From NCBI GenBank assembly GCA_035315185.1, contig DATFYE010000113.1, positions 14,202 to 78,201 of the forward strand: DNA of 64,000 nucleotides, given 5' to 3'. This DNA is from Syntrophorhabdales bacterium (GTDB lineage Bacteria; Desulfobacterota; Syntrophorhabdia; Syntrophorhabdales; WCHB1-27). The notes beneath the pieces were generated by a model. That model was not told the origin of the DNA. It saw only the letters and a program-made list of their open reading frames with translations, and made no database searches. Below, one piece after another: positions 1 through 64,000 of this stretch (positions within the stretch are counted from its first letter, which is position 1; each line of letters starts with the position of its first letter). The translations under genes and the position numbers were made by a program.

Positions 1-30
1 TTCGATCTCAGTGAGCATCTCTTCCTGCAT
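1..30 (-). CDS. 5' end of an unidentified gene running off the window (possibly the next gene of an atp-type operon)
   Basis: Minus-strand ATG at 28-30 overlaps the TGA stop (30-32) of the AtpZ-like ORF (ATGA). It reads MQEEMLTEIE and then leaves the window. Confidence 0.3.
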   Translation of the reverse strand, partial: MQEEMLTEIE

Positions 31-290
31 CATTCGTCATTATCCTTATTCTCGCTTTCTCTCTCAGCCTTCTTCCACGTCCGGTAAAGCGCTTTCATGC
101 CCGCCACCAGGCCAAAAACCAGAAAAACGAGGGTCAGTATGGGAGCGGTCTTGAAATAACGGTCCAGGTAATAACCCATTCCCAGGCCAATCGCAACGCA
201 GAGGCCCATCTCCAGGCCCAAACTCCCGTATGTCAGGAACGATGTGAACGCCTCCCTCTTGCTGCTTTCAGGCTTATTGCTTTTTGCCAT
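30..290 (-). CDS. AtpZ/AtpI-family small membrane protein (putative F0F1-ATPase accessory subunit)
   Basis: 86 aa with two hydrophobic helices (LGLEMGLCVAIGLGMGYYL, PILTLVFLVFGLVAGM) and a charged C-tail, as is typical of AtpZ-like proteins. Confidence 0.6.
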   Translation of the reverse strand: MAKSNKPESSKREAFTSFLTYGSLGLEMGLCVAIGLGMGYYLDRYFKTAPILTLVFLVFGLVAGMKALYRTWKKAERESENKDNDE

Positions 291-399
291 ACTGCTGCCT
301 GGCCCATTTTATGTAACATAGGGGTCTTCGTTAGTCAACCGATTTCGTTCCCCCGTAACCGGGGGTAAGCCAGGCTGCGCGCTGCTTAGATCATCGGCG

Positions 400-657
400 T
401 TACTTCTTGAGCAGCTTCCGGCTCTCGCCAAAGGGGTAGACCGGGAAGGTCTCGAACGTGAGGAGGTCGAGCCACGCTGATCTGCTCGCGATGAGCCCCT
501 TTGCGTCCGTATCAACAACGTTGATGGTGCGGCATCCCTGAAGATCAAAAAACTCACAGACAACGTTCACACCCTTAGGCCATTTCCAGCCGGCCCTTCT
601 CTTTGCCACGCTCTTCTCATCCTCCGGCCTCCACGTGCAAATGTTCATGAAAAACAT
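400..657 (-). CDS. Small conserved hypothetical protein, DUF3303-like
   Basis: 85 aa. The MFFMNICTW..PED start and W.DLLTFETFPV end resemble the DUF3303 layout as recalled from memory. Confidence 0.4.
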   Translation of the reverse strand: MFFMNICTWRPEDEKSVAKRRAGWKWPKGVNVVCEFFDLQGCRTINVVDTDAKGLIASRSAWLDLLTFETFPVYPFGESRKLLKK

Positions 658-770
658 ACGCGCCTCCTTTTAGGTGTGTTTTCTCTAATTATAGCAGACA
701 TATTGGAATTACAGCAATCTCAGAATTATTTTGAATTCCGGGCCTTTCCTGTGCTATAAAGATTGTTCTT

Positions 771-844
771 GGGCCGTTAGCTCAGTCCGGTAGAGCAGCT
801 GACTCTTAATCAGGAGGCCGAAGGTTCGAATCCTTCACGGCCCA
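771..844 (+). tRNA. tRNA-Lys (anticodon CTT)
   Basis: Cloverleaf folded by hand. Acceptor GGGCCGT/ACGGCCC, D arm GCTC-AGTCCGGTA-GAGC, anticodon loop CTCTTAA (CTT at 805-807), T arm GAAGG-TTCGAAT-CCTTC, discriminator A. No encoded CCA. Confidence 0.9.
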
Positions 845-864
845 CTCTTGAAACGCAAGGATTT

Positions 865-893
865 ACGGGCTTTTCGGCCCGTTTTCTGTTTTT
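865..893 (+). terminator. Rho-independent terminator after tRNA-Lys
   Basis: ACGGGC-ttttcg-GCCCGT hairpin followed by TTTCTGTTTTT. Confidence 0.6.
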
Positions 894-1310
894 ACCCCCG
901 TTGAGCAAAATAGGGCAAAATAGGGAATTCCAACACCGTTTTGCAGGCAAAATGCAGGCACTTTTTCCGAGCATTTTTCCTTATGAGAGTAAGGCTTTTC
1001 GGAAAGAGTCTCAACACGGTTATTCCGGATTGATGAAAATATGGTGGAGTAAGATCCAAAACACTTGAGGGAGGCCGAATTTGATCAACTGGAATTCTGG
1101 CCAGGTCTCGATTGATTACCAAAGCCTTTTTCTCCTCCTGGATCTTTGAAAAAGTAGTCCCGGCATACAGAAGTCTCTCCCCAGAATTTATATACAAACG
1201 ATTTTCTCTAACATAGTCCTCTCCTTCCATAAAGATCTGGCGTTAACCATCTTGCGGAGGAAAAGCTCATAACACTTCCCCTTCCCTGTTTACCCTCATA
1301 TACAATCTTC

Positions 1311-1338
1311 GTGACTCCATCCTTGACCTTGCTACAAT
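1311..1338 (+). promoter_or_regulatory. Sigma70-like promoter of paralog module copy 1
   Basis: GTGACT-16 nt-TACAAT. Homologous in sequence to TTGACT-16 nt-TACAAT at 18596-18623. Confidence 0.5.
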
Positions 1339-1379
1339 TGGTGCTTATAGGCAGGTTAAGGCATACAAGGGGGATCTGT

Positions 1380-1601
1380 ATGGGCCAGCCAGATGAGCAA
1401 TCCATCGGACAGTTGGGAATCGGCCACATAGCATCCCTGTTGGGCGTCAGCGTTGATAGCCTCCCTGGTGATAGAAGACAGCTCGAAACCTTGGCGGAGC
1501 TCACAGAGGCGCTCCTTGAGAAGAACGGAGAGGAGTGGTTAGGGCAAAATGGGGATGTGATTCTGGAGCAATGGGAGACCATGCTGAGGCTGGGGATATA
1601 G
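1380..1601 (+). CDS. 73-aa conserved hypothetical protein, paralog of 18790..19011
   Basis: ATG at 1380 follows a GGGGGA RBS. MGQPDEQSIGQLGIGHIASLLGVSVDSLPGDRRQ...ILEQWETMLRLGI aligns end to end with the 73-aa ORF at 18790. Confidence 0.6.
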   Translation: MGQPDEQSIGQLGIGHIASLLGVSVDSLPGDRRQLETLAELTEALLEKNGEEWLGQNGDVILEQWETMLRLGI

Positions 1602-1858
1602 AGCAGGAAGGAAGAAGAGAAGTCAAACCAGTTGAGGATCTTCAAAGGGCAAACGGGCGGGTCCCTTCATTGCTTGATAATATATTTAATCCGTTTTTTA
1701 CGACCAAAGAAAAAGCGAGCGGGCCGGGTCTCGCCATATCCAACAAGATCGTCATGCATCACAACGGCCACATCGAGGTTCGAAGCAGGGCTGGCGAAGG
1801 TGCCATCTTTGTAGTATATCTTCCCCTTAACAGCAAGACACTAACTAGAGAGGGGTGA
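1602..1858 (+). pseudogene. Truncated C-terminal fragment of a sensor histidine kinase (HATPase_c G2-box region only)
   Basis: The frame reads ...LLDNIFNPFFTTKEKASGPGLAISNKIVMHHNGHIEVRSRAGEGAIFVVYLP. There is no H-box or N-box upstream, and the 5' part is occupied by the 73-aa gene. Confidence 0.7.
1624..1656. repeat. 33-bp imperfect direct repeat, copy 1
   Basis: CAAACCAGTTGAGGATCTTCAAAGGGCAAACGG matches 5304-5336 at 28 of 33 positions. Confidence 0.65.
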
Positions 1859-2220
1859 GCATGAAAACTGCAACAATATTGGTTGTCGATGATGAAGCGC
1901 ATATCCGCCTCCTCTTCAAGGAGGAACTTGAGGACGAAGGGTACGCAGTTGATCTCGCCTCTAACGGCCTCGAAGCTCTCGAAAAACTGAAGCGCTCTGT
2001 CTACAGCGTGATCGTGCTGGATATCAAGATGCCGGGGATGGATGGCATTCAGACGCTCGCTGAGATCAAAAAGATCAACAAGGATCAGCCTGTAATTCTT
2101 TGTTCAGCTTACGGCGAGTTCAAGCAGAACTTTGCCAGTTGGATGTGTGATGGATACATTGTGAAGTCCGCCGATACAGGCGAGCTGAAAGAGATGATAA
2201 AAAGGGTCTCTGGGGCGTAG
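1855..2220 (+). CDS. Stand-alone CheY-like response regulator receiver protein
   Basis: ILVVDDE...VIVLDIKMPGMDG...PVILCSAY...GYIVKS are receiver-domain signatures. An ATG at 1861 is an alternative start. Confidence 0.9.
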   Translation: MSMKTATILVVDDEAHIRLLFKEELEDEGYAVDLASNGLEALEKLKRSVYSVIVLDIKMPGMDGIQTLAEIKKINKDQPVILCSAYGEFKQNFASWMCDGYIVKSADTGELKEMIKRVSGA

Positions 2221-2302
2221 CATGAAAACGCTCAGGAAGCCCTCATTCCGGCGGGTGGCTTCGGCACGAGGCCGCTTTCGGCGACAAAGGCTGTGCGAAA
2301 GA

Positions 2303-2345
2303 GCTGTATTCTGCACTGCGTGTGACTATTATACGGTGTTCAGGG
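2303..2345. repeat. Dispersed short repeat, partial copy C
   Basis: GCTGTATTCTGCACTGCGTGTGACTATTATACGGTGTTCAGGG aligns with the 3' half of the copies at 4307 and 11137. Confidence 0.5.
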
Positions 2346-2420
2346 CGCAGGATGGGAAGAACTGAGTGCACCTGAGGCGTGGGAAGCACGGGTAGTGGGT
2401 CAGTTTGAATTTCTTCCGTC

Positions 2421-2449
2421 TTGCCATGCTTAAGCGCTCATGCTATACT
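2421..2449 (+). promoter_or_regulatory. Sigma70-like promoter
   Basis: TTGCCA-17 nt-TATACT, ending 7 nt before the ATG at 2456. Confidence 0.5.
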
Positions 2450-2455
2450 CGAGGT

Positions 2456-2704
2456 ATGGCAAGAAAGAAACGAGCTTCCGATGTAAACATCCTCGCTAAG
2501 CAGATCGTGGACGAAGCGACCCGGAAAGGTTTGCCGGCGGAACCAAAGGCAATCAGAGCGAAGAACCCTGCTGCTGTTGCCCTTGGGAGATTGGGAGGGC
2601 TGAAGGGCGGGAAGGTTAGGGCCGAAAAATTGTCTCCAGAAAAACGAAAAAAAATAGCCCAAAAGGCAGCACAAAAAAGATGGAGCAAAAAAGCGCAACC
2701 ATAG
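2456..2704 (+). CDS. Small basic Lys/Arg-rich protein (putative nucleic-acid binding)
   Basis: MARKKRASD...ALGRLGGLKGGKVRAEKLSPEKRKKIAQKAAQKRW. This is the RLGG-KGG-ARAEKLSPE motif common in small accessory or phage-linked proteins. Confidence 0.55.
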   Translation: MARKKRASDVNILAKQIVDEATRKGLPAEPKAIRAKNPAAVALGRLGGLKGGKVRAEKLSPEKRKKIAQKAAQKRWSKKAQP

Positions 2705-2883
2705 TTGTTGCCAAGAACCACACTTAGCCACAAACAGACTTGTAGCTACAAGTTACCACGTTCCCCTTGACCATCCAACCAACGGTCGGAGTTGATGAAA
2801 AGACAGTTATAGCATACGTGAAGTGGCGGCCTGGCCATCCAAGTAAAGCATGGCGGGCCTTACCGCCGAGAGAAGGAGGACCT

Positions 2884-3102
2884 ATGCTCATTGGAAAACT
2901 CGATGTCAGAACCAGACAAAAGATTCTCGTGACAATTCGGGAGATCAAAAAGATAAAGATGATAGACCTGAGGGTTTATGAGACCAGCGAGGACGGCGAA
3001 ATGGTCGCAACTCCAGCCGGAGTCTCTCTTTCTCCGGATCAGGTGGAGCAGGTGATCGAGTTGCTGAAAGAGGCCAAAAGGAAGGCTACGGAGGAACAAT
3101 AG
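2884..3102 (+). CDS. PC4/YdbC-like single-stranded DNA-binding protein
   Basis: The internal ATG at 2884 is preceded by a perfect AAGGAGGA RBS. IDLRVYETSEDGEMVATPAGVSLSPDQVEQVIELL resembles the PC4 coactivator-like fold. The longer TTG-start ORF from 2767 is less likely. Confidence 0.55.
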   Translation: MLIGKLDVRTRQKILVTIREIKKIKMIDLRVYETSEDGEMVATPAGVSLSPDQVEQVIELLKEAKRKATEEQ

Positions 3103-3260
3103 TATACGCAAGATCGATCCACATGGGGTTGCTTCGAAAGAGATGGGAGAGGCTGTAGCCGGACGACAACCCGTATTGACTTCCGTCTACGTATCATGAG
3201 ATAACGGTTCACCGGAGATTATCGTCGTAGCATTCAATTCTGACAAAGGAGTTTGTACAC

Positions 3261-3464
3261 ATGGCACAAGGAACAGTGAAGTGGTTCAACGATGCTAAGG
3301 GCTTCGGCTTTATTACCCAGGATGGTGGCGGGGACATTTTTGTCCATCACTCCGCCATTCAAGGGGAGGGCTTCAAGTCTTTGTCGGAAGGCCAGAGGGT
3401 TGAATTTGACGTCGTGCAGGGACAGAAAGGACCAGCCGCAGCAAATGTTCAGAAGATAAAATAG
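3261..3464 (+). CDS. cspA: Cold-shock protein (CspA family)
   Basis: [18 protein letters not shown]...DIFVHHSAI contains the RNP1 and RNP2 motifs. Confidence 0.95.
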
Positions 3465-3729
3465 GCAATCGAGGATACGTGGCAGCCAGTGGACCCTTCA
3501 GGAACCGGGGATATGGCTGAGGAGACTGCGCGATCGCAGGTAAGATCGGGAGCGGCAGGAGACAGCCTTGAAACTGATGCTCATTACGACTTGCAGTGTT
3601 TGCTAATCCACTAAGGCTTCAACGCCTTTCCACGACATAACAGGCGACTTCTTAATATGATTGATAGATTGAGCAATAGCAGTGGCGATAAAGCCGGTCG
3701 ATTCACTGAGTGGGATACCTAAAATCAAT

Positions 3730-4257
3730 TCAGCTATTCTTTCCAATCTGCGTGTACTTTTTTTCAAATTCCAGAGGCTTGAATCCTATCCTTATCTGCT
3801 TACCAGATTTTGCTTGTATTATATGGCTGCATATAACATCTTTGATGACCCATTCGGAAATGTTCGCGTTATCAATACATGCACCGCTTAGGTTTGCCTT
3901 TGTTAAATCTGTCTTTATGAGAATAGAGGCAGTTAAGGTAGCGTCAGTGAGATCGGCTCCGCTGAGATCGGCATCGCTGAGATCGGCTCCAATGAGATCG
4001 GCTGCAAAGAGATCGACTATAGTGAGCTTGGCTGCAATGAGGTTGGCTCCAATGAGGTTGGCTCCGCTGAGATCGGCATCGCTGAGGTCGGCATCGCTGA
4101 GGTCAGCATCGCTGAGGTCAGCTGCAATGAGGTTGGCTCCAATGAGGTTGGCTCCCCCGAGCTTGGCTCCGCTGAGGTTCCATCCTTTTTTTGGCATTTC
4201 CCCTGCAACGACGGCCAAATGAACAAGCCTCGCCCAAGTTTGCTCTCTTGTCATCAT
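3730..4257 (-). CDS. Pentapeptide-repeat protein
   Basis: Long A(D/N)LxG/ADLSD runs (ANLIGANLIAADLSDADLSDADLSDADLSGANL). The DNA shows a 15-bp periodicity at about 3940-4150. Confidence 0.9.
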   Translation of the reverse strand: MMTREQTWARLVHLAVVAGEMPKKGWNLSGAKLGGANLIGANLIAADLSDADLSDADLSDADLSGANLIGANLIAAKLTIVDLFAADLIGADLSDADLSGADLTDATLTASILIKTDLTKANLSGACIDNANISEWVIKDVICSHIIQAKSGKQIRIGFKPLEFEKKYTQIGKNS

Positions 4258-4306
4258 CTCTTATTATATCATCGGCTGTGCGTTCATAGTTGATAACCCT
4301 CTGCTC

Positions 4307-4362
4307 CAAGCCCACCCTACCATGCTGTCTATTGTACTGCGTGTGAGCTACACGGGTTCAGG
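4307..4362. repeat. Dispersed short repeat, copy A
   Basis: CAAGCCCACCCTACCATGCTGTCTA (25 nt identical to 11137-11161) followed by TTGTACTGCGTG...CACGGGTTCAGG. Confidence 0.75.
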
Positions 4363-4472
4363 CATCTTAGCAGCCACGGAATACCCACATAGATAGTAAG
4401 ACACAGGTATTGCTCGCTGCGAATGCGACGTCAATGTGACACCCTACGTGAATTGAACTCACTACAGACCGG

Positions 4473-5000
4473 GTGTATGCTATGAGTCAAAATCCAGCAG
4501 AAGGGGCAATCATGGGCAACAAAGAAGATATTAAGGCAAATACCTTTGAGAAGATTCTTATGGCAAAGAAGGCATCGGCGAGAAACATGACCGGCACCGA
4601 AGACCTGCTGAGCGCCATGAGTGCCACAAGCAACCAAGATACAGAGGCAGAGACCGAGAAACCACGTAAAGCACATAAGACACGTTGGTTACAGATCCTT
4701 GTGGCATGCTGTTGCATTCTCATCATAGCCGCCGCAGGAATAGACTTTCTCTACGTCAACTCTGAAATTAGTGCAGTCCAATCCGCCGTCGGATCAGCCG
4801 TCAAAGATCTCGATACGCTCAAGGCACAACTGGCTGTGACCGACGTAAGAAAACAGCTTACCGCTGTCACTGCCGAGGTGGAGGACCTCAAGGCAACCAA
4901 CACACAGCTCCGGGCTGAGGTGAAAGAGATGAGGGATACCCTTGAAGCGCTGAAAGCAAGGAAAAACGGCGTTGTTCCTGCGCCACAAAAACGCAGGTGA
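4473..5000 (+). CDS. Membrane-anchored coiled-coil protein, paralog of 19076..19510
   Basis: MTGTEDLL...one TM (LQILVACCCILIIAAAGI)...AVTAEVEDLKATNTQLRAE...LEALKARKN aligns with the 144-aa ORF at 19076. The true start may be an internal Met at 4482, 4512 or 4560. Confidence 0.6.
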   Translation: MYAMSQNPAEGAIMGNKEDIKANTFEKILMAKKASARNMTGTEDLLSAMSATSNQDTEAETEKPRKAHKTRWLQILVACCCILIIAAAGIDFLYVNSEISAVQSAVGSAVKDLDTLKAQLAVTDVRKQLTAVTAEVEDLKATNTQLRAEVKEMRDTLEALKARKNGVVPAPQKRR

Positions 5001-5069
5001 CAGTCAGGGTCAAGAAGCAACCCATATGAACAGAGATGCTACTTGTCAATGAAGGATTAGAATTACAGC

Positions 5070-5300
5070 ATGGCTAAGGTGAAGATTTACATCGTCGGAA
5101 AAGATAGAAAAGTGGGTGCCATGGTAAAAGCGTTGGCACGTGAGATAGCTGGTTTCCAGCCGGTTAGAGGAGCAACAAAGGAGTTTCTCGCCGCACATGG
5201 ATACTATTTGTTTGATTTCCCTAGTGCTTCCAGAGCAGCGGAGTTCAAGGAAGCCGTCCGGAAGTATCTGCCCGTTTCGTTGGCCACAATCCAGGAATGA
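5070..5300 (+). CDS. Hypothetical 76-aa protein
   Basis: ORF only, with a weak RBS. Confidence 0.35.
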   Translation: MAKVKIYIVGKDRKVGAMVKALAREIAGFQPVRGATKEFLAAHGYYLFDFPSASRAAEFKEAVRKYLPVSLATIQE

Positions 5301-5303
5301 ACC

Positions 5304-5336
5304 CAATCCAGTTGAGGATCCTCAAGGGGGAAATGG
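5304..5336. repeat. 33-bp imperfect direct repeat, copy 2
   Basis: CAATCCAGTTGAGGATCCTCAAGGGGGAAATGG. Confidence 0.65.
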
Positions 5337-5414
5337 CACGGGTATAGGCAGGAATGGACAGAAGAGGCAGCGCGGAATGGTAGGGCCTGAAAGAAACCCC
5401 TGCAGGCGGATGGT

Positions 5415-5885
5415 CTAATCTTTCTCTAAAAGCACCTTCTTATAGCTAATCTTGTAAGTCAGCTGAGAAGGATTCTCGACAGGTTCCTGCAAGATTGGCA
5501 AGGCCGAACAGGTCCACGTAGTTTCACCCGGCTTGATGATGGCGGCCCACTGGTAATCGCTGCCTGCGCCCACCTTCGCGATGTTTATCAGGTACCCCGG
5601 TTTGAGTACGGCAATGGACCACTTCACCTCTTTGACTCTTCTGCCACTCTTATTGTCAATTGAGATGCGCAGAGGAAACGCATTAGAACAGGTGGCAGGA
5701 TCGTAGCGCACGGCCATTTCAACCCTGCCTGGCAAATACTGGGTTTCATAGTGCCTGTAGAGCGTAAGAACACTTATCCCGATGCTACAGAGGACGATCA
5801 CAACACGAGCGCGCCCGGGGAGCTTGGACCAAGACGCCAAAATTATGATGAGGGCTATAACCCATATCCATAGCATCTCTACCAA
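5415..5885 (-). CDS. Hypothetical membrane-anchored protein
   Basis: Two N-terminal hydrophobic helices followed by a soluble beta-rich domain. No recognisable family. Confidence 0.45.
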   Translation of the reverse strand: MVEMLWIWVIALIIILASWSKLPGRARVVIVLCSIGISVLTLYRHYETQYLPGRVEMAVRYDPATCSNAFPLRISIDNKSGRRVKEVKWSIAVLKPGYLINIAKVGAGSDYQWAAIIKPGETTWTCSALPILQEPVENPSQLTYKISYKKVLLEKD

Positions 5886-6211
5886 CTATCTATAGCATAA
5901 CGAGGAGTCACTGACCAACTGGATAGGTGGCAAAGCGTTCAGAAGATACTCTTCCCCGTCAAGGAAACTGCAAGATTACCCGGTGCCTTCTGAAATATTT
6001 TGGAAAACAGTTGAGCATGGACGGTATTTCGATCATATGGAACCATGGCGGCTTTCGATTGATTATCAAAGTCCCTTCCTCCCTCAGCAATACTGGCTAA
6101 AAATATGCGTTCTATGAGAGAAAACACTTGTACAGCCAGTAAAGGCGTGGTATTAAAAGATTGTACGCTTGTAGAAGCGCGCCAAATCTAACCGCTTAAG
6201 GAGGAAGATGT

Positions 6212-6484
6212 ATGACAAAAGCAGAGCTAATCGAAAAGATGGCGAAGGATGCAAAAGTCACCAAAGCAGCGGCTGACAAAGCAATTGATTCATTTGTCGA
6301 TAATGTAAAGAAAGCCCTGAAGAAGGGAGAGAAGGTTACTCTTATCGGTTTCGGTACGTTCTCTGTGACGCAGAGAAAAGCAAGAAAAGGGAGAAATCCG
6401 CAGACTGGTAAGGAGATAAAGATTGCTGCGAGGAAGGCTCCGAAATTCAAAGCTGGCAGTGACCTTAAGAAAGCGGTGAAGTAG
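6212..6484 (+). CDS. hup: DNA-binding protein HU
   Basis: MTKAELIEKMAK...FGTFSVTQRKARKGRNPQTGKEIKIAARKAPKFKAG is the canonical HU/IHF signature. GGAGGA RBS. Confidence 0.95.
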   Translation: MTKAELIEKMAKDAKVTKAAADKAIDSFVDNVKKALKKGEKVTLIGFGTFSVTQRKARKGRNPQTGKEIKIAARKAPKFKAGSDLKKAVK

Positions 6485-6792
6485 AAAGCAGTACGTTACT
6501 CGAGACGACGATTTTTCCACCCTGACCAGGAGGACCTAGTTATCGCTCTGGAACGGTGGAGGCGAATTAAGCTCAATACATAATCAGCAGGAACACCGTT
6601 GCGCTGATTCGAGAGCCTCATTTAGTACTTCCTGTAGTGTTGAAAATCCCACTTGCTCACGGAGTTGCGGATTATGTACGGTAATTGTCGGTTCTCTACA
6701 ATTTATCTCATCCAACATGATCCTCTCGCGACGTGTTTGAACAGCAGTATCTATAGGCCATAAAGCTTAATAAAAAAGTATTAATTATTTGC

Positions 6793-6820
6793 TTGACAGA
6801 ACCTATACCGATGCTACAAT
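6793..6820 (+). promoter_or_regulatory. Near-consensus sigma70 promoter with a ~420-nt downstream leader
   Basis: TTGACA-16 nt-TACAAT. The next plus-strand gene starts at 7242. Confidence 0.55.
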
Positions 6821-7241
6821 CACAATAGGGGGACGAAAACTCGCTTCTGAAGGGTCCCTTAGGGATAGAACGCAGCGAGCATTTTAGAGCGAAGATAATC
6901 GAGCTGCCTCCGCAGGATAAATCTTCCGGCAGTTCACTCACATTCTAATTGGAGACCAAGATGGGCTGTTTGACAGAAAGGGGTGATTCCATTGGACAAC
7001 TATCTTTCCGAAGCTTGATCGTCTCGATCGAGTAGAAGATCACTCTTTCCATAAACTCAAAGGGGGAGCGCTGTAAACAACAAACACGCAAGCAAGTTCC
7101 TATCAAATCTAGTGCTCAGGGGGCGTCTGAACCCAGGGGGAAAGGAGGTAACGCTGTAAAATGCCACACTGAAACAAAAATCGACACCGGGCTTAGTTTC
7201 CACTGATCACTTAACAAAATGTATGAAAAGGAGAAAAATTT

Positions 7242-9146
7242 ATGAAAACAGCGAGACTGACAGCGCGTTTACTGTGCATCGCAATGATGCTGGCCCTCCT
7301 GCCCGCCGTGGGATGGGCTACGGACCCATTAGCCCTGCCCGCACCGACCGGAACGCTGCATGTAACGGTGGATGGTACGTCCTTTACCGTAACCTACTAT
7401 CAGAATGTCGTCTATGTGACGAATCCTGTCCAAGTAAAGAGCGGCTCAACTTACACGTATAACTACCAGTCGATGAACATCTATGTGCCTCAGAATGCCA
7501 CAGAGAATTCCCCCATCATTCTGCAGGACAACAACAGCGGGTGGATTGGCGCCCCGCCGGGCGCTTCAGTCGTGGACGGCACAGCGTACAGCACCGATTC
7601 AACAAATACAACTAATCAAAAGGTAGCCGCGGAGTTGAGGGCGGGTTACGTCATCGCGAACGTCGGCTGCCGCAGCCGTAACACGACAGATGTAAACGGC
7701 AACTATATCGGCCACGCCCCCGCCCAGGTTGTGGACGTCAAAGCCGCTATCCGCTACCTGCGTTACAATGACGCAGCCATGCCCGGCACCACGAAGCGCA
7801 TCATCATCACCGGAACCAGCGGCGGCGGCGCACTGGGTGTGGCCATTGCGGCCGGCGGCAACAACCCGGACTACTACCCCTACCTGTACGCGCTCGGGGC
7901 CGCAGGCGTCACCTGTAATAGCAGCACCTGCTCTTCCACGCTCGAGGACGATGTGTTTGGGACGGTGCTCTACTGCCCGATCGCCGACCTGAATCACATG
8001 GACGCGGCCTATGAGTGGATGTACGGCCAGACCAGGAAGGAACTACCCACCTTCGTAATGCCGGACGGAACGGTCTTAACCTACTCCACAGCACAGTATG
8101 ATGCCTCCGACTTTTATGCGGCGGACTACGTCACCTATTTCAATGGTCTCGGCCTGACGGATGAGAATGGAAAAGGACTGACCGCCTCGAATTTCCGCGA
8201 CGCCATCAAAGCCGCAGCCGAGTACGGAGTCGAGAAAGCGTATCGTGAGCTCGGCACAGCACAGATGGCTGCCGACAGCAGCAGCAGTACATACCCGGAC
8301 AGCAGCTGGTACTCGGTAAACAAGAAGGGCAAAGCGACCGTCAATTTGGACAAGTACCTGTACTTTGTTGCAAAGAACACACAGTTGAAGGGTATTCCGG
8401 CATCCGACAATCTTGCCTCACCCCTCCCCAAGCCCGAGCCTAGTCACAACGAGTCCACCGAAGCCGGCACCACATCACAGGCATACAGCAACTTTGACGA
8501 CTGGGCCTGGAACAACAACGCCATCAAGGGTGACGGCGTCGGTTACGACGATACCGGCCTACAATGGAAAGATTTCATTCAGACCAATGCCGGCAAGGCG
8601 GTGGTGAAGCAGATGGATATGATAAGCCCAATGCCGTACCTGGTGAAGGGCACGGGCGACGCCGCACCGTACTGGTACTTCCGTGCTGGGATGAAAGACC
8701 GTGACACATCCTTCGATGTGCCAGTTGCCCTGTACTATGCCGTCCTGAACTCCAGATATGTCGACGACGTGAACTTCAATCTCGCGTGGCTGAAGCCGCA
8801 CGCGGGCGACTACGACGTGCCGGAGGCCTATGAGTGGGTCGCCGAGGCTGTGGACAATGCGAAATACTTTGACCTCGTGGACGCTGCGATACCCAATACG
8901 GTAACTCAAGGCTTCAGCCTCCCCACCGGCGATCAGTATAACGTAATCACTTACAGAAGCAGCAACAAGAAAGTCTTTAATGTCGTAAATGGACAGGCTG
9001 TCGTAACTCCTCCTGCCAAGAAGGATGCTACAGTGACCCTGACGGTTAGAGTCGTCAGCGACAGAATTTTCGCCTTCGGCTTCTACAACTACGGCAAGGT
9101 CGATGTGACCCGCGAATTTGCGTTCATTGTACCCGCGGGCAAATAA
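7242..9146 (+). CDS. Secreted alpha/beta-hydrolase, subtype-B tannase/feruloyl-esterase-like, with a C-terminal Ig-like domain
   Basis: Signal peptide (LLCIAMMLALLPAVGWA), nucleophile elbow IIITGTSGGG (G-x-S-x-G), and a C-terminal VVTPPAKKDATVTLTVRVVSD Ig-like segment. Confidence 0.7.
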   Translation: MKTARLTARLLCIAMMLALLPAVGWATDPLALPAPTGTLHVTVDGTSFTVTYYQNVVYVTNPVQVKSGSTYTYNYQSMNIYVPQNATENSPIILQDNNSGWIGAPPGASVVDGTAYSTDSTNTTNQKVAAELRAGYVIANVGCRSRNTTDVNGNYIGHAPAQVVDVKAAIRYLRYNDAAMPGTTKRIIITGTSGGGALGVAIAAGGNNPDYYPYLYALGAAGVTCNSSTCSSTLEDDVFGTVLYCPIADLNHMDAAYEWMYGQTRKELPTFVMPDGTVLTYSTAQYDASDFYAADYVTYFNGLGLTDENGKGLTASNFRDAIKAAAEYGVEKAYRELGTAQMAADSSSSTYPDSSWYSVNKKGKATVNLDKYLYFVAKNTQLKGIPASDNLASPLPKPEPSHNESTEAGTTSQAYSNFDDWAWNNNAIKGDGVGYDDTGLQWKDFIQTNAGKAVVKQMDMISPMPYLVKGTGDAAPYWYFRAGMKDRDTSFDVPVALYYAVLNSRYVDDVNFNLAWLKPHAGDYDVPEAYEWVAEAVDNAKYFDLVDAAIPNTVTQGFSLPTGDQYNVITYRSSNKKVFNVVNGQAVVTPPAKKDATVTLTVRVVSDRIFAFGFYNYGKVDVTREFAFIVPAGK

Positions 9147-9542
9147 ATTGTCGATATCAAAAAGTTAGCCCAATATTAGTCCAGGCGACCGACAGGGCTT
9201 GTTGTCTGTGTAATGCAGGCAATAAGCCCTTTAGGTTTCATCGCCTGTTTGAATGCATCGGCGATGCCGAGGGGTCTGGCAAAACTTGTCTTTGCCTGGG
9301 TCGTAACCATAACACGGCGGCAAACGGGTGGGAACACCTGAAACGTTCATTGCGGCAGTCGAAAAGAAATGACCGGTAGCTTCTACTCTTTAGCAGAAGA
9401 ACCGGGGCACTTATGCGTAGCTTTTGGTTTACGTGATGGCTTCTTTTGGTTGCTGGTATTTCCCATTCTCGATTTCTATAGGTAATTGGTAATTTTCTAA
9501 CAATATAGCCATTGAAGAATAGTAGGTGGAGTCCTCAGCCCC

Positions 9543-9647
9543 TTACAGCTCCACCCCATGCAGGAACACAGCAGATATGACTGTCCCCACTAAAACGGCT
9601 AGGACGAATACCAACACCATCAGCGTTGCGTAGAGAATCCGTCTCAT
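9543..9647 (-). CDS. Candidate 34-aa hydrophobic small protein
   Basis: MRRILYATLMVLVFVLAVLVGTVISAVFLHGVEL, preceded by a GGAAGGGAG RBS 6 nt upstream of the ATG. Found by hand; too short for the ORF track. Confidence 0.3.
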   Translation of the reverse strand: MRRILYATLMVLVFVLAVLVGTVISAVFLHGVEL

Positions 9648-9924
9648 CAAATGCTCCCTTCCTTAAGGGAAAGTATAAGGAACCCTGCTTTCCACATGAT
9701 AACATGACCGCCTAGAAAGGCAAGTGATTAAAGGCTTATTTTTTTGGTGGTCTAACGGGCTAATCATACAGGCTTAGAGAAAGGTTGCCTGCGGTAGTCC
9801 AAGCGAACATGGATACTACTTATTTGACTTCACTATCGGAATTCAATAAATTCTTGCTTGGGTTAAATCTTCCATCAACATTCTCTGGCTCTAAAATGTT
9901 AGGTGGGGACTATGGAGGAGGGAA

Positions 9925-10437
9925 ATGATTCCCGAAATCAAGAAAATTCTTTATGCGACGGATCTCAGTAAAAACTCAGCCTACGCCTTTTTTTATGCTG
10001 CCGATATGGCAAAGAGACATGGCGCAAGCATTGTCATGTTACATTCCGTTGAACCTGGTCATCCGATATCTTACGCAGGATCCATGGTTGAAAGAATGGT
10101 AAAAAACGCTAGAAAGGAGGAACAGGAAGAGGACGTTGAAGAAATCAAGAAAGGACTCGAGGAATTTTGTAAGAAAGTAGAGCCTCAAGCTGGCCATGCA
10201 TGTCTTGCACTGGTATCCAAAATCCTCGTTCCCTTGGGCCATCCCGTTGAAGAGATTCTGAAGATAGCGGATGAAGAAAGTTGCGATGCGATCGTCCTCG
10301 GGACCCACGGAAAAGGATGGTTGAAACAGACCTTTCTCGGAAGCGTGGCTTGTTCAGTATTGGAGCGCACCCGAAAACCGGTTTTCGTTATACCGTTGCC
10401 CTCCGAGAAAACCACTATTGATTGGGATAAAATCTGA
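9925..10437 (+). CDS. Universal stress protein (UspA family)
   Basis: ILYATDLS..S..A...A..MA...GA.IVMLHSV ... IVLGTHGKGWLKQTFLGSVACSVLERTRKPVFVIP. Confidence 0.9.
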   Translation: MIPEIKKILYATDLSKNSAYAFFYAADMAKRHGASIVMLHSVEPGHPISYAGSMVERMVKNARKEEQEEDVEEIKKGLEEFCKKVEPQAGHACLALVSKILVPLGHPVEEILKIADEESCDAIVLGTHGKGWLKQTFLGSVACSVLERTRKPVFVIPLPSEKTTIDWDKI

Positions 10438-10555
10438 CAGATTGCTATCCAACGATAGAAGAAATATGGCCCTCAGTCTCCGCGTTCCCACGGGACAATT
10501 CAAGGCCGTATTTGAGATATAGTGAGAGCCACTGGGCGCAGTAACGAAGGCTCCT

Positions 10556-10804
10556 TTAATGGAGCTGAGCCTGACCCTGACAAGTGGCACACGTACAGTT
10601 AGCGCTGTGCGGTGAATCTGAAGCACGGGTGGGAACCTGTGATGCCGCAGCTCGTGCTTCCTTTGAAATCGTCACTGAATCAGTTTTACTCCCCTCATTT
10701 CCTTTTTGAGCCGTCTTGCTGTGTTTTGCCACCGTAGCAGGACGCGGAGCTTGTGACAGGGCATTTATCTTGGCCTGGTTTGGATCGATTGGGGAAACTG
10801 ACAT
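10556..10804 (-). CDS. Hypothetical 82-aa protein, with a weakly FlgM-like N-terminal half and a CTCATC C-terminus
   Basis: AGGGAGG RBS 7 nt upstream. DSVTISKEARAAAS resembles the FlgM N-region, but the FlgM C-terminal sigma-28-binding helices are absent. Confidence 0.5.
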   Translation of the reverse strand: MSVSPIDPNQAKINALSQAPRPATVAKHSKTAQKGNEGSKTDSVTISKEARAAASQVPTRASDSPHSANCTCATCQGQAQLH

Positions 10805-11136
10805 GTGCTGCCTCCCTTCTCAGTATTTGCCAGTATTATGTTATCGGAACTTTGATAGGATTCCTGAGGGTCTGAAAGATCACTAAAGACTTTACTCGTA
10901 ACTGGCAACCAAACTACTTGGAATACTTCCCGCGAGAACCTAATCCCAAAATACTCCCGCCTATTGGACTCCAGCCACATTTGCCGGTACAATTTAACCG
11001 GTGAGCGCTTATTCTGCTGAAGGTTTTCCTAGAGTAGTGATCTGCCCGAACTGTGGCCAAAAGATCCTGGCAACTCGTCCCCATATGCCCCCACCTTCAT
11101 TTTACCCCCTGGAAAGAATACACTACGTCTTCACTT

Positions 11137-11185
11137 CAAGCCCACCCTACCATGCTGTCTACTGCACTGCGTGCCCCACGGGTCA
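11137..11185. repeat. Dispersed short repeat, copy B
   Basis: CAAGCCCACCCTACCATGCTGTCTACTGCACTGCGTGCCCCACGGGTCA. Confidence 0.75.
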
Positions 11186-11290
11186 TCAACAATCCGTTTT
11201 GCAGGGAGGGGGGCGGTGTCCTTCCTCCTGCTTTTTTTGGCACACTCAAATTTGTAAAACCATAAGTTTTCTGTTTAGCCTTTGCTCCCG

Positions 11291-13069
11291 CTATTCCGAA
11301 CGCTGTTTCAACTGGGCCAGTAGCCAATTATATTGGGAACGTGCATGGGAAATAAGCTCAAGGAAAGTCATCAGTTTTACGTCGTCCTCTGTGTAGTTCG
11401 TTCTTACTCCCTTATCGCGCTTCCCGCCAATCACGATGACCTCCATTTCTCTCAAGTTGGCCAAAAGATCGTGACGGTATGCGATGGCCTGCAGATAATC
11501 AGCATGGGTAAGGGTATGATTAGGCCTTTTGAACTCGATCAGGGAGTGCCTTCCCAATAAGTCATTGGCAAGAAGAAGGTCCGGGCGTTTGGAAGCCCTA
11601 ATTCCGGAGAATTTGGTCGATAGATATTCCTCCGCAATTCTTTTGAGTGCAATGTTTGAAGATTTTAAAGAATACTCCGGACCGAAGATCCACAGACGAT
11701 TCTCAAGCGCTTGGTGTGCATGCTTCTCTAGGGTAGCGGGATTTACCACAATTTCTTCAAACTCATCTATCAGGCGAAGGCGATATGTCAGCTGATGCTG
11801 CATCATTGACAACTCCACGAAGCTTGATTCTTCCAATGCTCGGGCAAAAGATTCAATATCGCTTCTTTTCGCTTTGTCGATCTTGTCAATTATGAAATAG
11901 TACTCATCTCTTTCTATTGCCTCCAGAACCACGTTTACCAAGGGCTCAAGCTTTTCGTCAGGCTCGTCATAATACTTTTGCAGTAGTCGCTGGAGAGCTC
12001 TTTGGGCGAAAACTTTCTTGAATTCTGGTAGCTGCTCAAGCCTTCGGTTTATTTTTTGTTGCAGGCGGGCTTGGGCCAAATGAATTTGTTGTCCATATAC
12101 TTTTTTGGCCGCCTCTCTAATTTCGCCTGCCACCCAAGTCCGCAACGCATCATAGCCTTTGCTATTCTCAATAACCGTTCCCCAATCTGCAGTCACATCT
12201 GACAGGAGGCCATCGGCCTCTACTTCGCCGTATATTTTGCCAAGGACGGATTTGGGAAAATCTTCACTGTCTTCGAGGCCAAAAAAATGTGGTTTTCCTA
12301 TAACCTTACCCTCCACACGAATAGCGATTCCTGCATTCCTAAAACGCCGCCTTGCTTCTGCGACGGTGAAAGCCAGAGCCGCTCGGCCCACACCATCAAT
12401 GTTTGCCTCTGCGGTATGCGTTTCTCCTTGAATGTGTTCATAGGTGACTTTTTCATCATCAACGTGAAGTGTGAAATCCTCTTCCCGCCCATAATCCCGA
12501 ATCAGCAGCTCTCGAAGCTTTTCTGGCAGAGGGAATCTCAAGTTCTGGTTTAATCCGCTTAGCGTGACCTTTGTTCCGTGCTTATCAGCCGCTACTTCTT
12601 CAATGGTGGGAATTAGATCCAATTCCTCCAGGTCACGGGATGCTTCTACAAGCCTTCCTTTCTCCAAGATTATTGAAGTGTAGACGCCTCTGGCCCATGT
12701 CTCCAATTGCATAGAGGACGCAGTGACGAGACCGGCAAATTTCCCGATGCCTTTTCTTCCTTTTACCTTTCTTTTCTTTCCGATGGTGAGTTGGCCCTTT
12801 GAACTAATCCGATCCTTTGCCACTACGAGATATTCGCTCTGAAGCTCTTGCGGCGTCATGCCCGTTCCATCATCTTCGATAACAAGGAAATCGGCTGTAT
12901 CGGGCTTGGGAAGCCGAATCCAGACATTGTCGGCATCAGCATCCCAGCAGTTGTCCACAAGCTCTTTGATAGCTGCTTCTGATGAGCGGTAATTCTCGCT
13001 CAGAAGAATCACTAACCTGGAATCAACTCGAAATTGCGGCTGTGCCATATTGCCTCTCTTTCTCGTCAA
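11291..13069 (-). CDS. GHKL (MORC/Hsp90-like, HATPase_c_3) ATPase fused to a C-terminal PD-(D/E)xK, Shedu/DUF4263-like nuclease domain
   Basis: N-terminus: IKELVDNCWDADADNVWI...LVIEDDGTGMT...GRKGIGKFAG (N, G1 and G2 boxes). C-terminus: WIFGPEYSL...RPDLLLAN...HSLIEFKRP (D...E-x-K). An alternative start is M8 at 13048. Confidence 0.75.
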   Translation of the reverse strand: MTRKRGNMAQPQFRVDSRLVILLSENYRSSEAAIKELVDNCWDADADNVWIRLPKPDTADFLVIEDDGTGMTPQELQSEYLVVAKDRISSKGQLTIGKKRKVKGRKGIGKFAGLVTASSMQLETWARGVYTSIILEKGRLVEASRDLEELDLIPTIEEVAADKHGTKVTLSGLNQNLRFPLPEKLRELLIRDYGREEDFTLHVDDEKVTYEHIQGETHTAEANIDGVGRAALAFTVAEARRRFRNAGIAIRVEGKVIGKPHFFGLEDSEDFPKSVLGKIYGEVEADGLLSDVTADWGTVIENSKGYDALRTWVAGEIREAAKKVYGQQIHLAQARLQQKINRRLEQLPEFKKVFAQRALQRLLQKYYDEPDEKLEPLVNVVLEAIERDEYYFIIDKIDKAKRSDIESFARALEESSFVELSMMQHQLTYRLRLIDEFEEIVVNPATLEKHAHQALENRLWIFGPEYSLKSSNIALKRIAEEYLSTKFSGIRASKRPDLLLANDLLGRHSLIEFKRPNHTLTHADYLQAIAYRHDLLANLREMEVIVIGGKRDKGVRTNYTEDDVKLMTFLELISHARSQYNWLLAQLKQRSE

Positions 13070-13117
13070 GACTGTTATATTTGAGCAGCAACGTGAGTCT
13101 AGAGTTAGGATAGTATG

Positions 13118-13540
13118 CTACAGATACTGTCTCACATAATCCTCCGGAAGATCGCAGTCTCTTGCCCCTGTGCGTATGATCTTTCGGTACGGATGTGATG
13201 GGTCACCACGCTTCTGGGCCGGTCTGAGATAAATCCATGCTTGGTGGCTGGCGCCCGAGTCGTCTTTCACCGGCAGCTTTTGTCGCCCATAGACATGCGG
13301 ATATCCCTCAAGTCGATCCAAACTTTCGAGGTCCTTTTCCGATATTTCGAATATACCTCCCCAAACCACACTATTTTTGCTCGGAGCTACATTGCCCACC
13401 GCTCCACCACGTCTCTCAGAATAACCATCATACATAAAGCTATACTCCGGGAGTAAGGCCCTGCCCACAAATCTGCTGTCAGGGCATCTTTCCTTCATCT
13501 GCTCATGACTCATGTTTGACCCATATGCAAAGTAGAACAT
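13118..13540 (-). CDS. Gamma-glutamylcyclotransferase (AIG2/GGACT-like) family protein
   Basis: MFYFAYGSNMSHEQM...VWGGIFEIS..DLESLDRLEGYP. 48 bp upstream of, and co-oriented with, the GHKL-nuclease gene. Confidence 0.8.
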   Translation of the reverse strand: MFYFAYGSNMSHEQMKERCPDSRFVGRALLPEYSFMYDGYSERRGGAVGNVAPSKNSVVWGGIFEISEKDLESLDRLEGYPHVYGRQKLPVKDDSGASHQAWIYLRPAQKRGDPSHPYRKIIRTGARDCDLPEDYVRQYL

Positions 13541-13995
13541 TCTATGCCCCTCGGCAAAATTTAGCGTATCTCATTAACCCTTTCATGTCCGCATATAACA
13601 AATAATATCCGAATCTTGTCTTCTCCGAAATAATATGCTCTGCCTCCTGAAAAGGCAACTACGAAATGTAATGCGAAGAAAGATGGCCAGGGAGCAGATA
13701 CGCAAGGGTCTGTTCATGAGTCACTTCTATTCATGAGGTGAGGATAGCCTAGATTGTGCTGTCGGGTGAAGGCAAGACTCATGTGAGGCTGGGACATGGA
13801 CTCAGATGATGAAGAGATGGCGGAGATGAAGTAATTCCTGAAAGGGTAAATCTGTACTATAATTAAAGCAGTGATTGTTACATTTAGTAAATTGTGATCC
13901 GGCCGAATCAGTGGAGATTTTGTTTCGGTTTGTAGTTGATGGCAATATTTTTGAACAATAAACCAGTGCCTTTGTAACGGAATAGGGGAGCACAA

Positions 13996-14856
13996 ATGGA
14001 AGAGTTGGCTGTCAAGAATCTATTGGGACAGTATCTTAATGAACATGGTTACAGTTTCCAATATGCCGTGCTGAAAGCTATAAATGACCTATACGATGAA
14101 GGTAAGTCTCCGTGGCTTTTTGAGGTGGCAGAGTTTCCCGTGGAAGTCAATGGAACTCCGACACATATAGACTTTATCCTCAGACACAAGGAAGCTCCTT
14201 TTTATCTAGTAGCTGAATGTAAGCGTGCTAATCCCGCTATCTCAAACTGGTGCTTTGTAAAAGCTCCATATGTCAGCAGAGATATACGTGACGGAAACGA
14301 AAGAATTGTCCGTGAGGTGGTGAACGCCAACGGTGGGACCTCGTTGCAGTGGCTAAAGAGGACTCAGGATATTTATCGATTAGCATTTGAGGTTAAGAGC
14401 ACTGCAAAGGGGGAAGGGAGTTCCGGGAGAGGACAAGTTAACGATGCACTAACTCAAGTATTAAGGGGCGTGAATGGATTGATTAAATTTGCTGTAGACG
14501 GGTTGTGTAAAGGAAAAACAGCTCTCCTTAAAGGGCAATCTTACGCTGCATTCATGCCCGTTATTTTTACAACAGCAAATCTTTGGGTAACTGATGCTGT
14601 GTTAAGCAAAGCTGATTTATTGAAGGGGACAGGTGACATTTCAAAATTCAATCTGACTGCAAGAGATCAAATTCTTTTCCATTATGCACAATCACCGACG
14701 CTCAAGCACAGTTCTTATAATTACAGTGATGACCCTGGATTGTCGGATGTGCTTTACTTGGAGTACACAAGGTCAATACCGATCGTGAGCGCATCAGCCA
14801 TAGCGGGGTTTCTTCCATACATTAATTGGAGTGACCTGGATGACTGGAATAAGTAA
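13996..14856 (+). CDS. Stand-alone PD-(D/E)xK nuclease-fold protein (uncharacterised)
   Basis: PTHIDFILRH...FYLVAECKRA fits a D...E-x-K core. There is no other recognisable domain. Confidence 0.5.
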   Translation: MEELAVKNLLGQYLNEHGYSFQYAVLKAINDLYDEGKSPWLFEVAEFPVEVNGTPTHIDFILRHKEAPFYLVAECKRANPAISNWCFVKAPYVSRDIRDGNERIVREVVNANGGTSLQWLKRTQDIYRLAFEVKSTAKGEGSSGRGQVNDALTQVLRGVNGLIKFAVDGLCKGKTALLKGQSYAAFMPVIFTTANLWVTDAVLSKADLLKGTGDISKFNLTARDQILFHYAQSPTLKHSSYNYSDDPGLSDVLYLEYTRSIPIVSASAIAGFLPYINWSDLDDWNK

Positions 14857-15036
14857 ACGAGAGTTGCCTCCTGCGCAATGACTCGAACGGTGTTACATGT
14901 TTCATGTGGCAATTGGCTGCCCTATCCTGATTATGTGCTTAAGAAGGTAATCAGGATACTGCACTACCTTATGTGAACGAGTGGTAAGCCGCCTAATCTT
15001 GCTCATCTTGCGTCGACTCCGCAGGGGGGAACGGGA

Positions 15037-15696
15037 ATGGAAACAGGACAAGGGGGAGTGGAAACCGAAAGAGAGTATCATGCAGCTGTGGTGGATGCAC
15101 TTGAGCGAGAAGCTAAGGCTTTCAAGTGCATAGAGGGATGGTTTGTCTGGGTAGGGATTGTTTGGAGTATCGCTCTGCTTGTTTTCGGCCTGGTCTATCT
15201 GTTAGAGACACTTGACGGGGGGTTTTCGTTTGCAGCTCTCGGCCCACTCGTCAAACTACTCATTGTGTTAGTTTTTGCGTTTCTTACCTGGGTGATGCGG
15301 GATAAAATCATGCATGCTTTGGATACGTGGGAACAGCCGCTCCTGAAAAGAGAGCATGATGAGAAGGATGATGAGAAGGCAAGGGAAGCTTTCCGGCGTG
15401 GTGCGAGGATATTCAAATACGGCGTAGAATGCGAGGTTTGGAATGATCAGTTTGTCCCAAAACCAGGCGGCGAGATATTAAATTATGACATCCCATCCGA
15501 TGTTTGGAATGCTTACGATGCTTACTACGATCAGGTACAGAAAGAGCTTGCAGCACAGGACCGCGAAATGTGGCAAAAGCTGCACGAATCCCTCAATAAT
15601 TTAAAGTCTGTCAAAAAACCAGGAAGATGGACAAGATGGAAAGAGAGGCGTTTGAGCACAAGGAAAAGCAATGGTAGCGCAACTACACCTGAGTAA
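15037..15696 (+). CDS. Hypothetical two-TM membrane protein with a charged C-terminal domain
   Basis: TM helices WFVWVGIVWSIALLVFGLVYLL and LVKLLIVLVFAFLTWV. No family recognised. Confidence 0.5.
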   Translation: METGQGGVETEREYHAAVVDALEREAKAFKCIEGWFVWVGIVWSIALLVFGLVYLLETLDGGFSFAALGPLVKLLIVLVFAFLTWVMRDKIMHALDTWEQPLLKREHDEKDDEKAREAFRRGARIFKYGVECEVWNDQFVPKPGGEILNYDIPSDVWNAYDAYYDQVQKELAAQDREMWQKLHESLNNLKSVKKPGRWTRWKERRLSTRKSNGSATTPE

Positions 15697-15918
15697 AGTT
15701 GAAGATGTAACCAGGGAATAATCCGACGGGCCGAAAAGCGCTTTCTCGGGCGCCTTCCCTGGTTCAAATACATGTATAGGAGAGATTTCCTCTATGCTTA
15801 TTCTGATTACCGATTTTCTTTTCGTTGTGCGCGCAACTTGGTACAATTCATTCGAAACAGAAATCAATCAAAAGGGGGCAACACGAGAAAAATAGTCCTG
15901 AGAAGGTCATAACACAAG

Positions 15919-16389
15919 ATGAAAAAATGTCCGTATTGTGCTGAAGACATCCAAGAGGAAGCAAAAAAATGCAAGCACTGCGGGGAATGGCTAAGCGAGA
16001 TCAATCAAGAGCAAACAAAAGAGGTAACTTCTGAGCCGGCGAAGATTCATGCTCCTGAAGCTGAATCTGGTACCGAGACGCTGGAAGTGGTGGAAGGGAA
16101 GGTTTCTAAATCAAGATGGGCTTCAGGATATGGATGGGGCTGGATAGTCTTACTTTGCTTCTATTCTTTGGCGTCAGTATACGGATTTCAAAGTCATCCG
16201 CACGGGTCGGCCGGTTATTACGCGGAAACCATTGGCATTTTTGTAATGCTTGGTTTGTACTATTTTTTGAGGGCAAAAATTGCAAGTCGATGGAAGTTCT
16301 TTGTGGAAAACAGAGGGTTATGTTCATTCGTGGCAGGTATTATAGCCCTCTTTATTGTCGTCTGGACGGTAGGTCTCTTTTTTTATTGA
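15919..16389 (+). CDS. Zinc-ribbon membrane protein
   Basis: N-terminal CPYC...CKHC zinc ribbon (MKKCPYCAEDIQEEAKKCKHCGEWL) followed by 3-4 TM helices. Confidence 0.6.
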   Translation: MKKCPYCAEDIQEEAKKCKHCGEWLSEINQEQTKEVTSEPAKIHAPEAESGTETLEVVEGKVSKSRWASGYGWGWIVLLCFYSLASVYGFQSHPHGSAGYYAETIGIFVMLGLYYFLRAKIASRWKFFVENRGLCSFVAGIIALFIVVWTVGLFFY

Positions 16390-16410
16390 GGGGCGGAGGA
16401 GAAGATCATA

Positions 16411-16734
16411 ATGTCAAAATCCTTCGTGAAAGAATGGACCAAACTGATACGGCCATTGTTTCCTGAGAGTGCAGAAATAATTGAAAAAGTTGCTGGAGAT
16501 GATGTTGTTTTGCTGATTGATTGGAAATTGGGACCGAAAAAAAGATCGCGCTTGATACGAGTGATTGTTTCTAAAGAAGCTATTACAGACTGCCGTGATT
16601 TCAAAGTAGCAGGATCACAATTCGAGAAGATCATCCGGGATAAATTGTCCGTTTTCAACCCAGACCATGATACCCCTGAATATGGCAGCCGTCCGACAGA
16701 GGAATGGGTGGTTAAGACCTCAGATGTAAACTGA
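16411..16734 (+). CDS. Hypothetical 107-aa protein
   Basis: ORF tightly spaced after the zinc-ribbon gene, with a GGAGGAG RBS region upstream. Confidence 0.45.
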   Translation: MSKSFVKEWTKLIRPLFPESAEIIEKVAGDDVVLLIDWKLGPKKRSRLIRVIVSKEAITDCRDFKVAGSQFEKIIRDKLSVFNPDHDTPEYGSRPTEEWVVKTSDVN

Positions 16735-16771
16735 ACCGAAGTGCGAGTAATGATGTAATAGGAGCACGCCC

Positions 16772-17266
16772 ATGCAAATCGCGGTAGTAATTCTCCTAAT
16801 AGTGATTGCAGCACTAATAGCGAAAAGAGAATTCGGATTAAGGGTTTTAGCAGCCAACCCTGATGAGTGGTTGGTCCTCGAGTGGTCCAAGCTCAGTGAT
16901 GCCAGCGAGACCGAATCTCGTTCGCGGGGAAACCAAACATCGTTGCATATAAGATTCATTCCTATTATCGGCTGGACGTACAAATATGGAAAGATAGACG
17001 TTATTATACCACCTGCGTATCGTCAGATCTATCTTCCACTTAAGGCAGAGAATTATAAAGCAGTTAGCTATTGGATCCGGGATGACGCAGTATTTGATAT
17101 TTCTGATTATTCGAGTCATGCTGGGGATTTGTGGGAGAACCTCTCAAATCAGGCGCTTATGGGAACTAAGATACAAATAGATGGTGGCGTGCCAAGATCG
17201 TTTCGTAAAAGGCTCTCGGAAATCCTTGCTATTGGGGATGAACGACAAGATAAGGAGCGAATCTAA
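16772..17266 (+). CDS. Hypothetical N-terminally anchored protein
   Basis: MQIAVVILLIVIAALIAK signal-anchor. No family recognised. Confidence 0.45.
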   Translation: MQIAVVILLIVIAALIAKREFGLRVLAANPDEWLVLEWSKLSDASETESRSRGNQTSLHIRFIPIIGWTYKYGKIDVIIPPAYRQIYLPLKAENYKAVSYWIRDDAVFDISDYSSHAGDLWENLSNQALMGTKIQIDGGVPRSFRKRLSEILAIGDERQDKERI

Positions 17267-17379
17267 AAAACGGCTCCCGCAAGCAACCTTGGAGGGGAAA
17301 TATCCATGCGCCACCGTAATGGTAACGAATGAATATTTCCCCAAGAGTTCTGTGTGTTCTTTGCTCACGTATTGCCAGT

Positions 17380-17925
17380 TCAATACGTTATTCTGGCCAC
17401 TGCAACCCTCTCGGTTTCCTGTAAACCAAACCCTCGTGTCAGTCGCCTCTTCTTCAGGAGGGTGAGTACCTTCTCCAGCACCTCTCTTCTTTCCACCGGC
17501 ACAGACAGGTAGGGAATGATGTGACACCCCTTCAGACATTCCCTGTTTCCCATGGTCCCATCCTTCACCCTCTTTCGAAGGTACTGCCGTGCCTCCTTAT
17601 AGTAGCTGAAGAGCTGGCTGGATATGGCAAATGCATAGAGCCTGACCAGCCCCGGGTAGTGATAATAGATCCTCGATCCTCTCAACAAGTCCAGAACCTC
17701 TCTTCTGCTCTTTTTCTTGACATTGTGTTTCGTCTCCCACTCCACTCCGGCATATTTCTCGGCAGGGCTCTTCACTTCGATAATGGCAATCTCTTTTCTC
17801 TCCACGTGCCAGGCGAGTATATCGGCAAAACTTCCCGAGAGGATCTCTGTCTCGTAACCCTGAGCAGCAAAGTGCTCTGCCGTGTAGAAATCATACACCT
17901 CCTTCTGATAACTGTAATGACCCAT
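17380..17925 (-). CDS. PD-(D/E)xK nuclease-fold protein (YraN/resolvase-like core)
   Basis: The ATG at 17925 follows a GAGG RBS. GSFADILAWHVERKEIAIIEVKSP fits D...E-V-K. Confidence 0.5.
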   Translation of the reverse strand: MGHYSYQKEVYDFYTAEHFAAQGYETEILSGSFADILAWHVERKEIAIIEVKSPAEKYAGVEWETKHNVKKKSRREVLDLLRGSRIYYHYPGLVRLYAFAISSQLFSYYKEARQYLRKRVKDGTMGNRECLKGCHIIPYLSVPVERREVLEKVLTLLKKRRLTRGFGLQETERVAVARITY

Positions 17926-18074
17926 AGTCGACCTCAACTACAGCCATGGAATTCTGAGCAGGAAGATGATGAGACGCTTGATTACAGGATTCTGTCCAGC
18001 CTTGACTATTCTCAAAAAAGTACTTATTTTCGTTGCTAGATGGTTTTAATCTCGGGAACACAGGGAGGTGTGGT

Positions 18075-18404
18075 ATGAAAACGATTGCTATGTTAGGTAT
18101 CGCGATTAGTCTGGTATGTGTAGCTCTCATCTCAGGCGCATGGTCGGCCGGTTTGCCGGACTTTTCTCAACAGCTCAAGTCTTTGCAACCAAATACTGAT
18201 TACAAGATCACTGACATTGCCGGCAAAAAGATGACGGTCTCCGATCCGACAGGAGCGAAGAGTACCTTTGAAGGCGTTGACACAAAAGGTCTGAACGTAG
18301 GTGATACATTGAAGGGGTCGGCGCTCCAGGAAAAATTAGGGCAAGCTCCTTCCCTCAACAAGGGCGCTCTCCCGGAGTCAATTCCTAAACCGAGTTGGAA
18401 ATAA
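18075..18404 (+). CDS. Small secreted protein
   Basis: The internal ATG follows a GGGAGG RBS. Signal peptide MKTIAMLGIAISLVCVALISGAWSAG. Confidence 0.55.
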   Translation: MKTIAMLGIAISLVCVALISGAWSAGLPDFSQQLKSLQPNTDYKITDIAGKKMTVSDPTGAKSTFEGVDTKGLNVGDTLKGSALQEKLGQAPSLNKGALPESIPKPSWK

Positions 18405-18412
18405 AGCAAGGA

Positions 18413-18472
18413 CCCTGCCGGTACATTGATGCTGGAGCATACAGATACGTGACACCGGCAGGGTCTTATTTT
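18413..18472 (+). terminator. Probable rho-independent terminator
   Basis: CCCTGCCGGT...ACCGGCAGGG stem (10 bp, long loop) followed by TCTTATTTT. Confidence 0.5.
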
Positions 18473-18595
18473 CGGGGACTCTCCTTTACGTGCTACCTTG
18501 TGTCCACCAGCAGCAAAAGCAATTTTCGGGCCATGTTGTCTGATTAAAAACGTAAGAAAGAAATTCTCCGCCCTTTTTTTTCATGAACAATCTTC

Positions 18596-18623
18596 TTGAC
18601 TCGCTCCGTCGCCCTGCTACAAT
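18596..18623 (+). promoter_or_regulatory. Sigma70-like promoter of paralog module copy 2
   Basis: TTGACT-16 nt-TACAAT. The surrounding sequence (CTGCTACAATTG.TG..TAGGCAGGTTA) is conserved with 1311-1355. Confidence 0.55.
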
Positions 18624-18789
18624 TGATGTGTAGGCAGGTTACAACACACGAGTTATACCAAGTTGCATTCAAAAATAGAGCAAGGCGACCAGGAGGATGG
18701 CGACGGAGGCGTACTACCAGTACGTCGGAGTCGTGCCGACGCAGGCAACGAAGCTATATGAATGAAGGCAACTTGGTATTAGGATTTCC

Positions 18790-19011
18790 ATGAGCCACTC
18801 AGACGAGAAACCAACTGGACGGTTGAGAATCGCAGATGTTGCATCCTTGCTGGGTGTCACCGTGGATAGCCTACCCGGTGATAAACGGCAGGTCGGTGCC
18901 CTTGTGGAGCTCACTGAGGAGCTCATGGAGCGGAATGGAGAAGAATGGATCAGGCAGCACAGCGGCGTGATCCTGGATCAATGGGAGACAATGCTGACCT
19001 TAGGCATATAA
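18790..19011 (+). CDS. 73-aa conserved hypothetical protein, paralog of 1380..1601
   Basis: MSHSDEKPTGRLRIADVASLLGVTVDSLPGDKRQ...ILDQWETMLTLGI. Confidence 0.6.
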   Translation: MSHSDEKPTGRLRIADVASLLGVTVDSLPGDKRQVGALVELTEELMERNGEEWIRQHSGVILDQWETMLTLGI

Positions 19012-19075
19012 GCTCTATTGGCCTCTGATTTGCAAGTGTCACTATCTGCGTTCCACATAATGCGAGGAGGCTGTC

Positions 19076-19510
19076 ATGGAGAGGAACTCATCGGCAAGAC
19101 GTATGACCGGTACTGAAGAGTTATTGAGGGTTATGAGCAACGTGGAAAACGACACGGAGACCGTGAAATCGCACAAAGCACCGCGCAAAGTACATTGGCA
19201 ACAAGTCCTTATGGCGTGCTTTTGTATTCTTACCATCTCTGCCGCAGCCAAAGGTTTTATCTACTTCGACACTGAAATCAGTACAGTACGATCCGCCGTC
19301 GAGTCAACCGTCAAAGATATCAATACTGTTAAGGCGCAGGTGAGTGCAAGCGACGCAAGAGAGCAACTTGCTGCGGTTACTGCCGAGGTAGAGGATCTCA
19401 AGATAACCAATGCTCAGCTTAGGGCGGAAATGCGCCAGATCAAGGAAGCGCTTGAAACGCTCAAGGCAAGAAAGAATACTGTTGTTTCCGCGCAACGTAA
19501 ACGCAGGTGA
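19076..19510 (+). CDS. Membrane-anchored coiled-coil protein, paralog of 4473..5000
   Basis: MTGTEELL..., TM VLMACFCILTISAAA, AVTAEVEDLKITNAQLRAE...LETLKARKN. Confidence 0.6.
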   Translation: MERNSSARRMTGTEELLRVMSNVENDTETVKSHKAPRKVHWQQVLMACFCILTISAAAKGFIYFDTEISTVRSAVESTVKDINTVKAQVSASDAREQLAAVTAEVEDLKITNAQLRAEMRQIKEALETLKARKNTVVSAQRKRR

Positions 19511-19553
19511 CAGGCAGCGTCAAAAATAACAACGCATCCCGCCATGCCGGATC

Positions 19554-20264
19554 TTAAAAGCCCTTCCGTTTGAGCCTGGCATAGAATGTGTCGGAGGTAT
19601 AAATAGCGGCCAAAGGATTGTGCCCCAGCAGCCTGTCCTTAACCGCAAGGACCGTCGTGGGTGCGTGCGCATATTTGAAAAACAGAGCGTCGTGCCCTAC
19701 GCAGAGCCCGAGCATCACGTTAAGATCCGTCGCGGCTTCGTTGACAAGCATGGCCTGATAGATGGGGTTGCACATTGGCTCGTATTCTCCGATCCGTATC
19801 TTCTGGTGCTCTTTCACGTCGATCTCTTCCTTTGGTACTGAGCCGGCCTTACAGACCACGGACACAACTTCAAATCCCTGCGCCTCAAATATCTGCGCCA
19901 CGACTGCCGCCTCCCTGCTCAGGCCTATACACGAAATAACCCCGAGCCGGGTATACTTCATTTTGGAGGCGAACTCACAAATCTCCTGAATCCTCGGTTT
20001 GCTGGGATGCATCATGAAAGGTTTCTTCTCCCTGTTCAGGTAGCATTCACCTTCTTGAATAGATGCCTGCCTTGCGAACTCTGCGATGCCTTTCTTATGA
20101 TACTCTTTTCGAGCCTTCTCCTGAAGTTTCCTGTTGCTTACGGTTGGACATCCCTTTGAACTCTTCCCTTCGGGAGAAAGGCAGACTCGCTCTCTCACCG
20201 GCAACGAGCACTCCGCGCACTGCGGCACCCGGTTCTTTGACATGCGTTCACCTCCGCGTTTCAT
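19554..20264 (-). CDS. DUF1847-like metal-binding protein
   Basis: Cys-rich N-terminus (CAECSL..RVC....GCP) and LGLCVGHDALFFKY, as recalled for DUF1847. The start may be M8 at 20243. Confidence 0.55.
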   Translation of the reverse strand: MKRGGERMSKNRVPQCAECSLPVRERVCLSPEGKSSKGCPTVSNRKLQEKARKEYHKKGIAEFARQASIQEGECYLNREKKPFMMHPSKPRIQEICEFASKMKYTRLGVISCIGLSREAAVVAQIFEAQGFEVVSVVCKAGSVPKEEIDVKEHQKIRIGEYEPMCNPIYQAMLVNEAATDLNVMLGLCVGHDALFFKYAHAPTTVLAVKDRLLGHNPLAAIYTSDTFYARLKRKGF

Positions 20265-20285
20265 CGGTAACCTCCCGGCCTGCTC

Positions 20286-20690
20286 CTAGTCCAGCACCGC
20301 TGTGAAATCTATCTCGATCAGCCAATCAGGCCTGAGCAGGCTGTGCACCACAACGCCGGTAGCTGCGGAATAGTTGCCCTTGAAGTATTCGCGCCGTATA
20401 TCGGCTGTCTTCACGTAGTCGGCCACGGCCTGAGGCGTTATATAGTCGGTGGTCTTGACCACGTCGTCAAAGCTACCACCTGCTTTCTCCAGGATCCCTT
20501 TCACGGTCTCATAGATGTAGCGCACCTGTCCCACCAAGTCTCCTTTGTAGAGCGTCCTGTGGTTCTCGTCTGTGGCTACGGTACCTGAGATGAAGAGGAT
20601 ATTGCCTTTCTTAACTGCATCACTCCAGGTAAAGTTCTTCCTTTTATACATCTCGTCAAACACATTGTAATTCTCTCTGACCATGAGCAA
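20286..20690 (-). CDS. RidA/YjgF/endoribonuclease L-PSP family protein
   Basis: LFISGTVATDE...GDLVGQVRYIYETVKGILEKAGGSFDDVVKTTDYIT...IEIDFTAV. Confidence 0.75.
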   Translation of the reverse strand: MLMVRENYNVFDEMYKRKNFTWSDAVKKGNILFISGTVATDENHRTLYKGDLVGQVRYIYETVKGILEKAGGSFDDVVKTTDYITPQAVADYVKTADIRREYFKGNYSAATGVVVHSLLRPDWLIEIDFTAVLD

Positions 20691-20723
20691 CCCTCCTTTT
20701 AGGAATAGGAAAAAAATGTATCT

Positions 20724-23306
20724 CTACCTGTTCTTATTCGGGAAGAGGCCGCACTGCAGGCAGCGGTCTGCCTCAAAGAGCGCCTCCAGCTCTGCGAAGC
20801 CCAGCTCGACCTCGCTAAAACCTTTTGTCCGCTTCTTTGCTGAAAGAGAGGGCATGGTCTCCCGTTCGCGCTTCTTGAAACGTGCCACGTCAATCTCTTC
20901 AATGCCGATGATACGGGGCTCAACAACCTCCTCAGCCATATCCTGCCCGCGCAGGAAGCGGTCAATGGCAAATGCGGCCCTTGTCCCGGCAGCGATTGCC
21001 TCGATCACCGTGGCCGGCCCGGTCACCGCGTCCCCACCCGCGAAAATCCCTTTCACATTCGTAGCCATGGTCCGCGGATCGGCCGTGATAGTACCCTCCC
21101 CCACTCCCACCCCGGATGTGCCCAGAAAGGCGAGGTCGGGCAGCTCACCAATAGCCGCGATCACCATGTCGGCAGCGACTACAAACTCCGAGCCCGCAAC
21201 CGGCACAGGCCTGCGCCGGCCGCTGGCTTCAGGTTCGCCAAGTTCCGTCTTTACGCACTCCAGACCCGTCACCCGACCATCCTTACCGACCACGCCCGAG
21301 GGCGCGGTCAGATACTGAATCTTGATCCCTTCCTGCTGAGCAGTTTCTACCTCTTCCGGATACGCGGGCATCTCATCCGTGGAGCGGCGGTAGACAATCG
21401 ATACTTCCCTGGCACCCAGCCGCAGAGCGGTCCGCGCAGCATCCACAGCCACGTTGCCGCCGCCGATCACGACGACCCTTTCCTTCATGGTGAGTTCTTT
21501 ACAGGTACTGGCCTCTTTCAGAAGAGCTGTGCCGTAATAGACCCCCTCCAGGTCTTCGCCCGGTACACCGAGGTTCATGCTCTTGTGCGCGCCGACCGCA
21601 ATAAAGATCGCGTTGAATCCCTGGCTCAAGAAGCTCTCCAGCGTGAGGCCATCTTTCCCAACCGGACTGTTCAGGCGGATCTCTACGCCGCTCCGCTGAA
21701 TATGCTCGATCTCGTTGCGAACCACGTCTCTCGGCAGCCGGTACTCCGGTATGGCGCCGGTCAGCATGCCTCCAGCCACGGAAGCAGCCTCGAATACGGT
21801 TACCGCGTAGCCACGTTGAGCCAGGTTGTACGCTGCAGTAAGGCCTGCAGGCCCCGCACCGATAACGGCAACCCGCTCTTCACGAGACCGTGCAAAGGGG
21901 GTGATCTTCCTTCGTCCGTGACGCGCGTGCACCGCATCAGCGATGAATCGCTTGAGACCATTGATCGCGATAGACTCGTCCACTTCTTTACGGTTGCACT
22001 TCGTCTCGCAGGGATGCGGGCAGACGCGGCCTATGGTCGCGGGAAACGGTATCTTCTCTTCGATAACTTCCAGGGCTTTTTCGAAGTGGCCGTGGGCAGC
22101 GAGATCGATGTAGCTCCGGATGTCCAGTCCTGCGGGGCAGGCTCCTTTGCACGGCGGAACCAGGTGCCATGGAAAAGGTGGATGGAGCGCCTCTTTCGGC
22201 CATTCGATGCAGGTCACGGTTTCGTACCGCTCGTCAGACTCACTGCAGAAACCGCAGGCTGCGCACTTGACGATGGTGTCGGGTTTGCCTGCTTTCGCTT
22301 TTGCAGGCCAGTCAGGGTCTGCAAAGAGTGTCCTCGCCATGCCCACAACATCAGCCCTGCCCCGGGACACGATCTCTTCAGCCAGATCAGGCATGCGGAT
22401 CTTGCCTGCGGCAATCACAGCGGTCGCGTAGCCCGCCTCTCTCACCGCCCGGCGGATACCTTCAGCCAGATAGACCTGAACGCCGTCCGGGTTCCACCAG
22501 CGCGGGCTCATGCGGTACCCCGAATACCCGGTGCCTGCAAACGGCGGAAAATTGGGAGGAGGCGGCTCCGCGTCTTCAAATCGCTCGCCGGCAGAGACAC
22601 TGATATAGTCGATACCGAGCGTTGCCAATCGCCTCGCCACCCGCGCGCTCTGGAGCAAGGTATTTCCTTCTTTGGTGAACTCCTCTCCCAGGATTCGCGC
22701 GCCGATGAGGTAGTCATCGCCCACCAGTCTGCGTGTTGACAGCACCACTTCTGCCGGAAGTTTCACTCGCCCTTCAAAATCACCGCCATACGCATCGGCT
22801 CTCTTGTTCACTAGCGACAGGAAGGATGCGAGCGTTGTGAAGTGAGCCATGTGCAGCTCCACGAAGTCAAAGCCGGCTGTGCGGGCGCGCGCTGCGCCTT
22901 CGGCAAACTGGCCGGGGATCACGGATATCTCCTCTACTTTCAGGTCTTCGACCTTCTGTCGCCAGCCGCTCCGGGCCACTTTCAGAAAATGGATGAGCTG
23001 TAAGCCTATCTTCAGGTCGGGGTTGACCTTGCGAATTGCCTTAACCAGCTCTTTCAGCTCATCGATGAATTGATCATCGCTGACCCGGAGGTTAAAGGAG
23101 CTGCGCGAGGGCAGGACCACGGCTGCCTCCACGACCATGGAGCCCACGCCGCCTCGGGCGATCCGCGTGTACCGATCAGTGAGATTCTGCGTCACATGGC
23201 CGTCTTCGGCAGCCAGCCGCGTGACCGCCGCGGTCAGCATGATGCGGTTGGGAAACGTGCAGCTCTTGATGGTCAGGGGGGAAAATAGTGTGGGATATTT
23301 CATCAT
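20724..23306 (-). CDS. Fused OYE-type FMN oxidoreductase (2,4-dienoyl-CoA-reductase-like) and GltD-like Fe-S/FAD-NAD(P)H oxidoreductase
   Basis: N-terminal TIM-barrel OYE signatures (FPNRIMLTAAVT, FDFVELHMAH). A central Cys cluster (CPHPCETKCNR). Two Rossmann GxGxxG motifs (VAVIGAGPAGL, VVVIGGGNVAVD). Confidence 0.8.
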   Translation of the reverse strand: MMKYPTLFSPLTIKSCTFPNRIMLTAAVTRLAAEDGHVTQNLTDRYTRIARGGVGSMVVEAAVVLPSRSSFNLRVSDDQFIDELKELVKAIRKVNPDLKIGLQLIHFLKVARSGWRQKVEDLKVEEISVIPGQFAEGAARARTAGFDFVELHMAHFTTLASFLSLVNKRADAYGGDFEGRVKLPAEVVLSTRRLVGDDYLIGARILGEEFTKEGNTLLQSARVARRLATLGIDYISVSAGERFEDAEPPPPNFPPFAGTGYSGYRMSPRWWNPDGVQVYLAEGIRRAVREAGYATAVIAAGKIRMPDLAEEIVSRGRADVVGMARTLFADPDWPAKAKAGKPDTIVKCAACGFCSESDERYETVTCIEWPKEALHPPFPWHLVPPCKGACPAGLDIRSYIDLAAHGHFEKALEVIEEKIPFPATIGRVCPHPCETKCNRKEVDESIAINGLKRFIADAVHARHGRRKITPFARSREERVAVIGAGPAGLTAAYNLAQRGYAVTVFEAASVAGGMLTGAIPEYRLPRDVVRNEIEHIQRSGVEIRLNSPVGKDGLTLESFLSQGFNAIFIAVGAHKSMNLGVPGEDLEGVYYGTALLKEASTCKELTMKERVVVIGGGNVAVDAARTALRLGAREVSIVYRRSTDEMPAYPEEVETAQQEGIKIQYLTAPSGVVGKDGRVTGLECVKTELGEPEASGRRRPVPVAGSEFVVAADMVIAAIGELPDLAFLGTSGVGVGEGTITADPRTMATNVKGIFAGGDAVTGPATVIEAIAAGTRAAFAIDRFLRGQDMAEEVVEPRIIGIEEIDVARFKKRERETMPSLSAKKRTKGFSEVELGFAELEALFEADRCLQCGLFPNKNR

Positions 23307-23320
23307 ACAACCTCCGGCGC

Positions 23321-25654
23321 TTACTTCTTTTTCCTGGTCTCCCTTGATTTCTTATCCTTGAGCAACTTAAGGACCTGTTCCGGTTTGATCGGCACGTCGT
23401 AGACACGCACGCCCACTGCATCATAGATGGCATTGGAGATGGCGCCGTGTAACCCGCAGCCGAAGCCAAGTGAACCTTCCTTGGCCCCGTATGGTCCCGC
23501 CGGATCAGGTATACCAAGGAAGTATGTTTCAATGTGCGGCGTCTCGTTTGCCGTCGGCACCTTGTACGTGCGGAAGTCGCTCGTCAGTTTTCGCCCTGTC
23601 TTTGCATCCCATACGTTCGTCTCATAGAGACCCTGGCCCAGCATGAAGCTCAGTTGCCCGTGCATGTTGCCGATGACGAGCATCGGATTGAGCACCGTAC
23701 CACAGTCGTTGACCGCCCAGATGTCGGTCACCTTTACCTCGCCCGTATCCGTGTCTACCTCTACCTCCACGGCTGTCGTGCCAAAGGAGTAGGCCGTCAC
23801 CTTCATGCCGTACGTTTTCTCGTTGTACGGCTCTTTCACGTCGACGCTGAAATCCGAGTAATCTATCCTGGCCCTGTAGTCGCCGAATCCGTGGATCGGT
23901 TTTCCTCTCTTGAAGGCTGTCCTGCAGACCTCACCCAACGAAACGCCGTGGCCTTTGCCCAGCCTGAGTTTGACCCAATACTTGCCGTCATCCCTCAGCT
24001 CTACTTCATCCCACGCCACATCAAGCAGGTCACCGGCAATCTCGAGAATACGCCGGTTGGCGTCCTCTGCAGCCCGCTTGACCGCGTTCGCCGAAATAAC
24101 CGTTGCCGACATGGAATAGTCTCCGGGATCCTGGTAGCAGAGTTCGGTGTCGCCGTAACAGACCTTGATCATCGACGCGGGGATGCCCGTCACTTCCGAT
24201 ATGATTTGCGTGTGCATAGTCCGATTGCCCTGACCCAAATCGCAGTTGCCCGTGAAGACCGTGCAGCTCCCGTCGTCGTTGAACTTTATAACCGCAGTGG
24301 AGCCGGCTCTGAACCCCATGTAAAACATGGACTGCATGTTGCCCGAGCCGATCCCGATGCCCCGCTTCGGCGGCAGCTTGCCTTTCTTCTTTTTCCAGTT
24401 GGCTTTCTCCGCCGCCATCACGATGCTCTCGCTCAAACCCGTGCTCGTGACCGTTGCCTTGGAGGGTACCACCTCGTTCGGCAGGATAGCGTTCTTCAAG
24501 CGGATCTGGATGGGATCGATCCCCAGTTTCTCAGCCACTTCGTCAAAACAGACATCCATGGACATAGGCCCCACGTGGGCGCGTGTGCGCATCATGGAGC
24601 TGATGGTCTTATTCGTGTAAATCAGGGACGCATCATACCGGTAGCTCGGGGAACGCCAGAGCACCTCGTCGATGAGGAGCGGTACCCAGAGCTCGACAAT
24701 GGCGCTCGATGCGTACGCACCGCACTCGAGCATCATCTTGATCTCCCTGCCCAGGATCGTGCCGTCCTTCTTGAAGCCGACGCGCACCGTCCATACCTTT
24801 GCCGCCTTATCCCGCATGCAATCTTCTACTTCTTCACGGGACATCTTTATCTGGACCGGCTTGACTGCTTTCCTGGAGAGCAGTCCTGCAACGAAAGCAC
24901 CCGGAGGCGTGTCAGACCTGCCGCCGTGAGCACCCCCCATATCTACCGAGTGGAGCCTGATATCGGAGAGCTCAACCTTCAGCGTGTTACGAAGCCCCTG
25001 GCGCACCTGGAACGGGCACTGCGTCTGCATCCAGAAATTAAACTTGCCCGACGGCTCAAAGCTGCAGAGCGCCGTGAAAGGCTCCGGCAGCGCATGGCTA
25101 GCCACCTCACACGTAAAGGTCTTCTCCCATACGAAATCGCTCTTCCGTAGCGCTGCTTCCACATCGCCCTCATCGACGAGATAGTGAGCAGCCATATTAT
25201 GGGCACGGGTTTCGTGAACGAGCGGCGCGCCTTCCTTCATCGCATCCTGCCATGTAAGCACAAAGGGCAGAGGCTCATACTCAACTCTTATTGCTTCAAT
25301 CGCCTCTTCCGCTAAGTCTTCGTCGATGGCTGCAACTGCTGCGACTTCCTCGCCCATGTAGCGCACCTTGTCATACGGCAGCAGTATGTGATCCCTGGTG
25401 TGAGGAATGATGCCGAAGACACCGCCTCGAGGGGTGTCCTTCTGGCCCGTCACCACGGCCTTCACGCCCCTGATGTTCTCCGCCTTGCTTGTGTCGATGT
25501 TGAGGATCTTCGCATGGGCATGGGGGCTCCTGAGGGCCTTGCCGTAGAGCATGCCGGGCAACACAATATCAGTCGTATATTTTGCCAGTCCCAGCGCCTT
25601 GTCCACGGAGCCGATCCTGGGAGTACTTTTTCCTATCAGTGTCTCTCTGCTCAC
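23321..25654 (-). CDS. Xanthine dehydrogenase/aldehyde oxidoreductase family molybdopterin-binding large subunit
   Basis: 777 aa with a typical CoxL/XdhB/HcrA-like N-terminus (GKSTPRIGSVDKALGLAKYTTDI..PGMLYGKALRSPHAHAKI) and a GGAHGGR segment. Confidence 0.85.
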   Translation of the reverse strand: MSRETLIGKSTPRIGSVDKALGLAKYTTDIVLPGMLYGKALRSPHAHAKILNIDTSKAENIRGVKAVVTGQKDTPRGGVFGIIPHTRDHILLPYDKVRYMGEEVAAVAAIDEDLAEEAIEAIRVEYEPLPFVLTWQDAMKEGAPLVHETRAHNMAAHYLVDEGDVEAALRKSDFVWEKTFTCEVASHALPEPFTALCSFEPSGKFNFWMQTQCPFQVRQGLRNTLKVELSDIRLHSVDMGGAHGGRSDTPPGAFVAGLLSRKAVKPVQIKMSREEVEDCMRDKAAKVWTVRVGFKKDGTILGREIKMMLECGAYASSAIVELWVPLLIDEVLWRSPSYRYDASLIYTNKTISSMMRTRAHVGPMSMDVCFDEVAEKLGIDPIQIRLKNAILPNEVVPSKATVTSTGLSESIVMAAEKANWKKKKGKLPPKRGIGIGSGNMQSMFYMGFRAGSTAVIKFNDDGSCTVFTGNCDLGQGNRTMHTQIISEVTGIPASMIKVCYGDTELCYQDPGDYSMSATVISANAVKRAAEDANRRILEIAGDLLDVAWDEVELRDDGKYWVKLRLGKGHGVSLGEVCRTAFKRGKPIHGFGDYRARIDYSDFSVDVKEPYNEKTYGMKVTAYSFGTTAVEVEVDTDTGEVKVTDIWAVNDCGTVLNPMLVIGNMHGQLSFMLGQGLYETNVWDAKTGRKLTSDFRTYKVPTANETPHIETYFLGIPDPAGPYGAKEGSLGFGCGLHGAISNAIYDAVGVRVYDVPIKPEQVLKLLKDKKSRETRKKK

Positions 25655-26142
25655 TTTGCACCTCCCGTCGCCTTTGCCGCGGCCTGGATCGACTCAACGA
25701 TCTGGACATACCCTGTGCAGCGGCAGATGTGGTTCGCAATCCCTTCCTTGATCTGCTCTTCCGTAGGTCGAGGATTCTTATCGAGCAGCGCTTTGGCAGA
25801 CATGATGAACCCGGGGGTGCAGTACCCGCACTGAATGGCACCTTTGTCCACAAACGCCTGCTGGATTGGATGAAGCTTGAACCCGTCGGCCAGTCCTTCG
25901 ATCGTCACGATATCCTTTCCCTGTGCTTCGATAGCCAAAGTCAGACACGAGAGAATCGGCTTGCCGTCCATGATGACGGTGCAGCCGCCGCAATCTCCCT
26001 TGTTGCACATCTCCTTTGTACCGGTGAGTCCGAGCGTCTCCCGCAAGACCTCGAGCAGGGTCCTCCGGGTGTCCACTTGGACGCTGTACTGATCGCCATT
26101 CACCATAAACGTCATATCCTGCTTCATAGCAGCAACCTCCAT
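25651..26142 (-). CDS. (2Fe-2S)-binding small subunit of the molybdoenzyme
   Basis: CNKGDCGGCTV, QCGYCTPG and NHICRCTGY motifs. The start overlaps the stop of the upstream gene. Confidence 0.9.
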   Translation of the reverse strand: MEVAAMKQDMTFMVNGDQYSVQVDTRRTLLEVLRETLGLTGTKEMCNKGDCGGCTVIMDGKPILSCLTLAIEAQGKDIVTIEGLADGFKLHPIQQAFVDKGAIQCGYCTPGFIMSAKALLDKNPRPTEEQIKEGIANHICRCTGYVQIVESIQAAAKATGGAK

Positions 26143-26145
26143 TCT

Positions 26146-27000
26146 TCAGGACAGGGCCTTTTTGATAGCCCTGCGGACCATTACCTTGACCAATTCCTTC
26201 TTGTAGTCCACGGTGAAATAGACATCTGCTCCCACGTGTGCCTCTTTTGCCGCCGCCTCTGCCACCTGCTCGATGAGCGCATCCGTCACAGTCTGGCCTT
26301 TGAGCATATCTTGCGCCTTTTTCGGTACGCGCGTGGGCAACGTGACACCGCCCAGAGCGATCCGTGCTGCAGTACATTTCTTGCCGGACATGGAAAGGGC
26401 TACGGCCGCAGAGACCGTGGCATAGTCAAACCGTTTGCGCATGGCCCACTTTTCGTAGCCCGCCTTTGTCTCTTTAGCCACAGGGACCAGGATCTCAGCG
26501 AGAATCTCTCCGTCTTTGAGCTCCCTGTACAGCTCTTCTACCAGAACCGTCCGGCTCCCCGCTGCGCTGGTGAGCTTTGCCTGGGACCCCAGGGCGCTGA
26601 GCACCGGCACCATTTCTGCGGTGGCCAGGTTGCAGGCTACGTTCCCACCAATCGTACCCATAGTGCGGATCTGTGGGGTAGCGTGTATGCTGCACGCACC
26701 TGCGAGCAGCGCAGACTGCTTTTGCACGACGCGGGAGTCTGCCACGGACTGGATAGAAGCCATGGGCCCGATCGAGAGCTTTCCATCCTTCGATGCACGT
26801 ATCCCATCAAGATTGGGAATCGCCTTCAGACTCATCACGTATTTCTTGACACCGATACGTTCTTTCATGCGGTGGAGCGTAATGGTGCCGCCCGCCATAA
26901 CCCGCGTCTCCGTCTGGTAGGCCTGAAGGAATGCTGTCGCCTCATCAAGGCTCTTGGGGGCAACGTACTCAAAGGGGGGCAAACGTCTATAGTAGTACAT
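26146..27000 (-). CDS. FAD-binding (CoxM-like) medium subunit of the molybdoenzyme
   Basis: 284 aa. FEYVAPKSLDEA...MAGGTITL matches the FAD_binding_5 pattern. Confidence 0.85.
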   Translation of the reverse strand: MYYYRRLPPFEYVAPKSLDEATAFLQAYQTETRVMAGGTITLHRMKERIGVKKYVMSLKAIPNLDGIRASKDGKLSIGPMASIQSVADSRVVQKQSALLAGACSIHATPQIRTMGTIGGNVACNLATAEMVPVLSALGSQAKLTSAAGSRTVLVEELYRELKDGEILAEILVPVAKETKAGYEKWAMRKRFDYATVSAAVALSMSGKKCTAARIALGGVTLPTRVPKKAQDMLKGQTVTDALIEQVAEAAAKEAHVGADVYFTVDYKKELVKVMVRRAIKKALS

Positions 27001-27064
27001 GGGTCACTCCTTTCCTTTATTCTTGCGTTGAGCCACGTCAAGCGAACGGCTGCTGTAAGACAGA

Positions 27065-28504
27065 TCAATCTCGGGCAAGTTTATCCGCTTCGGCCACCCA
27101 GCCTCCGCCCATAGACTTGTACATGTTCACGAGAGCACGAAAGAGGGCGCCCTGTGTCTGCGCATACAAGAGCTCTCCCTGGAAGAGGCTGCGCTGGGCA
27201 TCGAGCACTTCGATGTAGCTGGTATAGCCGTTGTCGTAACGCAGCTCCGCGAGTCGGGCATAACTGCGCAATGCCTCCACCTGCTCCTTTTGTATCCCGA
27301 GCATTTCTCTTGACCTGTTCTGATCGATCAGGGCATCGTCCACTTCTCTGAAGGCCTGCTGGATCACTCTCTGGTAACGGAACAGAGTCTCCTGCTGCAC
27401 GGACTCGGCCGCCTTCACCTGCCCTGCTATGGCCCCCGCGGTAAAGATAGGCATGGTGACCGCAGGAGTAACGTAAGTCCAGGCACTTGTTGCACCGGCA
27501 AAGAGATAGGAGAGCTCCCTGCTCGCCACGCCATAGGTGCCTGTGAGGAAAATTGTGGGGAAATAAAGAGCTCTGGCCACGCCGATTCTCGCGTTTGCTG
27601 CGATAAGGTCCTGCTCGGCCTGGCGTATGTCCGGGCGCTTTTCAAGAAGACTTGAAGGCAACCCGGACGGCACCGTGGGCAGCACAAGGTCATCGATCTG
27701 TCTACCGCGCGGGATGGGTCCGGGGTTTCTCCCGAGCAAGACGCTGAGAGCGTTCTCCTGCTGAGCGATCAACTTTTGAATAAAGGGGATGGTAGCGAGC
27801 GCCGATAGGTATTCCGATTCTGCCTGTCGCAGCTCAAGCTCTGAGATCAGGCCCCGCCCGAAGCGAAGCGTAAACAGATTGAAGGAGTTCTCACGGCTTT
27901 TTGCCGTCCGTTGCGCTATTTCGAGCTGCTTGTCAAGGTCCAAAAGATCGGTGTAGGCAATTGCTACAGAAGTCACAACGGTCAGAATCACCCCACGCCG
28001 CGCCTCTTCAGTGCTCAGGAGGTCGGCACGCGCCGCTTCCGTTGCCCGGCGAAGCTGTCCCCAGAGGTCGATCTGCCAGCTCGCGTTGAGAAACGCCTGG
28101 TAAAGGTCGCCCGGGTTCTCGAGCGTGGCAGAAGGGAGAGGGTTGGTCAGGTTGGAGAATTGCTGCCTCTGGGCGCTGCCTGTGCCGGTCATCTGCGGAA
28201 ACTGCGCGGCACGGGTAAAGCCATAGCGTCCCATGAATTCTTCGACCCTTGCTGCGGCAACTTTCACGTCCTTGTTCTCTCTCAACGCAGTCTGGATCAG
28301 GTCTGTGAGCACCGGATCGTTGAACTGATCCCACCACGCGGTATTGACAAGGTCTTTTGCCTCCCGTTCCTCAATGCGCCACGATGCGGGTGAATTAACT
28401 TGCGGACGCCGGTAATCCGGGCCAATCGCACACCCCAAAAGCAAGGAGATGAGAAAAAGAAGAGGCAGAAAAATAGAAAGTGAATAGGCTATTGACCGGC
28501 GCAT
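27065..28504 (-). CDS. RND efflux outer-membrane factor lipoprotein (NodT/OprM family)
   Basis: Start reassigned to MRRSIAYSL...LLLGCAIGPDY (lipobox). That ATG (28502-28504) abuts the RND pump stop codon. Confidence 0.85.
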   Translation of the reverse strand: MRRSIAYSLSIFLPLLFLISLLLGCAIGPDYRRPQVNSPASWRIEEREAKDLVNTAWWDQFNDPVLTDLIQTALRENKDVKVAAARVEEFMGRYGFTRAAQFPQMTGTGSAQRQQFSNLTNPLPSATLENPGDLYQAFLNASWQIDLWGQLRRATEAARADLLSTEEARRGVILTVVTSVAIAYTDLLDLDKQLEIAQRTAKSRENSFNLFTLRFGRGLISELELRQAESEYLSALATIPFIQKLIAQQENALSVLLGRNPGPIPRGRQIDDLVLPTVPSGLPSSLLEKRPDIRQAEQDLIAANARIGVARALYFPTIFLTGTYGVASRELSYLFAGATSAWTYVTPAVTMPIFTAGAIAGQVKAAESVQQETLFRYQRVIQQAFREVDDALIDQNRSREMLGIQKEQVEALRSYARLAELRYDNGYTSYIEVLDAQRSLFQGELLYAQTQGALFRALVNMYKSMGGGWVAEADKLARD

Positions 28505-28505
28505 G

Positions 28506-31500
28506 TCACTCCTCCCTTTTCGGGCCGCCTGTGAGCCCCGGACCACTGCCGCCTGACCCGCCTTGTTCCGGCAGGCCCTTCCCCTTTCTCCAGTCAACTA
28601 CTTTCCCCACGACGTAGAATGTCACCGGTATCAGGAAGATAGCGATCAGCGTCGCGGCAGCCGTGCCGCCCATGACAGCAGTGCCCATGATCTGTCGCGC
28701 CACCGCACCTGCACCGCGGGAGAAGGCAAGAGGAAGCACGCCCAGGAGAAATGCGAAAGATGTCATGAGGATTGGCCTGAGCCGCAGTCTGGCTCCTTCA
28801 ATCGCGGCCTCGGCAAGGGGCCTTCCCCGTTCATGCCTCGTCTTTGCAAATTCGACGATCAGGATCGCGTTCTTTGCGGAAAGACCGATGAGCACGATAA
28901 GACCGATCTGGGCGTATACATTGTTGTTCACCGCGCTGCTTATCTGGTGGCGCAAGGCTATGCCGGCAAAAGCCCCGAAGACCGCAACGGGCGTAGCGAG
29001 GAGCACACTGAACGGGAGTGACCAGCTTTCATACTGCGCTGCAAGGATGAGAAAAACGCAGAGAAGAGAAAATCCGAAGATTGCCGAAGCAGGTATCCCT
29101 TCCTGGGCCTTCTTCTCCTGGAAGGTCATGCCGACGTAATCGAGCCCCATCTCAGCGGGCATTGTCTGTTTGAACACATCTTCGATGGCTGACACGACCT
29201 GACCCGAGCTGAAGCCGGGCTTGCCCGTGGCGTAAAGTTGGGCCGCTTTGTAGAGGTTGTAGCGCATCGTAAATTCGGGCCCCGGCCGGGACTCAATTGT
29301 AGTGAGCGCCGATAGCGGCACAGCGTCACCCCTGTCGTTGTGCACGTAGAACTGGCCGACGTTCTCCGCCTTGGTGCGGTACTCCCCTTCTGCCTGGACA
29401 TAGACCTGCCACTGACGGCCGAAGCGGTTAAAGTAGTTGATGAAGTAACCTCCCATGAAGGCCTGGAGCGTCTGGTAGACCTCCGCCACGTCTACGCCCT
29501 GTTTGAGCACCTTTTCACGGTCCACGTTCACGTATAACTGAGGCACGGACGGGAGAAATGTGGTCGTTACCCGGGCAAGCTCAGGCCTCTTTCTTGCCGC
29601 GTCAATGAACTTGTCGACATTCTCGGCCAGAAAATTGATGTTTCTCCCGGCCCGGTCCTCGAGAACAAAATTGGCTCCACCCGCCAACCCGATACCCGGA
29701 ATGGCCGGAGGTTGGAAGGCGTACGCAACCGTCTGAGGCAGCTTTCCCAATTCACGGTTGAGGTGCGCCATGATGGCCTGATATTCTTCTTCAGGTTTTT
29801 TTCGATATCTCCATTCTTTCAACGTTACGAAGAAAAAACCGCTGTACGTGTTCTGGGCAAGACTCATCAGGCTGTTGCCAACCAGCGTCTGGTAATGTTC
29901 AACGCCAGGCGTATTCCTGATGATCTCCTCAATCTTTCTACAGACCTGATCTGTGCGCTGAAGCGAGGCAGCGTCAGGCAGAGCCACGTTGATATACATG
30001 TAACCCTGATCTTCTTCAGGTAAGAATCCTCTTGGGATTCTGTTGCCGATAAAAATACCAAAGATCGCTACCACCACAAGAAAGAGCAGGCTGAGGGAGC
30101 TTTTACGGATCAGCCCCCCGCAAATATTCAGGTAGGTCTTGGAGGCGCGGCCGAAGAGATTATTGAACCACCTGAAAAAAGGACCCAGAAAGCCCCGCCC
30201 TTCCTTCCCCGGCTTCAGGATGAGGGCGCAGAGTGCGGGGCTCAAGGTCAGGGCGTTGAAGGCTGAGATGAGAACCGAGATAGCGATGGTTATGGCAAAT
30301 TGCTGATAGAGCCTGCCCGTGATACCCGGTATGAAGATCACGGGGATGAAGACAGCCGCAAGTATCAACGCAATGGCCATAACAGGGCCTGCGACCTCGC
30401 TCATGGCCTTAAGCGCCGATTCTTTCGGTGAAAAACCTTCCTCCATGTGACGCTCCACGGCCTCCACCACAATGATGGCGTCATCAACGACCAAGCCTAT
30501 GGCCAGCACGAGGCCAAAGAGCGACAGGGTGTTGATCGAGAAGCCGAGCAATGGAAAAACAGCGAAAGTGCCGATAAGGGAAACTGGAACCGCAAGCGTC
30601 GGAATGAGCGTAGCCCTCCATCCCTGAAGGAAGACGAAGACCACAAGAATGACAAGACCCATGGCGATCAAGAGCGTTTTAAGAATTTCACGGATGCCTT
30701 CGCCGATGGATCGGGTCGTATCAAGGGCGATCGTATAGTCAAGGTCGGTAGGGAACCGTTGCTTGGCCCGTTCCATCACCTTCCTGACACCCTCAACAAT
30801 GGTGAGGGCATTGGATCCGGGTAATTGGTAGATAGCCATAATCCCGGCCGGCTCACCATTAAGACGGCCCATCAAATTGTACGTCTGCGACCCCAGCTCA
30901 ATGCGCGCTACGTCCTTCAAGCGGACAACTGAGCCGTCAACATTGGCACGTATAACGATCGACCCAAAGTCTTCAGGCGACACAAGACGACCTTGGGTGC
31001 GGACCGTATAGGTGAACTCCTGCCCAGGAGGCACCGGTTCACTACCTATCTGTCCGGCAGGGTTGACCGTATTCTGCTTCTGGACCGCATTGATGATATC
31101 GGGCACCGTGATACCAAGTTTGCCCAGAGTATCAGGCTTGACCCATATGCGTATTGCGTAACGGTCTGCCCCGTATACGCCTACCTGAGCCACGCCCGGC
31201 ACGCGTACCATTTGATCATTGAGGTTAATGAACGCGTAGTTTGCCAGAAATCTACCATCAAAGGTCCTCTTGGGGGAATGCAGGGCTACGAGCATGAGCG
31301 GCGCAGCCCTCGATTTCTGGATGGTCACGCCGTAGTTGCGCACGTCAGCGGGAAGCTGTCCCTGGATCTGGTTCTGCCGCATCTGTGTGAAGATCAGGTC
31401 CGTATTCGGGTCAGTCTTAACGTCGAAGTTGACGAACATACGCATGGTGCCGTTGCTGGCATTCACGGAATACATATAGTTCATGTTGTCAACGCCGCTG

Positions 31501-31706
31501 ATCTGCTCCTCCATGGGGGTCGCCACGGACTGTTCGAGGGTTTCTGCGTCGGCGCCGGTATAACGCGTAAAGATCTGAATTTCCGGGGGAACGATCTCAG
31601 GGAACTGAGCAACTGGCAAGCCCGTCATGGCAACGATTCCCAGAATAACGAACATGATGGAGATGACCATCGCCACGATGGGACGGTTTATGAAGAACTT
31701 TGACAT
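28506..31706 (-). CDS. RND multidrug efflux transporter, AcrB/MexB-like (HAE1)
   Basis: 1066 aa. MSKFFINRPIVAMVISI... with the 12-TM architecture typical of AcrB. Confidence 0.9.
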   Translation of the reverse strand: MSKFFINRPIVAMVISIMFVILGIVAMTGLPVAQFPEIVPPEIQIFTRYTGADAETLEQSVATPMEEQISGVDNMNYMYSVNASNGTMRMFVNFDVKTDPNTDLIFTQMRQNQIQGQLPADVRNYGVTIQKSRAAPLMLVALHSPKRTFDGRFLANYAFINLNDQMVRVPGVAQVGVYGADRYAIRIWVKPDTLGKLGITVPDIINAVQKQNTVNPAGQIGSEPVPPGQEFTYTVRTQGRLVSPEDFGSIVIRANVDGSVVRLKDVARIELGSQTYNLMGRLNGEPAGIMAIYQLPGSNALTIVEGVRKVMERAKQRFPTDLDYTIALDTTRSIGEGIREILKTLLIAMGLVILVVFVFLQGWRATLIPTLAVPVSLIGTFAVFPLLGFSINTLSLFGLVLAIGLVVDDAIIVVEAVERHMEEGFSPKESALKAMSEVAGPVMAIALILAAVFIPVIFIPGITGRLYQQFAITIAISVLISAFNALTLSPALCALILKPGKEGRGFLGPFFRWFNNLFGRASKTYLNICGGLIRKSSLSLLFLVVVAIFGIFIGNRIPRGFLPEEDQGYMYINVALPDAASLQRTDQVCRKIEEIIRNTPGVEHYQTLVGNSLMSLAQNTYSGFFFVTLKEWRYRKKPEEEYQAIMAHLNRELGKLPQTVAYAFQPPAIPGIGLAGGANFVLEDRAGRNINFLAENVDKFIDAARKRPELARVTTTFLPSVPQLYVNVDREKVLKQGVDVAEVYQTLQAFMGGYFINYFNRFGRQWQVYVQAEGEYRTKAENVGQFYVHNDRGDAVPLSALTTIESRPGPEFTMRYNLYKAAQLYATGKPGFSSGQVVSAIEDVFKQTMPAEMGLDYVGMTFQEKKAQEGIPASAIFGFSLLCVFLILAAQYESWSLPFSVLLATPVAVFGAFAGIALRHQISSAVNNNVYAQIGLIVLIGLSAKNAILIVEFAKTRHERGRPLAEAAIEGARLRLRPILMTSFAFLLGVLPLAFSRGAGAVARQIMGTAVMGGTAAATLIAIFLIPVTFYVVGKVVDWRKGKGLPEQGGSGGSGPGLTGGPKREE

Positions 31707-31717
31707 AAAGGCGTCTC

Positions 31718-32875
31718 TTACCTTTTCCCGGTATTTTCCGGCGCCGGCGCGGGCTCGGCGTTTGCTTTCACCGCCGTACCTTGTTTGACCTTCTGGAGCC
31801 CTTCGGTTATGACCCGCTCACCCGGCTTCAAACCCTCATCTATGACCCAGAGGCTGTCGAGCCGTTCGCCCGCTTTGACCGGCCTTATCGCAACCTTGTT
31901 GTCTGCTCCAACCACAGCCACCTGGTATCCTGCCTGTAGTTCCATGATCGCCCGCTGCGGCACCAGAAGCGCGCCCTTCTTGACCTCGGTCTGCGCGCGA
32001 ACCCTGGCGAACTGTCCGGGCCGGATCACGTTTCTCGGATTGGGGAAAAGAGCCGCGACTTTGATTGTGCCGGTCTTTACGTCCACCTGGCGGTCCGCAA
32101 AAGCAAAAGAGCCGGTGTGCGGATGGACTTTCCCGTCCGCAAGGATCAGCTCCAGTGGCATCTTCTGGCCATGTTCCTGATCGTTCTGTACGTATTTGAG
32201 GTACTCCTGCTCACTCATGAGAATATAAACCTTGATAGGATCAACCGTTGAAACCGTAGTCAGTTCCTCCACCGAACCCGGACCCACAAGGTTGCCCAAC
32301 TGCGCCTTGGCAATTCCTGCTATCCCGTCTATCGGAGAGGTGACCCTGGTGAATCCGAGATCGAGCTGCGTCTTATCTACCAGGGCCTGGAGTGCGATCA
32401 CCGCAGCATGGGTTGCTGCCTCAGCGCCGACCGCATCATCAAAATCCTTCTTGCTCACCGCTCTCTGTTCCACCAGAGGTTTGATGCGTTCGAGATTGGC
32501 CTTCGCCGTTTCCCAGCGCGCCTGCTGTTCTGCGAGTTGTCCTTGCGCCTGTTCCAGTGCGGCCTGGAAGGTGCGCGGATCGATCTCGAAGAGAACCTGC
32601 CCCTTCCTGACGACATCACCCTCAGTGTAATCCCGCTTTATCAGATAGCCCTGCACCTGCGCACGAATGGTCGCATTTACGAGACCGTCTGTGGAGGCAG
32701 TCCACTCCGAATATATGGGGACATCCTTTTTAATGACTTCCACCACTTCAACAGTGGGGAAAGTTGCGGTTTCCGTCGTTCGCGCTCCTTGGCATCCCGG
32801 CAGGAAAAGCGCTACGCCAAGGATCACGAAAAGACTCGCGTAAAAAAACTCCGCCACCCTATCGTTCCGTGCCAT
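31718..32875 (-). CDS. RND efflux periplasmic adaptor (AcrA/MexA-like MFP)
   Basis: Lipoprotein-like N-terminus (LFLPGCQG), a coiled-coil hairpin and a beta-barrel domain. First gene of the efflux operon. Confidence 0.85.
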   Translation of the reverse strand: MARNDRVAEFFYASLFVILGVALFLPGCQGARTTETATFPTVEVVEVIKKDVPIYSEWTASTDGLVNATIRAQVQGYLIKRDYTEGDVVRKGQVLFEIDPRTFQAALEQAQGQLAEQQARWETAKANLERIKPLVEQRAVSKKDFDDAVGAEAATHAAVIALQALVDKTQLDLGFTRVTSPIDGIAGIAKAQLGNLVGPGSVEELTTVSTVDPIKVYILMSEQEYLKYVQNDQEHGQKMPLELILADGKVHPHTGSFAFADRQVDVKTGTIKVAALFPNPRNVIRPGQFARVRAQTEVKKGALLVPQRAIMELQAGYQVAVVGADNKVAIRPVKAGERLDSLWVIDEGLKPGERVITEGLQKVKQGTAVKANAEPAPAPENTGKR

Positions 32876-33138
32876 TCAACGTCCTCCTCAACCCTATCAC
32901 ACCACCTGCACCCGGGTGTGACTTGTATGTGCACATAAACTCCCCCTCGATACATCTTTGTTCTGCTCTATCCTGGATTGTTCCGCGTTGTTCCGCGTTT
33001 TTTTGTCAAACATATCTTCATACAAATAACATACCAAGCAGTTCAGTGGTCTCGGTGCAATAGTCATTTCCACTCTTAAGCATGTTCATCGGACTCTGGC
33101 TCATTCGGACGAAGGAAGGCTCCGGAAATGCAGTCGAG

Positions 33139-33423
33139 TTACGACTGCGAGGGAGGTCCACGGTAGATGCGATGGAAAACGACGGGAGAGTAAATGCAGA
33201 ATCCTCCTTCAGGCGGGAAAAGGCGTGTTGCGGCCTTGTAGAGCTCAAGGAAAAATTGATGTCCGACCAGAGCAACGAAACCGGTGCCGACAATTTGATA
33301 TATGTATGACCGACCATCTGCGCGACTAAGCTCGGCTGCACTGATTTTTGCCGCACACGTAAAGATAAAAAGCAACAGAAGCAGCGCAACCGCCTTCGTA
33401 ACACAAAGTCTGAAACGACGCAT
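33139..33423 (-). CDS. Candidate small secreted protein
   Basis: Internal Met with a GGGGAG RBS. MRRFRLCVTKAVALLLLLFIFTCAAKISAAE is signal-peptide-like. Confidence 0.3.
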   Translation of the reverse strand: MRRFRLCVTKAVALLLLLFIFTCAAKISAAELSRADGRSYIYQIVGTGFVALVGHQFFLELYKAATRLFPPEGGFCIYSPVVFHRIYRGPPSQS

Positions 33424-33786
33424 TACGAACGCTCCCCGACGCTGAAAAAATAACATATCTGGTGAAGAAAGAAAAGGAAAGCCATTTGTTCCGAGCGCAA
33501 CCAGACTACTATCCGCCCCCACGGCACCAAAAGATGAGGACAAAGGCAGAGAGCACCTCTATGGAGTTTGGCCTAGATCTTGCTATTCCGAACACATGCC
33601 CAGCAGGCTTCTGCCTCTCATGAATTCTCTGGCAAAGAGCCTGGTACCGCTTTCGCGGTACTATATGAAAGCAGTGGCACTGGCGTATTAGTAAACTCGC
33701 TGATGTGTCTCATCCTTGGCTGTTCACTGTTGACTTCAGAGTGGCAAGGGCGGTAGCCTATCTCGGCCACACCAAGAAGGGGTTAT

Positions 33787-35112
33787 ATGAATCTCGCAGA
33801 AAAGATTAGATCCAAGCAGGCAAAGATTGGCGTCATCGGTCTCGGTTACGTGGGCTTGCCCCTCGTGATCGAGTTCTGTAAGGCAGGGTTTAGCGTCACG
33901 GGTTTTGACATAGATGACAAGAAAGTGGCGTTGCTGAAGAAGGGCGAGAGCTACATCAAACACATCGATGCGTCCCGCATTGTGCCGCTCATCCGTCCTC
34001 CGCAGAAGGGTGCACCACCCTTTTCTCCCACTTCAGATTTTTCGCGCCTCGCTGCTATGGATTGCATACTCGTCTGCGTACCCACACCCCTGAACAAGAA
34101 CCGGGAACCAGACATGACCTATGTCTTCAACACAACGAAGAGTATAGCACGCTATCTTCGAAAAGGTCAGCTGATCGTACTCGAATCGACGACATACCCC
34201 GGCACGACAGATGAAGATATGCGGAGCATGCTTGAAGAACCGGGCTTTAAGGCAGGCGTCGATTTCTACCTCGCCTTTTCTCCGGAAAGGGAAGACCCTA
34301 ACAACCCGCAGTTTACTACGGCTACCATTCCCAAGGTAGTCGGCGGTTGCACCAAAGCGTGTTTGAGTGTGGCGACAGCGCTCTATGGACAGATCATGCA
34401 GCGCATCGTTCCTGTCTCGTCAACGAGGGTGGCTGAAGCGACAAAGCTGCTGGAGAATATCTATCGTTCGGTCAATATTGCGCTGGTGAACGAGTTGAAG
34501 ATACTCTTCGACCGCATGGACATTGACATATGGGAAGTCATCGAAGCGGCAAAAACAAAGCCCTTCGGCTTTCAGGCCTTCTACCCCGGCCCAGGACTGG
34601 GAGGGCACTGCATCCCGATTGATCCCTTCTATCTGACGTGGAAGGCGCGAGAGTATGAAGTTGCCACGAGGTTCATCGAACTCGCCGGCGAGATCAATAC
34701 GAACATGCCGAGCTATGTTGTTCAGAAATTGATGGCGGCGCTGAACGAGAAAGGGAAGTGTCTTAAGGGCTCCCGGATTCTCGTGCTCGGTGTCGCGTAC
34801 AAACCGAACGTTGACGACGATCGGGAAAGTCCTGCGTTCGTGATCATGGAACTGATCGAGAAGGGCGGCGGGACGGTGGATTATAGCGATCCTTACGTGC
34901 CCAGGCTCAAAAAGGTCCGCAAATTCAACTTCGACAAGGCATCCGTGCAGCTCACCGCGAAAAAAATCAAGAGCTATGACGCAGTCGTGATCGTGACTAA
35001 TCACGCAAACGTTAATTATAAGCTCGTAGAAAAAAATGCCAAACTTATCATCGACACCCGCAACGCCCTCAAAAAGATTGGCATCAGACACGGCAATGTC
35101 TGCAAGGCTTGA
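33787..35112 (+). CDS. Nucleotide-sugar dehydrogenase (UDP-N-acetyl-hexosamine 6-dehydrogenase, WbpA/TviB/WecC-like)
   Basis: IGVIGLGYVGLPL Rossmann motif and the catalytic GLGGHCIPIDP. Confidence 0.85.
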   Translation: MNLAEKIRSKQAKIGVIGLGYVGLPLVIEFCKAGFSVTGFDIDDKKVALLKKGESYIKHIDASRIVPLIRPPQKGAPPFSPTSDFSRLAAMDCILVCVPTPLNKNREPDMTYVFNTTKSIARYLRKGQLIVLESTTYPGTTDEDMRSMLEEPGFKAGVDFYLAFSPEREDPNNPQFTTATIPKVVGGCTKACLSVATALYGQIMQRIVPVSSTRVAEATKLLENIYRSVNIALVNELKILFDRMDIDIWEVIEAAKTKPFGFQAFYPGPGLGGHCIPIDPFYLTWKAREYEVATRFIELAGEINTNMPSYVVQKLMAALNEKGKCLKGSRILVLGVAYKPNVDDDRESPAFVIMELIEKGGGTVDYSDPYVPRLKKVRKFNFDKASVQLTAKKIKSYDAVVIVTNHANVNYKLVEKNAKLIIDTRNALKKIGIRHGNVCKA

Positions 35113-35229
35113 CAGTATGCAGGCCACAAGCTCGCTGGAATGAGCATCAGCTGTAACCAAGAGCTTACGCGGGGCCTTATAATCAAAGTCCTCGCTGCGG
35201 GCATGGTGATAAACGTCCTCTGAGGCAAC

Positions 35230-36210
35230 ATGGAGACTATTCTAGTAACTGGCGCAGCCGGTTTTATCGGCTGCAAAACAGCAAGTTTGCTCCTTGAGCA
35301 GGGGTTCGCAGTTGTCGGCGTGGATAATCTCAACGACTATTACGACGTCCGGCTGAAATATTACCGACTGGAAACCCTGAAGGCTAACCGCGACTTTACA
35401 TTTCTTCAAGCCGATATCGAGAGCATAAACGAGCTGGAGCCAATATTCCGGGACCATACGTTAGCTGCGGTTATAAACCTTGCCGCTCGTGCCGGAGTTC
35501 GTTACAGCCTTCGAAATCCATACGTGTACATGAACACCAATCTGTATGGCACCCTGAATCTGCTCGAGCTGATGCGCAAACACAGCGTTAACAAGATGGT
35601 GCTGGCCTCGTCATCATCCCTGTACGCCGGACAGAAGATGCCGTTCTCCGAAGACCTTCCAGTAAATACTCCCATATCACCCTACGCAGCTTCAAAGAAA
35701 GCTGCAGAAATGGTCGCATATACGTATCACTACCTCTATGGCATTGACGTCTCGGTACTTCGCTATTTCACGGTCTATGGTCCCGCAGGGAGACCGGATA
35801 TGAGCCCCTTCAGGTTCATCACGTGGATCGAAGAAGGGAAGGAACTCACCGTATATGGGGATGGGTCACAAACCCGTGATTTTACGTACGTTGATGATAT
35901 TGCGGAAGGGACGATAAAGGCCGTGCAGCCCCTGGGATTTGAGATCATTAATCTGGGAGACAGTCAACCCCATGCGCTCTCGCAGCTTATTTCCCTGATA
36001 GAGTCTAGCCTTGGCAAACGAGCGAGGATTTCATACCAGCCTTGCCAAAAGGCGGATATGAAGGAGACGTGGGCAAACATCGCTAAAGCTAGGAAGCTTT
36101 TGAACTGGTACCCGAAGACCCCACTTGACGAGGGCGTGCGCGGAGCTGTCGCGTGGCACGTCGAACATCGGTCACTGGTGAGACAGATTGATATAGACCT
36201 CTCGGTGTGA
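35230..36210 (+). CDS. NAD-dependent epimerase (UDP-glucuronate 4-epimerase-like SDR)
   Basis: ILVTGAAGFIG...DNLNDYYDVRLK...YAASKKA (YxxxK). Confidence 0.85.
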   Translation: METILVTGAAGFIGCKTASLLLEQGFAVVGVDNLNDYYDVRLKYYRLETLKANRDFTFLQADIESINELEPIFRDHTLAAVINLAARAGVRYSLRNPYVYMNTNLYGTLNLLELMRKHSVNKMVLASSSSLYAGQKMPFSEDLPVNTPISPYAASKKAAEMVAYTYHYLYGIDVSVLRYFTVYGPAGRPDMSPFRFITWIEEGKELTVYGDGSQTRDFTYVDDIAEGTIKAVQPLGFEIINLGDSQPHALSQLISLIESSLGKRARISYQPCQKADMKETWANIAKARKLLNWYPKTPLDEGVRGAVAWHVEHRSLVRQIDIDLSV

Positions 36211-36365
36211 GTCGTTAGAAACCAACAGCTGAGCAACCAGGAGGTGACTCACGGGCTCATCAGTAATCCGGGGAATTAAATTGTCCCGCACTCGAGCAGA
36301 ACAGGTTCCCATCTTTACAAAGACACCAACATGCTCCATAACATACATCGATTAAGGAGGTAATC

Positions 36366-36809
36366 ATGAGACAGCGCAGAAACCACGCATATCTAAATGT
36401 TGTCGGATTATTTTTCGTTCTTGCACTCTTTTCTTCGGTCGTGCTCGCCCAAGAGGCCGTGCCTTGGCTGACCCTGGCCGACGGGACCAAAGTCACCATG
36501 ACGCAGGCGCAATTCGACAGCCTGGTGCAACAGGCGGGAATATCCTATTATGGCCCAACAGTAGCGCGCCCCCAGGTAACGGCGGGCCAGATGAGCATGC
36601 CTGTGCCGAGCGTACTGGGTGGTGTATTGGGAGGGGGCTACATTGTCGGTGATCCAGTAGCTATTGCCGCAGGCATGAATGCAGTGGGCATTACTTCCAC
36701 CGCAACCGGTGCAGGCCTGACAGGAGGCGCGGCAGCCGCAGGGACAATCGCAACCGGGGAGGCAGTAAAAGACTCTGCCACAGCTCCCAGGCCGGAGGGG
36801 AGACCATAG
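36366..36809 (+). CDS. Secreted Gly/Ala-rich hypothetical protein
   Basis: Signal peptide VVGLFFVLALFSSVVLAQEA and a Gly/Ala-rich C-terminal half. Confidence 0.55.
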   Translation: MRQRRNHAYLNVVGLFFVLALFSSVVLAQEAVPWLTLADGTKVTMTQAQFDSLVQQAGISYYGPTVARPQVTAGQMSMPVPSVLGGVLGGGYIVGDPVAIAAGMNAVGITSTATGAGLTGGAAAAGTIATGEAVKDSATAPRPEGRP

Positions 36810-36853
36810 CAGCTGGAATGCACTGACCGCTAGCCTCGGTAGCCGTTAGAAGG

Positions 36854-36892
36854 GGCCGACGAGGACGTTCGCGTGCTCGTCGGCCTTTTTTT
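36854..36892 (+). terminator. Rho-independent terminator
   Basis: GGCCGACGAG-12 nt loop-CTCGTCGGCC followed by TTTTTTT. Confidence 0.85.
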
Positions 36893-37134
36893 CTCCTGCC
36901 GATTAACCTTCATTCACACTGATAGAGGTTCCGGGAATCCACCGGGTGCCTGCCTCCGGGTGTGAACCTCCTTGCCGCGACTCTGTTCATCGTACTTTCA
37001 GGTGTGATATACTCCACGCACACACTTCAAAACGATGGAAGAGATATGATCATTCAATACGCGTGGCTTGAGGATATTCAATGAATCGAATCTTCGGGAC
37101 TGAGAGGCGTGACAAGCCAAGGTGGTAGCATAGC

Positions 37135-37764
37135 GTGAAAAAGGTGATCTCATTTGATCTTGACGGAACGCTCGTCCAGGGAAAATTCGGCGACATGGTG
37201 TGGCATCACGGTATCCCGGGCAAATACGCCGAAAAGTATGGTGTACGCTTCGAAGATGCACAGAGGCTCATACTCAGAGAGTATGAAATCATAGGTGATG
37301 CAAACTTGCTGTGGTACGACGTGGAATACTGGATCGCCAAGTTTGGGTTACCAGTATCCGCGCATGAGTTACTGGACGCCTATGTTAACCACATAGAGGT
37401 AACCCCCCACGCACTTGAAGTCTTACACGACCTAAAAGCCCGCTACAGGCTTGTGCTAGCATCAAATGCTTCCAGGGTATTCGTAGAGAAAGAGATCGCG
37501 CATGCAGGGCTCACTGACTACTTTGAATACATTGTCTCAGCAACCTCCGACCTCGGCATGGTCAAGAAAGAAGAGCGATTCTATCACGGGCTGGCAACCA
37601 GCCTCGGGGTTTCGCCCGGGGATATCACTCACGTGGGTGATCACCCGGTTTTTGATTACGAGGTACCTCGCTCCCTCGGTATTGAATGCTACCATTACAA
37701 TCCGTCCGGCAAGAGCAATGGCAATGTGATTAATGACCTGCGGGAGCTTCTGAGAAGACTGTGA
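37135..37764 (+). CDS. HAD-superfamily hydrolase
   Basis: Motif I ISFDLDGTLV, motif II LASNAS, motif IV HVGDHPVFD. Confidence 0.8.
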   Translation: MKKVISFDLDGTLVQGKFGDMVWHHGIPGKYAEKYGVRFEDAQRLILREYEIIGDANLLWYDVEYWIAKFGLPVSAHELLDAYVNHIEVTPHALEVLHDLKARYRLVLASNASRVFVEKEIAHAGLTDYFEYIVSATSDLGMVKKEERFYHGLATSLGVSPGDITHVGDHPVFDYEVPRSLGIECYHYNPSGKSNGNVINDLRELLRRL

Positions 37765-37913
37765 GAGCGTGAGTGGCAAGTGTGTAGTGTATGGTGCATA
37801 GAGCATAGTGCTTAGTGAATGCTACCTGGTGAATTGATAGGACTATGCGTTGGTTGGGTTTCCCACCAAACACTATACACTAAGCACTATACACTGCTCT
37901 CGGGGTGTGAGAC

Positions 37914-38228
37914 ATGAAAACGTGCTACAAGTGCGGGACAACCATTGAGTTAGAGAAGGTTTCACGAAGGGATGAATGCCCGAAATGCGGTTCTGACCTT
38001 CGCGCCTGTTTGAACTGCGCGTTCTACGCAGAGTCCAAGTCTAATGCCTGTATGGAGTCACAAGCTGAGCCCGTGAAAGAAAAGGACAGAGCAAATTATT
38101 GCGATTTCTTCCGCTTCAAGGAGATTGCGACCGGTCACCCCCGCGCGGGTGCCCCAGCAACGCAACAAACAAAGTCTGGGAAGGCAGAAGCTGAGAAGCT
38201 CTGGAATGAGCTCTTCAAGAAGCGCTAG
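37914..38228 (+). CDS. Zinc-ribbon/Cys-rich hypothetical protein
   Basis: CYKCG...CPKCG...CLNC...C...YCDFF. Confidence 0.55.
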   Translation: MKTCYKCGTTIELEKVSRRDECPKCGSDLRACLNCAFYAESKSNACMESQAEPVKEKDRANYCDFFRFKEIATGHPRAGAPATQQTKSGKAEAEKLWNELFKKR

Positions 38229-38626
38229 TTCTCTTTGCTATCTCTGGCCTTTGTGTAAATAATTCTGTAACGCTCCCTGTCAACATCGAAACACGCTGTA
38301 CAGCCTCTTTCTTCACAATCCGCACTTTTCATCTCCTCCTCTGTGGGCAGGGGCTCCAGGAGCACATCGAACCCTATAGACTCATAAAGCTCGACCGCCT
38401 CCTGTAGCCTCGGCTCCGTCGCAATAAACCTTCTCTCCCAGCCCTCCGTAACGAGTTCTTCCTCTCTTTTCGTCACAGCCCCACAGTATACACAATTGCA
38501 CGGGGGCGCCTCAAGGACAGAAGCCGATCGCTGCGCTTGAGGATCGCCGATAAGCCGGCTTAAGGACCGGGCCGGTAGCCCTCGAGGAGCGGCTTTCAGC
38601 CTTGAGGTAACTGCCTTCAGCCTCAA
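38225..38626 (-). CDS. Cys-containing hypothetical protein (N-terminal extent uncertain)
   Basis: The conserved-looking part is CNCVYCG...GWERRFIATEPRLQEAVELYESIGFDV...CTACFD. The annotated N-terminal ~35 codons run through the hairpin-repeat cluster and may not be coding. Confidence 0.45.
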   Translation of the reverse strand: MRLKAVTSRLKAAPRGLPARSLSRLIGDPQAQRSASVLEAPPCNCVYCGAVTKREEELVTEGWERRFIATEPRLQEAVELYESIGFDVLLEPLPTEEEMKSADCEERGCTACFDVDRERYRIIYTKARDSKEN

Positions 38627-38712
38627 GTCGCAGGATGCGACGCTCCTTGAGGAAACGAAGTTTCCGCTCCTTAAGGCTCATCAGAGCCGGTCCTCAAGCG
38701 AAGCGCTCGGTT
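38529..38712. repeat. Hairpin-rich CTYRAGG repeat cluster, copy R1
   Basis: Multiple CTTGAGG/CTCGAGG/CTTAAGG/CCTCAAG motifs plus the perfect hairpin GGAAACGAAGTTTCC (38651-38665). It shares exact 15-nt (CGCTGCGCTTGAGGA) and 17-nt (AGGAAACGAAGTTTCCG) strings with 42297-42497. Confidence 0.7.
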
Positions 38713-38834
38713 CAGAACGATTTTATCTGCCCCCCCTAAAGTTTACCGCATATTCCTCCGAAAATAGACAGGACAGTAAATACAACTGACAACGTTTCAT
38801 CTACGGACAACACAAAAGAAGAGGGGGATTCCAC

Positions 38835-39044
38835 GTGACAAGCGGTAGCAGCGTGCATATTGAAGCTAGTGGTAGCCTGATTGCTAATCCGCCCGGACGT
38901 GCCGCCCATAAGGAAAGGGCTCATGGTTCGGCAGCTCTCAGTTTCGGCACGGACCTTTCTTTAATTGCACTGCTCGCTCGAGCAGGACTTCTATCACCTC
39001 TCGTCTTCCGAGTCTGGTGTTACGTGCGACCGTTCCTGCAGTGA
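38835..39044 (+). CDS. Candidate 69-aa ORF translationally coupled to the S24/S26-like peptidase
   Basis: GTG start 7 nt after a GAGGGGGA RBS. The stop TGA (39042-39044) overlaps the ATG (39044) of the peptidase gene. The C-terminal segment is hydrophobic. Confidence 0.3.
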   Translation: MTSGSSVHIEASGSLIANPPGRAAHKERAHGSAALSFGTDLSLIALLARAGLLSPLVFRVWCYVRPFLQ

Positions 39045-39445
39045 TGGGACAGGCACAGCTCACCTACGTAACCTATACGGGTTCCAGTATGGAACCTATC
39101 CTCAAACCCGGAGATCTCCTCCAGGTTCTCGCTTACTCAGGCAGCCCAGTCAGGCGCGGGGATGTTATTTTCTATTCATGTCCCTCAAAGAGCTGCAACG
39201 TCGTGCACCGCGTGACAGATTTTGATACTCGCGGAATCAGGACAAGGGGAGACAGCAATGCACGTATTGACCCGTGGGTTGTAAGCCCTAAGCAGGTCGT
39301 CGGGTACGTTGCGCATGCGCAACGCGGCTGTCGATGGCGGCTAATCTCAGGTGGGCTCGTGGGGCACTTTGTGGCAAACCTCCTGCACGCTGTTAAGCAT
39401 TTCAGCCTCTTCTTCTCAGGCGCACTCTATCCTCTCTATCGTTGA
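39044..39445 (+). CDS. S24/S26-family (signal-peptidase-I-like) serine peptidase, copy 1
   Basis: GSSMEPILKPGDLL...RRGDVIFY...VVHRV...TRGDSN..D.. The GTG at 39017 is an alternative start. Confidence 0.7.
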   Translation: MGQAQLTYVTYTGSSMEPILKPGDLLQVLAYSGSPVRRGDVIFYSCPSKSCNVVHRVTDFDTRGIRTRGDSNARIDPWVVSPKQVVGYVAHAQRGCRWRLISGGLVGHFVANLLHAVKHFSLFFSGALYPLYR

Positions 39446-40621
39446 ATTACATAGGCCACTCCTGCCGTGCGGGAAGATGCTCTTCCTCTGTGCCTCTTCA
39501 CAGTACCAGAAGCCTGCCCAGAGATTTTTGCTCCGGTAATAGTTCTGAGCCACGCAACTCCCCAGGCAGATGCTTTTCATCAGGCAGTCGCCGCAGATAC
39601 CTTCAAACCGATGGGGCAGGCCGTCGCGCAGCTCGTTGAGCACGGATGAATCACGCCAGACGTCTTCCAGCCGGTCCGTCGACGCATGGCCGAAAACGAG
39701 CTCAGGTACGCTCTCCCCGATCCCACAGAGCGCGTATGAACCATTGGCGAGCACGCCCAAGATACCCAGAATCCCGCAGACACCGCAGCCCTGCTGCTCG
39801 CCGAACATCTTGCTCATAGGCTTGAAGGCAGCAGGGTGGCTGTAGAAGAGTTTCAGGTGTGTGGACGCAGAGAGTGTTTTTTCGACCCACGCACCCAGCT
39901 CCACCAGTTCATCGATGGTGAGGGCTTCTCCCTGCTCGTGCATCTTCTCCCCTCTGGCGGTGGGCTGCACAAGGTTGAACTTAACAGAGCCCGCGCCCAC
40001 GGATTCTGCAAGGCGCACCACAGCCCCCATCTGGTCTTTGTTGCGACGTACGATGCTCATGATCACCTGCGGTCTGAAACCTGCAGACACGAGATTTTGG
40101 ATGCCCTGGAGTGCCGCCTCAAATGAACCGTTCACACCGCGCATCCACTCGTGGGTCGCAGCATCCGCCCCATCGATACTGACGGAGACGAATGTGTTCT
40201 TGCAGGACTTCAGTTCCTGAGCCAGCTCGGGTGTGCAGAGGACTCCATTCGTTTCGACCGTGAGTCCCAAATCTTCTCTTCGCACAATACCCAGTAGCTC
40301 CCGTATGTGCGGGTGCAGCAGCGGCTCACCACCCGTCAGCTTCACACCGGTAAGGCCAAGAAGCTTCGCCTGCTTAATAATCGACTCGAAGAGATCCACA
40401 GGGAGCGCCGGGTAGCTCTTTCCTCCTCCCTGGAATTTCGGCGCTATCCAGCAGTGACGGCAGGCAAGGTTGCAACCTTCGGTGAGATAGAAATAGATGC
40501 AGTTGAGATGGTACCGAACTGCACAGACGTCGGAAGTAACCTGTTGAATTGGTTCGATTCGTTCAGCGAGTTCGATTGGTTCGATTGGTTTCATTGGCTC
40601 GATTAGTTCGGCTGGTCTCAT
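39416..40621 (-). CDS. Radical SAM/SPASM-domain peptide-maturase-like enzyme
   Basis: CNLACRHCW (CX3CX2C). C-terminal SPASM Cys clusters (GCGVCG...YALCG...ICGDCLMKSICLGSC). The N-terminal (E-P-I)n tail is encoded by the 9-bp repeat tract. Confidence 0.85.
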   Translation of the reverse strand: MRPAELIEPMKPIEPIELAERIEPIQQVTSDVCAVRYHLNCIYFYLTEGCNLACRHCWIAPKFQGGGKSYPALPVDLFESIIKQAKLLGLTGVKLTGGEPLLHPHIRELLGIVRREDLGLTVETNGVLCTPELAQELKSCKNTFVSVSIDGADAATHEWMRGVNGSFEAALQGIQNLVSAGFRPQVIMSIVRRNKDQMGAVVRLAESVGAGSVKFNLVQPTARGEKMHEQGEALTIDELVELGAWVEKTLSASTHLKLFYSHPAAFKPMSKMFGEQQGCGVCGILGILGVLANGSYALCGIGESVPELVFGHASTDRLEDVWRDSSVLNELRDGLPHRFEGICGDCLMKSICLGSCVAQNYYRSKNLWAGFWYCEEAQRKSIFPHGRSGLCNSTIERIECA

Positions 40622-40626
40622 TGGTT
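40546..40626. repeat. Tandem 9-bp-periodic tract (ATTGGTTNN x9), left flank of the four-helix-bundle gene
   Basis: gaattggtt cgattcgtt cagcgagtt cgattggtt cgattggtt tcattggct cgattagtt cggctggtc tcattggtt. Confidence 0.8.
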
Positions 40627-41016
40627 CCCCTTCGAATCTTGATTCAATTTTGATGTCTTGTTGAGATACGGAATAAAGTTATTGACCTTCTTCCAGGCAA
40701 GATTGGCCTGCTCTGTCACTTCGCTCATCTCGGGTTCATCTACGTATTTCTGGTCCAGCGCAACACAACAGTGGCTCACCGTTTCAACAATGGAAGCCCG
40801 AGAATAATCCAGAAACTTCATAAACTCTCTCGTGCTAGCACGATGGAAGCCCTCTGCTATGTTGGCCATGGCCGATACCGCGCTTCGTTTAATCTGTCCA
40901 ACAAGCTCATAGTCCGTTCTAAATCGGTCATTTCTTGTAATCCCATATATCAGCCTCACAAACTTCCTTGCATCCTTCCAGCACTCCAAATCCTCAAATC
41001 GTCTTGCGGTCGCCAT
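40618..41016 (-). CDS. Four-helix-bundle protein (23S rRNA intervening-sequence protein / Avd-like family)
   Basis: MATARRFEDLECWKDARKFVRLIY...QIKRSAVSAMANIAEGF.R.S..EF..FL.YSRAS..E is the classic signature of this family. Start reassigned to M14. Confidence 0.8.
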   Translation of the reverse strand: MATARRFEDLECWKDARKFVRLIYGITRNDRFRTDYELVGQIKRSAVSAMANIAEGFHRASTREFMKFLDYSRASIVETVSHCCVALDQKYVDEPEMSEVTEQANLAWKKVNNFIPYLNKTSKLNQDSKGNQ

Positions 41017-41042
41017 CGGCCAGCCTTTACCATCTCCGCTCT

Positions 41043-41105
41043 TCGACCACCCCAACCAACTGAACCAATAGAACTAATTCAACCAATCAAACTAACGGAA
41101 CCAGT
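41043..41105. repeat. 9-bp-periodic tract in inverted orientation (NNAACCAAT x~7), right flank of the four-helix-bundle gene
   Basis: ccaaccaac tgaaccaat agaactaat tcaaccaat caaactaac ggaaccagt. Confidence 0.75.
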
Positions 41106-41113
41106 CTCGATTT

Positions 41114-42229
41114 TTACGCGCAGCATGCGCAGTTGACCGCCGCCGGCAGTCTTCCCCCTTCTCCCAGGAACTTCCTGAGACAGGCATCCGGCGCAGGATG
41201 GTAGACGCTGCCGGTGATCGTGTAAGCCAGAGCAGGGCAGCTGCCCGTGCAGTAGTTCATGTACGCGCAGTCCTCGCAGAACTCAAAGCTGGAGAGCGGG
41301 ATGGTGCGGCGCTCTCTGAGCCGGTTCAACTCGGGGTGGTTTTGCCAGATATCGCGGAGATCATTCTGGTTTATGCGGCCCAGCACCATATGAGGTATTT
41401 GAGCACAAGGCACGATGGCCCCGTCAGCACGCACCGCGATCTGGTTCATGGGTCCACCGCAGCCGGTAAGAAAGCCGCGGCCCGACATCTCGCGCCCTTC
41501 CTTACGCGCCTGCTCCATTTCCAGCCATCCCCTTCCTTCGGCCAGAGGGCCGGCCGCCGCACTGATCCGGCCGTTATACTTGGCGGTCAGTCGCAGCAGT
41601 GTTTCCATGGCCAGGAACCGTTCCTCGGCTGTGAGCTGGACTATCTCGGCATTCTTCCGACAGAGGCCGAGGTGGGACGCGGAATTGGTGGAAAAACCCG
41701 ACAGACCGACTTCTTCGAGCAGGAGGCGCGAGACGTTCTCAAGGTCACGCACGTTCTTGCGATGGATCGTCACCCGCACCGTGACCGGCAGGTTGTAGCG
41801 CTGGAGGTGCTTTATACCATTCATGGCTTTCCGGAAGCTGCCCCTGCCCCGGCAGGCATCATGGGTTATCGGTACGGAGCCGTCAATTGAGACCTGGACA
41901 CTGTCGCACCGCTTCGTCGACGCGAGAAATGCTGCCATATCGTCAGTGATTAACGTGCCGTTGCTCAGGATCTTGAATCGCATGCGATTACGGACGATGC
42001 CTCCTATGAGTTCTTTCAGATCTTCCCGGATGAAAGGCTCACCGCCACACAGTGTCACATCCATGACAGCACAGCGGCCCAACTCCTCGAAAAAGGTGAG
42101 CCATGCCTCAGTGGGAAGGTCGGTCCCCACATCGCCCGCGCTCGAGAAATGGCTGCAGTACTTGCAGCGGAGGTTGCACCGGTCGGTTATGTCAATGTCC
42201 ATCGATTTCGGGGTTCTCATCAGCTGCAT
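41114..42229 (-). CDS. Radical SAM/SPASM-domain peptide-maturase-like enzyme
   Basis: DRCNLRCKYC (CX3CX2C). SPASM region GCGGPMNQIAVRADGAIVPC...FCEDCAYMNYCTGSC. GGAGG RBS. Confidence 0.85.
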   Translation of the reverse strand: MQLMRTPKSMDIDITDRCNLRCKYCSHFSSAGDVGTDLPTEAWLTFFEELGRCAVMDVTLCGGEPFIREDLKELIGGIVRNRMRFKILSNGTLITDDMAAFLASTKRCDSVQVSIDGSVPITHDACRGRGSFRKAMNGIKHLQRYNLPVTVRVTIHRKNVRDLENVSRLLLEEVGLSGFSTNSASHLGLCRKNAEIVQLTAEERFLAMETLLRLTAKYNGRISAAAGPLAEGRGWLEMEQARKEGREMSGRGFLTGCGGPMNQIAVRADGAIVPCAQIPHMVLGRINQNDLRDIWQNHPELNRLRERRTIPLSSFEFCEDCAYMNYCTGSCPALAYTITGSVYHPAPDACLRKFLGEGGRLPAAVNCACCA

Positions 42230-42296
42230 AGTTTACCTCCGTGAAATGAGACCGCAGTGCTTGATTGGGGACCGCCGGCAGAGCCGGCTCGAGGAG

Positions 42297-42497
42297 CGCT
42301 GCGCTTGAGGACTACTTCTTTTGAGGATAGACTAATCACTTCAGCATTCATTCGCATCTCCCAAAAATACCCATTTATGTGCTTCACTCTCTTGCCTCAA
42401 GCCGCCGAAGGCAGCGGCCCTCAAGGGAGCACGGCTCCCGATCCTGAAGGCCTTCTCGAGGCCGCTCCTCAAGGAAACGAAGTTTCCGGTCTTTGCA
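42297..42497. repeat. Hairpin-rich CTYRAGG repeat cluster, copy R2
   Basis: Same motif family and the same two exact strings as R1, in the same order. Hairpin GGAAACGAAGTTTCC at 42473-42487. Confidence 0.7.
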
Positions 42498-42589
42498 CCG
42501 CCTGCCGCCTTTAGTGCCTCTTTGCAATCACCATACCAAGGGATAGTCACGCAGTAAGTGGCACAGCACGTGCATGGTATGAAAGGATT

Positions 42590-44461
42590 ATGAGGACATG
42601 GCTCTCTTATGTCAAGCAAGCGTTTTCAAGGGAAATACCTGCTGATGAAATATCAAGCGCGGAAGAGCTACCTACCGATATCCGGCGCAACCTGAGGCAT
42701 ATCTATCCCTTTATCCGCCGTCATTGGCAAAAAGGCCTCCTCGGCGCCGGATTGATTTTCGTGGGGACACTGCTTAGTTTTCCGCAACCCCTTATCTCCC
42801 GGTATCTCGTTGATACGGTCATCGGGGGGCGCCGGCTCAATCTCCTGGCCGGGGTAATTCTCCTCATGGTCGCCATTTCGGGATGCTCAAAACTCTGCGG
42901 CCTCCTGCAGCAATTCTACGTCGCCCGCTTTGAGCAGATGGTTACCATGGATATACAGGAGAGCCTGCTCGGCCACGTCCTGCGTCTTCCCAAGGCCTTT
43001 TTCGATAGTAAGGAGACAGGGTACCTCATGTCGCGGATATCTTCCGACGTGGGCGGTCTCCAGTGGTTCTTCTCCAGCACCATCGTGCACATCGTCACCA
43101 ATGTTCTGAGATTCGCGGGCGGGATCTGGTTCCTGGTTTACCTGGAATGGCGGCTTGCCGTGGCAGCGGTTATCGTCCTGCCGGGACTCGTCTTCATGAT
43201 CCGTTATTTTTCTGGTAGATTGCGTGTCATGAGCCATTGGCTCATGGAACAGCACGCCCAGGTTCACAGCCGCTTTCAGGAATGTCTGTCGTCGGTGCCG
43301 CTCATCAAGGCCTTCTCCACAGAAGATCGGGAGGTGTCCACCGTTGTTTCGGGCATGCGAAGAATCGTCAATCTTTCACTCGAACAGTCGACCGTGAACT
43401 CGATCGCAGGCCTGGCCATAGGCTCCATGCCCAGCGTGGTGAATCTTTCGGTCCTGGTGATCGGCGCCTATTGGGTGATAACCGGCCACTGGACCCTCGG
43501 CTCGCTCTTTGCCTTTCAAGGTTACCTCGGGTACGTGTTCGGCCCGGCCCAGTTCCTTGCTTCGGCCAATTTAGGGCTCCAGGGCGCCAGGGCATCGCTG
43601 GAGCGTGTCTCGGCCCTTTTCGACCTTGTCCCGGAGGAGAATACGGGCAAAGGCCTGATAATCGATCGTCTGCAAGGCGACATCGAGTTTCGGAACGTCT
43701 CCTTCTCCTATGATGCGCATAACCCTGTGCTTGAAAACGTTTCCTTTCGCGTCAGACAGGGAGAACGCGTGGCCATCGTGGGTCCCAGCGGAGTTGGTAA
43801 GACAACCCTGGTGAGCCTCCTCCTCCGGTTCTACCGGCCGACCTCGGGAGAAGTCTATCTCGACGGCATACCCGCCAGCGATATCGAGGTCAGGGCCCTA
43901 CGCCGGCGCATCGGTTACGTGTCACAGGGTACCTTACTCCTGTCGGGAACCGTTATGGAGAACTTACGGTATGGTAACCAGGAGGCGACGGATGAAGAAG
44001 TCATACAGGCTGCAGAGGCCGCGAACATTCATGACTTTATCGTGAGCCTCCCGGAAGGTTACGACACGGAGATCGGACAAAACGGAGTCAGTCTCTCCGA
44101 GGGGCAGCGTCAGCGCCTCTCCATCGCGCGAGCACTGATCAAGCGTCCCGATATCCTGGTTCTTGACGAGCCCTCATCCGCGCTCGACAATCTGACTGAA
44201 AAATCGATATTCCGTTCATTGCCTTTTCTGGTGCGGAATAAGACCCTCTTTGTGGTGGCCCACCGGCTTTCCACGATTGAGGATTCGGATCGGATCCTGC
44301 TCCTGAACGAATGCCGTCTCGTCGCCGTCGGTACCCATCAGTCGCTCCTGGAGGCGAATGCTTACTACAGGTCGCTCTACGGGAACCAACAAGGGGGCAT
44401 CAGGAGCGCGGACCTTGAAGAGCGGGCTCCGCGCTTGAAGACCATCAACCCCCTGGGTTGA
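42590..44461 (+). CDS. ABC exporter, fused permease/ATPase (MsbA-type), with no C39 peptidase domain
   Basis: Six-TM N-terminal half. Walker A GPSGVGKTT, signature LSEGQRQRL, Walker B ILVLDEPSSALD. Confidence 0.9.
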   Translation: MRTWLSYVKQAFSREIPADEISSAEELPTDIRRNLRHIYPFIRRHWQKGLLGAGLIFVGTLLSFPQPLISRYLVDTVIGGRRLNLLAGVILLMVAISGCSKLCGLLQQFYVARFEQMVTMDIQESLLGHVLRLPKAFFDSKETGYLMSRISSDVGGLQWFFSSTIVHIVTNVLRFAGGIWFLVYLEWRLAVAAVIVLPGLVFMIRYFSGRLRVMSHWLMEQHAQVHSRFQECLSSVPLIKAFSTEDREVSTVVSGMRRIVNLSLEQSTVNSIAGLAIGSMPSVVNLSVLVIGAYWVITGHWTLGSLFAFQGYLGYVFGPAQFLASANLGLQGARASLERVSALFDLVPEENTGKGLIIDRLQGDIEFRNVSFSYDAHNPVLENVSFRVRQGERVAIVGPSGVGKTTLVSLLLRFYRPTSGEVYLDGIPASDIEVRALRRRIGYVSQGTLLLSGTVMENLRYGNQEATDEEVIQAAEAANIHDFIVSLPEGYDTEIGQNGVSLSEGQRQRLSIARALIKRPDILVLDEPSSALDNLTEKSIFRSLPFLVRNKTLFVVAHRLSTIEDSDRILLLNECRLVAVGTHQSLLEANAYYRSLYGNQQGGIRSADLEERAPRLKTINPLG

Positions 44462-44478
44462 GGTGAAAGGACTGTTGG

Positions 44479-44523
44479 ATTAGTTTGATTAGTGTCATTC
44501 GTTTAATTGGTTATATTGTTCGA
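44479..44523. repeat. Third 9-bp-periodic ATTNGTTNN tract
   Basis: attagtttg attagtgtc attcgttta attggttat attgttcga, starting 18 nt after the ABC exporter stop. Confidence 0.6.
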
Positions 44524-44615
44524 AAAGTTCTACGTCGGCCAGACCTCGTCTGCAAACAACTGGGCGGATACCCCTTGCGTGGCATGCGCCCAGTTGGGTT
44601 TTCTGCATTACCGAA

Positions 44616-53463: not shown

Positions 53464-55428
53464 CTATTCCTGTAAAAGCTTATGCAATAAGTCTACAACT
53501 TTCCCGCTCTTATCGAACCTGAGCACATAGCAGGGAACCTCTCGCGCTATACCGCCGATCAGCGGTAATGTTTTTTCCCACCAATCGACCGTGACAAGAG
53601 GTCTAATTAAGCAACTCAACAGCCTCCTGGTAATGTCTTTCTTATTCTTTAATAGTATAAGCCGGTTCTGTTCTGATTTTTCCAGAAACATAACCGCTTT
53701 TAGAAACGCGGAGCTCGCCGATATATCCGGCACGTCGCCGTTGCTCCAGGTGCCGTAGATCTTAACGCCCTCGGGGCGCTGGCGCACAATTATCCTGTCA
53801 TCGCAGAGGATTTCGGCTTTGCCTTGTAACATAGTTGCCATGGTGGATTTGCCCGCCTCGGGATGTCCTGCGAAAAGCAGCCCTTTACCTCCAAAATTCA
53901 CGCCGCAGGAATGCAAGAAGCAGCCTTGCCTGTCGGCTAAAATACGCGCCAGAAGAATCTGGTCAGTGGGAAAAAGTGTTAAAGAATGCAATCCGCCTTC
54001 CAGAAATGTCTCTTCCTTTTCGTTGTAAATCATCGCCCTCGTATGGCCGGAGTCAAAAACTGCCACCGTATGAAGGCTCTTATCCGTCCATTCCGGAGAG
54101 AGTCCCAGATATATCCAGGAATCATCCTTTTTGTAAATCGCCCAGGGCGGTTTTCGATAAACCTCCTTGCCTAAATTGTTGTCATCCAAATCCGGAAGCG
54201 AGAAATGGTGGCTTATAGCAATAATATCTTCACCAGGGTCTTTGACTTCAAATTTTTTGAATTTAGAATCAAAAGTATCTTCAGTTATGGGTAGATCAGA
54301 ATCAACCCGCACCGTAATATCAGCTATTCCATAGTAACGCCTATGCTTCCTTAGCCAATCTTCCTTAAACCTTTTAGTCTCCTTTGCTACAGCGCAAAGA
54401 TAATTCACTCTGGCGCCGAATCTGCGATGCTCTAAATAACCATAAGCAACGCACCAGCGGCAATGATTCTGTAGATCGCAAGATTCACAATTCTCCTTGT
54501 ATTCTTTTGTGGTTCTAACTCTTCTGGACAGGGAAGGGATAAACTCTTCCCAGCACTGTCTGAACGTTCCCTTTCTTAAATCATAGCGGAGTTGCGGATC
54601 TTTAATAAAGCAGCAAAATGTAGCCTTGCCGTAAGGGTCGATATGAAAATCGCGCCCTGCGGCCACGCAGGAGCTAAAAAAGTGGCTGCTATTCCCTCTA
54701 TAGCAATGTACATTCTTTTCTTCTTTGTCGAGCCAATCTTCATACGACAAATCGGGCTCATCAAGTTCCACCACCTGTTTGGGCGGAAGCCTTTGCCTGA
54801 GTATTTCCCGATTTATTCCCGGATCACCGGAGGAAGAAAGATAGAGCCATGGCGCGCCCACCCTGTAATGTTTGCTCAATGACTGGGCCAACTCAACCAT
54901 TTTGTTCCACTGATGGTAATTGTCCTTCATCGGGATAAGCTGGACCGTAAAGCCCGCCTCTGCGTCTTTCAGGTATCTAAGCCCCCCCATGGTGGCTTCA
55001 AAGGAACCGGGATTACGGGTGATATGGTCATGGACATCCGCGGTAGCTCCGCAGAGAGCGACCATCTTAGTTCCTTTTCGTTTCATCAGCCGCGCAATGT
55101 TAGGTGTAATCAGCGTGCCGTTAGTGTTAATGGAATACGATACGGAATGAGCCGTAATATAATCAAATATGTCGGTAAAATCGGGACGAAGCATCGGCTC
55201 ACCGCCGGATATGCTCCACCTTTGACAACCTAATTGCCTGGCGTTTTCCACTATAGTATTGATCTCCTCAATGGTAAGTTCGTCTTCTTTTTCTTTGGCA
55301 TCTGCTGGTATCCTGAGCCAGCAGTGTCTGCAGTTATTGTTACAGCGGTAGGTAAGGTCGATACTGCCGTTTAACGGGAGGCGCGGTGACGTATCGATTC
55401 TTTTAACGGTAAGGTAGGTTTGTTGCAT
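53464..55428 (-). CDS. Radical SAM/SPASM enzyme fused to a C-terminal HPr-kinase-like P-loop domain
   Basis: TYRCNNNCRHCW and NCESCDLQNHCRWC in the first ~350 aa. C-terminus: LHSCGVNFGGKGLLFAGHPEAGKSTMATML...ILCDDRIIV (HprK C-terminal-domain-like Walker A plus DD). Confidence 0.75.
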   Translation of the reverse strand: MQQTYLTVKRIDTSPRLPLNGSIDLTYRCNNNCRHCWLRIPADAKEKEDELTIEEINTIVENARQLGCQRWSISGGEPMLRPDFTDIFDYITAHSVSYSINTNGTLITPNIARLMKRKGTKMVALCGATADVHDHITRNPGSFEATMGGLRYLKDAEAGFTVQLIPMKDNYHQWNKMVELAQSLSKHYRVGAPWLYLSSSGDPGINREILRQRLPPKQVVELDEPDLSYEDWLDKEEKNVHCYRGNSSHFFSSCVAAGRDFHIDPYGKATFCCFIKDPQLRYDLRKGTFRQCWEEFIPSLSRRVRTTKEYKENCESCDLQNHCRWCVAYGYLEHRRFGARVNYLCAVAKETKRFKEDWLRKHRRYYGIADITVRVDSDLPITEDTFDSKFKKFEVKDPGEDIIAISHHFSLPDLDDNNLGKEVYRKPPWAIYKKDDSWIYLGLSPEWTDKSLHTVAVFDSGHTRAMIYNEKEETFLEGGLHSLTLFPTDQILLARILADRQGCFLHSCGVNFGGKGLLFAGHPEAGKSTMATMLQGKAEILCDDRIIVRQRPEGVKIYGTWSNGDVPDISASSAFLKAVMFLEKSEQNRLILLKNKKDITRRLLSCLIRPLVTVDWWEKTLPLIGGIAREVPCYVLRFDKSGKVVDLLHKLLQE

Positions 55429-55531
55429 ATGCTTTATGCCTGTAATTCCGGAACAAAGAACTTATCAAGTACATAGAGTGTTGCCGCTCCCTCAGCTTCC
55501 GAATTCAACTACATAGGCCTCTTCGCCCGTA

Positions 55532-55741
55532 TTAAATATCATTTTTATCAAAACCAGAGGCTCCATCCCTTTCAAATTGAATAAAATCTCCCATGTGTAC
55601 CTTTCTTGTCAAGGCCATTTTTTGCAATTTCTTTGCAATTATTTGCCATTTTTCAGTTAAGCCCTCTATATAATCTATGTACACATCATCCACGTCGTAA
55701 TCTGAAAATGCGGGAAACGGCTCGTCAGCTGCCCGCTCCAT
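55532..55741 (-). CDS. Hypothetical acidic 69-aa protein within the maturase operon
   Basis: ORF only. MERAADEPFPAFSDYDVDDVYIDYIEGL... No Cys. Confidence 0.35.
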   Translation of the reverse strand: MERAADEPFPAFSDYDVDDVYIDYIEGLTEKWQIIAKKLQKMALTRKVHMGDFIQFERDGASGFDKNDI

Positions 55742-56297
55742 GAAATGAAACGAATAGTGACGTCATTATGGAACGGATGGGGCGAAGCAGTATCAGTGCA
55801 ACACGAACGATCGGAATCATCAAGTCCTTTCGTGCCAGCAAGGCTATGAAAAATCTCTCAGGACCCAGGCCAATGATAACCCTCTTGCGACCCCTTTCCA
55901 CCCTCGTGACCAACCCCAGGACGTTTGCCGCGGGGACCGGACCGTCTCCAGCTCCTGTGTCATCCCCTTTCATGAAATAAGAATTTGGCTCCGTCCTGAT
56001 TACCCGGTGTATCACGAGTTTTTCTATTTCCCTTTGAGTAAACGCCACCACATCACCGACACGTGGCGAAGCCTTGCCCAGAGGTGAAACAGTGATCACG
56101 TCGCCATCCTTAATGAAAGGGTACATGCTAAATCCTCCGGCCCGGAACCTCAACGCCACTCCCTTGGCCAGTGTCGCTCGCAGGAGTTCAATGAATGGTG
56201 GCCCTGTCAAGGACAACTCATTTCCTCCCGGCCGGGACACGCCGGAACCCGTTGGGCATTCCGCAATCATCCTTGTTTTCAGAAATCCCTCTATCAT
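55725..56297 (-). CDS. S24/S26-family (signal-peptidase-I-like) serine peptidase, copy 2
   Basis: GGFSMYPFIKDGDVITV...RVGDVVAF...LVIHRV...MKGDD..AGDG, collinear with 39044..39445. The start is uncertain (56297, 56429 or 56564). Confidence 0.65.
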   Translation of the reverse strand: MIEGFLKTRMIAECPTGSGVSRPGGNELSLTGPPFIELLRATLAKGVALRFRAGGFSMYPFIKDGDVITVSPLGKASPRVGDVVAFTQREIEKLVIHRVIRTEPNSYFMKGDDTGAGDGPVPAANVLGLVTRVERGRKRVIIGLGPERFFIALLARKDLMIPIVRVALILLRPIRSIMTSLFVSFHGAGS

Positions 56298-56680
56298 AAA
56301 GACTGACCGGAGTTGCCCCTCCCGATTGTTGTCGCCTCTAGGCGCACGACAGCTAATGGAGGACCCACACGAGTTTGCTGCAACTTGCGTACCAGGAATA
56401 GACCCATCAACGCCAGCTGGTCCATCCATTGCGCAGAAACTACGTCCCGCCCTCCACGATGCGGGAACAAAATGACCAGGGCTGAATTTTTTCACCACCC
56501 TTTCAAAAAATATCGGTAAAGTTATACAGCAATTCCAATATGTTATGAGTATGGTACCCGGCACTCTTCTTGCTCAACTGATGGTGTCTTCTTTGGCATC
56601 TGCACTGCCTTCTCCCAACGAGGAGCGGGGGATAGCGCCGATGGACGGACTAACAAACGCCGGTTTAGGCTGGGAGGCGC

Positions 56681-57724
56681 ATGGTTTTATTCTTTGGATT
56701 TCCGCTCGTGCTTACGCTCCTCATGACCCCGTCCATCATATGGCTTGCGGGAAAATATGGGTGCATCGACCAGCCGGGAGAGAGAAGGGTCCACTGCGAT
56801 CCTACGCCGCGGTGGGGTGGCCTGGCCTTCTTCGCCGGTGTGCTTCCTATCTTTTTCTTTATCCAGCTTGACAACCGCCTGGTTTCTTACCTTGCAGCTT
56901 CCCTCCTGCTTGTAGCGGTCGGTGCGATTGACGATTGGAAACAGCTCGGTTTCACGGTCAAACTGCTCGCTATCATGGCAGCCGTCACGACAGTCGTTTT
57001 CGGCGGGGACTTGGTTGTGCGGAGCATTGGCACGTACGGCTCCTTCGGCGAGATAGAGCTCGGTTCCCTGGCGATTCCTTTCACCTACCTCTGCATCGTA
57101 GGCGTGACCAACGCGATGAACCTCATAGACGGATTGAACGGACTCGCCGGCGGTATTTCATTCATAGCATCGTTGTTCATGGCCATAGTCGCCTACCTTT
57201 CCGGGAGCCATCTGCTCGCAGGGATCTGCCTGGCGTTCGCCGGCGCAACCGGAGCATTCCTGCGCTACAACATGCTCAGTAAGGCACACATCTTCATGGG
57301 CGATTCAGGGAGCCTCTTTCTCGGGTTCTCCCTTTCGGTCTTCTCCATCATGTTGACCCAGGATTCACGATATCACGTTGAGCCCATGTTCCCGATGCTG
57401 GTGCTACTCCTGCCTATTTTCGATACGCTGAGGGTCATGGGCCTGAGAGCCTTTTCAAGAAAAAACCCCTTCGAAGCAGATACGAACCACCTCCATCACT
57501 TGCTTCTGAAGGCCGGTTTTTCTCCGAAGAAAAGCGTTATCCTGCTCTGGTCCCTCACGGCGGCCTTGGGCCTTGCCGCAACCCTGATCCACTTCAGGGG
57601 CACATCGACGCCGTACCTCATCGTGGTACTCACCGGCTCCATCTTCCTGAGTCTCTTCGCCGACTCGCTCGGGAGACGCGGCAAGAAGCGCCATTTCACC
57701 ACCCGTCTCGCTTCGCGCGACTAG
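56681..57724 (+). CDS. MraY/WecA-family polyprenyl-phosphate N-acetylhexosamine-1-phosphate transferase
   Basis: AVGAIDDWKQL, NAMNLIDGLNGLAGG, FMGDSGSLFLGF. Multi-TM. Confidence 0.85.
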   Translation: MVLFFGFPLVLTLLMTPSIIWLAGKYGCIDQPGERRVHCDPTPRWGGLAFFAGVLPIFFFIQLDNRLVSYLAASLLLVAVGAIDDWKQLGFTVKLLAIMAAVTTVVFGGDLVVRSIGTYGSFGEIELGSLAIPFTYLCIVGVTNAMNLIDGLNGLAGGISFIASLFMAIVAYLSGSHLLAGICLAFAGATGAFLRYNMLSKAHIFMGDSGSLFLGFSLSVFSIMLTQDSRYHVEPMFPMLVLLLPIFDTLRVMGLRAFSRKNPFEADTNHLHHLLLKAGFSPKKSVILLWSLTAALGLAATLIHFRGTSTPYLIVVLTGSIFLSLFADSLGRRGKKRHFTTRLASRD

Positions 57725-57827
57725 AGACACAGAGGGCACCGAGGTAAGATCTGAGAGAAAAGCGGATGAAGTAATGGGCATAATGAGCAGAAAGCGGGGG
57801 GTCCAACTCGCAACGAAGAACGAAGAA

Positions 57828-58835
57828 CTACTTTACGCTCTTCACAAAATAATCTATCGTCTTTCGCAGGCCCTCTTCCAGCGGCACTTGAGGCTGCCAG
57901 TCGAGGTATTGCCGGGCCCTGGAGATATCAGGGCACCTTCTTTTCGGATCGTCATCAGGGAGCTGCTCGAATATAATCTTGGAGCTTGAGCCGATCATCT
58001 TCACAACACGTTCGGCGAGCTCAACGACGGGCACTTCGTGTGGATTCCCTAAGTTGAGGGGGCCGGGAAAGCCCGAAAGATAGGGCCTCGTGTAATCTCT
58101 TTCCCGCGCCTGTTCTCCGGGCTCGTAATCCATCATCCGGATCATGCCTTCAACCAGATCATCTACGTAGCAGAAGGATCTGGTCTGTGAGCCGTCACCG
58201 TAAACGGTGATGCTTTGCCCGCGGATGGCCTGCATAATGAAGTTGCTGATCACCCTTCCGTCATCAGGCCGCATCCTCGGTCCATACGTGTTGAAGATGC
58301 GGATGACCTTGATATCGACCTTGTTCTGACGCAGATAATCAAAAAAGAGCGTCTCAGCAACCCGCTTGCCTTCGTCGTAGCAGCTTCTCCTGCCGATCGG
58401 GTTCACATTGCCCCAGTACTCCTCTTTCTGCGGATGCACCTCAGGGTCGCCGTAAACTTCGCTCGTCGAAGCCTGCAGCACCCTCGCCCTCACCCGTTTT
58501 GCAAGCCCGAGCATGTGGAGCGCCCCCAGCACATTGACTTTGGTTGTTTTGACCGGATTGTACTGGTAATGGATGGGACTCGCAGGGCAAGCCAGATTGA
58601 ATATCCAGTCGACTTCAAGCATCAAGGGCTGGGTGATGTCGTACGTCAGAAGTTCGAAGTTGGATCGATCCAAAAGATGGGAGATGTTCTTCTTCGTGCC
58701 CGTGAAAAAGTTGTCCAGGCAGACTACATCATGCCCGTCCAGAACGAGCCGCTCGCAGAGATGGGAGCCGATGAAGCCGGCCCCGCCGGTGACGAGAATC
58801 CGCTTCGGCTCTTTATACGCACCATACTTATACAT
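57828..58835 (-). CDS. uxs: UDP-glucuronate decarboxylase (UDP-xylose synthase)
   Basis: [32 protein letters not shown]...L and [10 protein letters not shown]. Confidence 0.85.
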
Positions 58836-60156
58836 TGGGCCGACCTATGCAAAGATAGTGAAATCCTTGCTCGGCGAGTAGCTTGGGATTGTACTGGTTT
58901 CTCCCGTCAAAGATCACGTGCGTCTTCATGAGCGACTTCATCCGGTCAAAATCAGGTTCCCTGAAGGAGAGCCACTCCGTCAGCAGAATCAGGCCTTCGG
59001 CGCCCTCGAGCACTTCGTACTGGTTCCTGCCAAAGAGTACTGCTGCGTTACCGCTGAAGATTTTGGACGCATTCTCCGACGCTTTAGGATCGTACACGTG
59101 GCAGACGGCGCCATCGGCTGTGAGCCCATCGATTATCTCAATCGCCGGCGCCTCTCGCATATCGTCAGTATTCGGCTTAAAAGCTAGACCCCATACAGCA
59201 AGCTTCTTGCCCTGAAGCTTCTCTCCGTAAAATGCACGAATTCTTTTCAGGAAGTTCAAGCGCTGGGAGCTGTTCGCCTCCATGACCTCAGAGAGTATGG
59301 AAAAATGGAAACCGGCATCCTCTGATGTTTTTATCAAAGCTCGCACATCCTTGGGGAAACAAGACCCTCCAAATCCCACGCCGGGAAAGAGAAACTTGGG
59401 GCCGATCCTCGAGTCAGAGCCCATGCCGCGCATTACTTTCATCACGTCTGCCCCTACCCTTTCGCAGACGGTTGCCATCTGATTCATGAAGGATATCCGT
59501 GTCGCGAGCATCGAATTTGCCGCATATTTTGTCATCTCGCTCGACCTTAAATCCATCACCAGAAACGGTGCACCTGTTCTGACAAAGGGTGCATAGAGTT
59601 CCCGCAGTATCTCCTCAACCCTGCTGTTCTCAACGCCGACAACCACGCGCTCAGGCTTCATGCAGTCATCCACCGCAACCCCTTCTTTCAGAAACTCAGG
59701 ATTCGAGGCGACGTCGAAGGGCACGTCAACGCCTCTCTTTTCCAACTCCAGCCGGATGGCGTCCCTCACCTTTTCGCATGTACCGACGGGTACCGTTGAC
59801 TTGACAACAATGATGCGATACTTCTCGATCGATTGCCCTATGCCTGATGCCACCTTCAAGACATACTGCAGATCGGCTGACCCATCATGATCCTGGGGAG
59901 TGTTGACGCAGACAAATATAATGAGACCATGCTGCGCGGCCTGCTCGATGTTATCGGTGAATTCAAGCCGCCCTTCCTGGATATTATTCTTGACCAGCTC
60001 CTCCAGGTGGGGCTCATAGATGGGTATCTCTGCGCGCTTCAGGCGCTCTATCTTCTCCCGGTCCACATCCATGCAGAGCACATTGTTGCCCACCTCTGCG
60101 AAGCAGACACCCGAAACAAGCCCCACATAGCCGACTCCGATGAAAGAAATCCGCAT
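58828..60156 (-). CDS. ugd: UDP-glucose 6-dehydrogenase
   Basis: [27 protein letters not shown] and the catalytic [10 protein letters not shown]. Confidence 0.9.
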
Positions 60157-60414
60157 GCACCCTCCTTGCTTTCTTTTGTTTTAACGTCAACCGCCTGCAA
60201 AGTCAATACCAAAACCATGTTGCGGGTTACCAGCGAAGACCCATTACTGGTTCCGAACAACTACCTGTTACGAGTTCCGCGTACAAACCTACTCTGCATA
60301 GTCAGGCGCCCCCGGCATGTTATAACAAAGTCGTTGGTTGTAACCTGTAACAGTAATATCCTGTAACACGTAGCGGAACCCGCAACCCGTAACTCGAAAC
60401 ACTTTTTGGATCAG

Positions 60415-60444
60415 GGTGGCGCAAAAACAGGTGGCGCAAAAACT
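60415..60444 (+). repeat. Tandem 15-bp direct repeat upstream of the rimP promoter
   Basis: GGTGGCGCAAAAACA GGTGGCGCAAAAACT. Confidence 0.8.
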
Positions 60445-60445
60445 C

Positions 60446-60474
60446 TTGAAAAGTGTTTAAACCTGTGATAGACT
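60446..60474 (+). promoter_or_regulatory. Candidate sigma70 promoter of rimP-nusA-infB
   Basis: TTGAAA-17 nt-TAGACT, 55 nt upstream of the rimP ATG. Confidence 0.45.
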
Positions 60475-60529
60475 TTTCGGCGTGGAAGTGGGCTCGACCC
60501 GCTTCTTTTAGTTTTAGGGACAAATTATT

Positions 60530-61006
60530 ATGGCAGAGGTCCAGCAGATCGTTGAGGAAATTACGCGTCTGGTGGAACCGGTTGTGCGGGATGAGTTCCT
60601 CGAACTCGTTGAAGTTGAGTTTCATCCCACAGGAGGGCGATGGCTTTTACGCATCTACATAGACAAGGACGGTGGGGTCACGATAGGCGACTGTGAGCGG
60701 GTAAGCAGAGAGGTTGAACGGATTCTTGACGTGGAGGATATCATTGACCATCCGTACACGCTCGAAGTCTCCTCTCCCGGCCTCACACGGGGCCTTAAAA
60801 AGAAGAGCGACTTCGAACGTTATAAGGGAAAACGATGCAGGATTATCACCTCCTCTTTCCTGGACTCCAGAAACGAGATTCAGGGAGAGATAGGTGAGGT
60901 TTCAGAAGAAGGCGTGGACATCAGGACAGAGAACGGTGTAAAAATAGATATCCGCCATATTCCGTTCTCTGCTATAAAAAAAGCGCATTTAGAATTCGAG
61001 CTGTGA
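60530..61006 (+). CDS. rimP: Ribosome maturation factor RimP
   Basis: FLELVEVEF......WLLRIYIDKDGGVTIGDCERVSRE...LEVSSPGL.R.L, immediately upstream of nusA. Confidence 0.9.
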   Translation: MAEVQQIVEEITRLVEPVVRDEFLELVEVEFHPTGGRWLLRIYIDKDGGVTIGDCERVSREVERILDVEDIIDHPYTLEVSSPGLTRGLKKKSDFERYKGKRCRIITSSFLDSRNEIQGEIGEVSEEGVDIRTENGVKIDIRHIPFSAIKKAHLEFEL

Positions 61007-61019
61007 GGGGTACGAGAGT

Positions 61020-62378
61020 ATGTATTTTGATTTGAATTACGTGATCGAACAGGTGGGCAAAGAGAAGGGCATCCCCAAGGAGATTATCGTAGAAACATTG
61101 GAGGAGGCTGTTCTTTCGGCCTCAAAGAAAAAATTCGGCAATCATCTTGAACTTGAAGCCCGGTACAACGAGGAGATGGGGGAGATAGAAATCTTTCGAT
61201 TCAAGACCGTGACCGAGAATGTGGAAGATCCGGATCTGGAGATACTACTGGAAGAGGCAAAAAAGGTCGATCCGGAATGTATGCTGGGCGATTCGATAGG
61301 CATCAAGATGGATACGTCACAGTTGGGCAGGATAGCGGCACAAACGGCGAAGCAAGTGATCATGCAAAAGGTAAGAAACGCAGAGAGCGACGTCATTTAC
61401 AATGAGTACAAGGACCGTAAAGGCACGATAGTCACCGGCATAATACAGCGGGTCGAGAAAAATCATTACGTCGTCAACCTTGGTAAGACCGAGGCAGTCC
61501 TGCCTTTCAAGGAATCGATACCTAGCGAGACCTTTAAACGACGGGACAGAGTCAAGGCCTACGTGCTCGAAGTGGAGAAGGATCAGAAGGGCTGTACCAT
61601 ACTTCTGTCAAGGACACATCCCAGTTTCCTGGTACGGCTTTTTGAGGTTGAGGTGCCTGAGATCCAGGAAGGCATTATCAAGGTGATAGGAGCTGCAAGG
61701 GAGCCTGGCGAACGAGCGAAAATATCGGTTCAGAGCGGGGATGCAAGCATCGATCCGATCGGTGCCTGCGTTGGTGTAAAAGGATCTCGAGTGCAGGCGG
61801 TTGTGCAGGAATTGCGGGGAGAAAAGATCGACATTATACCGTGGAGCAAGGACTCCGCCAAGTTTGCGTGTAATGCGCTTGCACCGGCCCGTGTTTCAAA
61901 AGTCTATATCAACGAGGAAGATACCTCGATGGAGATCGTGGTCAATGATGACCAATTATCGCTCGCCATCGGAAAGAAGGGGCAGAACGTCAGGCTGGCG
62001 TCGCGATTGACGGGTTGGAAGATAGACATAAAGAGTGAGTCCGAAGTGGAGAAAACCTCTCGCAAGGTCATTGACGACCTGATGGAAAATTTGAAGATTA
62101 ACGAGATTCTGGCGCGGGTGCTCTTTGATGAGTATCTGAGAGATGGGCGCGACATCGCGCGTCTCGCACCCGAAGAGCTGGCAAAGGTCACCAGCATATC
62201 GCCCGACGACTGCAGGGCGATAATAGATAACGCCAAAGTTTGGGCCGAAGTTATGGAGAAACAGGCTGCCGAATTGGCAGCAATGGAGTCGCAGGCTGAA
62301 CCTGCTGGAGAGGCCGAAAAAGCTGAAGGGGCCGAAGAGGCCGGTAAAACAATCACACAAGCGCCGACAGAGGATTAG
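61020..62378 (+). CDS. nusA: Transcription termination/antitermination factor NusA
   Basis: Typical NusA N-terminus, S1 ([21 protein letters not shown]) and KH ([23 protein letters not shown]) segments. Confidence 0.95.
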
Positions 62379-62413
62379 TAAGGAGTACAGGGAGGACACG
62401 GAGGTTTCGCGGT

Positions 62414-64000
62414 ATGCCAAGGATAAGAATCACCACCCTGACCGATAAGATGAAGGATGAACAGGTCTTATCGAAGCTCAAGAGCATCGGCGCCAAAACA
62501 AAGGATAAAGAGAAGGCAGGCGCAGAAGAGGCTCACGAAGATGCGAAAGAAAAGCTTAGCGCCAGCGGCGAGAAAATTGTAGAGAAACGAGTTGCTTCTA
62601 CCGTCATCAGAAGACGGGTCCAGCCACCGCCTCCTCCACCACCTGAACCGGTTGTAGAAAAAATAATAGAAGAGGCAAAGCCTGTTGAAGAAGCTGCGGT
62701 CACCAAGCCGACGACGAAGCGAAGGGCGCCGTCCAAGAAGGCTCTCGCGGAAGCCGCGGCTGCCGAACCTGCACAGGTTGTAACAGAAGCAGCGCCTTCT
62801 CCCGCGGCGGAGACGGTGAGTGTACCGACTCGCGAGGCAGAAGAGAAGCTCGTGCGTGAAGCTGGAGCCGCGGAACCTGCAAGGCCCACGGAAGGGATTG
62901 CCAAGGAAGAGCAGGCCAAGCCCGAGGTAGAGACCATAGGTGAGGAAAAGAAACAGGAGATTACCAGGGCGCTGGAAGAGGTTTATAAACAGGATCTCGA
63001 GAAAGAATTCAAGCTGGTAGAGGAAGAACCCGAGGAAGAGAAGAAACGCAAGAAGGCAGAACGGCTCCTCAAAAAAATCGAAGAAGAGGAGCTGGAAGCA
63101 ACCACAACCAAAAAGAAAGGACTCCTCAAACGAAAAGTGGTCATACGCGAAGAAGACTTGTACGCCTTCAGACGCCGGGGCGGTAAAACCCTTCCCTTCA
63201 GGAAAACCAGGGGTGGGAGAGCCGAGGCAAGAGCTGAAGATGAGGCAAGACCTGAGTTGAGAATTGTCAGGAAAGCGGTTAAGATTGCCGATCAGATTCA
63301 GGTTGGAGAATTGGCAAAACGCCTAAGCGTCAAAGCGCAGGACGTGATTGCGAGACTGCTTTCCCTCGGCACCATTTCGAATATCAATCAGTCGATCGAT
63401 TATGAAACAGCGTCGCTCGTGGCGCAAGACCTCGGTTTTGAGGTGGAGCGGGTATTCTCCATGGAAGAGCAGTTCCAGGCCAGGGAGACAGAAGCCAGAG
63501 AATCTGAGGAGAAGGAGCAGTTGAAGGGCCGGCCCCCGGTTGTCACCATCATGGGCCACGTCGACCATGGAAAAACCCTTCTCCTGGATACGATCAGGAA
63601 TACTAACGTCGCAGAACATGAAGCAGGCGGTATAACCCAGCATATCGGCGCCTACCTGGCCCGGGTACATGACAAAGAGATTGCTTTTCTGGATACCCCA
63701 GGCCACGAGGCTTTCACCGCGATGCGGGCCCGTGGTGCACTGGTGACTGACATCGTCGTCCTCGTAGTCGCTGCTGACGACGGGGTCATGCCCCAGACTA
63801 TAGAGGCCATCAATCACGCAAGAGCGGCTAATGTTCCCATCATCGTTGCGGTCAACAAGATAGACAAACCAAACGCAAATCCCGAGAAAGTGATGAAGGA
63901 ACTGGCAGAGCACGGCCTGATCCCGGAAGAATGGGGCGGGACAACTCTCATGGCAAAAATATCGGCCAAGAAAAAAACAGGAATCAACGAGCTTCTGGAG
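62414..64000 (+). CDS. infB: Translation initiation factor IF-2 (partial, continues beyond the window)
   Basis: The ATG at 62414 opens a frame that stays open to 64000 (529 codons). Lys/Glu/Ala-rich N-terminus, then G-domain [21 protein letters not shown]. Not in the ORF track because there is no stop in the window. Confidence 0.9.

Follow-up and report, generated by a model that had tools for sequence, protein, structure and literature searches.

The locus and its two genes

In the window, by which we mean the whole 64,000-nucleotide stretch of DNA analysed, two genes lie side by side on the minus strand. The first (13118–13540, minus strand) encodes a GGCT/AIG2-like gamma-glutamylcyclotransferase of 140 amino acids, and the second encodes a much larger protein in which a GHKL ATPase is joined to a Shedu-like nuclease. 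As a mechanical open reading frame, the larger gene spans 11291–13069 (minus strand), that is, 592 amino acids from a TTG codon, and lies 48 bp from the GGCT frame. Database homologs of this frame start at M8, however, including an entry of 585 amino acids with 100% identity, and a Shine-Dalgarno-like site, AAGAGAGG, stands 6 nt upstream of the ATG at 13048. Therefore, the product is most likely a protein of 585 amino acids encoded at 11291–13048 (minus strand), in keeping with its full-length homologs of ~585 amino acids, and the gap to the GGCT gene is 69 bp. The preliminary description, which gave 592 amino acids and 48 bp, was thus correct for the reading frames but not for the likely product and its spacing. 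Residue numbers throughout this paper are those of the 592-amino-acid frame.

The 69-bp spacer between the genes (13049–13117, minus strand) carries the ribosome-binding site of the GHKL gene, and a scan found no promoter or terminator match there, as would be expected if the two genes are transcribed together. Just beyond the stop codon of the GHKL gene there is a terminator-like element, a GC-rich hairpin followed by a run of T (11204–11229, plus strand).

The surroundings of the pair agree in part with what had been described. The region is indeed richer in AT, with a GC content of 0.47 at 9–20 kb of the window versus 0.57 at 21–33 kb. The ‘dispersed repeat’ said to follow the pair does exist, at 11134–11173, but it is only 40 nt long and has a single other copy in the window (4304–4343, 93% identity). 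As for the ‘other nuclease-fold genes’ of the preliminary description, the neighbouring frames of 286 and 185 amino acids have no significant match in Pfam, PADLOC, NCBIfam, PHROGs or the PDB sequences, and the sole Rfam match over positions 1–22 kb of the window is a tRNA-Lys.

Domain architecture of the large protein

The preliminary description proposed that the large protein consists of a GHKL ATPase, a long helical linker and a Shedu-like PD-(D/E)xK nuclease, and this reading holds for all three parts. Both reading frames and the six motifs quoted for the protein are present, the motifs at residues 39, 66, 104, 460, 495 and 510. The GHKL (Bergerat-fold) ATPase domain occupies residues 29–166 (12572–12985, minus strand), as defined by Pfam, by invariant alignment columns and by profile matches in the PDB. 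Its match to PF13589 (HATPase_c_3) has E=4.6e-25 and scores 88.7 bits, compared with a cut-off of 25, and the PDB entries matched by profile search are HtpG, TRAP1, MutL and MORC. In an alignment of 23 sequences, motif I corresponds to E36 and N40; motif II to D66-x-G68-x-G70; motif III to G104-x-K106-G107-x-G109-K110-F111; and motif IV to G165-T166. Motifs I–IV, together with K255, E448, D497, E512, K514 and Q527, are invariant across these sequences down to 46% identity, with T166 nearly so.

The ATPase head is followed by a beta-rich middle domain resembling the S5 or transducer domain, at residues ~180–300 (12170–12532, minus strand). The AlphaFold2 (AF2) model is beta-rich at residues 200–300, and Foldseek returns alignments of 366–423 columns to the ATPase modules of MORC4, MORC3 and MORC2 and to the N-terminal plus middle domains of TRAP1. 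The invariant K255 of this domain is a candidate for the lysine that senses the gamma-phosphate of ATP. Next comes the long linker, at residues ~304–445 (11735–12160, minus strand), which the model renders, at lower pLDDT, as helices at 304–345, 349–365, 371–386, 390–399, 405–413 and 415–442.

The C-terminal domain, residues 446–592 (11294–11734, minus strand), is of the Shedu-type PD-(D/E)xK kind. Since full-length searches, with a profile against PDB sequences and with Foldseek, are swamped by matches to the GHKL head, we searched this domain on its own by both methods. For the profile of the domain, the top PDB match is the SduA protein of B. cereus (8ti8); the match is weak (E=0.004), and it places D497 and E512/K514 in register with the D and the E-I-K-T-P-S of 8ti8. 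Foldseek, given the AF2 model of the domain (pLDDT 88), likewise ranks 8ti8 first, with probability 0.97, a weak E-value of 0.015 and a TMq of 0.47, and further finds EndoMS, Cap4 and Kpn2I. The invariant residues of the domain in the 23 sequences are E448, H452, W460, R495-P496-D497, E512-x-K514-x-P516 and Q527.

Of the two Pfam models suggested in the preliminary description, PF13589 is thus matched above its cut-off, but PF14082 (SduA_C) is not: the window protein by itself scores 21.2 bits (E=3.4e-4) against a gathering cut-off of 27. All 23 aligned family members match PF14082 at E≤0.01 (best 1.2e-7), and many database homologs carry a precomputed match to it. The PADLOC model of SduA gives the window protein only 17 bits. 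Annotation of defence genes may thus overlook the family, which falls below the Pfam threshold and scores weakly with the Shedu model of PADLOC. Two further candidates were tried and set aside: for Tiamat there was no PADLOC TmtA match, and the model of MzaB scores only 14 bits.

Distribution of the nuclease family and of the GGCT gene

Full-length homologs of ~585 amino acids occur in at least 518 species. Their distribution is patchy over many phyla, at ~45–50% identity, and they are annotated merely as ‘ATP-binding protein’. We compared the gene neighbourhoods of 77 loci. The commonest cluster of neighbours appears in 10 of them and none appears in more, so that no constant neighbour exists in the 77 loci, and the GHKL-Shedu gene is a single-gene system without an obligatory partner. 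Type I, type III, MmeI, AIPR or Schlafen genes lie within four genes at 28 or more of these loci. It is this genomic context that makes the defence role claimed for the locus plausible; our literature searches found no experimentally tested member of this exact sequence family.

The same distribution bears on whether the protein might instead be a housekeeping or DNA-repair factor, that is, a MutL-like ATPase with a nuclease of its own and no role in defence. Such a role was raised by Iyer et al. for stand-alone paraMORC3 genes (PMC2292703), and the GHKL head does show a weak similarity to MutL. A repair factor would, however, sit poorly with a patchy presence over many phyla at this level of identity, with AT-rich or island contexts, with the six plasmid copies of the family, with its occurrence on conjugative plasmids beside transposases, and with restriction-modification (R-M) genes that are often adjacent. 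We therefore regard this reading as extremely improbable.

A different possibility is that the protein is a classical type II restriction endonuclease like those of the BbrUII/HgiDII family, sequence-specific and sensitive to methylation, whose cognate methyltransferase is encoded elsewhere or has been lost. Its best NCBIfam match is indeed the BbrUII/HgiDII model NF050001, and PADLOC reports REase_II at 1e-17. Moreover, the family is homologous over its full length to a protein of Yersinia phage P37 (hhalign probability 99.9%, E=9e-34), which fits the BbrUII/HgiDII model end to end and is encoded 5 bp after a C5-methyltransferase. Yet the window protein scores 157.4 bits on NF050001 against a cut-off of 550, and its best stretch covers residues 27–212 only. 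Among the reading frames scanned to both sides of the gene, over ~1.2–23 kb of the window, none contains a methyltransferase domain. Nor is a methyltransferase a constant neighbour in the 77 loci, where those that do occur are parts of type I or type III systems with nuclease subunits of their own. We consider a type II enzyme of this sort to be quite unlikely.

The product of the GGCT gene matches GGACT and AIG2_2 (PF06094 and PF13772) at ~1e-16, with 61.5 and 60.2 bits compared with cut-offs of 27 and 22.8. In an alignment of 31 sequences, Y6, S8 and N9 of the YGSN motif and the catalytic glutamate E78 are invariant, and G7 is nearly so.

The preliminary description had proposed that the two genes form a defence module, but co-conservation, whose absence it had itself named as refuting the proposal, fails in both directions. 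The GGCT gene is missing at 79 of 80 loci of the nuclease family, and the nuclease gene was found at none of 164 loci of GGCT relatives. Even relatives of the nuclease at 83%, 81%, 69% and 65% identity are flanked by other genes and lack GGCT; the pair is retained only in relatives that are at least 97% identical. In those relatives the two genes travel together as a cassette of ~2.4 kb, at ~97% identity, in three differing flanking contexts within one lineage. Comparison of the flanks with loci L086–L089 places the cassette at 11176–13571, so that it encloses the terminator-like hairpin and leaves the 40-nt repeat directly outside its boundary; the block shared with a further locus (L001) is 11278–13721. 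The boundaries lie ~30 bp ahead of the GGCT start and 13–115 bp past the nuclease stop. An integron cassette was also considered and rejected: the repeat at the L086 junction, CGTTTACTATA, departs from the GTTRRRY core site, and the vicinity contains no recombinase. We conclude that the GGCT gene is a neighbour specific to one Syntrophorhabdales-related lineage, in which it has been transferred along with the nuclease gene, and not a conserved partner.

Since the two genes share common cassette boundaries in all three contexts, they may be functionally linked within this lineage. Here at least, they could make up a genuine two-gene system, with the GGCT enzyme as an accessory. It might, for example, cleave a gamma-glutamyl-type group off a protein, a metabolite or a phage DNA modification, and in this way expose or signal the target for the nuclease. 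The shared strand, the short gap free of terminators and the conserved catalytic residues of the GGCT protein are all in keeping with such a system, as are the positions of its homologs outside this lineage. The closest of these (57% and 54% identity) sit inside Mod-GGCT-Res operons, another lies 2 bp after a gene for a type IIG enzyme, and yet another is near GmrSD and PDDEXK_3 genes. Against such a system, in addition to the lack of co-conservation, the GGCT protein matches phrog_2520 (E=8e-28), a common phage ‘moron’ family found on 439 viral contigs; its relatives occupy housekeeping-like contexts as well; and there is no PADLOC match for it, nor did our literature searches find a link between GGCT/AIG2 proteins and phage defence or R-M. 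On balance a two-gene system is unlikely.

The Mod-GGCT-Res operons are homologous to each other but diverged, with identities of 46% for Mod, 57% for Res and 63% for GGCT. One might speculate that this phrog_2520-like clade of GGCT/AIG2-like proteins is an unrecognised accessory component of DNA-restriction systems, whose gamma-glutamyl cleavage could free phage DNA or protein of a protective group, or could have as its substrate a metabolite during infection. The idea draws on the placement between the Mod and Res genes of a type III-like system over ~50% divergence, on the type IIG neighbour and on the GHKL-Shedu cassette; we think it rather doubtful, and treat the recurrence of the clade inside restriction operons as a small lead.

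A probable stand-alone defence nuclease and its known relatives

The 585-amino-acid protein probably acts on its own as an ATP-dependent defence nuclease of the GHKL-Shedu class, described as paraMORC3 and as Shedu type I-D. The GGCT gene is not a conserved component of the family. The predicted ATP-binding and catalytic residues are intact, there is no conserved partner gene, and members of the family frequently reside with R-M systems or on plasmids. If the protein works like other GHKL clamps and like the VcSduA protein discussed below, binding of ATP would cause the GHKL and middle domains to dimerise. On this analogy, the movement of this clamp would be relayed through the helical linker, and it may thereby license the C-terminal PD-(D/E)xK nuclease to cleave the DNA of incoming phages or plasmids.

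The GHKL-Shedu architecture is not new. It has already been catalogued, as paraMORC3 (PMC2292703) and as Shedu type I-D (10.1101/2023.08.10.552793), and one example, VcSduA, has been tested and validated (PMC12137116). The locus thus adds a member to a known class, and not a concept. The paraMORC3 proteins of Iyer, Abhiman and Aravind (2008) combine a GHKL domain, an S5-like domain and a C-terminal domain of the restriction-endonuclease fold with the signature E-D-ExK; their genes stand alone or lie within R-M neighbourhoods, and their distribution is wide and patchy (PMC2292703). The window protein fits this description, with its GHKL head, its S5-like middle domain and E448, D497 and E512-x-K514. 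Its host, however, is a Syntrophorhabdales MAG, and neither a proteobacterium nor a member of the Bacteroidetes.

Shedu type I-D, as outlined by Gu et al. (10.1101/2023.08.10.552793; Mol Cell 2025), has a GHKL (HATPase_c_3) N-terminal domain and a middle domain named ‘N24’. To judge by that outline, the window protein shares its architecture: a PF13589 head, an Hsp90/MORC-like middle domain and a DUF4263/SduA_C nuclease with D...ExK, all in a single gene. It differs in that its own SduA_C score lies under the Pfam threshold. The canonical SduA proteins (B. cereus 8ti8 and E. coli SduA) provide the best profile and structural match to the nuclease domain, with the D and the E-x-K-x-P-S in register, but they have another N-terminal sensor domain and no ATPase, and they form tetramers.

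VcSduA, from the WASA lineage of Vibrio cholerae (Adams et al. 2025), is encoded by a single gene and modelled as a dimer. It requires both its GHKL ATPase and its DUF4263 nuclease, since defence is lost with either the E27A mutation in the ATPase or the K557A mutation in the nuclease (PMC12137116). The window protein has the same architecture and presumably follows the same logic. The two nevertheless differ in length (673 versus 585 amino acids), and the head of VcSduA matches no Pfam HATPase model. The first 399 of the 673 residues of VcSduA have no detectable similarity to the window family (BLASTP E~1; hhalign probability 0.6%), and the motifs of the family occur in none of the 543 published hits to the MacSyFinder model of Adams et al., so far as that source gives them.

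The comparison with the BbrUII/HgiDII enzymes, made through the P37 protein, extends over the whole molecule: the GHKL, middle, helical and nuclease regions are all homologous to those of the window family. The window family is nonetheless ~85 amino acids shorter and has no cognate methyltransferase, and the hhalign alignment places EFM in P37 where the window family has EFK. Through this full-length homology, the type I-D Shedu class is linked to genuine restriction-modification enzymes.

The gene pair and its surroundings

ORF calling on the minus strand of the window bears out the two reading frames of the preliminary description, 48 bp apart: a nuclease ORF at 11291..13069 (592 aa from a TTG codon, the numbering used for residues here), which contains all six motifs quoted for it, and a gamma-glutamylcyclotransferase (GGCT) ORF at 13118..13540 (140 aa). 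Since the database homologs of the nuclease begin at M8, one of them a 585-aa protein of a Syntrophorhabdales MAG with 100% identity, and since a Shine-Dalgarno-like ribosome-binding site, AAGAGAGG, lies 6 nt ahead of the ATG at 13048, the real product is most likely 585 aa long and the GGCT-to-nuclease spacer 69 bp. No terminator was found between the two genes.

The pair does lie in an AT-richer region, with 47% GC at 9 to 20 kb versus 57% at 21-33 kb. The 'dispersed repeat' said to follow it is a 40-nt sequence that occurs just twice in the window, at 11134-11173 and at 4304-4343 (93% identity), and is without an Rfam match. The 'other nuclease-fold genes' nearby, ORFs of 286 aa and 185 aa, gave no significant match in Pfam, PADLOC, NCBIfam, PHROGs or PDB; both contain D...E-x-K-like strings. 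These two belong to a series of ORFs of no assigned family that lies beside the pair in the AT-rich stretch, at 13996-14856 (+), 17380-17937 (-) and 15037-17266 (+); a 156-aa ORF there carries a zinc ribbon at its N-terminus.

The wider window holds several further repeats. The copies of a 300-nt direct repeat (4682-4981 and 19192-19491, 72% identity) fall within small paralogous ORFs at 4473-5000 and at 19076-19510, which roughly flank the AT-rich 5-19 kb region, give weak coiled-coil-type Pfam matches only, and have a third relative at 6401-6924 of L001, a database locus carrying relatives of the gene pair. Tandem repeats occur at 44857-45798 and 3902-4186, one with a period of ~129 nt (6 copies) and the other with a period of 15 nt (11 copies), the latter sitting in the minus-strand gene of a pentapeptide-repeat protein (3730-4257). 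A tRNA-Lys (CTT) at 771-845 is the sole RNA gene detected in 1-22 kb, and the scanned ORFs of the window yielded no integrase.

Domain architecture of the large protein

The N-terminus of the protein is a GHKL ATPase (PF13589, E=4.6e-25 in a Pfam search). Across an alignment of 23 sequences with identities as low as 46%, all four ATP-binding motifs are invariant: E36/N40, D66-x-G-x-G70, G104-x-K-G-x-G-K-F and G165-T166 (T166 nearly so). Also invariant are K255 of the middle domain and, in the C-terminal domain, E448, H452, R495-P-D497, E512-x-K514-x-P516 and Q527. As judged from this conservation, the ATP-binding and nuclease catalytic residues are intact. In an AlphaFold2 model of the full protein (pLDDT 76), the GHKL fold is followed by a middle domain rich in beta strands (aa ~200-300) and by long helices (304-445), and the chain ends in a compact C-terminal domain of alpha/beta type. 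In this predicted structure a GHKL and transducer-like module is tied to the nuclease via a long helical linker. With Foldseek, the two N-terminal domains align over 366-423 columns to the ATPase modules of MORC4, MORC3 and MORC2, and to TRAP1/Hsp90.

Assignment of the C-terminal domain depends on several modest scores. Alone, the window protein scores 21.2 bits against SduA_C (PF14082), under the Pfam threshold of 27, and only 17 bits against the PADLOC SduA model. Three independent tests nevertheless point to Shedu, though each single score is modest: PF14082 is matched by 23/23 aligned family members (best E=1.2e-7); in a PDB search with a profile built from the last ~200 residues, B. cereus SduA (8ti8) ranks first (E=0.004), with the D and E-x-K-x-P-S motifs in register; and for an AF2 model of the C-terminal domain only (pLDDT 88), Foldseek ranks 8ti8 first (prob 0.97, TMq 0.47), followed by the PD-(D/E)xK nucleases EndoMS, Cap4 and Kpn2I. 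The earlier reading of the protein as GHKL ATPase, helical linker and Shedu-like nuclease was thus right. By analogy with GHKL clamps and with VcSduA, a GHKL-DUF4263 defence protein, ATP would drive dimerisation of the GHKL heads, which in turn would gate the nuclease, and the latter might then cut foreign DNA.

Distribution of the nuclease and GGCT genes

A protein search with the window protein returned 1820 matches at E<=1e-5, and relatives of full length (~585 aa) are spread over at least 518 GTDB species of many phyla. Among 77 analysable genome loci, the commonest neighbour family is present in at most 10. Recurring neighbours are type III Mod and Res with AIPR, type I HsdM/S/R, MmeI-type enzymes, Schlafen/AlbA proteins and TraG, and restriction or defence genes of those kinds lie at most four genes away in at least 28 of the 77 loci. 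Six copies are found on large plasmids in PLSDB (four annotated 'ATP-binding protein', two unannotated); the copy on a conjugative Sinorhizobium plasmid is flanked by IS91 and IS21 transposases. This distribution is that expected of a stand-alone, mobile defence gene: there is no obligatory partner gene, and the contexts are defence-type and mobile.

The same-strand neighbour downstream varies among the nearest nuclease relatives (65-97% identity), and includes DUF6933 after a gap of 13 bp, a 304-aa TIR protein after one of 37 bp, a small TIR fragment and a PLD-like protein, at 2789-3292 in loci L081-L083, 2864-3778 in L085, 4795-5064 in L084 and 2483-2983 in L086. This variation suggests a hotspot of variable partners.

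The two genes had been proposed to form a two-gene module, a proposal that fails in both directions, because GGCT stands beside the nuclease in 1/80 nuclease-family loci (a 98%-identical relative) and the nuclease in 0/164 loci of GGCT relatives. The gene upstream of the nuclease is DUF3892 in relatives of 83% and 81% identity, and a ParA-like gene lies two genes upstream in a 65% relative; a 69% relative, whose contig begins only ~50 bp before the gene, has no GGCT among its downstream genes. Within the lineage of at least 97% identity, GGCT and nuclease form one block of ~2.4 kb that recurs at ~97% identity in three settings with different flanks: the window (11176-13571), L001 (154-2452) and L086-L089 (86-2486 in L086). 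The edges of this cassette lie ~30 bp ahead of the GGCT start and 13-115 bp past the nuclease stop, and the flanking DNA is ~87% identical or unrelated. In L086 an 11-nt direct repeat, CGTTTACTATA (77-87 and 2498-2508), stands on either side of the cassette; its downstream copy is also present in L087-L089, where the contigs start within the cassette. No recombinase was found near the cassette. In the window, the 40-nt repeat copy at 11134-11173 directly abuts the outer side of the cassette boundary.

The GGCT protein itself, with conserved YGSN motif and E78, is a bona fide GGCT/AIG2-like enzyme. It falls in the common phage 'moron' family phrog_2520, and relatives lie on 439 viral contigs. 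Its clade might be a true accessory of restriction systems. Outside the lineage, the closest homologs (57% and 54%) are flanked by Mod and Res in two type III-like operons, homologous but diverged (Mod 46%, Res 57%, GGCT 63% identical); another lies 2 bp after an Eco57I/TaqI-type IIG enzyme, and another beside GmrSD-Schlafen and PDDEXK_3 genes (restriction loci with homologs of 46-57% identity: L091, 911-7526; L255, 1-5923; L095, 213-5426; L097, 1243-5633). Further homologs occur in a conjugative element or in housekeeping-like contexts, so that restriction enzymes adjoin GGCT in ~5/13 non-redundant contexts, a small number confounded by the clustering of mobile genes in islands. Our literature search found nothing on GGCT inside restriction loci, and we regard an accessory role as improbable. 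We consider it likely that a defence nuclease of the GHKL-Shedu class (paraMORC3, type I-D) makes up a single-gene system here, and that the GGCT gene next to it is an incidental neighbour specific to this lineage.

Relation to known restriction and defence systems

The best named sequence family for the window protein is the BbrUII/HgiDII restriction-enzyme model, at 157 bits versus a cut-off of 550, the best-scoring stretch being confined to aa 27-212. A distant 670-aa GHKL-nuclease relative is encoded by Yersinia phage P37, a temperate, P2-like Peduovirus, 5 bp after a C5-methyltransferase (locus L260, MT239398.1, 2905-5950). Because the BbrUII/HgiDII model is matched from end to end by the P37 protein (329 bits), which also aligns with the window-family profile across 563 columns that take in the nuclease (hhalign prob 99.9%, E=9e-34), the window family is, by sequence homology, a full-length homolog, lacking a methyltransferase, of a real family of R-M endonucleases. 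The nuclease motif in that hhalign alignment is EFM in P37, whereas the window family has EFK at the same position. The scan of window ORFs detected no methyltransferase, and nothing was found that indicates a cognate methylase.

Searchable literature yielded no experimental work on the window protein's own family. VcSduA, of Vibrio cholerae, protects E. coli and V. cholerae, and either an ATPase mutation (E27A) or a nuclease mutation (K557A) abolishes defence (Adams et al. 2025, PMC12137116). It is 673 aa long versus 585 aa for the window protein, and its head matches no Pfam HATPase model. Over the 399 VcSduA residues compared, no similarity to the window protein was detectable (BLASTP E~1, hhalign prob 0.6%), and the signature motifs of the window family occur in none of the 543 published VcSduA matches, in the portion of that material available. 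The paraMORC3 class was defined by GHKL, S5 and a C-terminal restriction-endonuclease-fold domain with E-D-ExK, and is found stand-alone or within R-M neighbourhoods (Iyer, Abhiman and Aravind 2008, PMC2292703). Shedu type I-D includes Shedu homologs with an HATPase_c_3 head and a GHKL-type middle domain (Gu et al., 10.1101/2023.08.10.552793). Since paraMORC3, Shedu type I-D and VcSduA have already been described, the GHKL-Shedu architecture of the window protein is not new.

Follow-up and report, generated by a model that had tools for sequence, protein, structure and literature searches.

Between the radical SAM genes scmE and scmF of a Syntrophorhabdales bacterium lies what is very probably a discrete mobile cassette (40546-41106), composed of a four-helix-bundle (4HB) gene and two arrays of a nine-base unit. 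All positions are those of the window, the whole stretch of 64,000 nucleotides that was analysed. The overall explanation that we favour, as probable if by no means certain, is that a self-contained cassette of the type seen in rRNA intervening sequences (IVS) became inserted in an mRNA operon and not, as those are, in an rRNA gene. An earlier note on this DNA had taken the region for a discrete, possibly mobile insertion, a reading supported here by insert-free orthologues and by comparable flanks elsewhere; the gene and arrays that it had described are all in place, within the following layout:

42587-42615, minus strand: sigma-70-like promoter hexamers TTGACA-17-CATAAT (11/12) upstream of scmE, from a consensus scan only
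41114-42229, minus strand: scmE, radical SAM/SPASM gene upstream of the insert (TIGR04250 equivalog, 612.2 bits; Pfam Radical_SAM and SPASM)
41043-41106, minus strand: 5' arm, 6-7 GU-rich nine-base units as read on the mRNA strand, ACUGGUUCC GUUAGUUUG AUUGGUUGA AUUAGUUCU AUUGGUUCA GUUGGUUGG (Tandem Repeats Finder, inverted repeat, pattern search, folds)
41017-41042, minus strand: spacer from the 5' arm to the 4HB start codon, read from the sequence
40618-41016, minus strand: 4HB gene, 132 aa (PF05635 and TIGR02436 profiles)
40546-40627, minus strand: 3' arm, about nine AC-rich nine-base units (NNAACCAAU; Tandem Repeats Finder, folds, pattern search)
39416-40621, minus strand: scmF, radical SAM/SPASM gene downstream of the insert (TIGR04251 equivalog, 609.9 bits)
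44470-44515, plus strand: solo array of the same unit type as the arms, ATTAGTTTG ATTAGTGTC ATTCGTTTA ATTGGTTAT (Tandem Repeats Finder 44474-44512, period 9)

With both equivalog cut-offs exceeded (400 bits for TIGR04250 and TIGR04251 alike), scmE and scmF form a SynChlorMet (SCM) cassette pair, which gives a name to the two co-oriented radical SAM genes between which the 4HB gene had been placed. The order on the minus strand is ScmE, GU-rich array, 4HB gene, AC-rich array and ScmF, the 5' arm following the scmE stop codon at a distance of 8 nt. The spacer carries the purine-rich stretches GGAGA and AAAGG, which may act as Shine-Dalgarno sequences. No promoter-like or terminator-like site was found in the insert by consensus scan, and one transcript common to scmE, the 4HB gene and scmF is hinted at. 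The 4HB gene is the sole ORF in the insert, with no transposase in cis, and the insert is located between two protein-coding genes and not inside a 23S rRNA gene (helix 9, 25 or 45); Rfam yielded no family match in 38500-45000 even at E <= 1. An assembly artefact or chimera could be ruled out, because a soil metagenome run yielded a 10.4-kb contig that spans this segment without difference.

PF05635, a large family, has a solved structure and is not known to have a function other than in diversity-generating retroelements (DGRs), and no enzymatic motif or catalytic activity is known in it. The 4HB ORF (132 codons plus TGA) scores 94.2 bits against PF05635 (cut-off 33.8) and 85.1 bits against TIGR02436 (cut-off 24), and its closest solved structure is PDB 2GSC (XCC0516; E = 5.1e-13, residues 4-115), deposited with five identical chains and described in PMC4990558 as a homopentameric toroid. 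These matches confirm the assignment to the IVS/Avd family that the earlier note had made from a FEDL...NIAEG signature. The signature itself is present as a FEDL N-terminus and a Q..(R)..S...NIAEG helix, with Q41, S48, N52, I53, E55 and G56 invariant among ten aligned members across clades; a family motif GxxRxxxSxxxNxxE is noted in PMC3936711. The predicted pI of the protein is 8.8. Among five orthologues linked to Scm cassettes dN/dS ranged from 0.04 to 0.21, and the gene is evidently intact and under purifying selection.

Since PF05635 is the Avd-like family (PMC10053308), the 4HB gene might be taken for the Avd of a decayed DGR, a reading to which we attach practically no weight. Scans of the six ORFs closest to the insert and of the ten longest ORFs within ~13 kb detected no reverse transcriptase, transposase or integrase. 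A repeat search of 40400-41300 revealed nothing resembling a pair of template and variable repeats, and 50,697 phage records yielded no tblastn match. Furthermore, dozens of loci of the same architecture have ordinary operon genes as their identified neighbours. With no RVT domain in the scanned ORFs, and with ScmE and ScmF as neighbours here, the DGR remnant was rejected.

Tandem Repeats Finder reported the left array at 40548-40627 (period 9, 8.9 copies, consensus ATTGGTTCG) and the right one at 41054-41103 (period 9/18, consensus AACCAATTG), the latter extending by eye over 6-7 units at 41043-41106, in agreement with the nine and roughly seven units counted before. The three-unit pattern TTRGTTNNRTTRGTTNNRTTRGTT (<=2 mismatches) matched 11 times in the 64-kb window vs 0.00 expected, and its matches are confined to three places, namely both arms and the solo array (44480-44512). 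This solo array starts ~10 nt past the stop of a divergently transcribed ABC exporter gene and has no adjoining 4HB gene. Between the arms runs an inverted repeat (40556-40617 / 41045-41106) of 62 nt with 73% complementarity, and when 40530-41125 was folded as minus-strand RNA the arms paired in both the minimum-energy and the centroid structure, with a predicted stem of ~60 nt. The arms joined by a GAAA loop reached -68.1 kcal/mol, a value matched by none of 200 dinucleotide shuffles (-45.0 +/- 3.9; z = -5.9). Thus, the long imperfect inverted repeat postulated in the earlier note is present, and its flanks do pair in the folding check suggested there.

At its 3' end the insert reaches into the next gene. 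The scmF ATG at 40621 overlaps the 4HB stop as ATGA, directly downstream of a purine-rich stretch that could serve as a Shine-Dalgarno sequence, and the only in-frame starts upstream of the ScmF CX3CX2C motif are this ATG and the one at 40594, both within the array. The scmF ORF continues through the left array, which is translated as MRPAELIEPMKPIEPIELAERIEPIQQ, an (E/K-P-I)n tail; residues 1 to ~27 of ScmF are array-encoded, whereby the 3' arm also holds the last 4HB codons, and the conserved core starts at residue 37 (TIGR04251 match, residues 37-387). This shows that the present ATG of scmF is supplied by the cassette and that the 3' array is translated as an N-terminal tail of ScmF, because scmF uses the cassette ATG overlapping the 4HB stop. 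The earlier suggestion that the left tract was co-opted as a radical SAM N-terminus therefore holds, as the only usable scmF starts lie inside the array.

The (E-P-I)n stretch could alternatively be a native disordered tail of ScmF, its upstream inverted copy a local duplication or chance, and the 4HB gene merely caught between them; a period of 9 bases is indeed divisible by three, and the array forms one continuous open frame with ScmF. However, insert-free ScmF orthologues have short, non-repetitive N-termini, the very same arrays flank 4HB genes in unrelated contexts (L069 among them), and chance would produce the three-unit pattern 0.00 times. Other clades possess 7- and 8-base units, and a coding origin of the 9-base period is for this reason ruled out. 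Contradicted by orthologues, context and unit periods alike, a native tail seems to us scarcely credible.

The cassette reading is supported by the same junction in relatives. In most of 37 ScmF-bearing genomes ScmE is directly followed by ScmF with gaps of 30-170 nt, and most of these ScmE-ScmF pairs lack both the 4HB gene and ATTGGTT units, which answers the comparison with orthologues proposed in the earlier note; across these genomes the insert is shown to be derived. Window-type cassettes (74-84% protein identity) occur in L001-L007, all with the same inverted 9-mer arrays. In L008, ScmE and ScmF are 92% identical to those of the window, whereas the 4HB protein is only 28% identical and its gene is flanked by TTGAGGACC / GGTCCTCAA repeats, and L022 (Victivallales) carries yet another 4HB gene, the third, likewise between inverted flanks of its own. 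Hence, three unrelated 4HB genes, each bearing its own inverted flank repeats, occupy the ScmE-ScmF junction of different lineages. L009 (ScmE/F identity 90%) has kept both arms, but the gene is reduced to 12 codons; in the two closest genomes the cassette is thus replaced (L008) or decayed (L009), and its presence is sporadic among close relatives. Whenever a 4HB gene is linked to Scm genes, it lies directly upstream of scmF, in a gene order after scmE or after scmC; ScmC and PqqD are present in the Scm loci of L004-L006.

In L014 the same junction appears by eye to carry toxin-antitoxin-like modules. L030, whose MAG derives from noisy long reads, resembles a chimera of two types of cassette and was left uninterpreted. 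DNA contigs of other samples gave a hint of gene-less and L008-type variants, in pieces that are short and only 85% alike and were not relied on.

The preference for scmF raises the question of whether the 4HB gene is a domesticated accessory of Scm peptide modification (a scaffold, immunity or regulatory factor), useful rather than selfish. In favour of this, the gene is intact and under purifying selection in several Scm lineages, it always sits directly upstream of scmF in both gene orders, and its three separate acquisitions at one junction might mean that it has been selected for a role in the Scm pathway. Nevertheless, most Scm cassettes do without it, L009 lost it while keeping ScmE and ScmF, close homologues reside in operons unrelated to Scm, and the same junction in L014 holds the toxin-antitoxin-like modules seen by eye. 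We therefore consider domestication improbable.

The architecture extends well beyond Scm loci. The flank inverted-repeat score exceeded the 95th percentile of 192 controls of the same geometry in 62% of 81 relatives (local alignment; Mann-Whitney p = 4e-11). Alignment scores replaced raw duplex energies of 140 x 180-nt flanks (controls -65 +/- 24 kcal/mol), which do not discriminate because their background depends on GC content. All nine finished-plasmid loci, from cultured Nostoc, Aulosira, Calothrix, Picosynechococcus and Riemerella, scored higher than every one of 200 shuffles, though in L125 the margin was narrow (29 vs a maximum of 27). Array-flanked 4HB genes of cultured bacteria include NPUN_RS35280 and NPUN_RS33770 of N. 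punctiforme PCC 73102, AWQ21_RS15215 of Picosynechococcus PCC 7003, which lies between cmr2 and cmr3, and K6T44_RS09915 of Riemerella. The survey of other gene copies that the earlier note had envisaged thus recovered comparable flanks. Genes neighbouring the 4HB loci are co-oriented in ~78% of cases and belong to unrelated operons (ABC exporter, PriA, polysaccharide, Hdr/Mvh, cmr). In 20 loci with poor neighbour calls Rfam found no rRNA context, and only a group II intron fragment in L067.

Gene and arrays are shown to travel together, because near-identical genes lie in unrelated contexts and because the unit period (7, 8 or 9) and unit sequence are congruent with the 4HB protein tree. For instance, the L093 and L113 genes share 94% DNA identity, and the L081b/L098 and L085/L095b pairs 86-88%, each with unrelated flanks. 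In a conserved Nostoc plasmid operon the 4HB gene is found at a different junction on each of two plasmids. Where it is absent, the sites are TAG-GTT-ATG and TAA-TTT-ATG; where it is present, one junction has stop-[array-4HB-array]-ATG, and the other has this order plus 35 extra bases before the ATG. No target-site duplication was visible at these two empty/filled junction pairs. Solo arrays of their own unit are numerous away from the 4HB genes in L093 and L113, and the first 50 kb of N. punctiforme pNPUN02 contain one solo array as well as a gene-less inverted pair of a different heptamer. The recurrence of the gene-plus-arrays unit in unrelated operons of many bacteria suggests a mobile element of a kind that has received little attention. 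The open-access papers searched contained no account of stand-alone PF05635 genes with flanking arrays.

Sister clades carry direct arrays (AC/AC in L080 and L092, GT/GT in L129), with which no stem is possible, and a stem therefore cannot be the family-wide role of the arrays. In addition, arm mismatches in 40 inverted-type loci, mostly transversions at variable unit positions, comprise 69 G·U vs 78 A·C, and with no G·U bias there is no sign of selection for pairing in sense RNA in these loci. We argue from the mismatches and the direct arrays that the stem is not the conserved feature of the family.

These data bear on an alternative that we regard as rather unlikely, in which the 4HB protein, a pentamer, or else the machinery behind movement or copying of the element, recognises the units of the arrays as its sites. 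The arrays would work at the level of DNA or of single-stranded nucleic acid, and the stem in RNA would be a by-product of how they are oriented in this clade. It would be a two-part system like RAYT/REP with solo arrays as further targets. Although PF05635 has no known enzymatic motif, the window contains only one solo array and such binding is a proposal, several features would fit: unit sequence and period change together with the protein clade, array orientation varies (inverted, direct AC/AC, direct GT/GT), the arm mismatches lack G·U bias, and same-unit solo arrays lie away from 4HB genes in the window, in L093 and L113 and on pNPUN02. Moreover, the deposited closest solved relative has five identical chains and is a homopentamer according to PMC4990558, and PMC4692102 counts ~186 GGGAATC arrays in Xanthomonas, 70 of them in convergent pairs. 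Recognition sites are compatible with a cassette and would alter only the role of the arms. More broadly, and tentatively, PF05635 proteins and 7-9 nt tandem arrays could form a widespread RAYT/REP-like two-part system in which each clade recognises its own unit; with equal caution, the gene would move with its arrays into operon stop/start junctions and, as IVS, into rRNA helices, and solo arrays of that unit would lie scattered in intergenic regions.

Returning to the IVS-type cassette, we propose that a PF05635 gene between two arrays of a clade-specific 9-nt unit, here oppositely oriented, entered the stop/start junction between scmE and scmF and would now be transcribed within the scm operon. 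The GU-rich and AC-rich arms may pair in the transcript as an imperfect ~60-nt duplex looping out the 4HB ORF, and translation of scmF would be coupled to that of the 4HB gene through its termination. The stems of rRNA IVS are cut by RNase III according to PMC4990558, which also mentions a former proposal of the ORF as a mobility component; by analogy, RNase III might cut the arm duplex and separate the scmE, 4HB and scmF messages. Such processing of the arm stem is a possibility that we hold to be doubtful. A search of RNA runs found none containing the window locus, and the runs listed for L076 contained no part of that locus.

On this evidence, rRNA IVS would be one case of a general cassette, a gene with two arrays of a clade-specific short unit. 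It appears to colonise operon stop/start junctions in Desulfobacterota, Cyanobacteria, Bacteroidota, Lentisphaerota, Marinimicrobia and others, and may explain abundant intergenic heptamer/nonamer arrays described without an associated protein. Where rRNA IVS come from, and what their conserved ORF does, have been open questions since the early 1990s. If the two-part reading were true, 23S rRNA IVS, stand-alone S23p genes in cas, polysaccharide and other operons, and unexplained intergenic arrays would share a common origin, and the heptamer/nonamer arrays of cyanobacteria, xanthomonads, Beggiatoaceae and others would be accounted for. The question of IVS can now be put to the test in tractable strains in culture, among them Nostoc punctiforme and Picosynechococcus PCC 7003. 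For annotation, N- or C-terminal repeat "tails" of neighbouring genes can be array read-through, 4HB genes within biosynthetic or cas operons need not belong to the pathway, and assemblies can break at array-rich flanks.

Several known systems resemble this cassette in part. In REP/REPIN elements with their RAYT (the REPtron), one gene is flanked by inverted short repeats, with further copies dispersed intergenically. The window gene is likewise flanked by an inverted short repeat with dispersed copies; however, PF05635 is not a Y1 transposase, and its arrays consist of 7-9-nt units instead of the 20-40-nt palindromes of the REPtron. With MITEs and integron cassettes it shares a small, discrete intergenic insertion, inverted terminal sequence and the lack of a transposase inside. 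As for differences, no target-site duplication is visible at the two Nostoc empty/filled pairs, and the arms are tandem arrays; unlike integron cassettes, it has arrays at both ends, no attC-type single site and no integrase in the ORFs scanned within ~13 kb.

DGR Avd proteins belong to the same family and have the same basic four-helix-bundle fold, Avd being described as homologous to 2GSC (PMC10053308). In contrast, the window gene is stand-alone and bracketed by short-period arrays, with no nearby target gene evident and no reverse transcriptase beside it among the ORFs scanned within ~13 kb. Intergenic 7-9 nt repeats (Xanthomonas GGGAATC, Nostoc GGGGA(C/T)T, Beggiatoaceae TAACTGA) are similar as short-unit arrays near start and stop codons, with copy number shifting in whole units and, in Xanthomonas, often in convergent pairs (PMC4692102 and PMC4679880). 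Text searches of both papers revealed no reference to any protein gene flanking the arrays or lying between them, whereas the arrays of the window enclose a PF05635 gene and have a unit that tracks the phylogeny of that gene.

The 23S rRNA IVS of Leptospira, Coxiella, Xanthomonas and Brucella differ from the window insert in location, as the latter lies at a stop/start junction of an mRNA operon and not in helix 9, 25 or 45. They also differ in their near-perfect 28-bp stem, compared with 62-nt arms of degenerate 9-nt units at 73%. Here, furthermore, the 3' arm is translated within the next gene, and RNase III cleavage would apply by analogy. Nonetheless, both share a PF05635 ORF of ~120-130 aa within stem-forming inverted repeats, a total size of roughly 430-560 nt, an ORF in the sense direction of the host transcript and a sporadic distribution suggesting horizontal transfer, the IVS side being taken from PMC4990558.

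The scmE-scmF junction of the window holds a cassette in which a four-helix-bundle (4HB) gene of the 23S rRNA IVS protein/Avd-like family is flanked by two arrays of short units (arms), every gene of this scmE-4HB-scmF locus being carried on the minus strand.

Features of the locus and its surroundings (window positions)
44470-44515, plus strand, solo array with the ATTRGTTNN unit of the arms, about 10 nt past the stop of the ABC exporter gene
42590-44461, ABC exporter gene, neighbour of the solo array
42229-41114, minus strand, ScmE, radical SAM/SPASM enzyme of the SynChlorMet cassette (TIGR04250, 612 bits)
41106-41043, minus strand, 5' array, GU-rich, 6-7 nine-base units, starting 8 bases past the scmE stop
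41016-40618, minus strand, 4HB gene, 132 codons, between ScmE and ScmF (PF05635, 94 bits; TIGR02436, 85 bits)
40627-40546, minus strand, 3' array, AC-rich, about nine units, of complementary type to the 5' array
40621-39416, minus strand, ScmF, radical SAM/SPASM enzyme of the SynChlorMet cassette (TIGR04251, 610 bits)

The 4HB protein has 2GSC as its nearest solved structure, and with dN/dS of 0.04-0.21 among five Scm-linked orthologues the gene is functional. The end of the 4HB coding sequence, stop codon included, falls within the 3' array, as do codons 1-26 of ScmF. ScmF can start in frame upstream of its CX3CX2C motif at two codons only, ATG 40594 and ATG 40621, the second of which overlaps the 4HB stop; as both lie in the 3' array, ScmF, if made, would therefore carry an (E/K-P-I)n tail that the array encodes. 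Ahead of the ScmF ATG is the purine-rich stretch GAAGGGGAA, and three loci (L001, L004, L008) repeat this layout. Read from its start codons, ScmF now depends on the cassette. A three-unit pattern, for which 0.00 chance matches are expected in the window, was found only in the two arms and the solo array. No 4HB gene adjoins the latter, which may be what is left of a further cassette or may be a target array that stands alone.

Other features of the window lie nearby or further away. Long tandem repeats at 44995-45780 (periods 129, 255 and 384 nt, 72-82% matches) fall within a 480-aa minus-strand ORF (44616-46058) with a weak DUF3466 match, whose product is repetitive and probably surface-exposed, and an array with a 15-nt period (3948-4178, ~15 copies, consensus TGAGGTCGGCTCCAC) also shows 45-nt periodicity. 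The region 46975-55428, a few kb away from scmE and scmF, adds a further four radical SAM genes, of which one also encodes B12-binding and TPR domains, and a PRMT-like methyltransferase; the Scm pair may thus lie in a wider neighbourhood devoted to peptide or cofactor modification.

When one genome was scanned per species, 37 ScmF loci emerged, spread over Desulfobacterota, Aminicenantes, Verrucomicrobia, Lentisphaerota, Omnitrophica, Methanothrix and others. At most of them ScmE is directly followed by ScmF across a gap of 30-170 nt, 4HB gene and ATTGGTT units are absent, and the ScmF N-terminus is short and non-repetitive; judged against these relatives, the insert at the window junction is derived. 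Most informative are the closest relatives. The same cassette, with a 74-84% identical 4HB gene and the same inverted 9-mer arrays, occurs on seven metagenome contigs (L001-L007), in three of which (L004-L006) it comes after ScmC, not ScmE, yet still abuts ScmF. L009 (ScmE/F 90% identical) keeps both arms around a gene reduced to its first 12 codons. L008 (ScmE/F 92% identical) carries at the same junction a different, 28% identical 4HB gene with a different inverted repeat set (TTGAGGACC upstream, GGTCCTCAA downstream) and a stop/start overlap, TAATG, leading into ScmF, and in L022 (Victivallales) the 4HB gene is a third one, again with inverted flanks of its own. Thus, this one junction was hit separately at least three times.

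Further variation was seen at these loci. In L004 (838-934), and also in L005-L007, a truncated 4HB copy (first ~19 codons, MATIRRFEELECWQEERKK) precedes the intact gene, with an extra block of repeat units between them, which looks like recombination inside the arrays. In a Brocadiaceae MAG (L014, 2620-4708), putative toxin-antitoxin pairs (HEPN/nucleotidyltransferase and HicA/HicB, judged by eye) stand at the ScmE-ScmF junction in place of the 4HB gene. Candidate Scm precursor peptides, small Gly/Cys/Ser-rich ORFs that have a KPVLI-type leader, separate ScmE from ScmF in L010 (4519-4734), L021 (5724-5951) and L043 (2898-3314); the TIGRFAM family text is not known to identify a precursor.

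For the wider family, the sample comprised 80 metagenome loci whose 4HB genes share 41-79% identity with that of the window; the 150 nt upstream of each gene were compared with the reverse complement of ~195 nt at and after its 3' end, with 192 windows of the same geometry as controls. The inverted-flank score exceeded the 95th control percentile in 62% of 81 non-redundant genes (Mann-Whitney p = 4e-11) and every control in 28%. Another class is flanked on either side by strong repeats in direct orientation (L080, L092 and others), and L129 (Marinimicrobia) has its gene between two GT-rich arrays. Units of 9 nt dominate in most loci, units of 7 nt in some (L083, L118) and of 8 nt in others (L096); clades of a neighbour-joining protein tree are congruent with period and unit sequence and, for the most part, with orientation. 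Nine loci come from finished plasmids of cultured Nostoc, Aulosira, Calothrix, Picosynechococcus and Riemerella, with units including GTCAGGA, GGGAAAA, GGGAACA, GGAGATAA and GGTTTAAG, and in all nine the inverted flank arrays beat all 200 shuffles, though only narrowly in L125 (29 vs a maximum of 27). These comparisons indicate that the array-flanked architecture is a trait of the 4HB family, and that what is conserved is an array of its own unit on each side, not a stem.

Arrays also occur apart from the gene. AACSARAYM nonamer arrays recur about every kilobase along both L093 and L113, far past the 4HB gene, and L080 and L113 contain a second array type, GAACATWG 8-mers. In L054 (~1617-1800), a stop-to-stop frame upstream of the 4HB gene has array-encoded repeats (INLINQINEINEINQTNQIDQ) near its N-terminal end; therefore, arrays may be embedded in coding sequence also away from the cassette.

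Several comparisons bear on mobility. The 4HB genes of L093 and L113 are 94% identical in DNA, the homology ends at the outer edge of the arrays, and the sequences beyond are unrelated; the same pattern holds at 86-88% for L081b/L098 and for L085/L095b. L081 and L080 are 98% identical apart from a second 4HB gene in L081, placed in the 3' array of the first. In a conserved Nostoc plasmid operon, the 4HB gene precedes a 288-nt gene on pNPUN02 of N. punctiforme and follows that gene on pNsp_c of Nostoc ATCC 53789. Unoccupied, the two junctions have the sequences TAG-GTT-ATG and TAA-TTT-ATG; the filled ones read stop-[array-4HB-array]-ATG at junction 1 and the same with 35 extra bases before ATG at junction 2, and no target-site duplication is visible in this empty/filled comparison. 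About 78% of neighbouring genes share the 4HB orientation, and the operon partners found there are unrelated: ABC-2 permease and its ATPase, PriA and amidohydrolase, Polysacc_synt_2 dehydratase and DegT, HdrA-like protein and MvhD, or cmr2 and cmr3. Such 4HB-type genes inside cas operons were noted earlier, unexplained (PMC3936711). Two different 4HB genes in tandem, each with its own arrays, were also observed on five contigs (L081, L087, L095, L115, L124), and the 4HB gene of L067 is immediately preceded by a group II intron D1-D4 fragment (RF02005, 65.7 bits; 1-159, minus strand).

How might the arrays act? Over 62 nt the window arms are an inverted repeat with 73% complementarity. In a 596-nt minus-strand RNA fold they pair mutually in both minimum-energy and centroid structures, looping out the whole 4HB ORF, and the arms joined by a tetraloop reach -68.1 kcal/mol vs -45.0 +/- 3.9 for shuffles (z = -5.9; 0/200 equally good). 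A scan by consensus matches only picked out a good sigma-70-like site upstream of scmE and neither a promoter-like nor a terminator-like site within the insert; Rfam gave nothing at this locus. Most likely, the cassette would be carried within the scm transcript, where the arms could pair as an imperfect duplex of ~60 nt resembling the stems that bound rRNA intervening sequences, which are RNase III substrates (PMC4990558). Cleavage would then release the 4HB message and separate those of scmE and scmF, and the stop/start overlap would serve as the restart point for translating ScmF. Across 40 inverted-type loci, arm mismatches comprise 69 G·U vs 78 A·C, hence no sign that sense-RNA pairing is selected. 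The RNA reading is limited by this missing G·U excess and by the direct-array clades, whose arrays cannot pair into a stem. Since an array on each side is conserved and a stem is not, the arrays point to putative recognition sites. Solo arrays are in keeping with recognition sites: one in the window, many in L093 and L113, and, in the first 50 kb of pNPUN02, one GTCAGGA array together with an inverted pair, of a different heptamer, that encloses no gene. The convergent GGGAATC pairs of Xanthomonas fit the same picture.

A search of the open-access literature yielded neither an account of stand-alone PF05635 genes with flanking arrays nor any link of such genes to intergenic short tandem repeats. 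Judged by their respective defining features, the cassette is probably neither a MITE nor an integron cassette, with no integrase among ORFs scanned within ~13 kb. The 4HB protein belongs to the Avd family of diversity-generating retroelements, but the cassette is not such an element, because no reverse transcriptase is present among ORFs scanned within ~13 kb. The cassette would work like a 23S rRNA IVS, but is set apart by the location that defines the latter. Finally, the gene-less pair of pNPUN02 (L138, 19961-20135; CAATTCG x4.7 and AATTGCG x3.9, ~115 nt apart) is like those of Xanthomonas, where 70 convergent GGGAATC array pairs are described without any gene link (PMC4692102). We tentatively entertain, as a rather unlikely generalization, that PF05635 4HB proteins and short-period arrays form a broader two-part system.

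Follow-up and report, generated by a model that had tools for sequence, protein, structure and literature searches.

Can a single enzyme crosslink a peptide and also phosphorylate it? The question is raised by a gene on the minus strand of the window, by which we mean the whole 64,000-nucleotide stretch of a Syntrophorhabdales contig (DATFYE010000113.1) that was analysed. An earlier note had placed the gene at 53464-55428 without giving a strand, coordinates which proved exact, and had read its product as a radical SAM (rSAM)/SPASM enzyme fused to an HPr-kinase-like P-loop domain, with coupled crosslinking and phosphorylation as the suggested function.

Architecture of the fusion protein

The gene is a single intact 654-aa ORF with an ATG start (ORF analysis, 53464..55428(-)). 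Residues ~1-360 form the radical SAM/SPASM half and residues 361-654 the ScmC-like half. The features are as follows.

53464..55428 (-): fusion gene, radical SAM/SPASM plus ScmC-family HprK/PEPCK-like P-loop domain (single ORF; Pfam and HprK-type matches; colinear homologues)
54889..55356 (-): radical SAM core, residues 25-180, with CxxxCxxC formed by C29/C33/C36 at 55321-55344 (PF04055; CNNNCRHC; invariant Cys)
54394..54669 (-): SPASM-type auxiliary-cluster region, residues 254-345 (sequence; invariant Cys; sub-threshold Pfam SPASM)
53467..54348 (-): ScmC-like domain, residues 361-654, a beta-rich N-subdomain and a P-loop subdomain (standalone homologues; AF2 model; Foldseek)
53794..53913 (-): putative active site, His506, Walker A G521-x4-G526-K527-S528-T529 and L541-C-D543-D544-R545 (sequence; HprK/P alignment; conservation)

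The N-terminal half is matched by Pfam Radical_SAM (PF04055) over residues 25-180 with 71.3 bits (cut-off 29.5), and its CNNNCRHC motif is encoded at 55321-55344(-). C29, C33 and C36 are invariant in an alignment of 33 sequences, and so are the SPASM-type cysteines C254, C272, C314, C317, C323, C326 and C345 among the 33 homologues. The Pfam SPASM profile (PF13186) is spanned completely (positions 1-67 of 67) by residues 254-318, with 16.5 bits against a threshold of 21.5, and the cysteine spacing is Cx2Cx5Cx2C (C314-x2-C317-x5-C323-x2-C326) whereas canonical SPASM has Cx2Cx5Cx3C. The model of the mycofactocin maturase MftC, the best full-length match, aligns to residues 22-331 and that of AlbA to residues 16-330, which is the whole rSAM unit. 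The earlier description of the first ~350 aa as a complete rSAM/SPASM enzyme agrees with the extent of this half (residues ~1-360), its PF04055 score and its seven SPASM-type cysteines, but the SPASM part stays below the Pfam threshold.

Scans of the whole protein masked the C-terminal half: Pfam returned rSAM-type families only, and the best 25 of 75 NCBIfam families were all rSAM-type. The domain was therefore scanned alone. All its NCBIfam matches are HprK-type, namely ScmC (4.8e-8), HprK-related kinase B (1.3e-6), HprK/P (2e-4) and HprK-related kinase A (2e-3). Every one of the HprK-type scores lies under its curated cut-off: 32.7 bits against 125 for the ScmC equivalog TIGR04249, 20.6 against 240 for TIGR00679 (HprK/P) and 14.9 against 33.3 (E=0.019) for Pfam Hpr_kinase_C (PF07475). 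The domain is therefore a distant member of the HprK superfamily, placed by proxy in the Pfam ScmC family, and neither HprK/P nor a curated TIGRFAM equivalog. The claim of an HprK-like C-terminal domain with a Walker A/DD arrangement holds up, although the domain spans ~294 aa rather than ~250, and the search proposed in the earlier note against PF07475 and HprK-related kinases A and B hit HprK-family models only, all of them below curated thresholds. A PHROGs search with the domain gave no match.

Low TIGR04249 scores extend to relatives, with 26-43 bits in close standalone forms and at most 47 bits in ten divergent representatives; the domain therefore belongs to a sister clade of the SynChlorMet ScmC. 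The matches PF04055 and PF27840 ("ScmC") are precomputed on all of the at least 120 listed homologues, and PF27840 also on standalone relatives. Membership of the window's own domain in PF27840 is assigned by proxy, through homologues 63-89% identical to it. In total, 3981 representatives of 50%-identity clusters match the ScmC family at E<1e-3. The family spans many phyla of uncultivated anaerobes as well as methanogens.

The motif HSCGVNFGGKGLLFAGHPEAGKST...LCDDR of the putative active site is encoded at 53794-53913(-), and a PDB profile search of the domain placed HprK/P on top, with the His, the P-loop and the DD pair in register with the Lactobacillus casei and Staphylococcus xylosus enzymes. 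Among 115 divergent representatives (down to ~26% identity) the His is kept in 110, the Walker A Lys in 112, D543 in 100 (Glu in 7 more) and D544 in 98 (Glu in 14 more). The AlphaFold2 model of the domain alone is confident (pLDDT 89.5, pTM 0.86). Foldseek matched it to PEP carboxykinase (PEPCK; probability 1.00, E 3e-7, TMq up to 0.47) and to HprK/P structures 1ko7, 1kkl, 1jb1 and 3tqf (probability 1.00, E 3e-5 to 3e-4, TMt ~0.5). These TM-scores are moderate, and ATP-PEP carboxykinases are the best structural matches. A lack of HprK-family similarity, which would have spoken against the earlier reading, was thus not found: the ScmC match at 4.8e-8 and the confident model with its PEPCK and HprK/P matches both speak for it. 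The model of the full-length fusion is poor (pLDDT 70, pTM 0.50) and therefore lends no support to a physical coupling of both active sites.

Recurrence of the fusion and standalone forms

The matches listed from NCBI, ENA, JGI and Logan include at least 120 full-length fusion homologues of 626-692 aa, mostly ~650, with 63-89% identity. The domain shares one ORF with an rSAM unit at 69 loci (another count gives ~65 of 78). The fused loci come from Omnitrophota, Victivallales, Desulfobacterota, NC10, Chlorobiaceae, Aminicenantes, Chloroflexota, Methanothrix and Methanoregula, and include the complete chromosomes L023, L042 and L071. Nothing unusual is seen in the junction DNA. Conservation continues across the junction, where the HRRY motif is near-invariant.

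A survey of split and fused ScmC-like versions, which the earlier note had suggested, uncovered both fused proteins and standalone ones of ~300 aa. The latter align to query residues 2-291, which means that the fused domain corresponds to about one whole standalone protein. At the true standalone loci (L025, L043, L065, L081, L082) no rSAM gene lies directly upstream of the ScmC gene, and loci L082 and L083 combine an NTP transferase, a standalone ScmC, a PqqD and an SpI peptidase without any intervening rSAM. Four further loci (L004, L016, L066, L080) carry split or truncated versions which look like disrupted fusions. The idea that "split" loci consist of an rSAM gene followed by an ScmC gene was rejected on these grounds.

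A single origin of the fusion is unsupported. In a crude neighbour-joining tree with parsimony mapping, fused proteins are mixed with standalone ones (at least 24 changes), so fusion is not obligatory. Repeated fusion is not established by a tree as rough as this one.

The cassette and its precursor peptides

The fusion gene belongs to a conserved cassette made up of the fusion, an rSAM, a PqqD protein (RRE), an archaeal-type signal-peptidase-like protease, another rSAM and 1-11 precursor genes. Its members in the window and other genes nearby are listed below.

52260..53450 (-): second paralogue of the radical SAM/SPASM type (396 aa), separated by 13 nt from the fusion upstream of it (PF04055; 31% identity to the fusion rSAM over 346 aa)
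51958..52266 (-): discrete PqqD-family RRE, 102 aa (PF05402 at 49.5 bits)
50772..51971 (-): third radical SAM/SPASM paralogue, 399 aa (PF04055; 31% identity to the fusion rSAM unit)
50460..50720 (-): precursor, 86 aa, with leader MAHRKWEKPQLIVLVKGKPEESVLVNCK, Cys/Gly-rich core and tail C-NALGR-S-COOH (ORF; precursor family member)
49116..50363 (-): PRMT-like methyltransferase, 96 nt downstream of the precursor (PRMT_C and PrmA matches)
55725..56297 (-): archaeal-type signal peptidase I / S24-like protease with a GFSMYP motif (PF00717, 26.2 bits; TIGR02228, 52.3 against 51.85)
42590..44461 (+): ABC exporter, ABC_membrane and ABC_tran (Pfam domains; homologues beside the cassette elsewhere)

As in a SynChlorMet-type cassette, the ScmC-like gene is clustered with a PqqD gene and two rSAM/SPASM genes; the order in the window is fusion, rSAM, PqqD, rSAM, and most of 81 loci show the same. 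A match to the second rSAM is found in 74 of these, the PqqD and the third rSAM in 65 each, and the SpI-like protease in 58. The three rSAM units are paralogous to each other and resemble sacti- and ranthipeptide synthases (StsB, PapB and AlbA model matches). Among solved structures, PqqD itself and two lasso RREs of the B1 type, TbiB1 and PbaB1, come closest to the PqqD protein. The protease is probably the leader peptidase of the cassette; a PDB search with it gave no meaningful match. Its start was inferred from the homologues in L001 and L002 and is uncertain (the reading frame stays open to 56564).

Other genes are associated with the cassette less regularly. An ABC exporter occurs in 32 of the 81 loci, and homologous exporters adjoin the cassette in 31 loci besides this one; the exporter of the window possibly serves the cassette, or else an adjacent second RiPP-like gene set. 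Of 80 related loci, 35 carry a PF14907 NTP transferase(-like) gene, as do 19 of the 30 loci with a length of 18 kb or more, and there is none within this window. The PRMT-like methyltransferase, with its weak PqqD-like tail (E=0.021), was seen in only 1 of 81 loci and is a candidate lineage-specific accessory. A 69-aa ORF at 55532-55741 is probably no gene, with its counterpart absent across other loci. The cassette is embedded among polysaccharide genes, which differ between loci.

The precursor gene at 50460..50720 is preceded by the Shine-Dalgarno-like AAGGGGGG. Its family comprises 112 unique peptides from 63 loci, each with a fixed leader and a hypervariable Cys-rich core. The leader motif WxxPx[LIVMF] is anchored in 109 of the 112, and its last position is Leu in 94% of these. 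The C-terminal residue is Ser in 106, Thr in 5 and Pro in 1 (10.5% of background ORFs end in Ser), and the last Cys stands at -7, exactly 6 residues before the end, in 92. Cys(-7) and Ser(-1) are the sole fixed positions of the core. No curated family was found for the precursors, which gave only non-significant echoes of lasso leader families.

The number of cysteines is correlated with the number of rSAM units. Where a standalone ScmC accompanies two rSAMs, all 6 precursors (5 loci) have 3 Cys, but in fused loci with three rSAMs 89 of 97 precursors have at least 4 Cys (Fisher p = 2e-6, a value which ignores phylogeny and has 6 precursors from 5 loci on its standalone side). The extra Cys of the fused-locus precursors lies at -10/-11, close to the Ser.

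Proposed function and its alternatives

Several elements expected around a RiPP kinase occur together here: the PqqD protein, the leader motif, Ser or Thr as the last residue in 111 of 112 precursors, the PF14907-like gene in 35 of 80 loci and the ABC exporter. The fusion may be a bifunctional RiPP maturase which combines an rSAM-catalysed Cys crosslink with ATP-dependent phosphorylation of the C-terminal Ser of the precursor, a reading to which we give an even chance. The fused rSAM/SPASM unit would most likely act on the C-terminal part of the core and form a crosslink there from a Cys, probably of the thioether type. The ScmC-family domain, as a phosphotransferase of the HprK/PEPCK fold, would most likely phosphorylate the side chain of the invariant C-terminal Ser, like PadeK and PsmK. 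These two kinases phosphorylate the C-terminal Ser of their own precursors and their activity is lost in a DD-to-AA mutant (PMC6993621). Since C-terminal Ser is the target of the characterised HprK-like RiPP kinases, Ser phosphorylation is the likeliest function of the ScmC domain. The Ser/Thr ends of the precursors, together with the presence of the paeninodin/LPP toolkit, also lend support to the idea of coupled crosslinking and phosphorylation put forward in the earlier note.

In such a pathway the discrete PqqD RRE would deliver the precursor via the WxxPxL leader, the archaeal-type signal-peptidase-like protease would cut the leader off, and the ABC transporter would export the product. 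In many loci the PF14907 NTP transferase would probably elaborate the phosphate further. All of this is prediction: that the domain acts as a kinase and on which residue, what kind of crosslink is made, which Cys the fused rSAM serves and in what order the steps follow.

The fixed C-x5-S spacing could equally mark the Ser as the acceptor of the Cys crosslink. The rSAM would then join Cys(-7) to the C-terminal Ser by a thioether in a C-x5-S macrocycle, and the ScmC domain would be no peptide kinase but an ATP-dependent or nucleotide-binding scaffold which holds the precursor by its C-terminus or core and presents it to the fused rSAM. A spacing fixed in 92 of 112 precursors is typical of ring partners, and the likeness of the rSAM paralogues to StsB, PapB and AlbA fits as well. 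MftC, whose model is the best full-length match of the fused rSAM, acts on C-terminal residues of its precursor, and nucleotide-dependent leader handling had also been raised in the earlier note. However, the His, the Walker A Lys and the DD pair are strictly kept over a wide divergence, which argues for phosphotransfer rather than mere binding, and in L082 and L083 the ScmC protein keeps company with NTP transferase, PqqD and SpI peptidase but with no intervening rSAM. The known HprK-like RiPP enzymes, moreover, are true kinases (PMC6993621). We regard the macrocycle as unlikely, though it comes before the other alternatives; the scaffold and the kinase readings are mutually compatible.

Phosphorylation of the Ser could also be transient. 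The phosphate would act as a leaving group, and the resulting dehydroalanine would be attacked by Cys(-7) to give a lanthionine-like ring, or the Ser would be activated for some other cyclisation. The kinase and lyase steps of class III/IV lanthipeptide synthetases follow an analogous logic. Whatever speaks for a kinase with the C-terminal Ser as its target applies here too, and the fixed Cys(-7)/Ser(-1) spacing and the preference for Ser far above Thr would be explained. Still, no domain resembling a lyase turned up in the cassette, HprK-type kinases are without known precedent in elimination chemistry, and the frequent PF14907 partner fits a persistent, decorated phosphate as in pseudomycoidin (PMC6993621). 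A leaving-group role is accordingly rather improbable.

More doubtful again is a target other than the precursor, such as a sugar, a nucleotide, a lipid-linked polysaccharide intermediate or the enzyme itself, or a domain working as a phosphorylase. PEP carboxykinase, which acts as a kinase on small molecules, has the same fold and gives the best structural matches, and polysaccharide genes surround the cassette. In addition, HprK/P is bifunctional, both kinase and phosphorylase. But it is PqqD proteins, precursors and rSAMs that the domain accompanies across phyla while the polysaccharide genes vary, and the peptide is suggested as the target both by the invariant Ser and by the attachment to an rSAM which modifies peptides. 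Finally, an artefactual fusion (frameshift, lost stop codon or chimeric assembly), for which no evidence was found even though a few loci carry split or truncated versions, can be dismissed in the face of at least 120 independent full-length homologues, 69 fused loci with complete chromosomes among them and a conserved junction.

Beyond the single enzyme, the bifunctional maturase may be the founding member of an undescribed and very widespread class of RiPPs in anaerobic Bacteria and Archaea, a proposal which we hold tentatively and at somewhat less than even chances. Its members would be multiply Cys-crosslinked peptides with a phosphorylated, often decorated C-terminal Ser. The kinase would be joined to the rSAM responsible for the nearby Cys, so that a single chain would read their C-x2/3-C-x5-S tail and carry out both the radical and the phosphoryl chemistry. 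A bolder version would have the phosphate leave in order to close a C-terminal ring, as a new route to lanthionine-like links. If true in either form, this would provide a substrate and a function for the long-orphan ScmC/SynChlorMet-type systems. If the maturase itself is confirmed, the phosphorylation toolkit of paeninodin and LPPs would be joined to rSAM crosslinking chemistry, and peptide engineering would gain a compact bifunctional enzyme. The analysis offers several predictions: a precursor family with Cys(-7) and Ser(-1), a site of modification, the catalytic residues K527, D543/D544 and H506, and a rule which ties Cys number to the number of rSAM units.

Relation to known systems

Phosphorylation is rare among peptide natural products and has so far been linked to lasso peptides, LPPs and cyanobactins; we know of no radical-SAM RiPPs that are phosphorylated. 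A literature search on ScmC/SynChlorMet, HprK-rSAM RiPPs, phosphorylated thioether RiPPs and Omnitrophota RiPPs uncovered no description of the cassette, and the searchable literature offered no characterised case of an rSAM maturase with a kinase-like domain attached.

With AlbA, StsB, PapB and MftC the fused rSAM shares the CxxxCxxC motif and SPASM-type Cys, full-length alignment, Cys-rich cores and RRE dependence. It differs from them in scores far under the equivalog cut-offs and in having no fused RRE, and none of them has a kinase-like C-terminal domain such as that of the fusion. With HprK/P (PF07475, TIGR00679) and ATP-dependent PEPCK the other half shares the P-loop fold, with the His, GxxGxGKS/T and DD in register. 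Here, however, sequence scores are sub-threshold, the N-terminal subdomain is different and there is no PTS or carbon-catabolite context.

The paeninodin-type kinases (PadeK, ThcoK, PsmK) have in common with this system an HprK-type P-loop, the DD pair, a precursor with C-terminal Ser and a PqqD-type RRE. The [Y/W]xxPx[L] leader, the NTP transferase partner (PF14907 being absent from this window) and the ABC exporter are common to both as well. The PF14907-type protein PsmN is needed for adding hexose to the phosphorylated forms (PMC6993621). Here there is no lasso cyclase or B2 protease and rSAM enzymes would make crosslinks instead, while the kinase-like domain is rSAM-fused, belongs to the ScmC family and reaches only E=0.019 to Pfam Hpr_kinase_C. 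Its likeness to PadeK, PsmK and LppK consists of shared HprK-type family matches and gene context.

[quoted passage not shown] Those of Bacillota (LppK/LppB/LppS/LppN/LppD) sit in polysaccharide loci, and LPPs are linear, made without rSAM and phosphorylated on core Ser3 (PMC13381572). The toolkit pieces (SpI-like peptidase, RRE, NTP transferase, exporter), the leader motif (YxxPxV/WxxPxL) and the polysaccharide surroundings are shared, and L082 and L083 resemble an LPP-type layout built on an ScmC-family protein. In contrast to LPP clusters, the present ones encode two or three rSAM/SPASM enzymes and precursors whose cores are rich in Cys and whose C-terminal Ser is conserved, and their hosts are mostly uncultivated anaerobes and archaea instead of Bacillota.

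The SynChlorMet cassette, which was defined bioinformatically (ScmC, TIGR04249; ScmD, PqqD-like; ScmE and ScmF, rSAM/SPASM), shares with the present one its basic set of parts: a P-loop protein of the ScmC type, a PqqD protein and a pair of rSAM/SPASM paralogues. To our knowledge, and according to its TIGRFAMs description, no precursor has been identified for it. In NCBIfam the C-terminal domain studied here matches ScmC best, ScmE and ScmF are among the rSAM matches, and the taxon range is similar (Desulfobacterota, Chlorobiaceae, methanogens). The scores here, however, lie far under the equivalog cut-offs, with 32.7 bits for ScmC (cut-off 125) and 68-99 bits for ScmE/F (cut-off 400) over the three rSAM units. 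The present cassette also has its ScmC fused to an extra, third rSAM, and adds an SpI-like peptidase and an identifiable precursor family.

Radical SAM half of the fusion gene

The fusion gene begins with ATG and runs without interruption through a single 654-codon open reading frame, whose bounds the earlier note had placed exactly. Two motifs were read from the sequence.

53464-55428, minus strand: fusion gene
55321-55344, minus strand: radical SAM cluster motif CNNNCRHC
53794-53913, minus strand: motif quoted in the earlier note, HSCGVNFGGKGLLFAGHPEAGKSTMATMLQGKAEILCDDR

The N-terminal part had been called a radical SAM/SPASM (rSAM/SPASM) maturase, and the radical SAM assignment is supported. 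Pfam Radical_SAM covers residues 25-180 (71.3 bits, cut-off 29.5), residues ~20-330 can be aligned with the NCBIfam models of the mycofactocin maturase and of AlbA, and seven cysteines in a SPASM-type pattern (254, 272, 314, 317, 323, 326, 345) are all invariant among 33 homologues. The Pfam SPASM model itself scores 16.5 bits against a threshold of 21.5, with its entire profile length covered. Since CxxxCxxC begins at residue 29, the fusion enzyme has no N-terminal RRE.

The ScmC-like C-terminal domain

Scans of the whole protein with Pfam and NCBIfam (for the latter, the best 25 of 75 families) showed no trace of the C-terminal half. When residues 360-654 were scanned alone, the NCBIfam matches were without exception HprK-type families: ScmC (TIGR04249, E=4.8e-8), HprK-related kinase B (E=1.3e-6), HprK/P (E=2e-4) and HprK-related kinase A (E=2e-3). 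The sole Pfam match was Hpr_kinase_C (E=0.019). The HprK kinship that had been claimed is therefore distant: all of these models score far under their curated cut-offs, which places the domain outside those families. The precomputed Pfam annotation of the homologues is PF04055 plus PF27840, the latter named 'ScmC'.

When a profile built from 26 C-terminal domains was run against PDB sequences, the top hits were the HprK/P proteins of L. casei and S. xylosus (E=0.01-0.05), with the His, the P-loop and the DD in register. The proposed HprK-like Walker A/DD arrangement is thus present. Among 115 representatives, with identities as low as ~26%, the putative catalytic residues persist as follows: His506 in 110, Lys527 in 112, Asp543 in 100 (Glu in 7 more), Asp544 in 98 (Glu in 14 more) and Arg545 in 104. 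AlphaFold models the domain with confidence (pLDDT 89.5, pTM 0.86). Foldseek aligned it with ATP-dependent PEP carboxykinases along its whole length (E ~3e-7, TMq 0.4-0.47) and next with HprK/P structures over the P-loop half (E 3e-5 to 3e-4, TMt ~0.5). HprK/P and PEPCK are structural kin.

An exhaustive search of the C-terminal 294 residues against 1.84 billion cluster representatives found 3981 proteins at E<1e-3. Many are standalone proteins of ~300 aa covering query residues 2-291, and many others are fusions of ~650 aa in which positions ~357-648 match. The C-terminal half is therefore a whole ScmC-like protein, of 294 residues and not the ~250 first estimated. In one 6164-aa representative (P0262), residues 49-97 of the ScmC N-terminal subdomain were matched in 38 separate stretches, which suggests that this small beta-unit also exists elsewhere as a long tandem repeat.

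Fused and standalone forms

A frameshift or assembly artefact was rejected as the origin of the fusion. At least 120 full-length homologues are found among the matches listed (NCBI, ENA, JGI, Logan; 63-89% identity, 626-692 aa, mostly ~650), both halves and the junction (HRRY) are conserved, and the junction DNA is unremarkable. Most source-named homologues among those matches are labeled Candidatus Omnitrophota.

Scanning one genome per species yielded 78 loci, of which ~65 have the fused architecture. The bacterial ones belong to Omnitrophota, Victivallales, Desulfobacterota, NC10, Chlorobiaceae, Aminicenantes, Acidobacteriota, Chloroflexota and Saganbacteria/WOR-1, the archaeal ones to Methanothrix and Methanoregula. 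Split versions, whose existence the earlier note had asked about, also occur: in five loci (L025, L043, L065, L081, L082) the standalone ScmC gene is genuine, with no rSAM before it. Four others (L004, L016, L066, L080) look like disrupted fusions. In the Omnitrophota locus L016 (1204-2641) the rSAM half is absent, with its last ~15 residues left in frame ahead of the ScmC domain, and the adjoining precursor has 3 Cys instead of 4; either a natural 'de-fusion' or an assembly artefact may account for this. L013 and L058 carry two fusion genes each.

Fused and standalone architectures are intermixed in a crude tree. Even close standalone relatives, together with ten divergent representatives, score 20-47 bits with TIGR04249 (cut-off 125), and the clade is therefore sister to the curated ScmC equivalog.

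Cassette and surroundings

The cassette genes of the window follow one another closely on the minus strand (gaps 13, -7, -14 and 51 nt), in the order peptidase, fusion gene, rSAM/SPASM, PqqD, rSAM/SPASM, precursor.

55725-56297, minus strand: SpI/S24-like peptidase (TIGR02228; GFSMYP motif)
52260-53450, minus strand: rSAM/SPASM (rSAM2), paralogue of the fused rSAM unit
51958-52266, minus strand: PqqD
50772-51971, minus strand: rSAM/SPASM (rSAM3), paralogue of the fused rSAM unit
50460-50720, minus strand: 86-aa Cys/Gly-rich ORF, the precursor, with a strong Shine-Dalgarno-like sequence

The three paralogous rSAM units share 31% identity across ~345 residues, and the peptidase reaches the curated cut-off for archaeal-type signal peptidase I (52.3 vs 51.85 bits). 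Among 81 loci, rSAM2 is matched in 74, rSAM3 and PqqD in 65 each and the peptidase in 58; the commonest order is fusion, rSAM, PqqD, peptidase, rSAM. The window is one of 32 loci that have an ABC exporter. PF14907-type NTP transferases were seen in 35 of 80 loci (19 of the 30 that are at least 18 kb), and none was found in the window. A promoter for the fusion gene may lie in the 296-nt gap before it. A 69-aa ORF between peptidase and fusion gene (55532-55741, minus strand) has no family match and no counterpart among the other 80 loci, and is unlikely to be a gene.

A second RiPP-like gene set adjoins the cassette (39017-46621), and a similar rSAM/PqqD/ABC set is found in L002.

39017-39445, plus strand: S24/S26-like peptidase
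39416-40621, minus strand: rSAM/SPASM
40618-41055, minus strand: 23S_rRNA_IVP four-helix protein
41114-42229, minus strand: rSAM/SPASM
42590-44461, plus strand: ABC exporter
44616-46058, minus strand: DUF3466-repeat protein
46298-46621, minus strand: PqqD

Two more genes lie between this set and the precursor.

46975-48945, plus strand: B12-binding rSAM with TPR tail, beyond the methyltransferase
49116-50363, minus strand: PRMT-like methyltransferase, 96 nt downstream of the precursor

The last two genes occur in 2 and 1 of 81 loci, respectively, and are therefore lineage-specific additions or members of the neighbouring set; the C-terminal tail of the methyltransferase is weakly PqqD-like (PF05402, E=0.021). 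On the other side, polysaccharide/envelope genes abut the cassette (56681-60156), among them Glycos_transf_4 (WecA/MraY-like), an NAD-dependent epimerase/dehydratase and UDP-glucose 6-dehydrogenase. The L001 and L002 cassettes are likewise set among glycosyltransferase and Wzy genes.

Precursor peptides

Iterative searching of the small ORFs of all loci collected 119 candidate precursors, 112 of them unique and full-length (63 loci). The leader is almost fixed (KKK-W-x-K-P-x-L-[IV]-V-L-x-R-G-x-P-E-E-x-V-L-x-x-C-K), with a W-to-C distance of 21 in 96 of 109. WxxPxL is the motif that discrete lasso/LPP RREs recognise (PMC13381572). No NCBIfam model recognises the precursors; there are only non-significant echoes of lasso leader families, including PadeA.

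Ser, Gly and Cys abound in the core, which is hypervariable (median 34 residues counted from CK). Only two positions are fixed. One is Cys(-7), the last Cys being exactly 6 residues from the end in 92 of 112. The other is the C-terminal position, where 106 precursors have Ser, 5 have Thr and 1 has Pro (Ser in background ORFs: 10.5%). Four Cys are the rule (82/112). The window's precursor is unusually long and has 7 Cys, with the tail C-NALGR-S retained. A locus binned as Dehalococcoidia (L017, 10976-18600) has 11 precursor genes with one common leader and differing cores.

Proposed function

PadeK and PsmK are HprK-like RiPP kinases that phosphorylate the precursor's C-terminal Ser on its side chain, and a DD-to-AA mutant of such a kinase is inactive (PMC6993621). 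From this precedent, the common toolkit and the kept catalytic residues, we infer by analogy that the ScmC domain would use ATP to phosphorylate the terminal Ser of the precursor. The rSAM units would install crosslinks that are probably Cys-derived; their matches to the StsB, PapB and AlbA models suggest thioethers.

All 6 precursors from loci that combine standalone ScmC with two rSAMs have 3 Cys, and 89 of the 97 from fused loci with three rSAM units have 4 or more (Fisher p = 2e-6, with few standalone loci and no correction for phylogeny). The extra Cys sits at -10/-11, adjoining Ser and separated by three or four residues from Cys(-7). The pattern points to the fused rSAM acting on the Cys nearest to the site of the kinase, and would give a rationale for the fusion. 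The full-length AlphaFold model is too weak to show domain packing.

The main rivals to the proposed function invoke a ring that joins Cys(-7) to the terminal Ser, which suits the fixed C-x5-S spacing just as well as phosphorylation does. An rSAM could close such a ring while ScmC holds the peptide in a nucleotide-dependent way; alternatively, the ring could arise once the Ser has been phosphorylated and the phosphate eliminated.

Comparison with known systems

Databases already contain both the fused architecture and the domain family (Pfam ScmC). The name of the SCM cassette comes from bioinformatics, and there are known HprK-like RiPP kinases. In the literature outside subscription journals, no description was found of the rSAM-ScmC fusion as a recurrent enzyme, of a precursor family with an invariant C-terminal Ser, of a link to the paeninodin/LPP toolkit or of the Cys/rSAM rule. 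The orphan ScmC family can now be approached by a set of sharp, cheap experiments.

In the paeninodin-type pathway, hexose addition to phosphorylated forms needs PsmN, a PF14907-type protein (PMC6993621). Every part of the LPP/paeninodin toolkit is also in the present cassette, the window's copy being without PF14907. [quoted passage not shown] L082 (4668-8188) and L083 have the order PF14907 NTP transferase, standalone ScmC, PqqD, SpI-like peptidase (GWSMSPF), with no rSAM between; no precursor was found on the contig, which stops before any further gene. Their layout is LPP-like, with a ScmC-family protein at its centre. What the present cassette has in addition to the paeninodin/LPP toolkit is two or three rSAM/SPASM enzymes.
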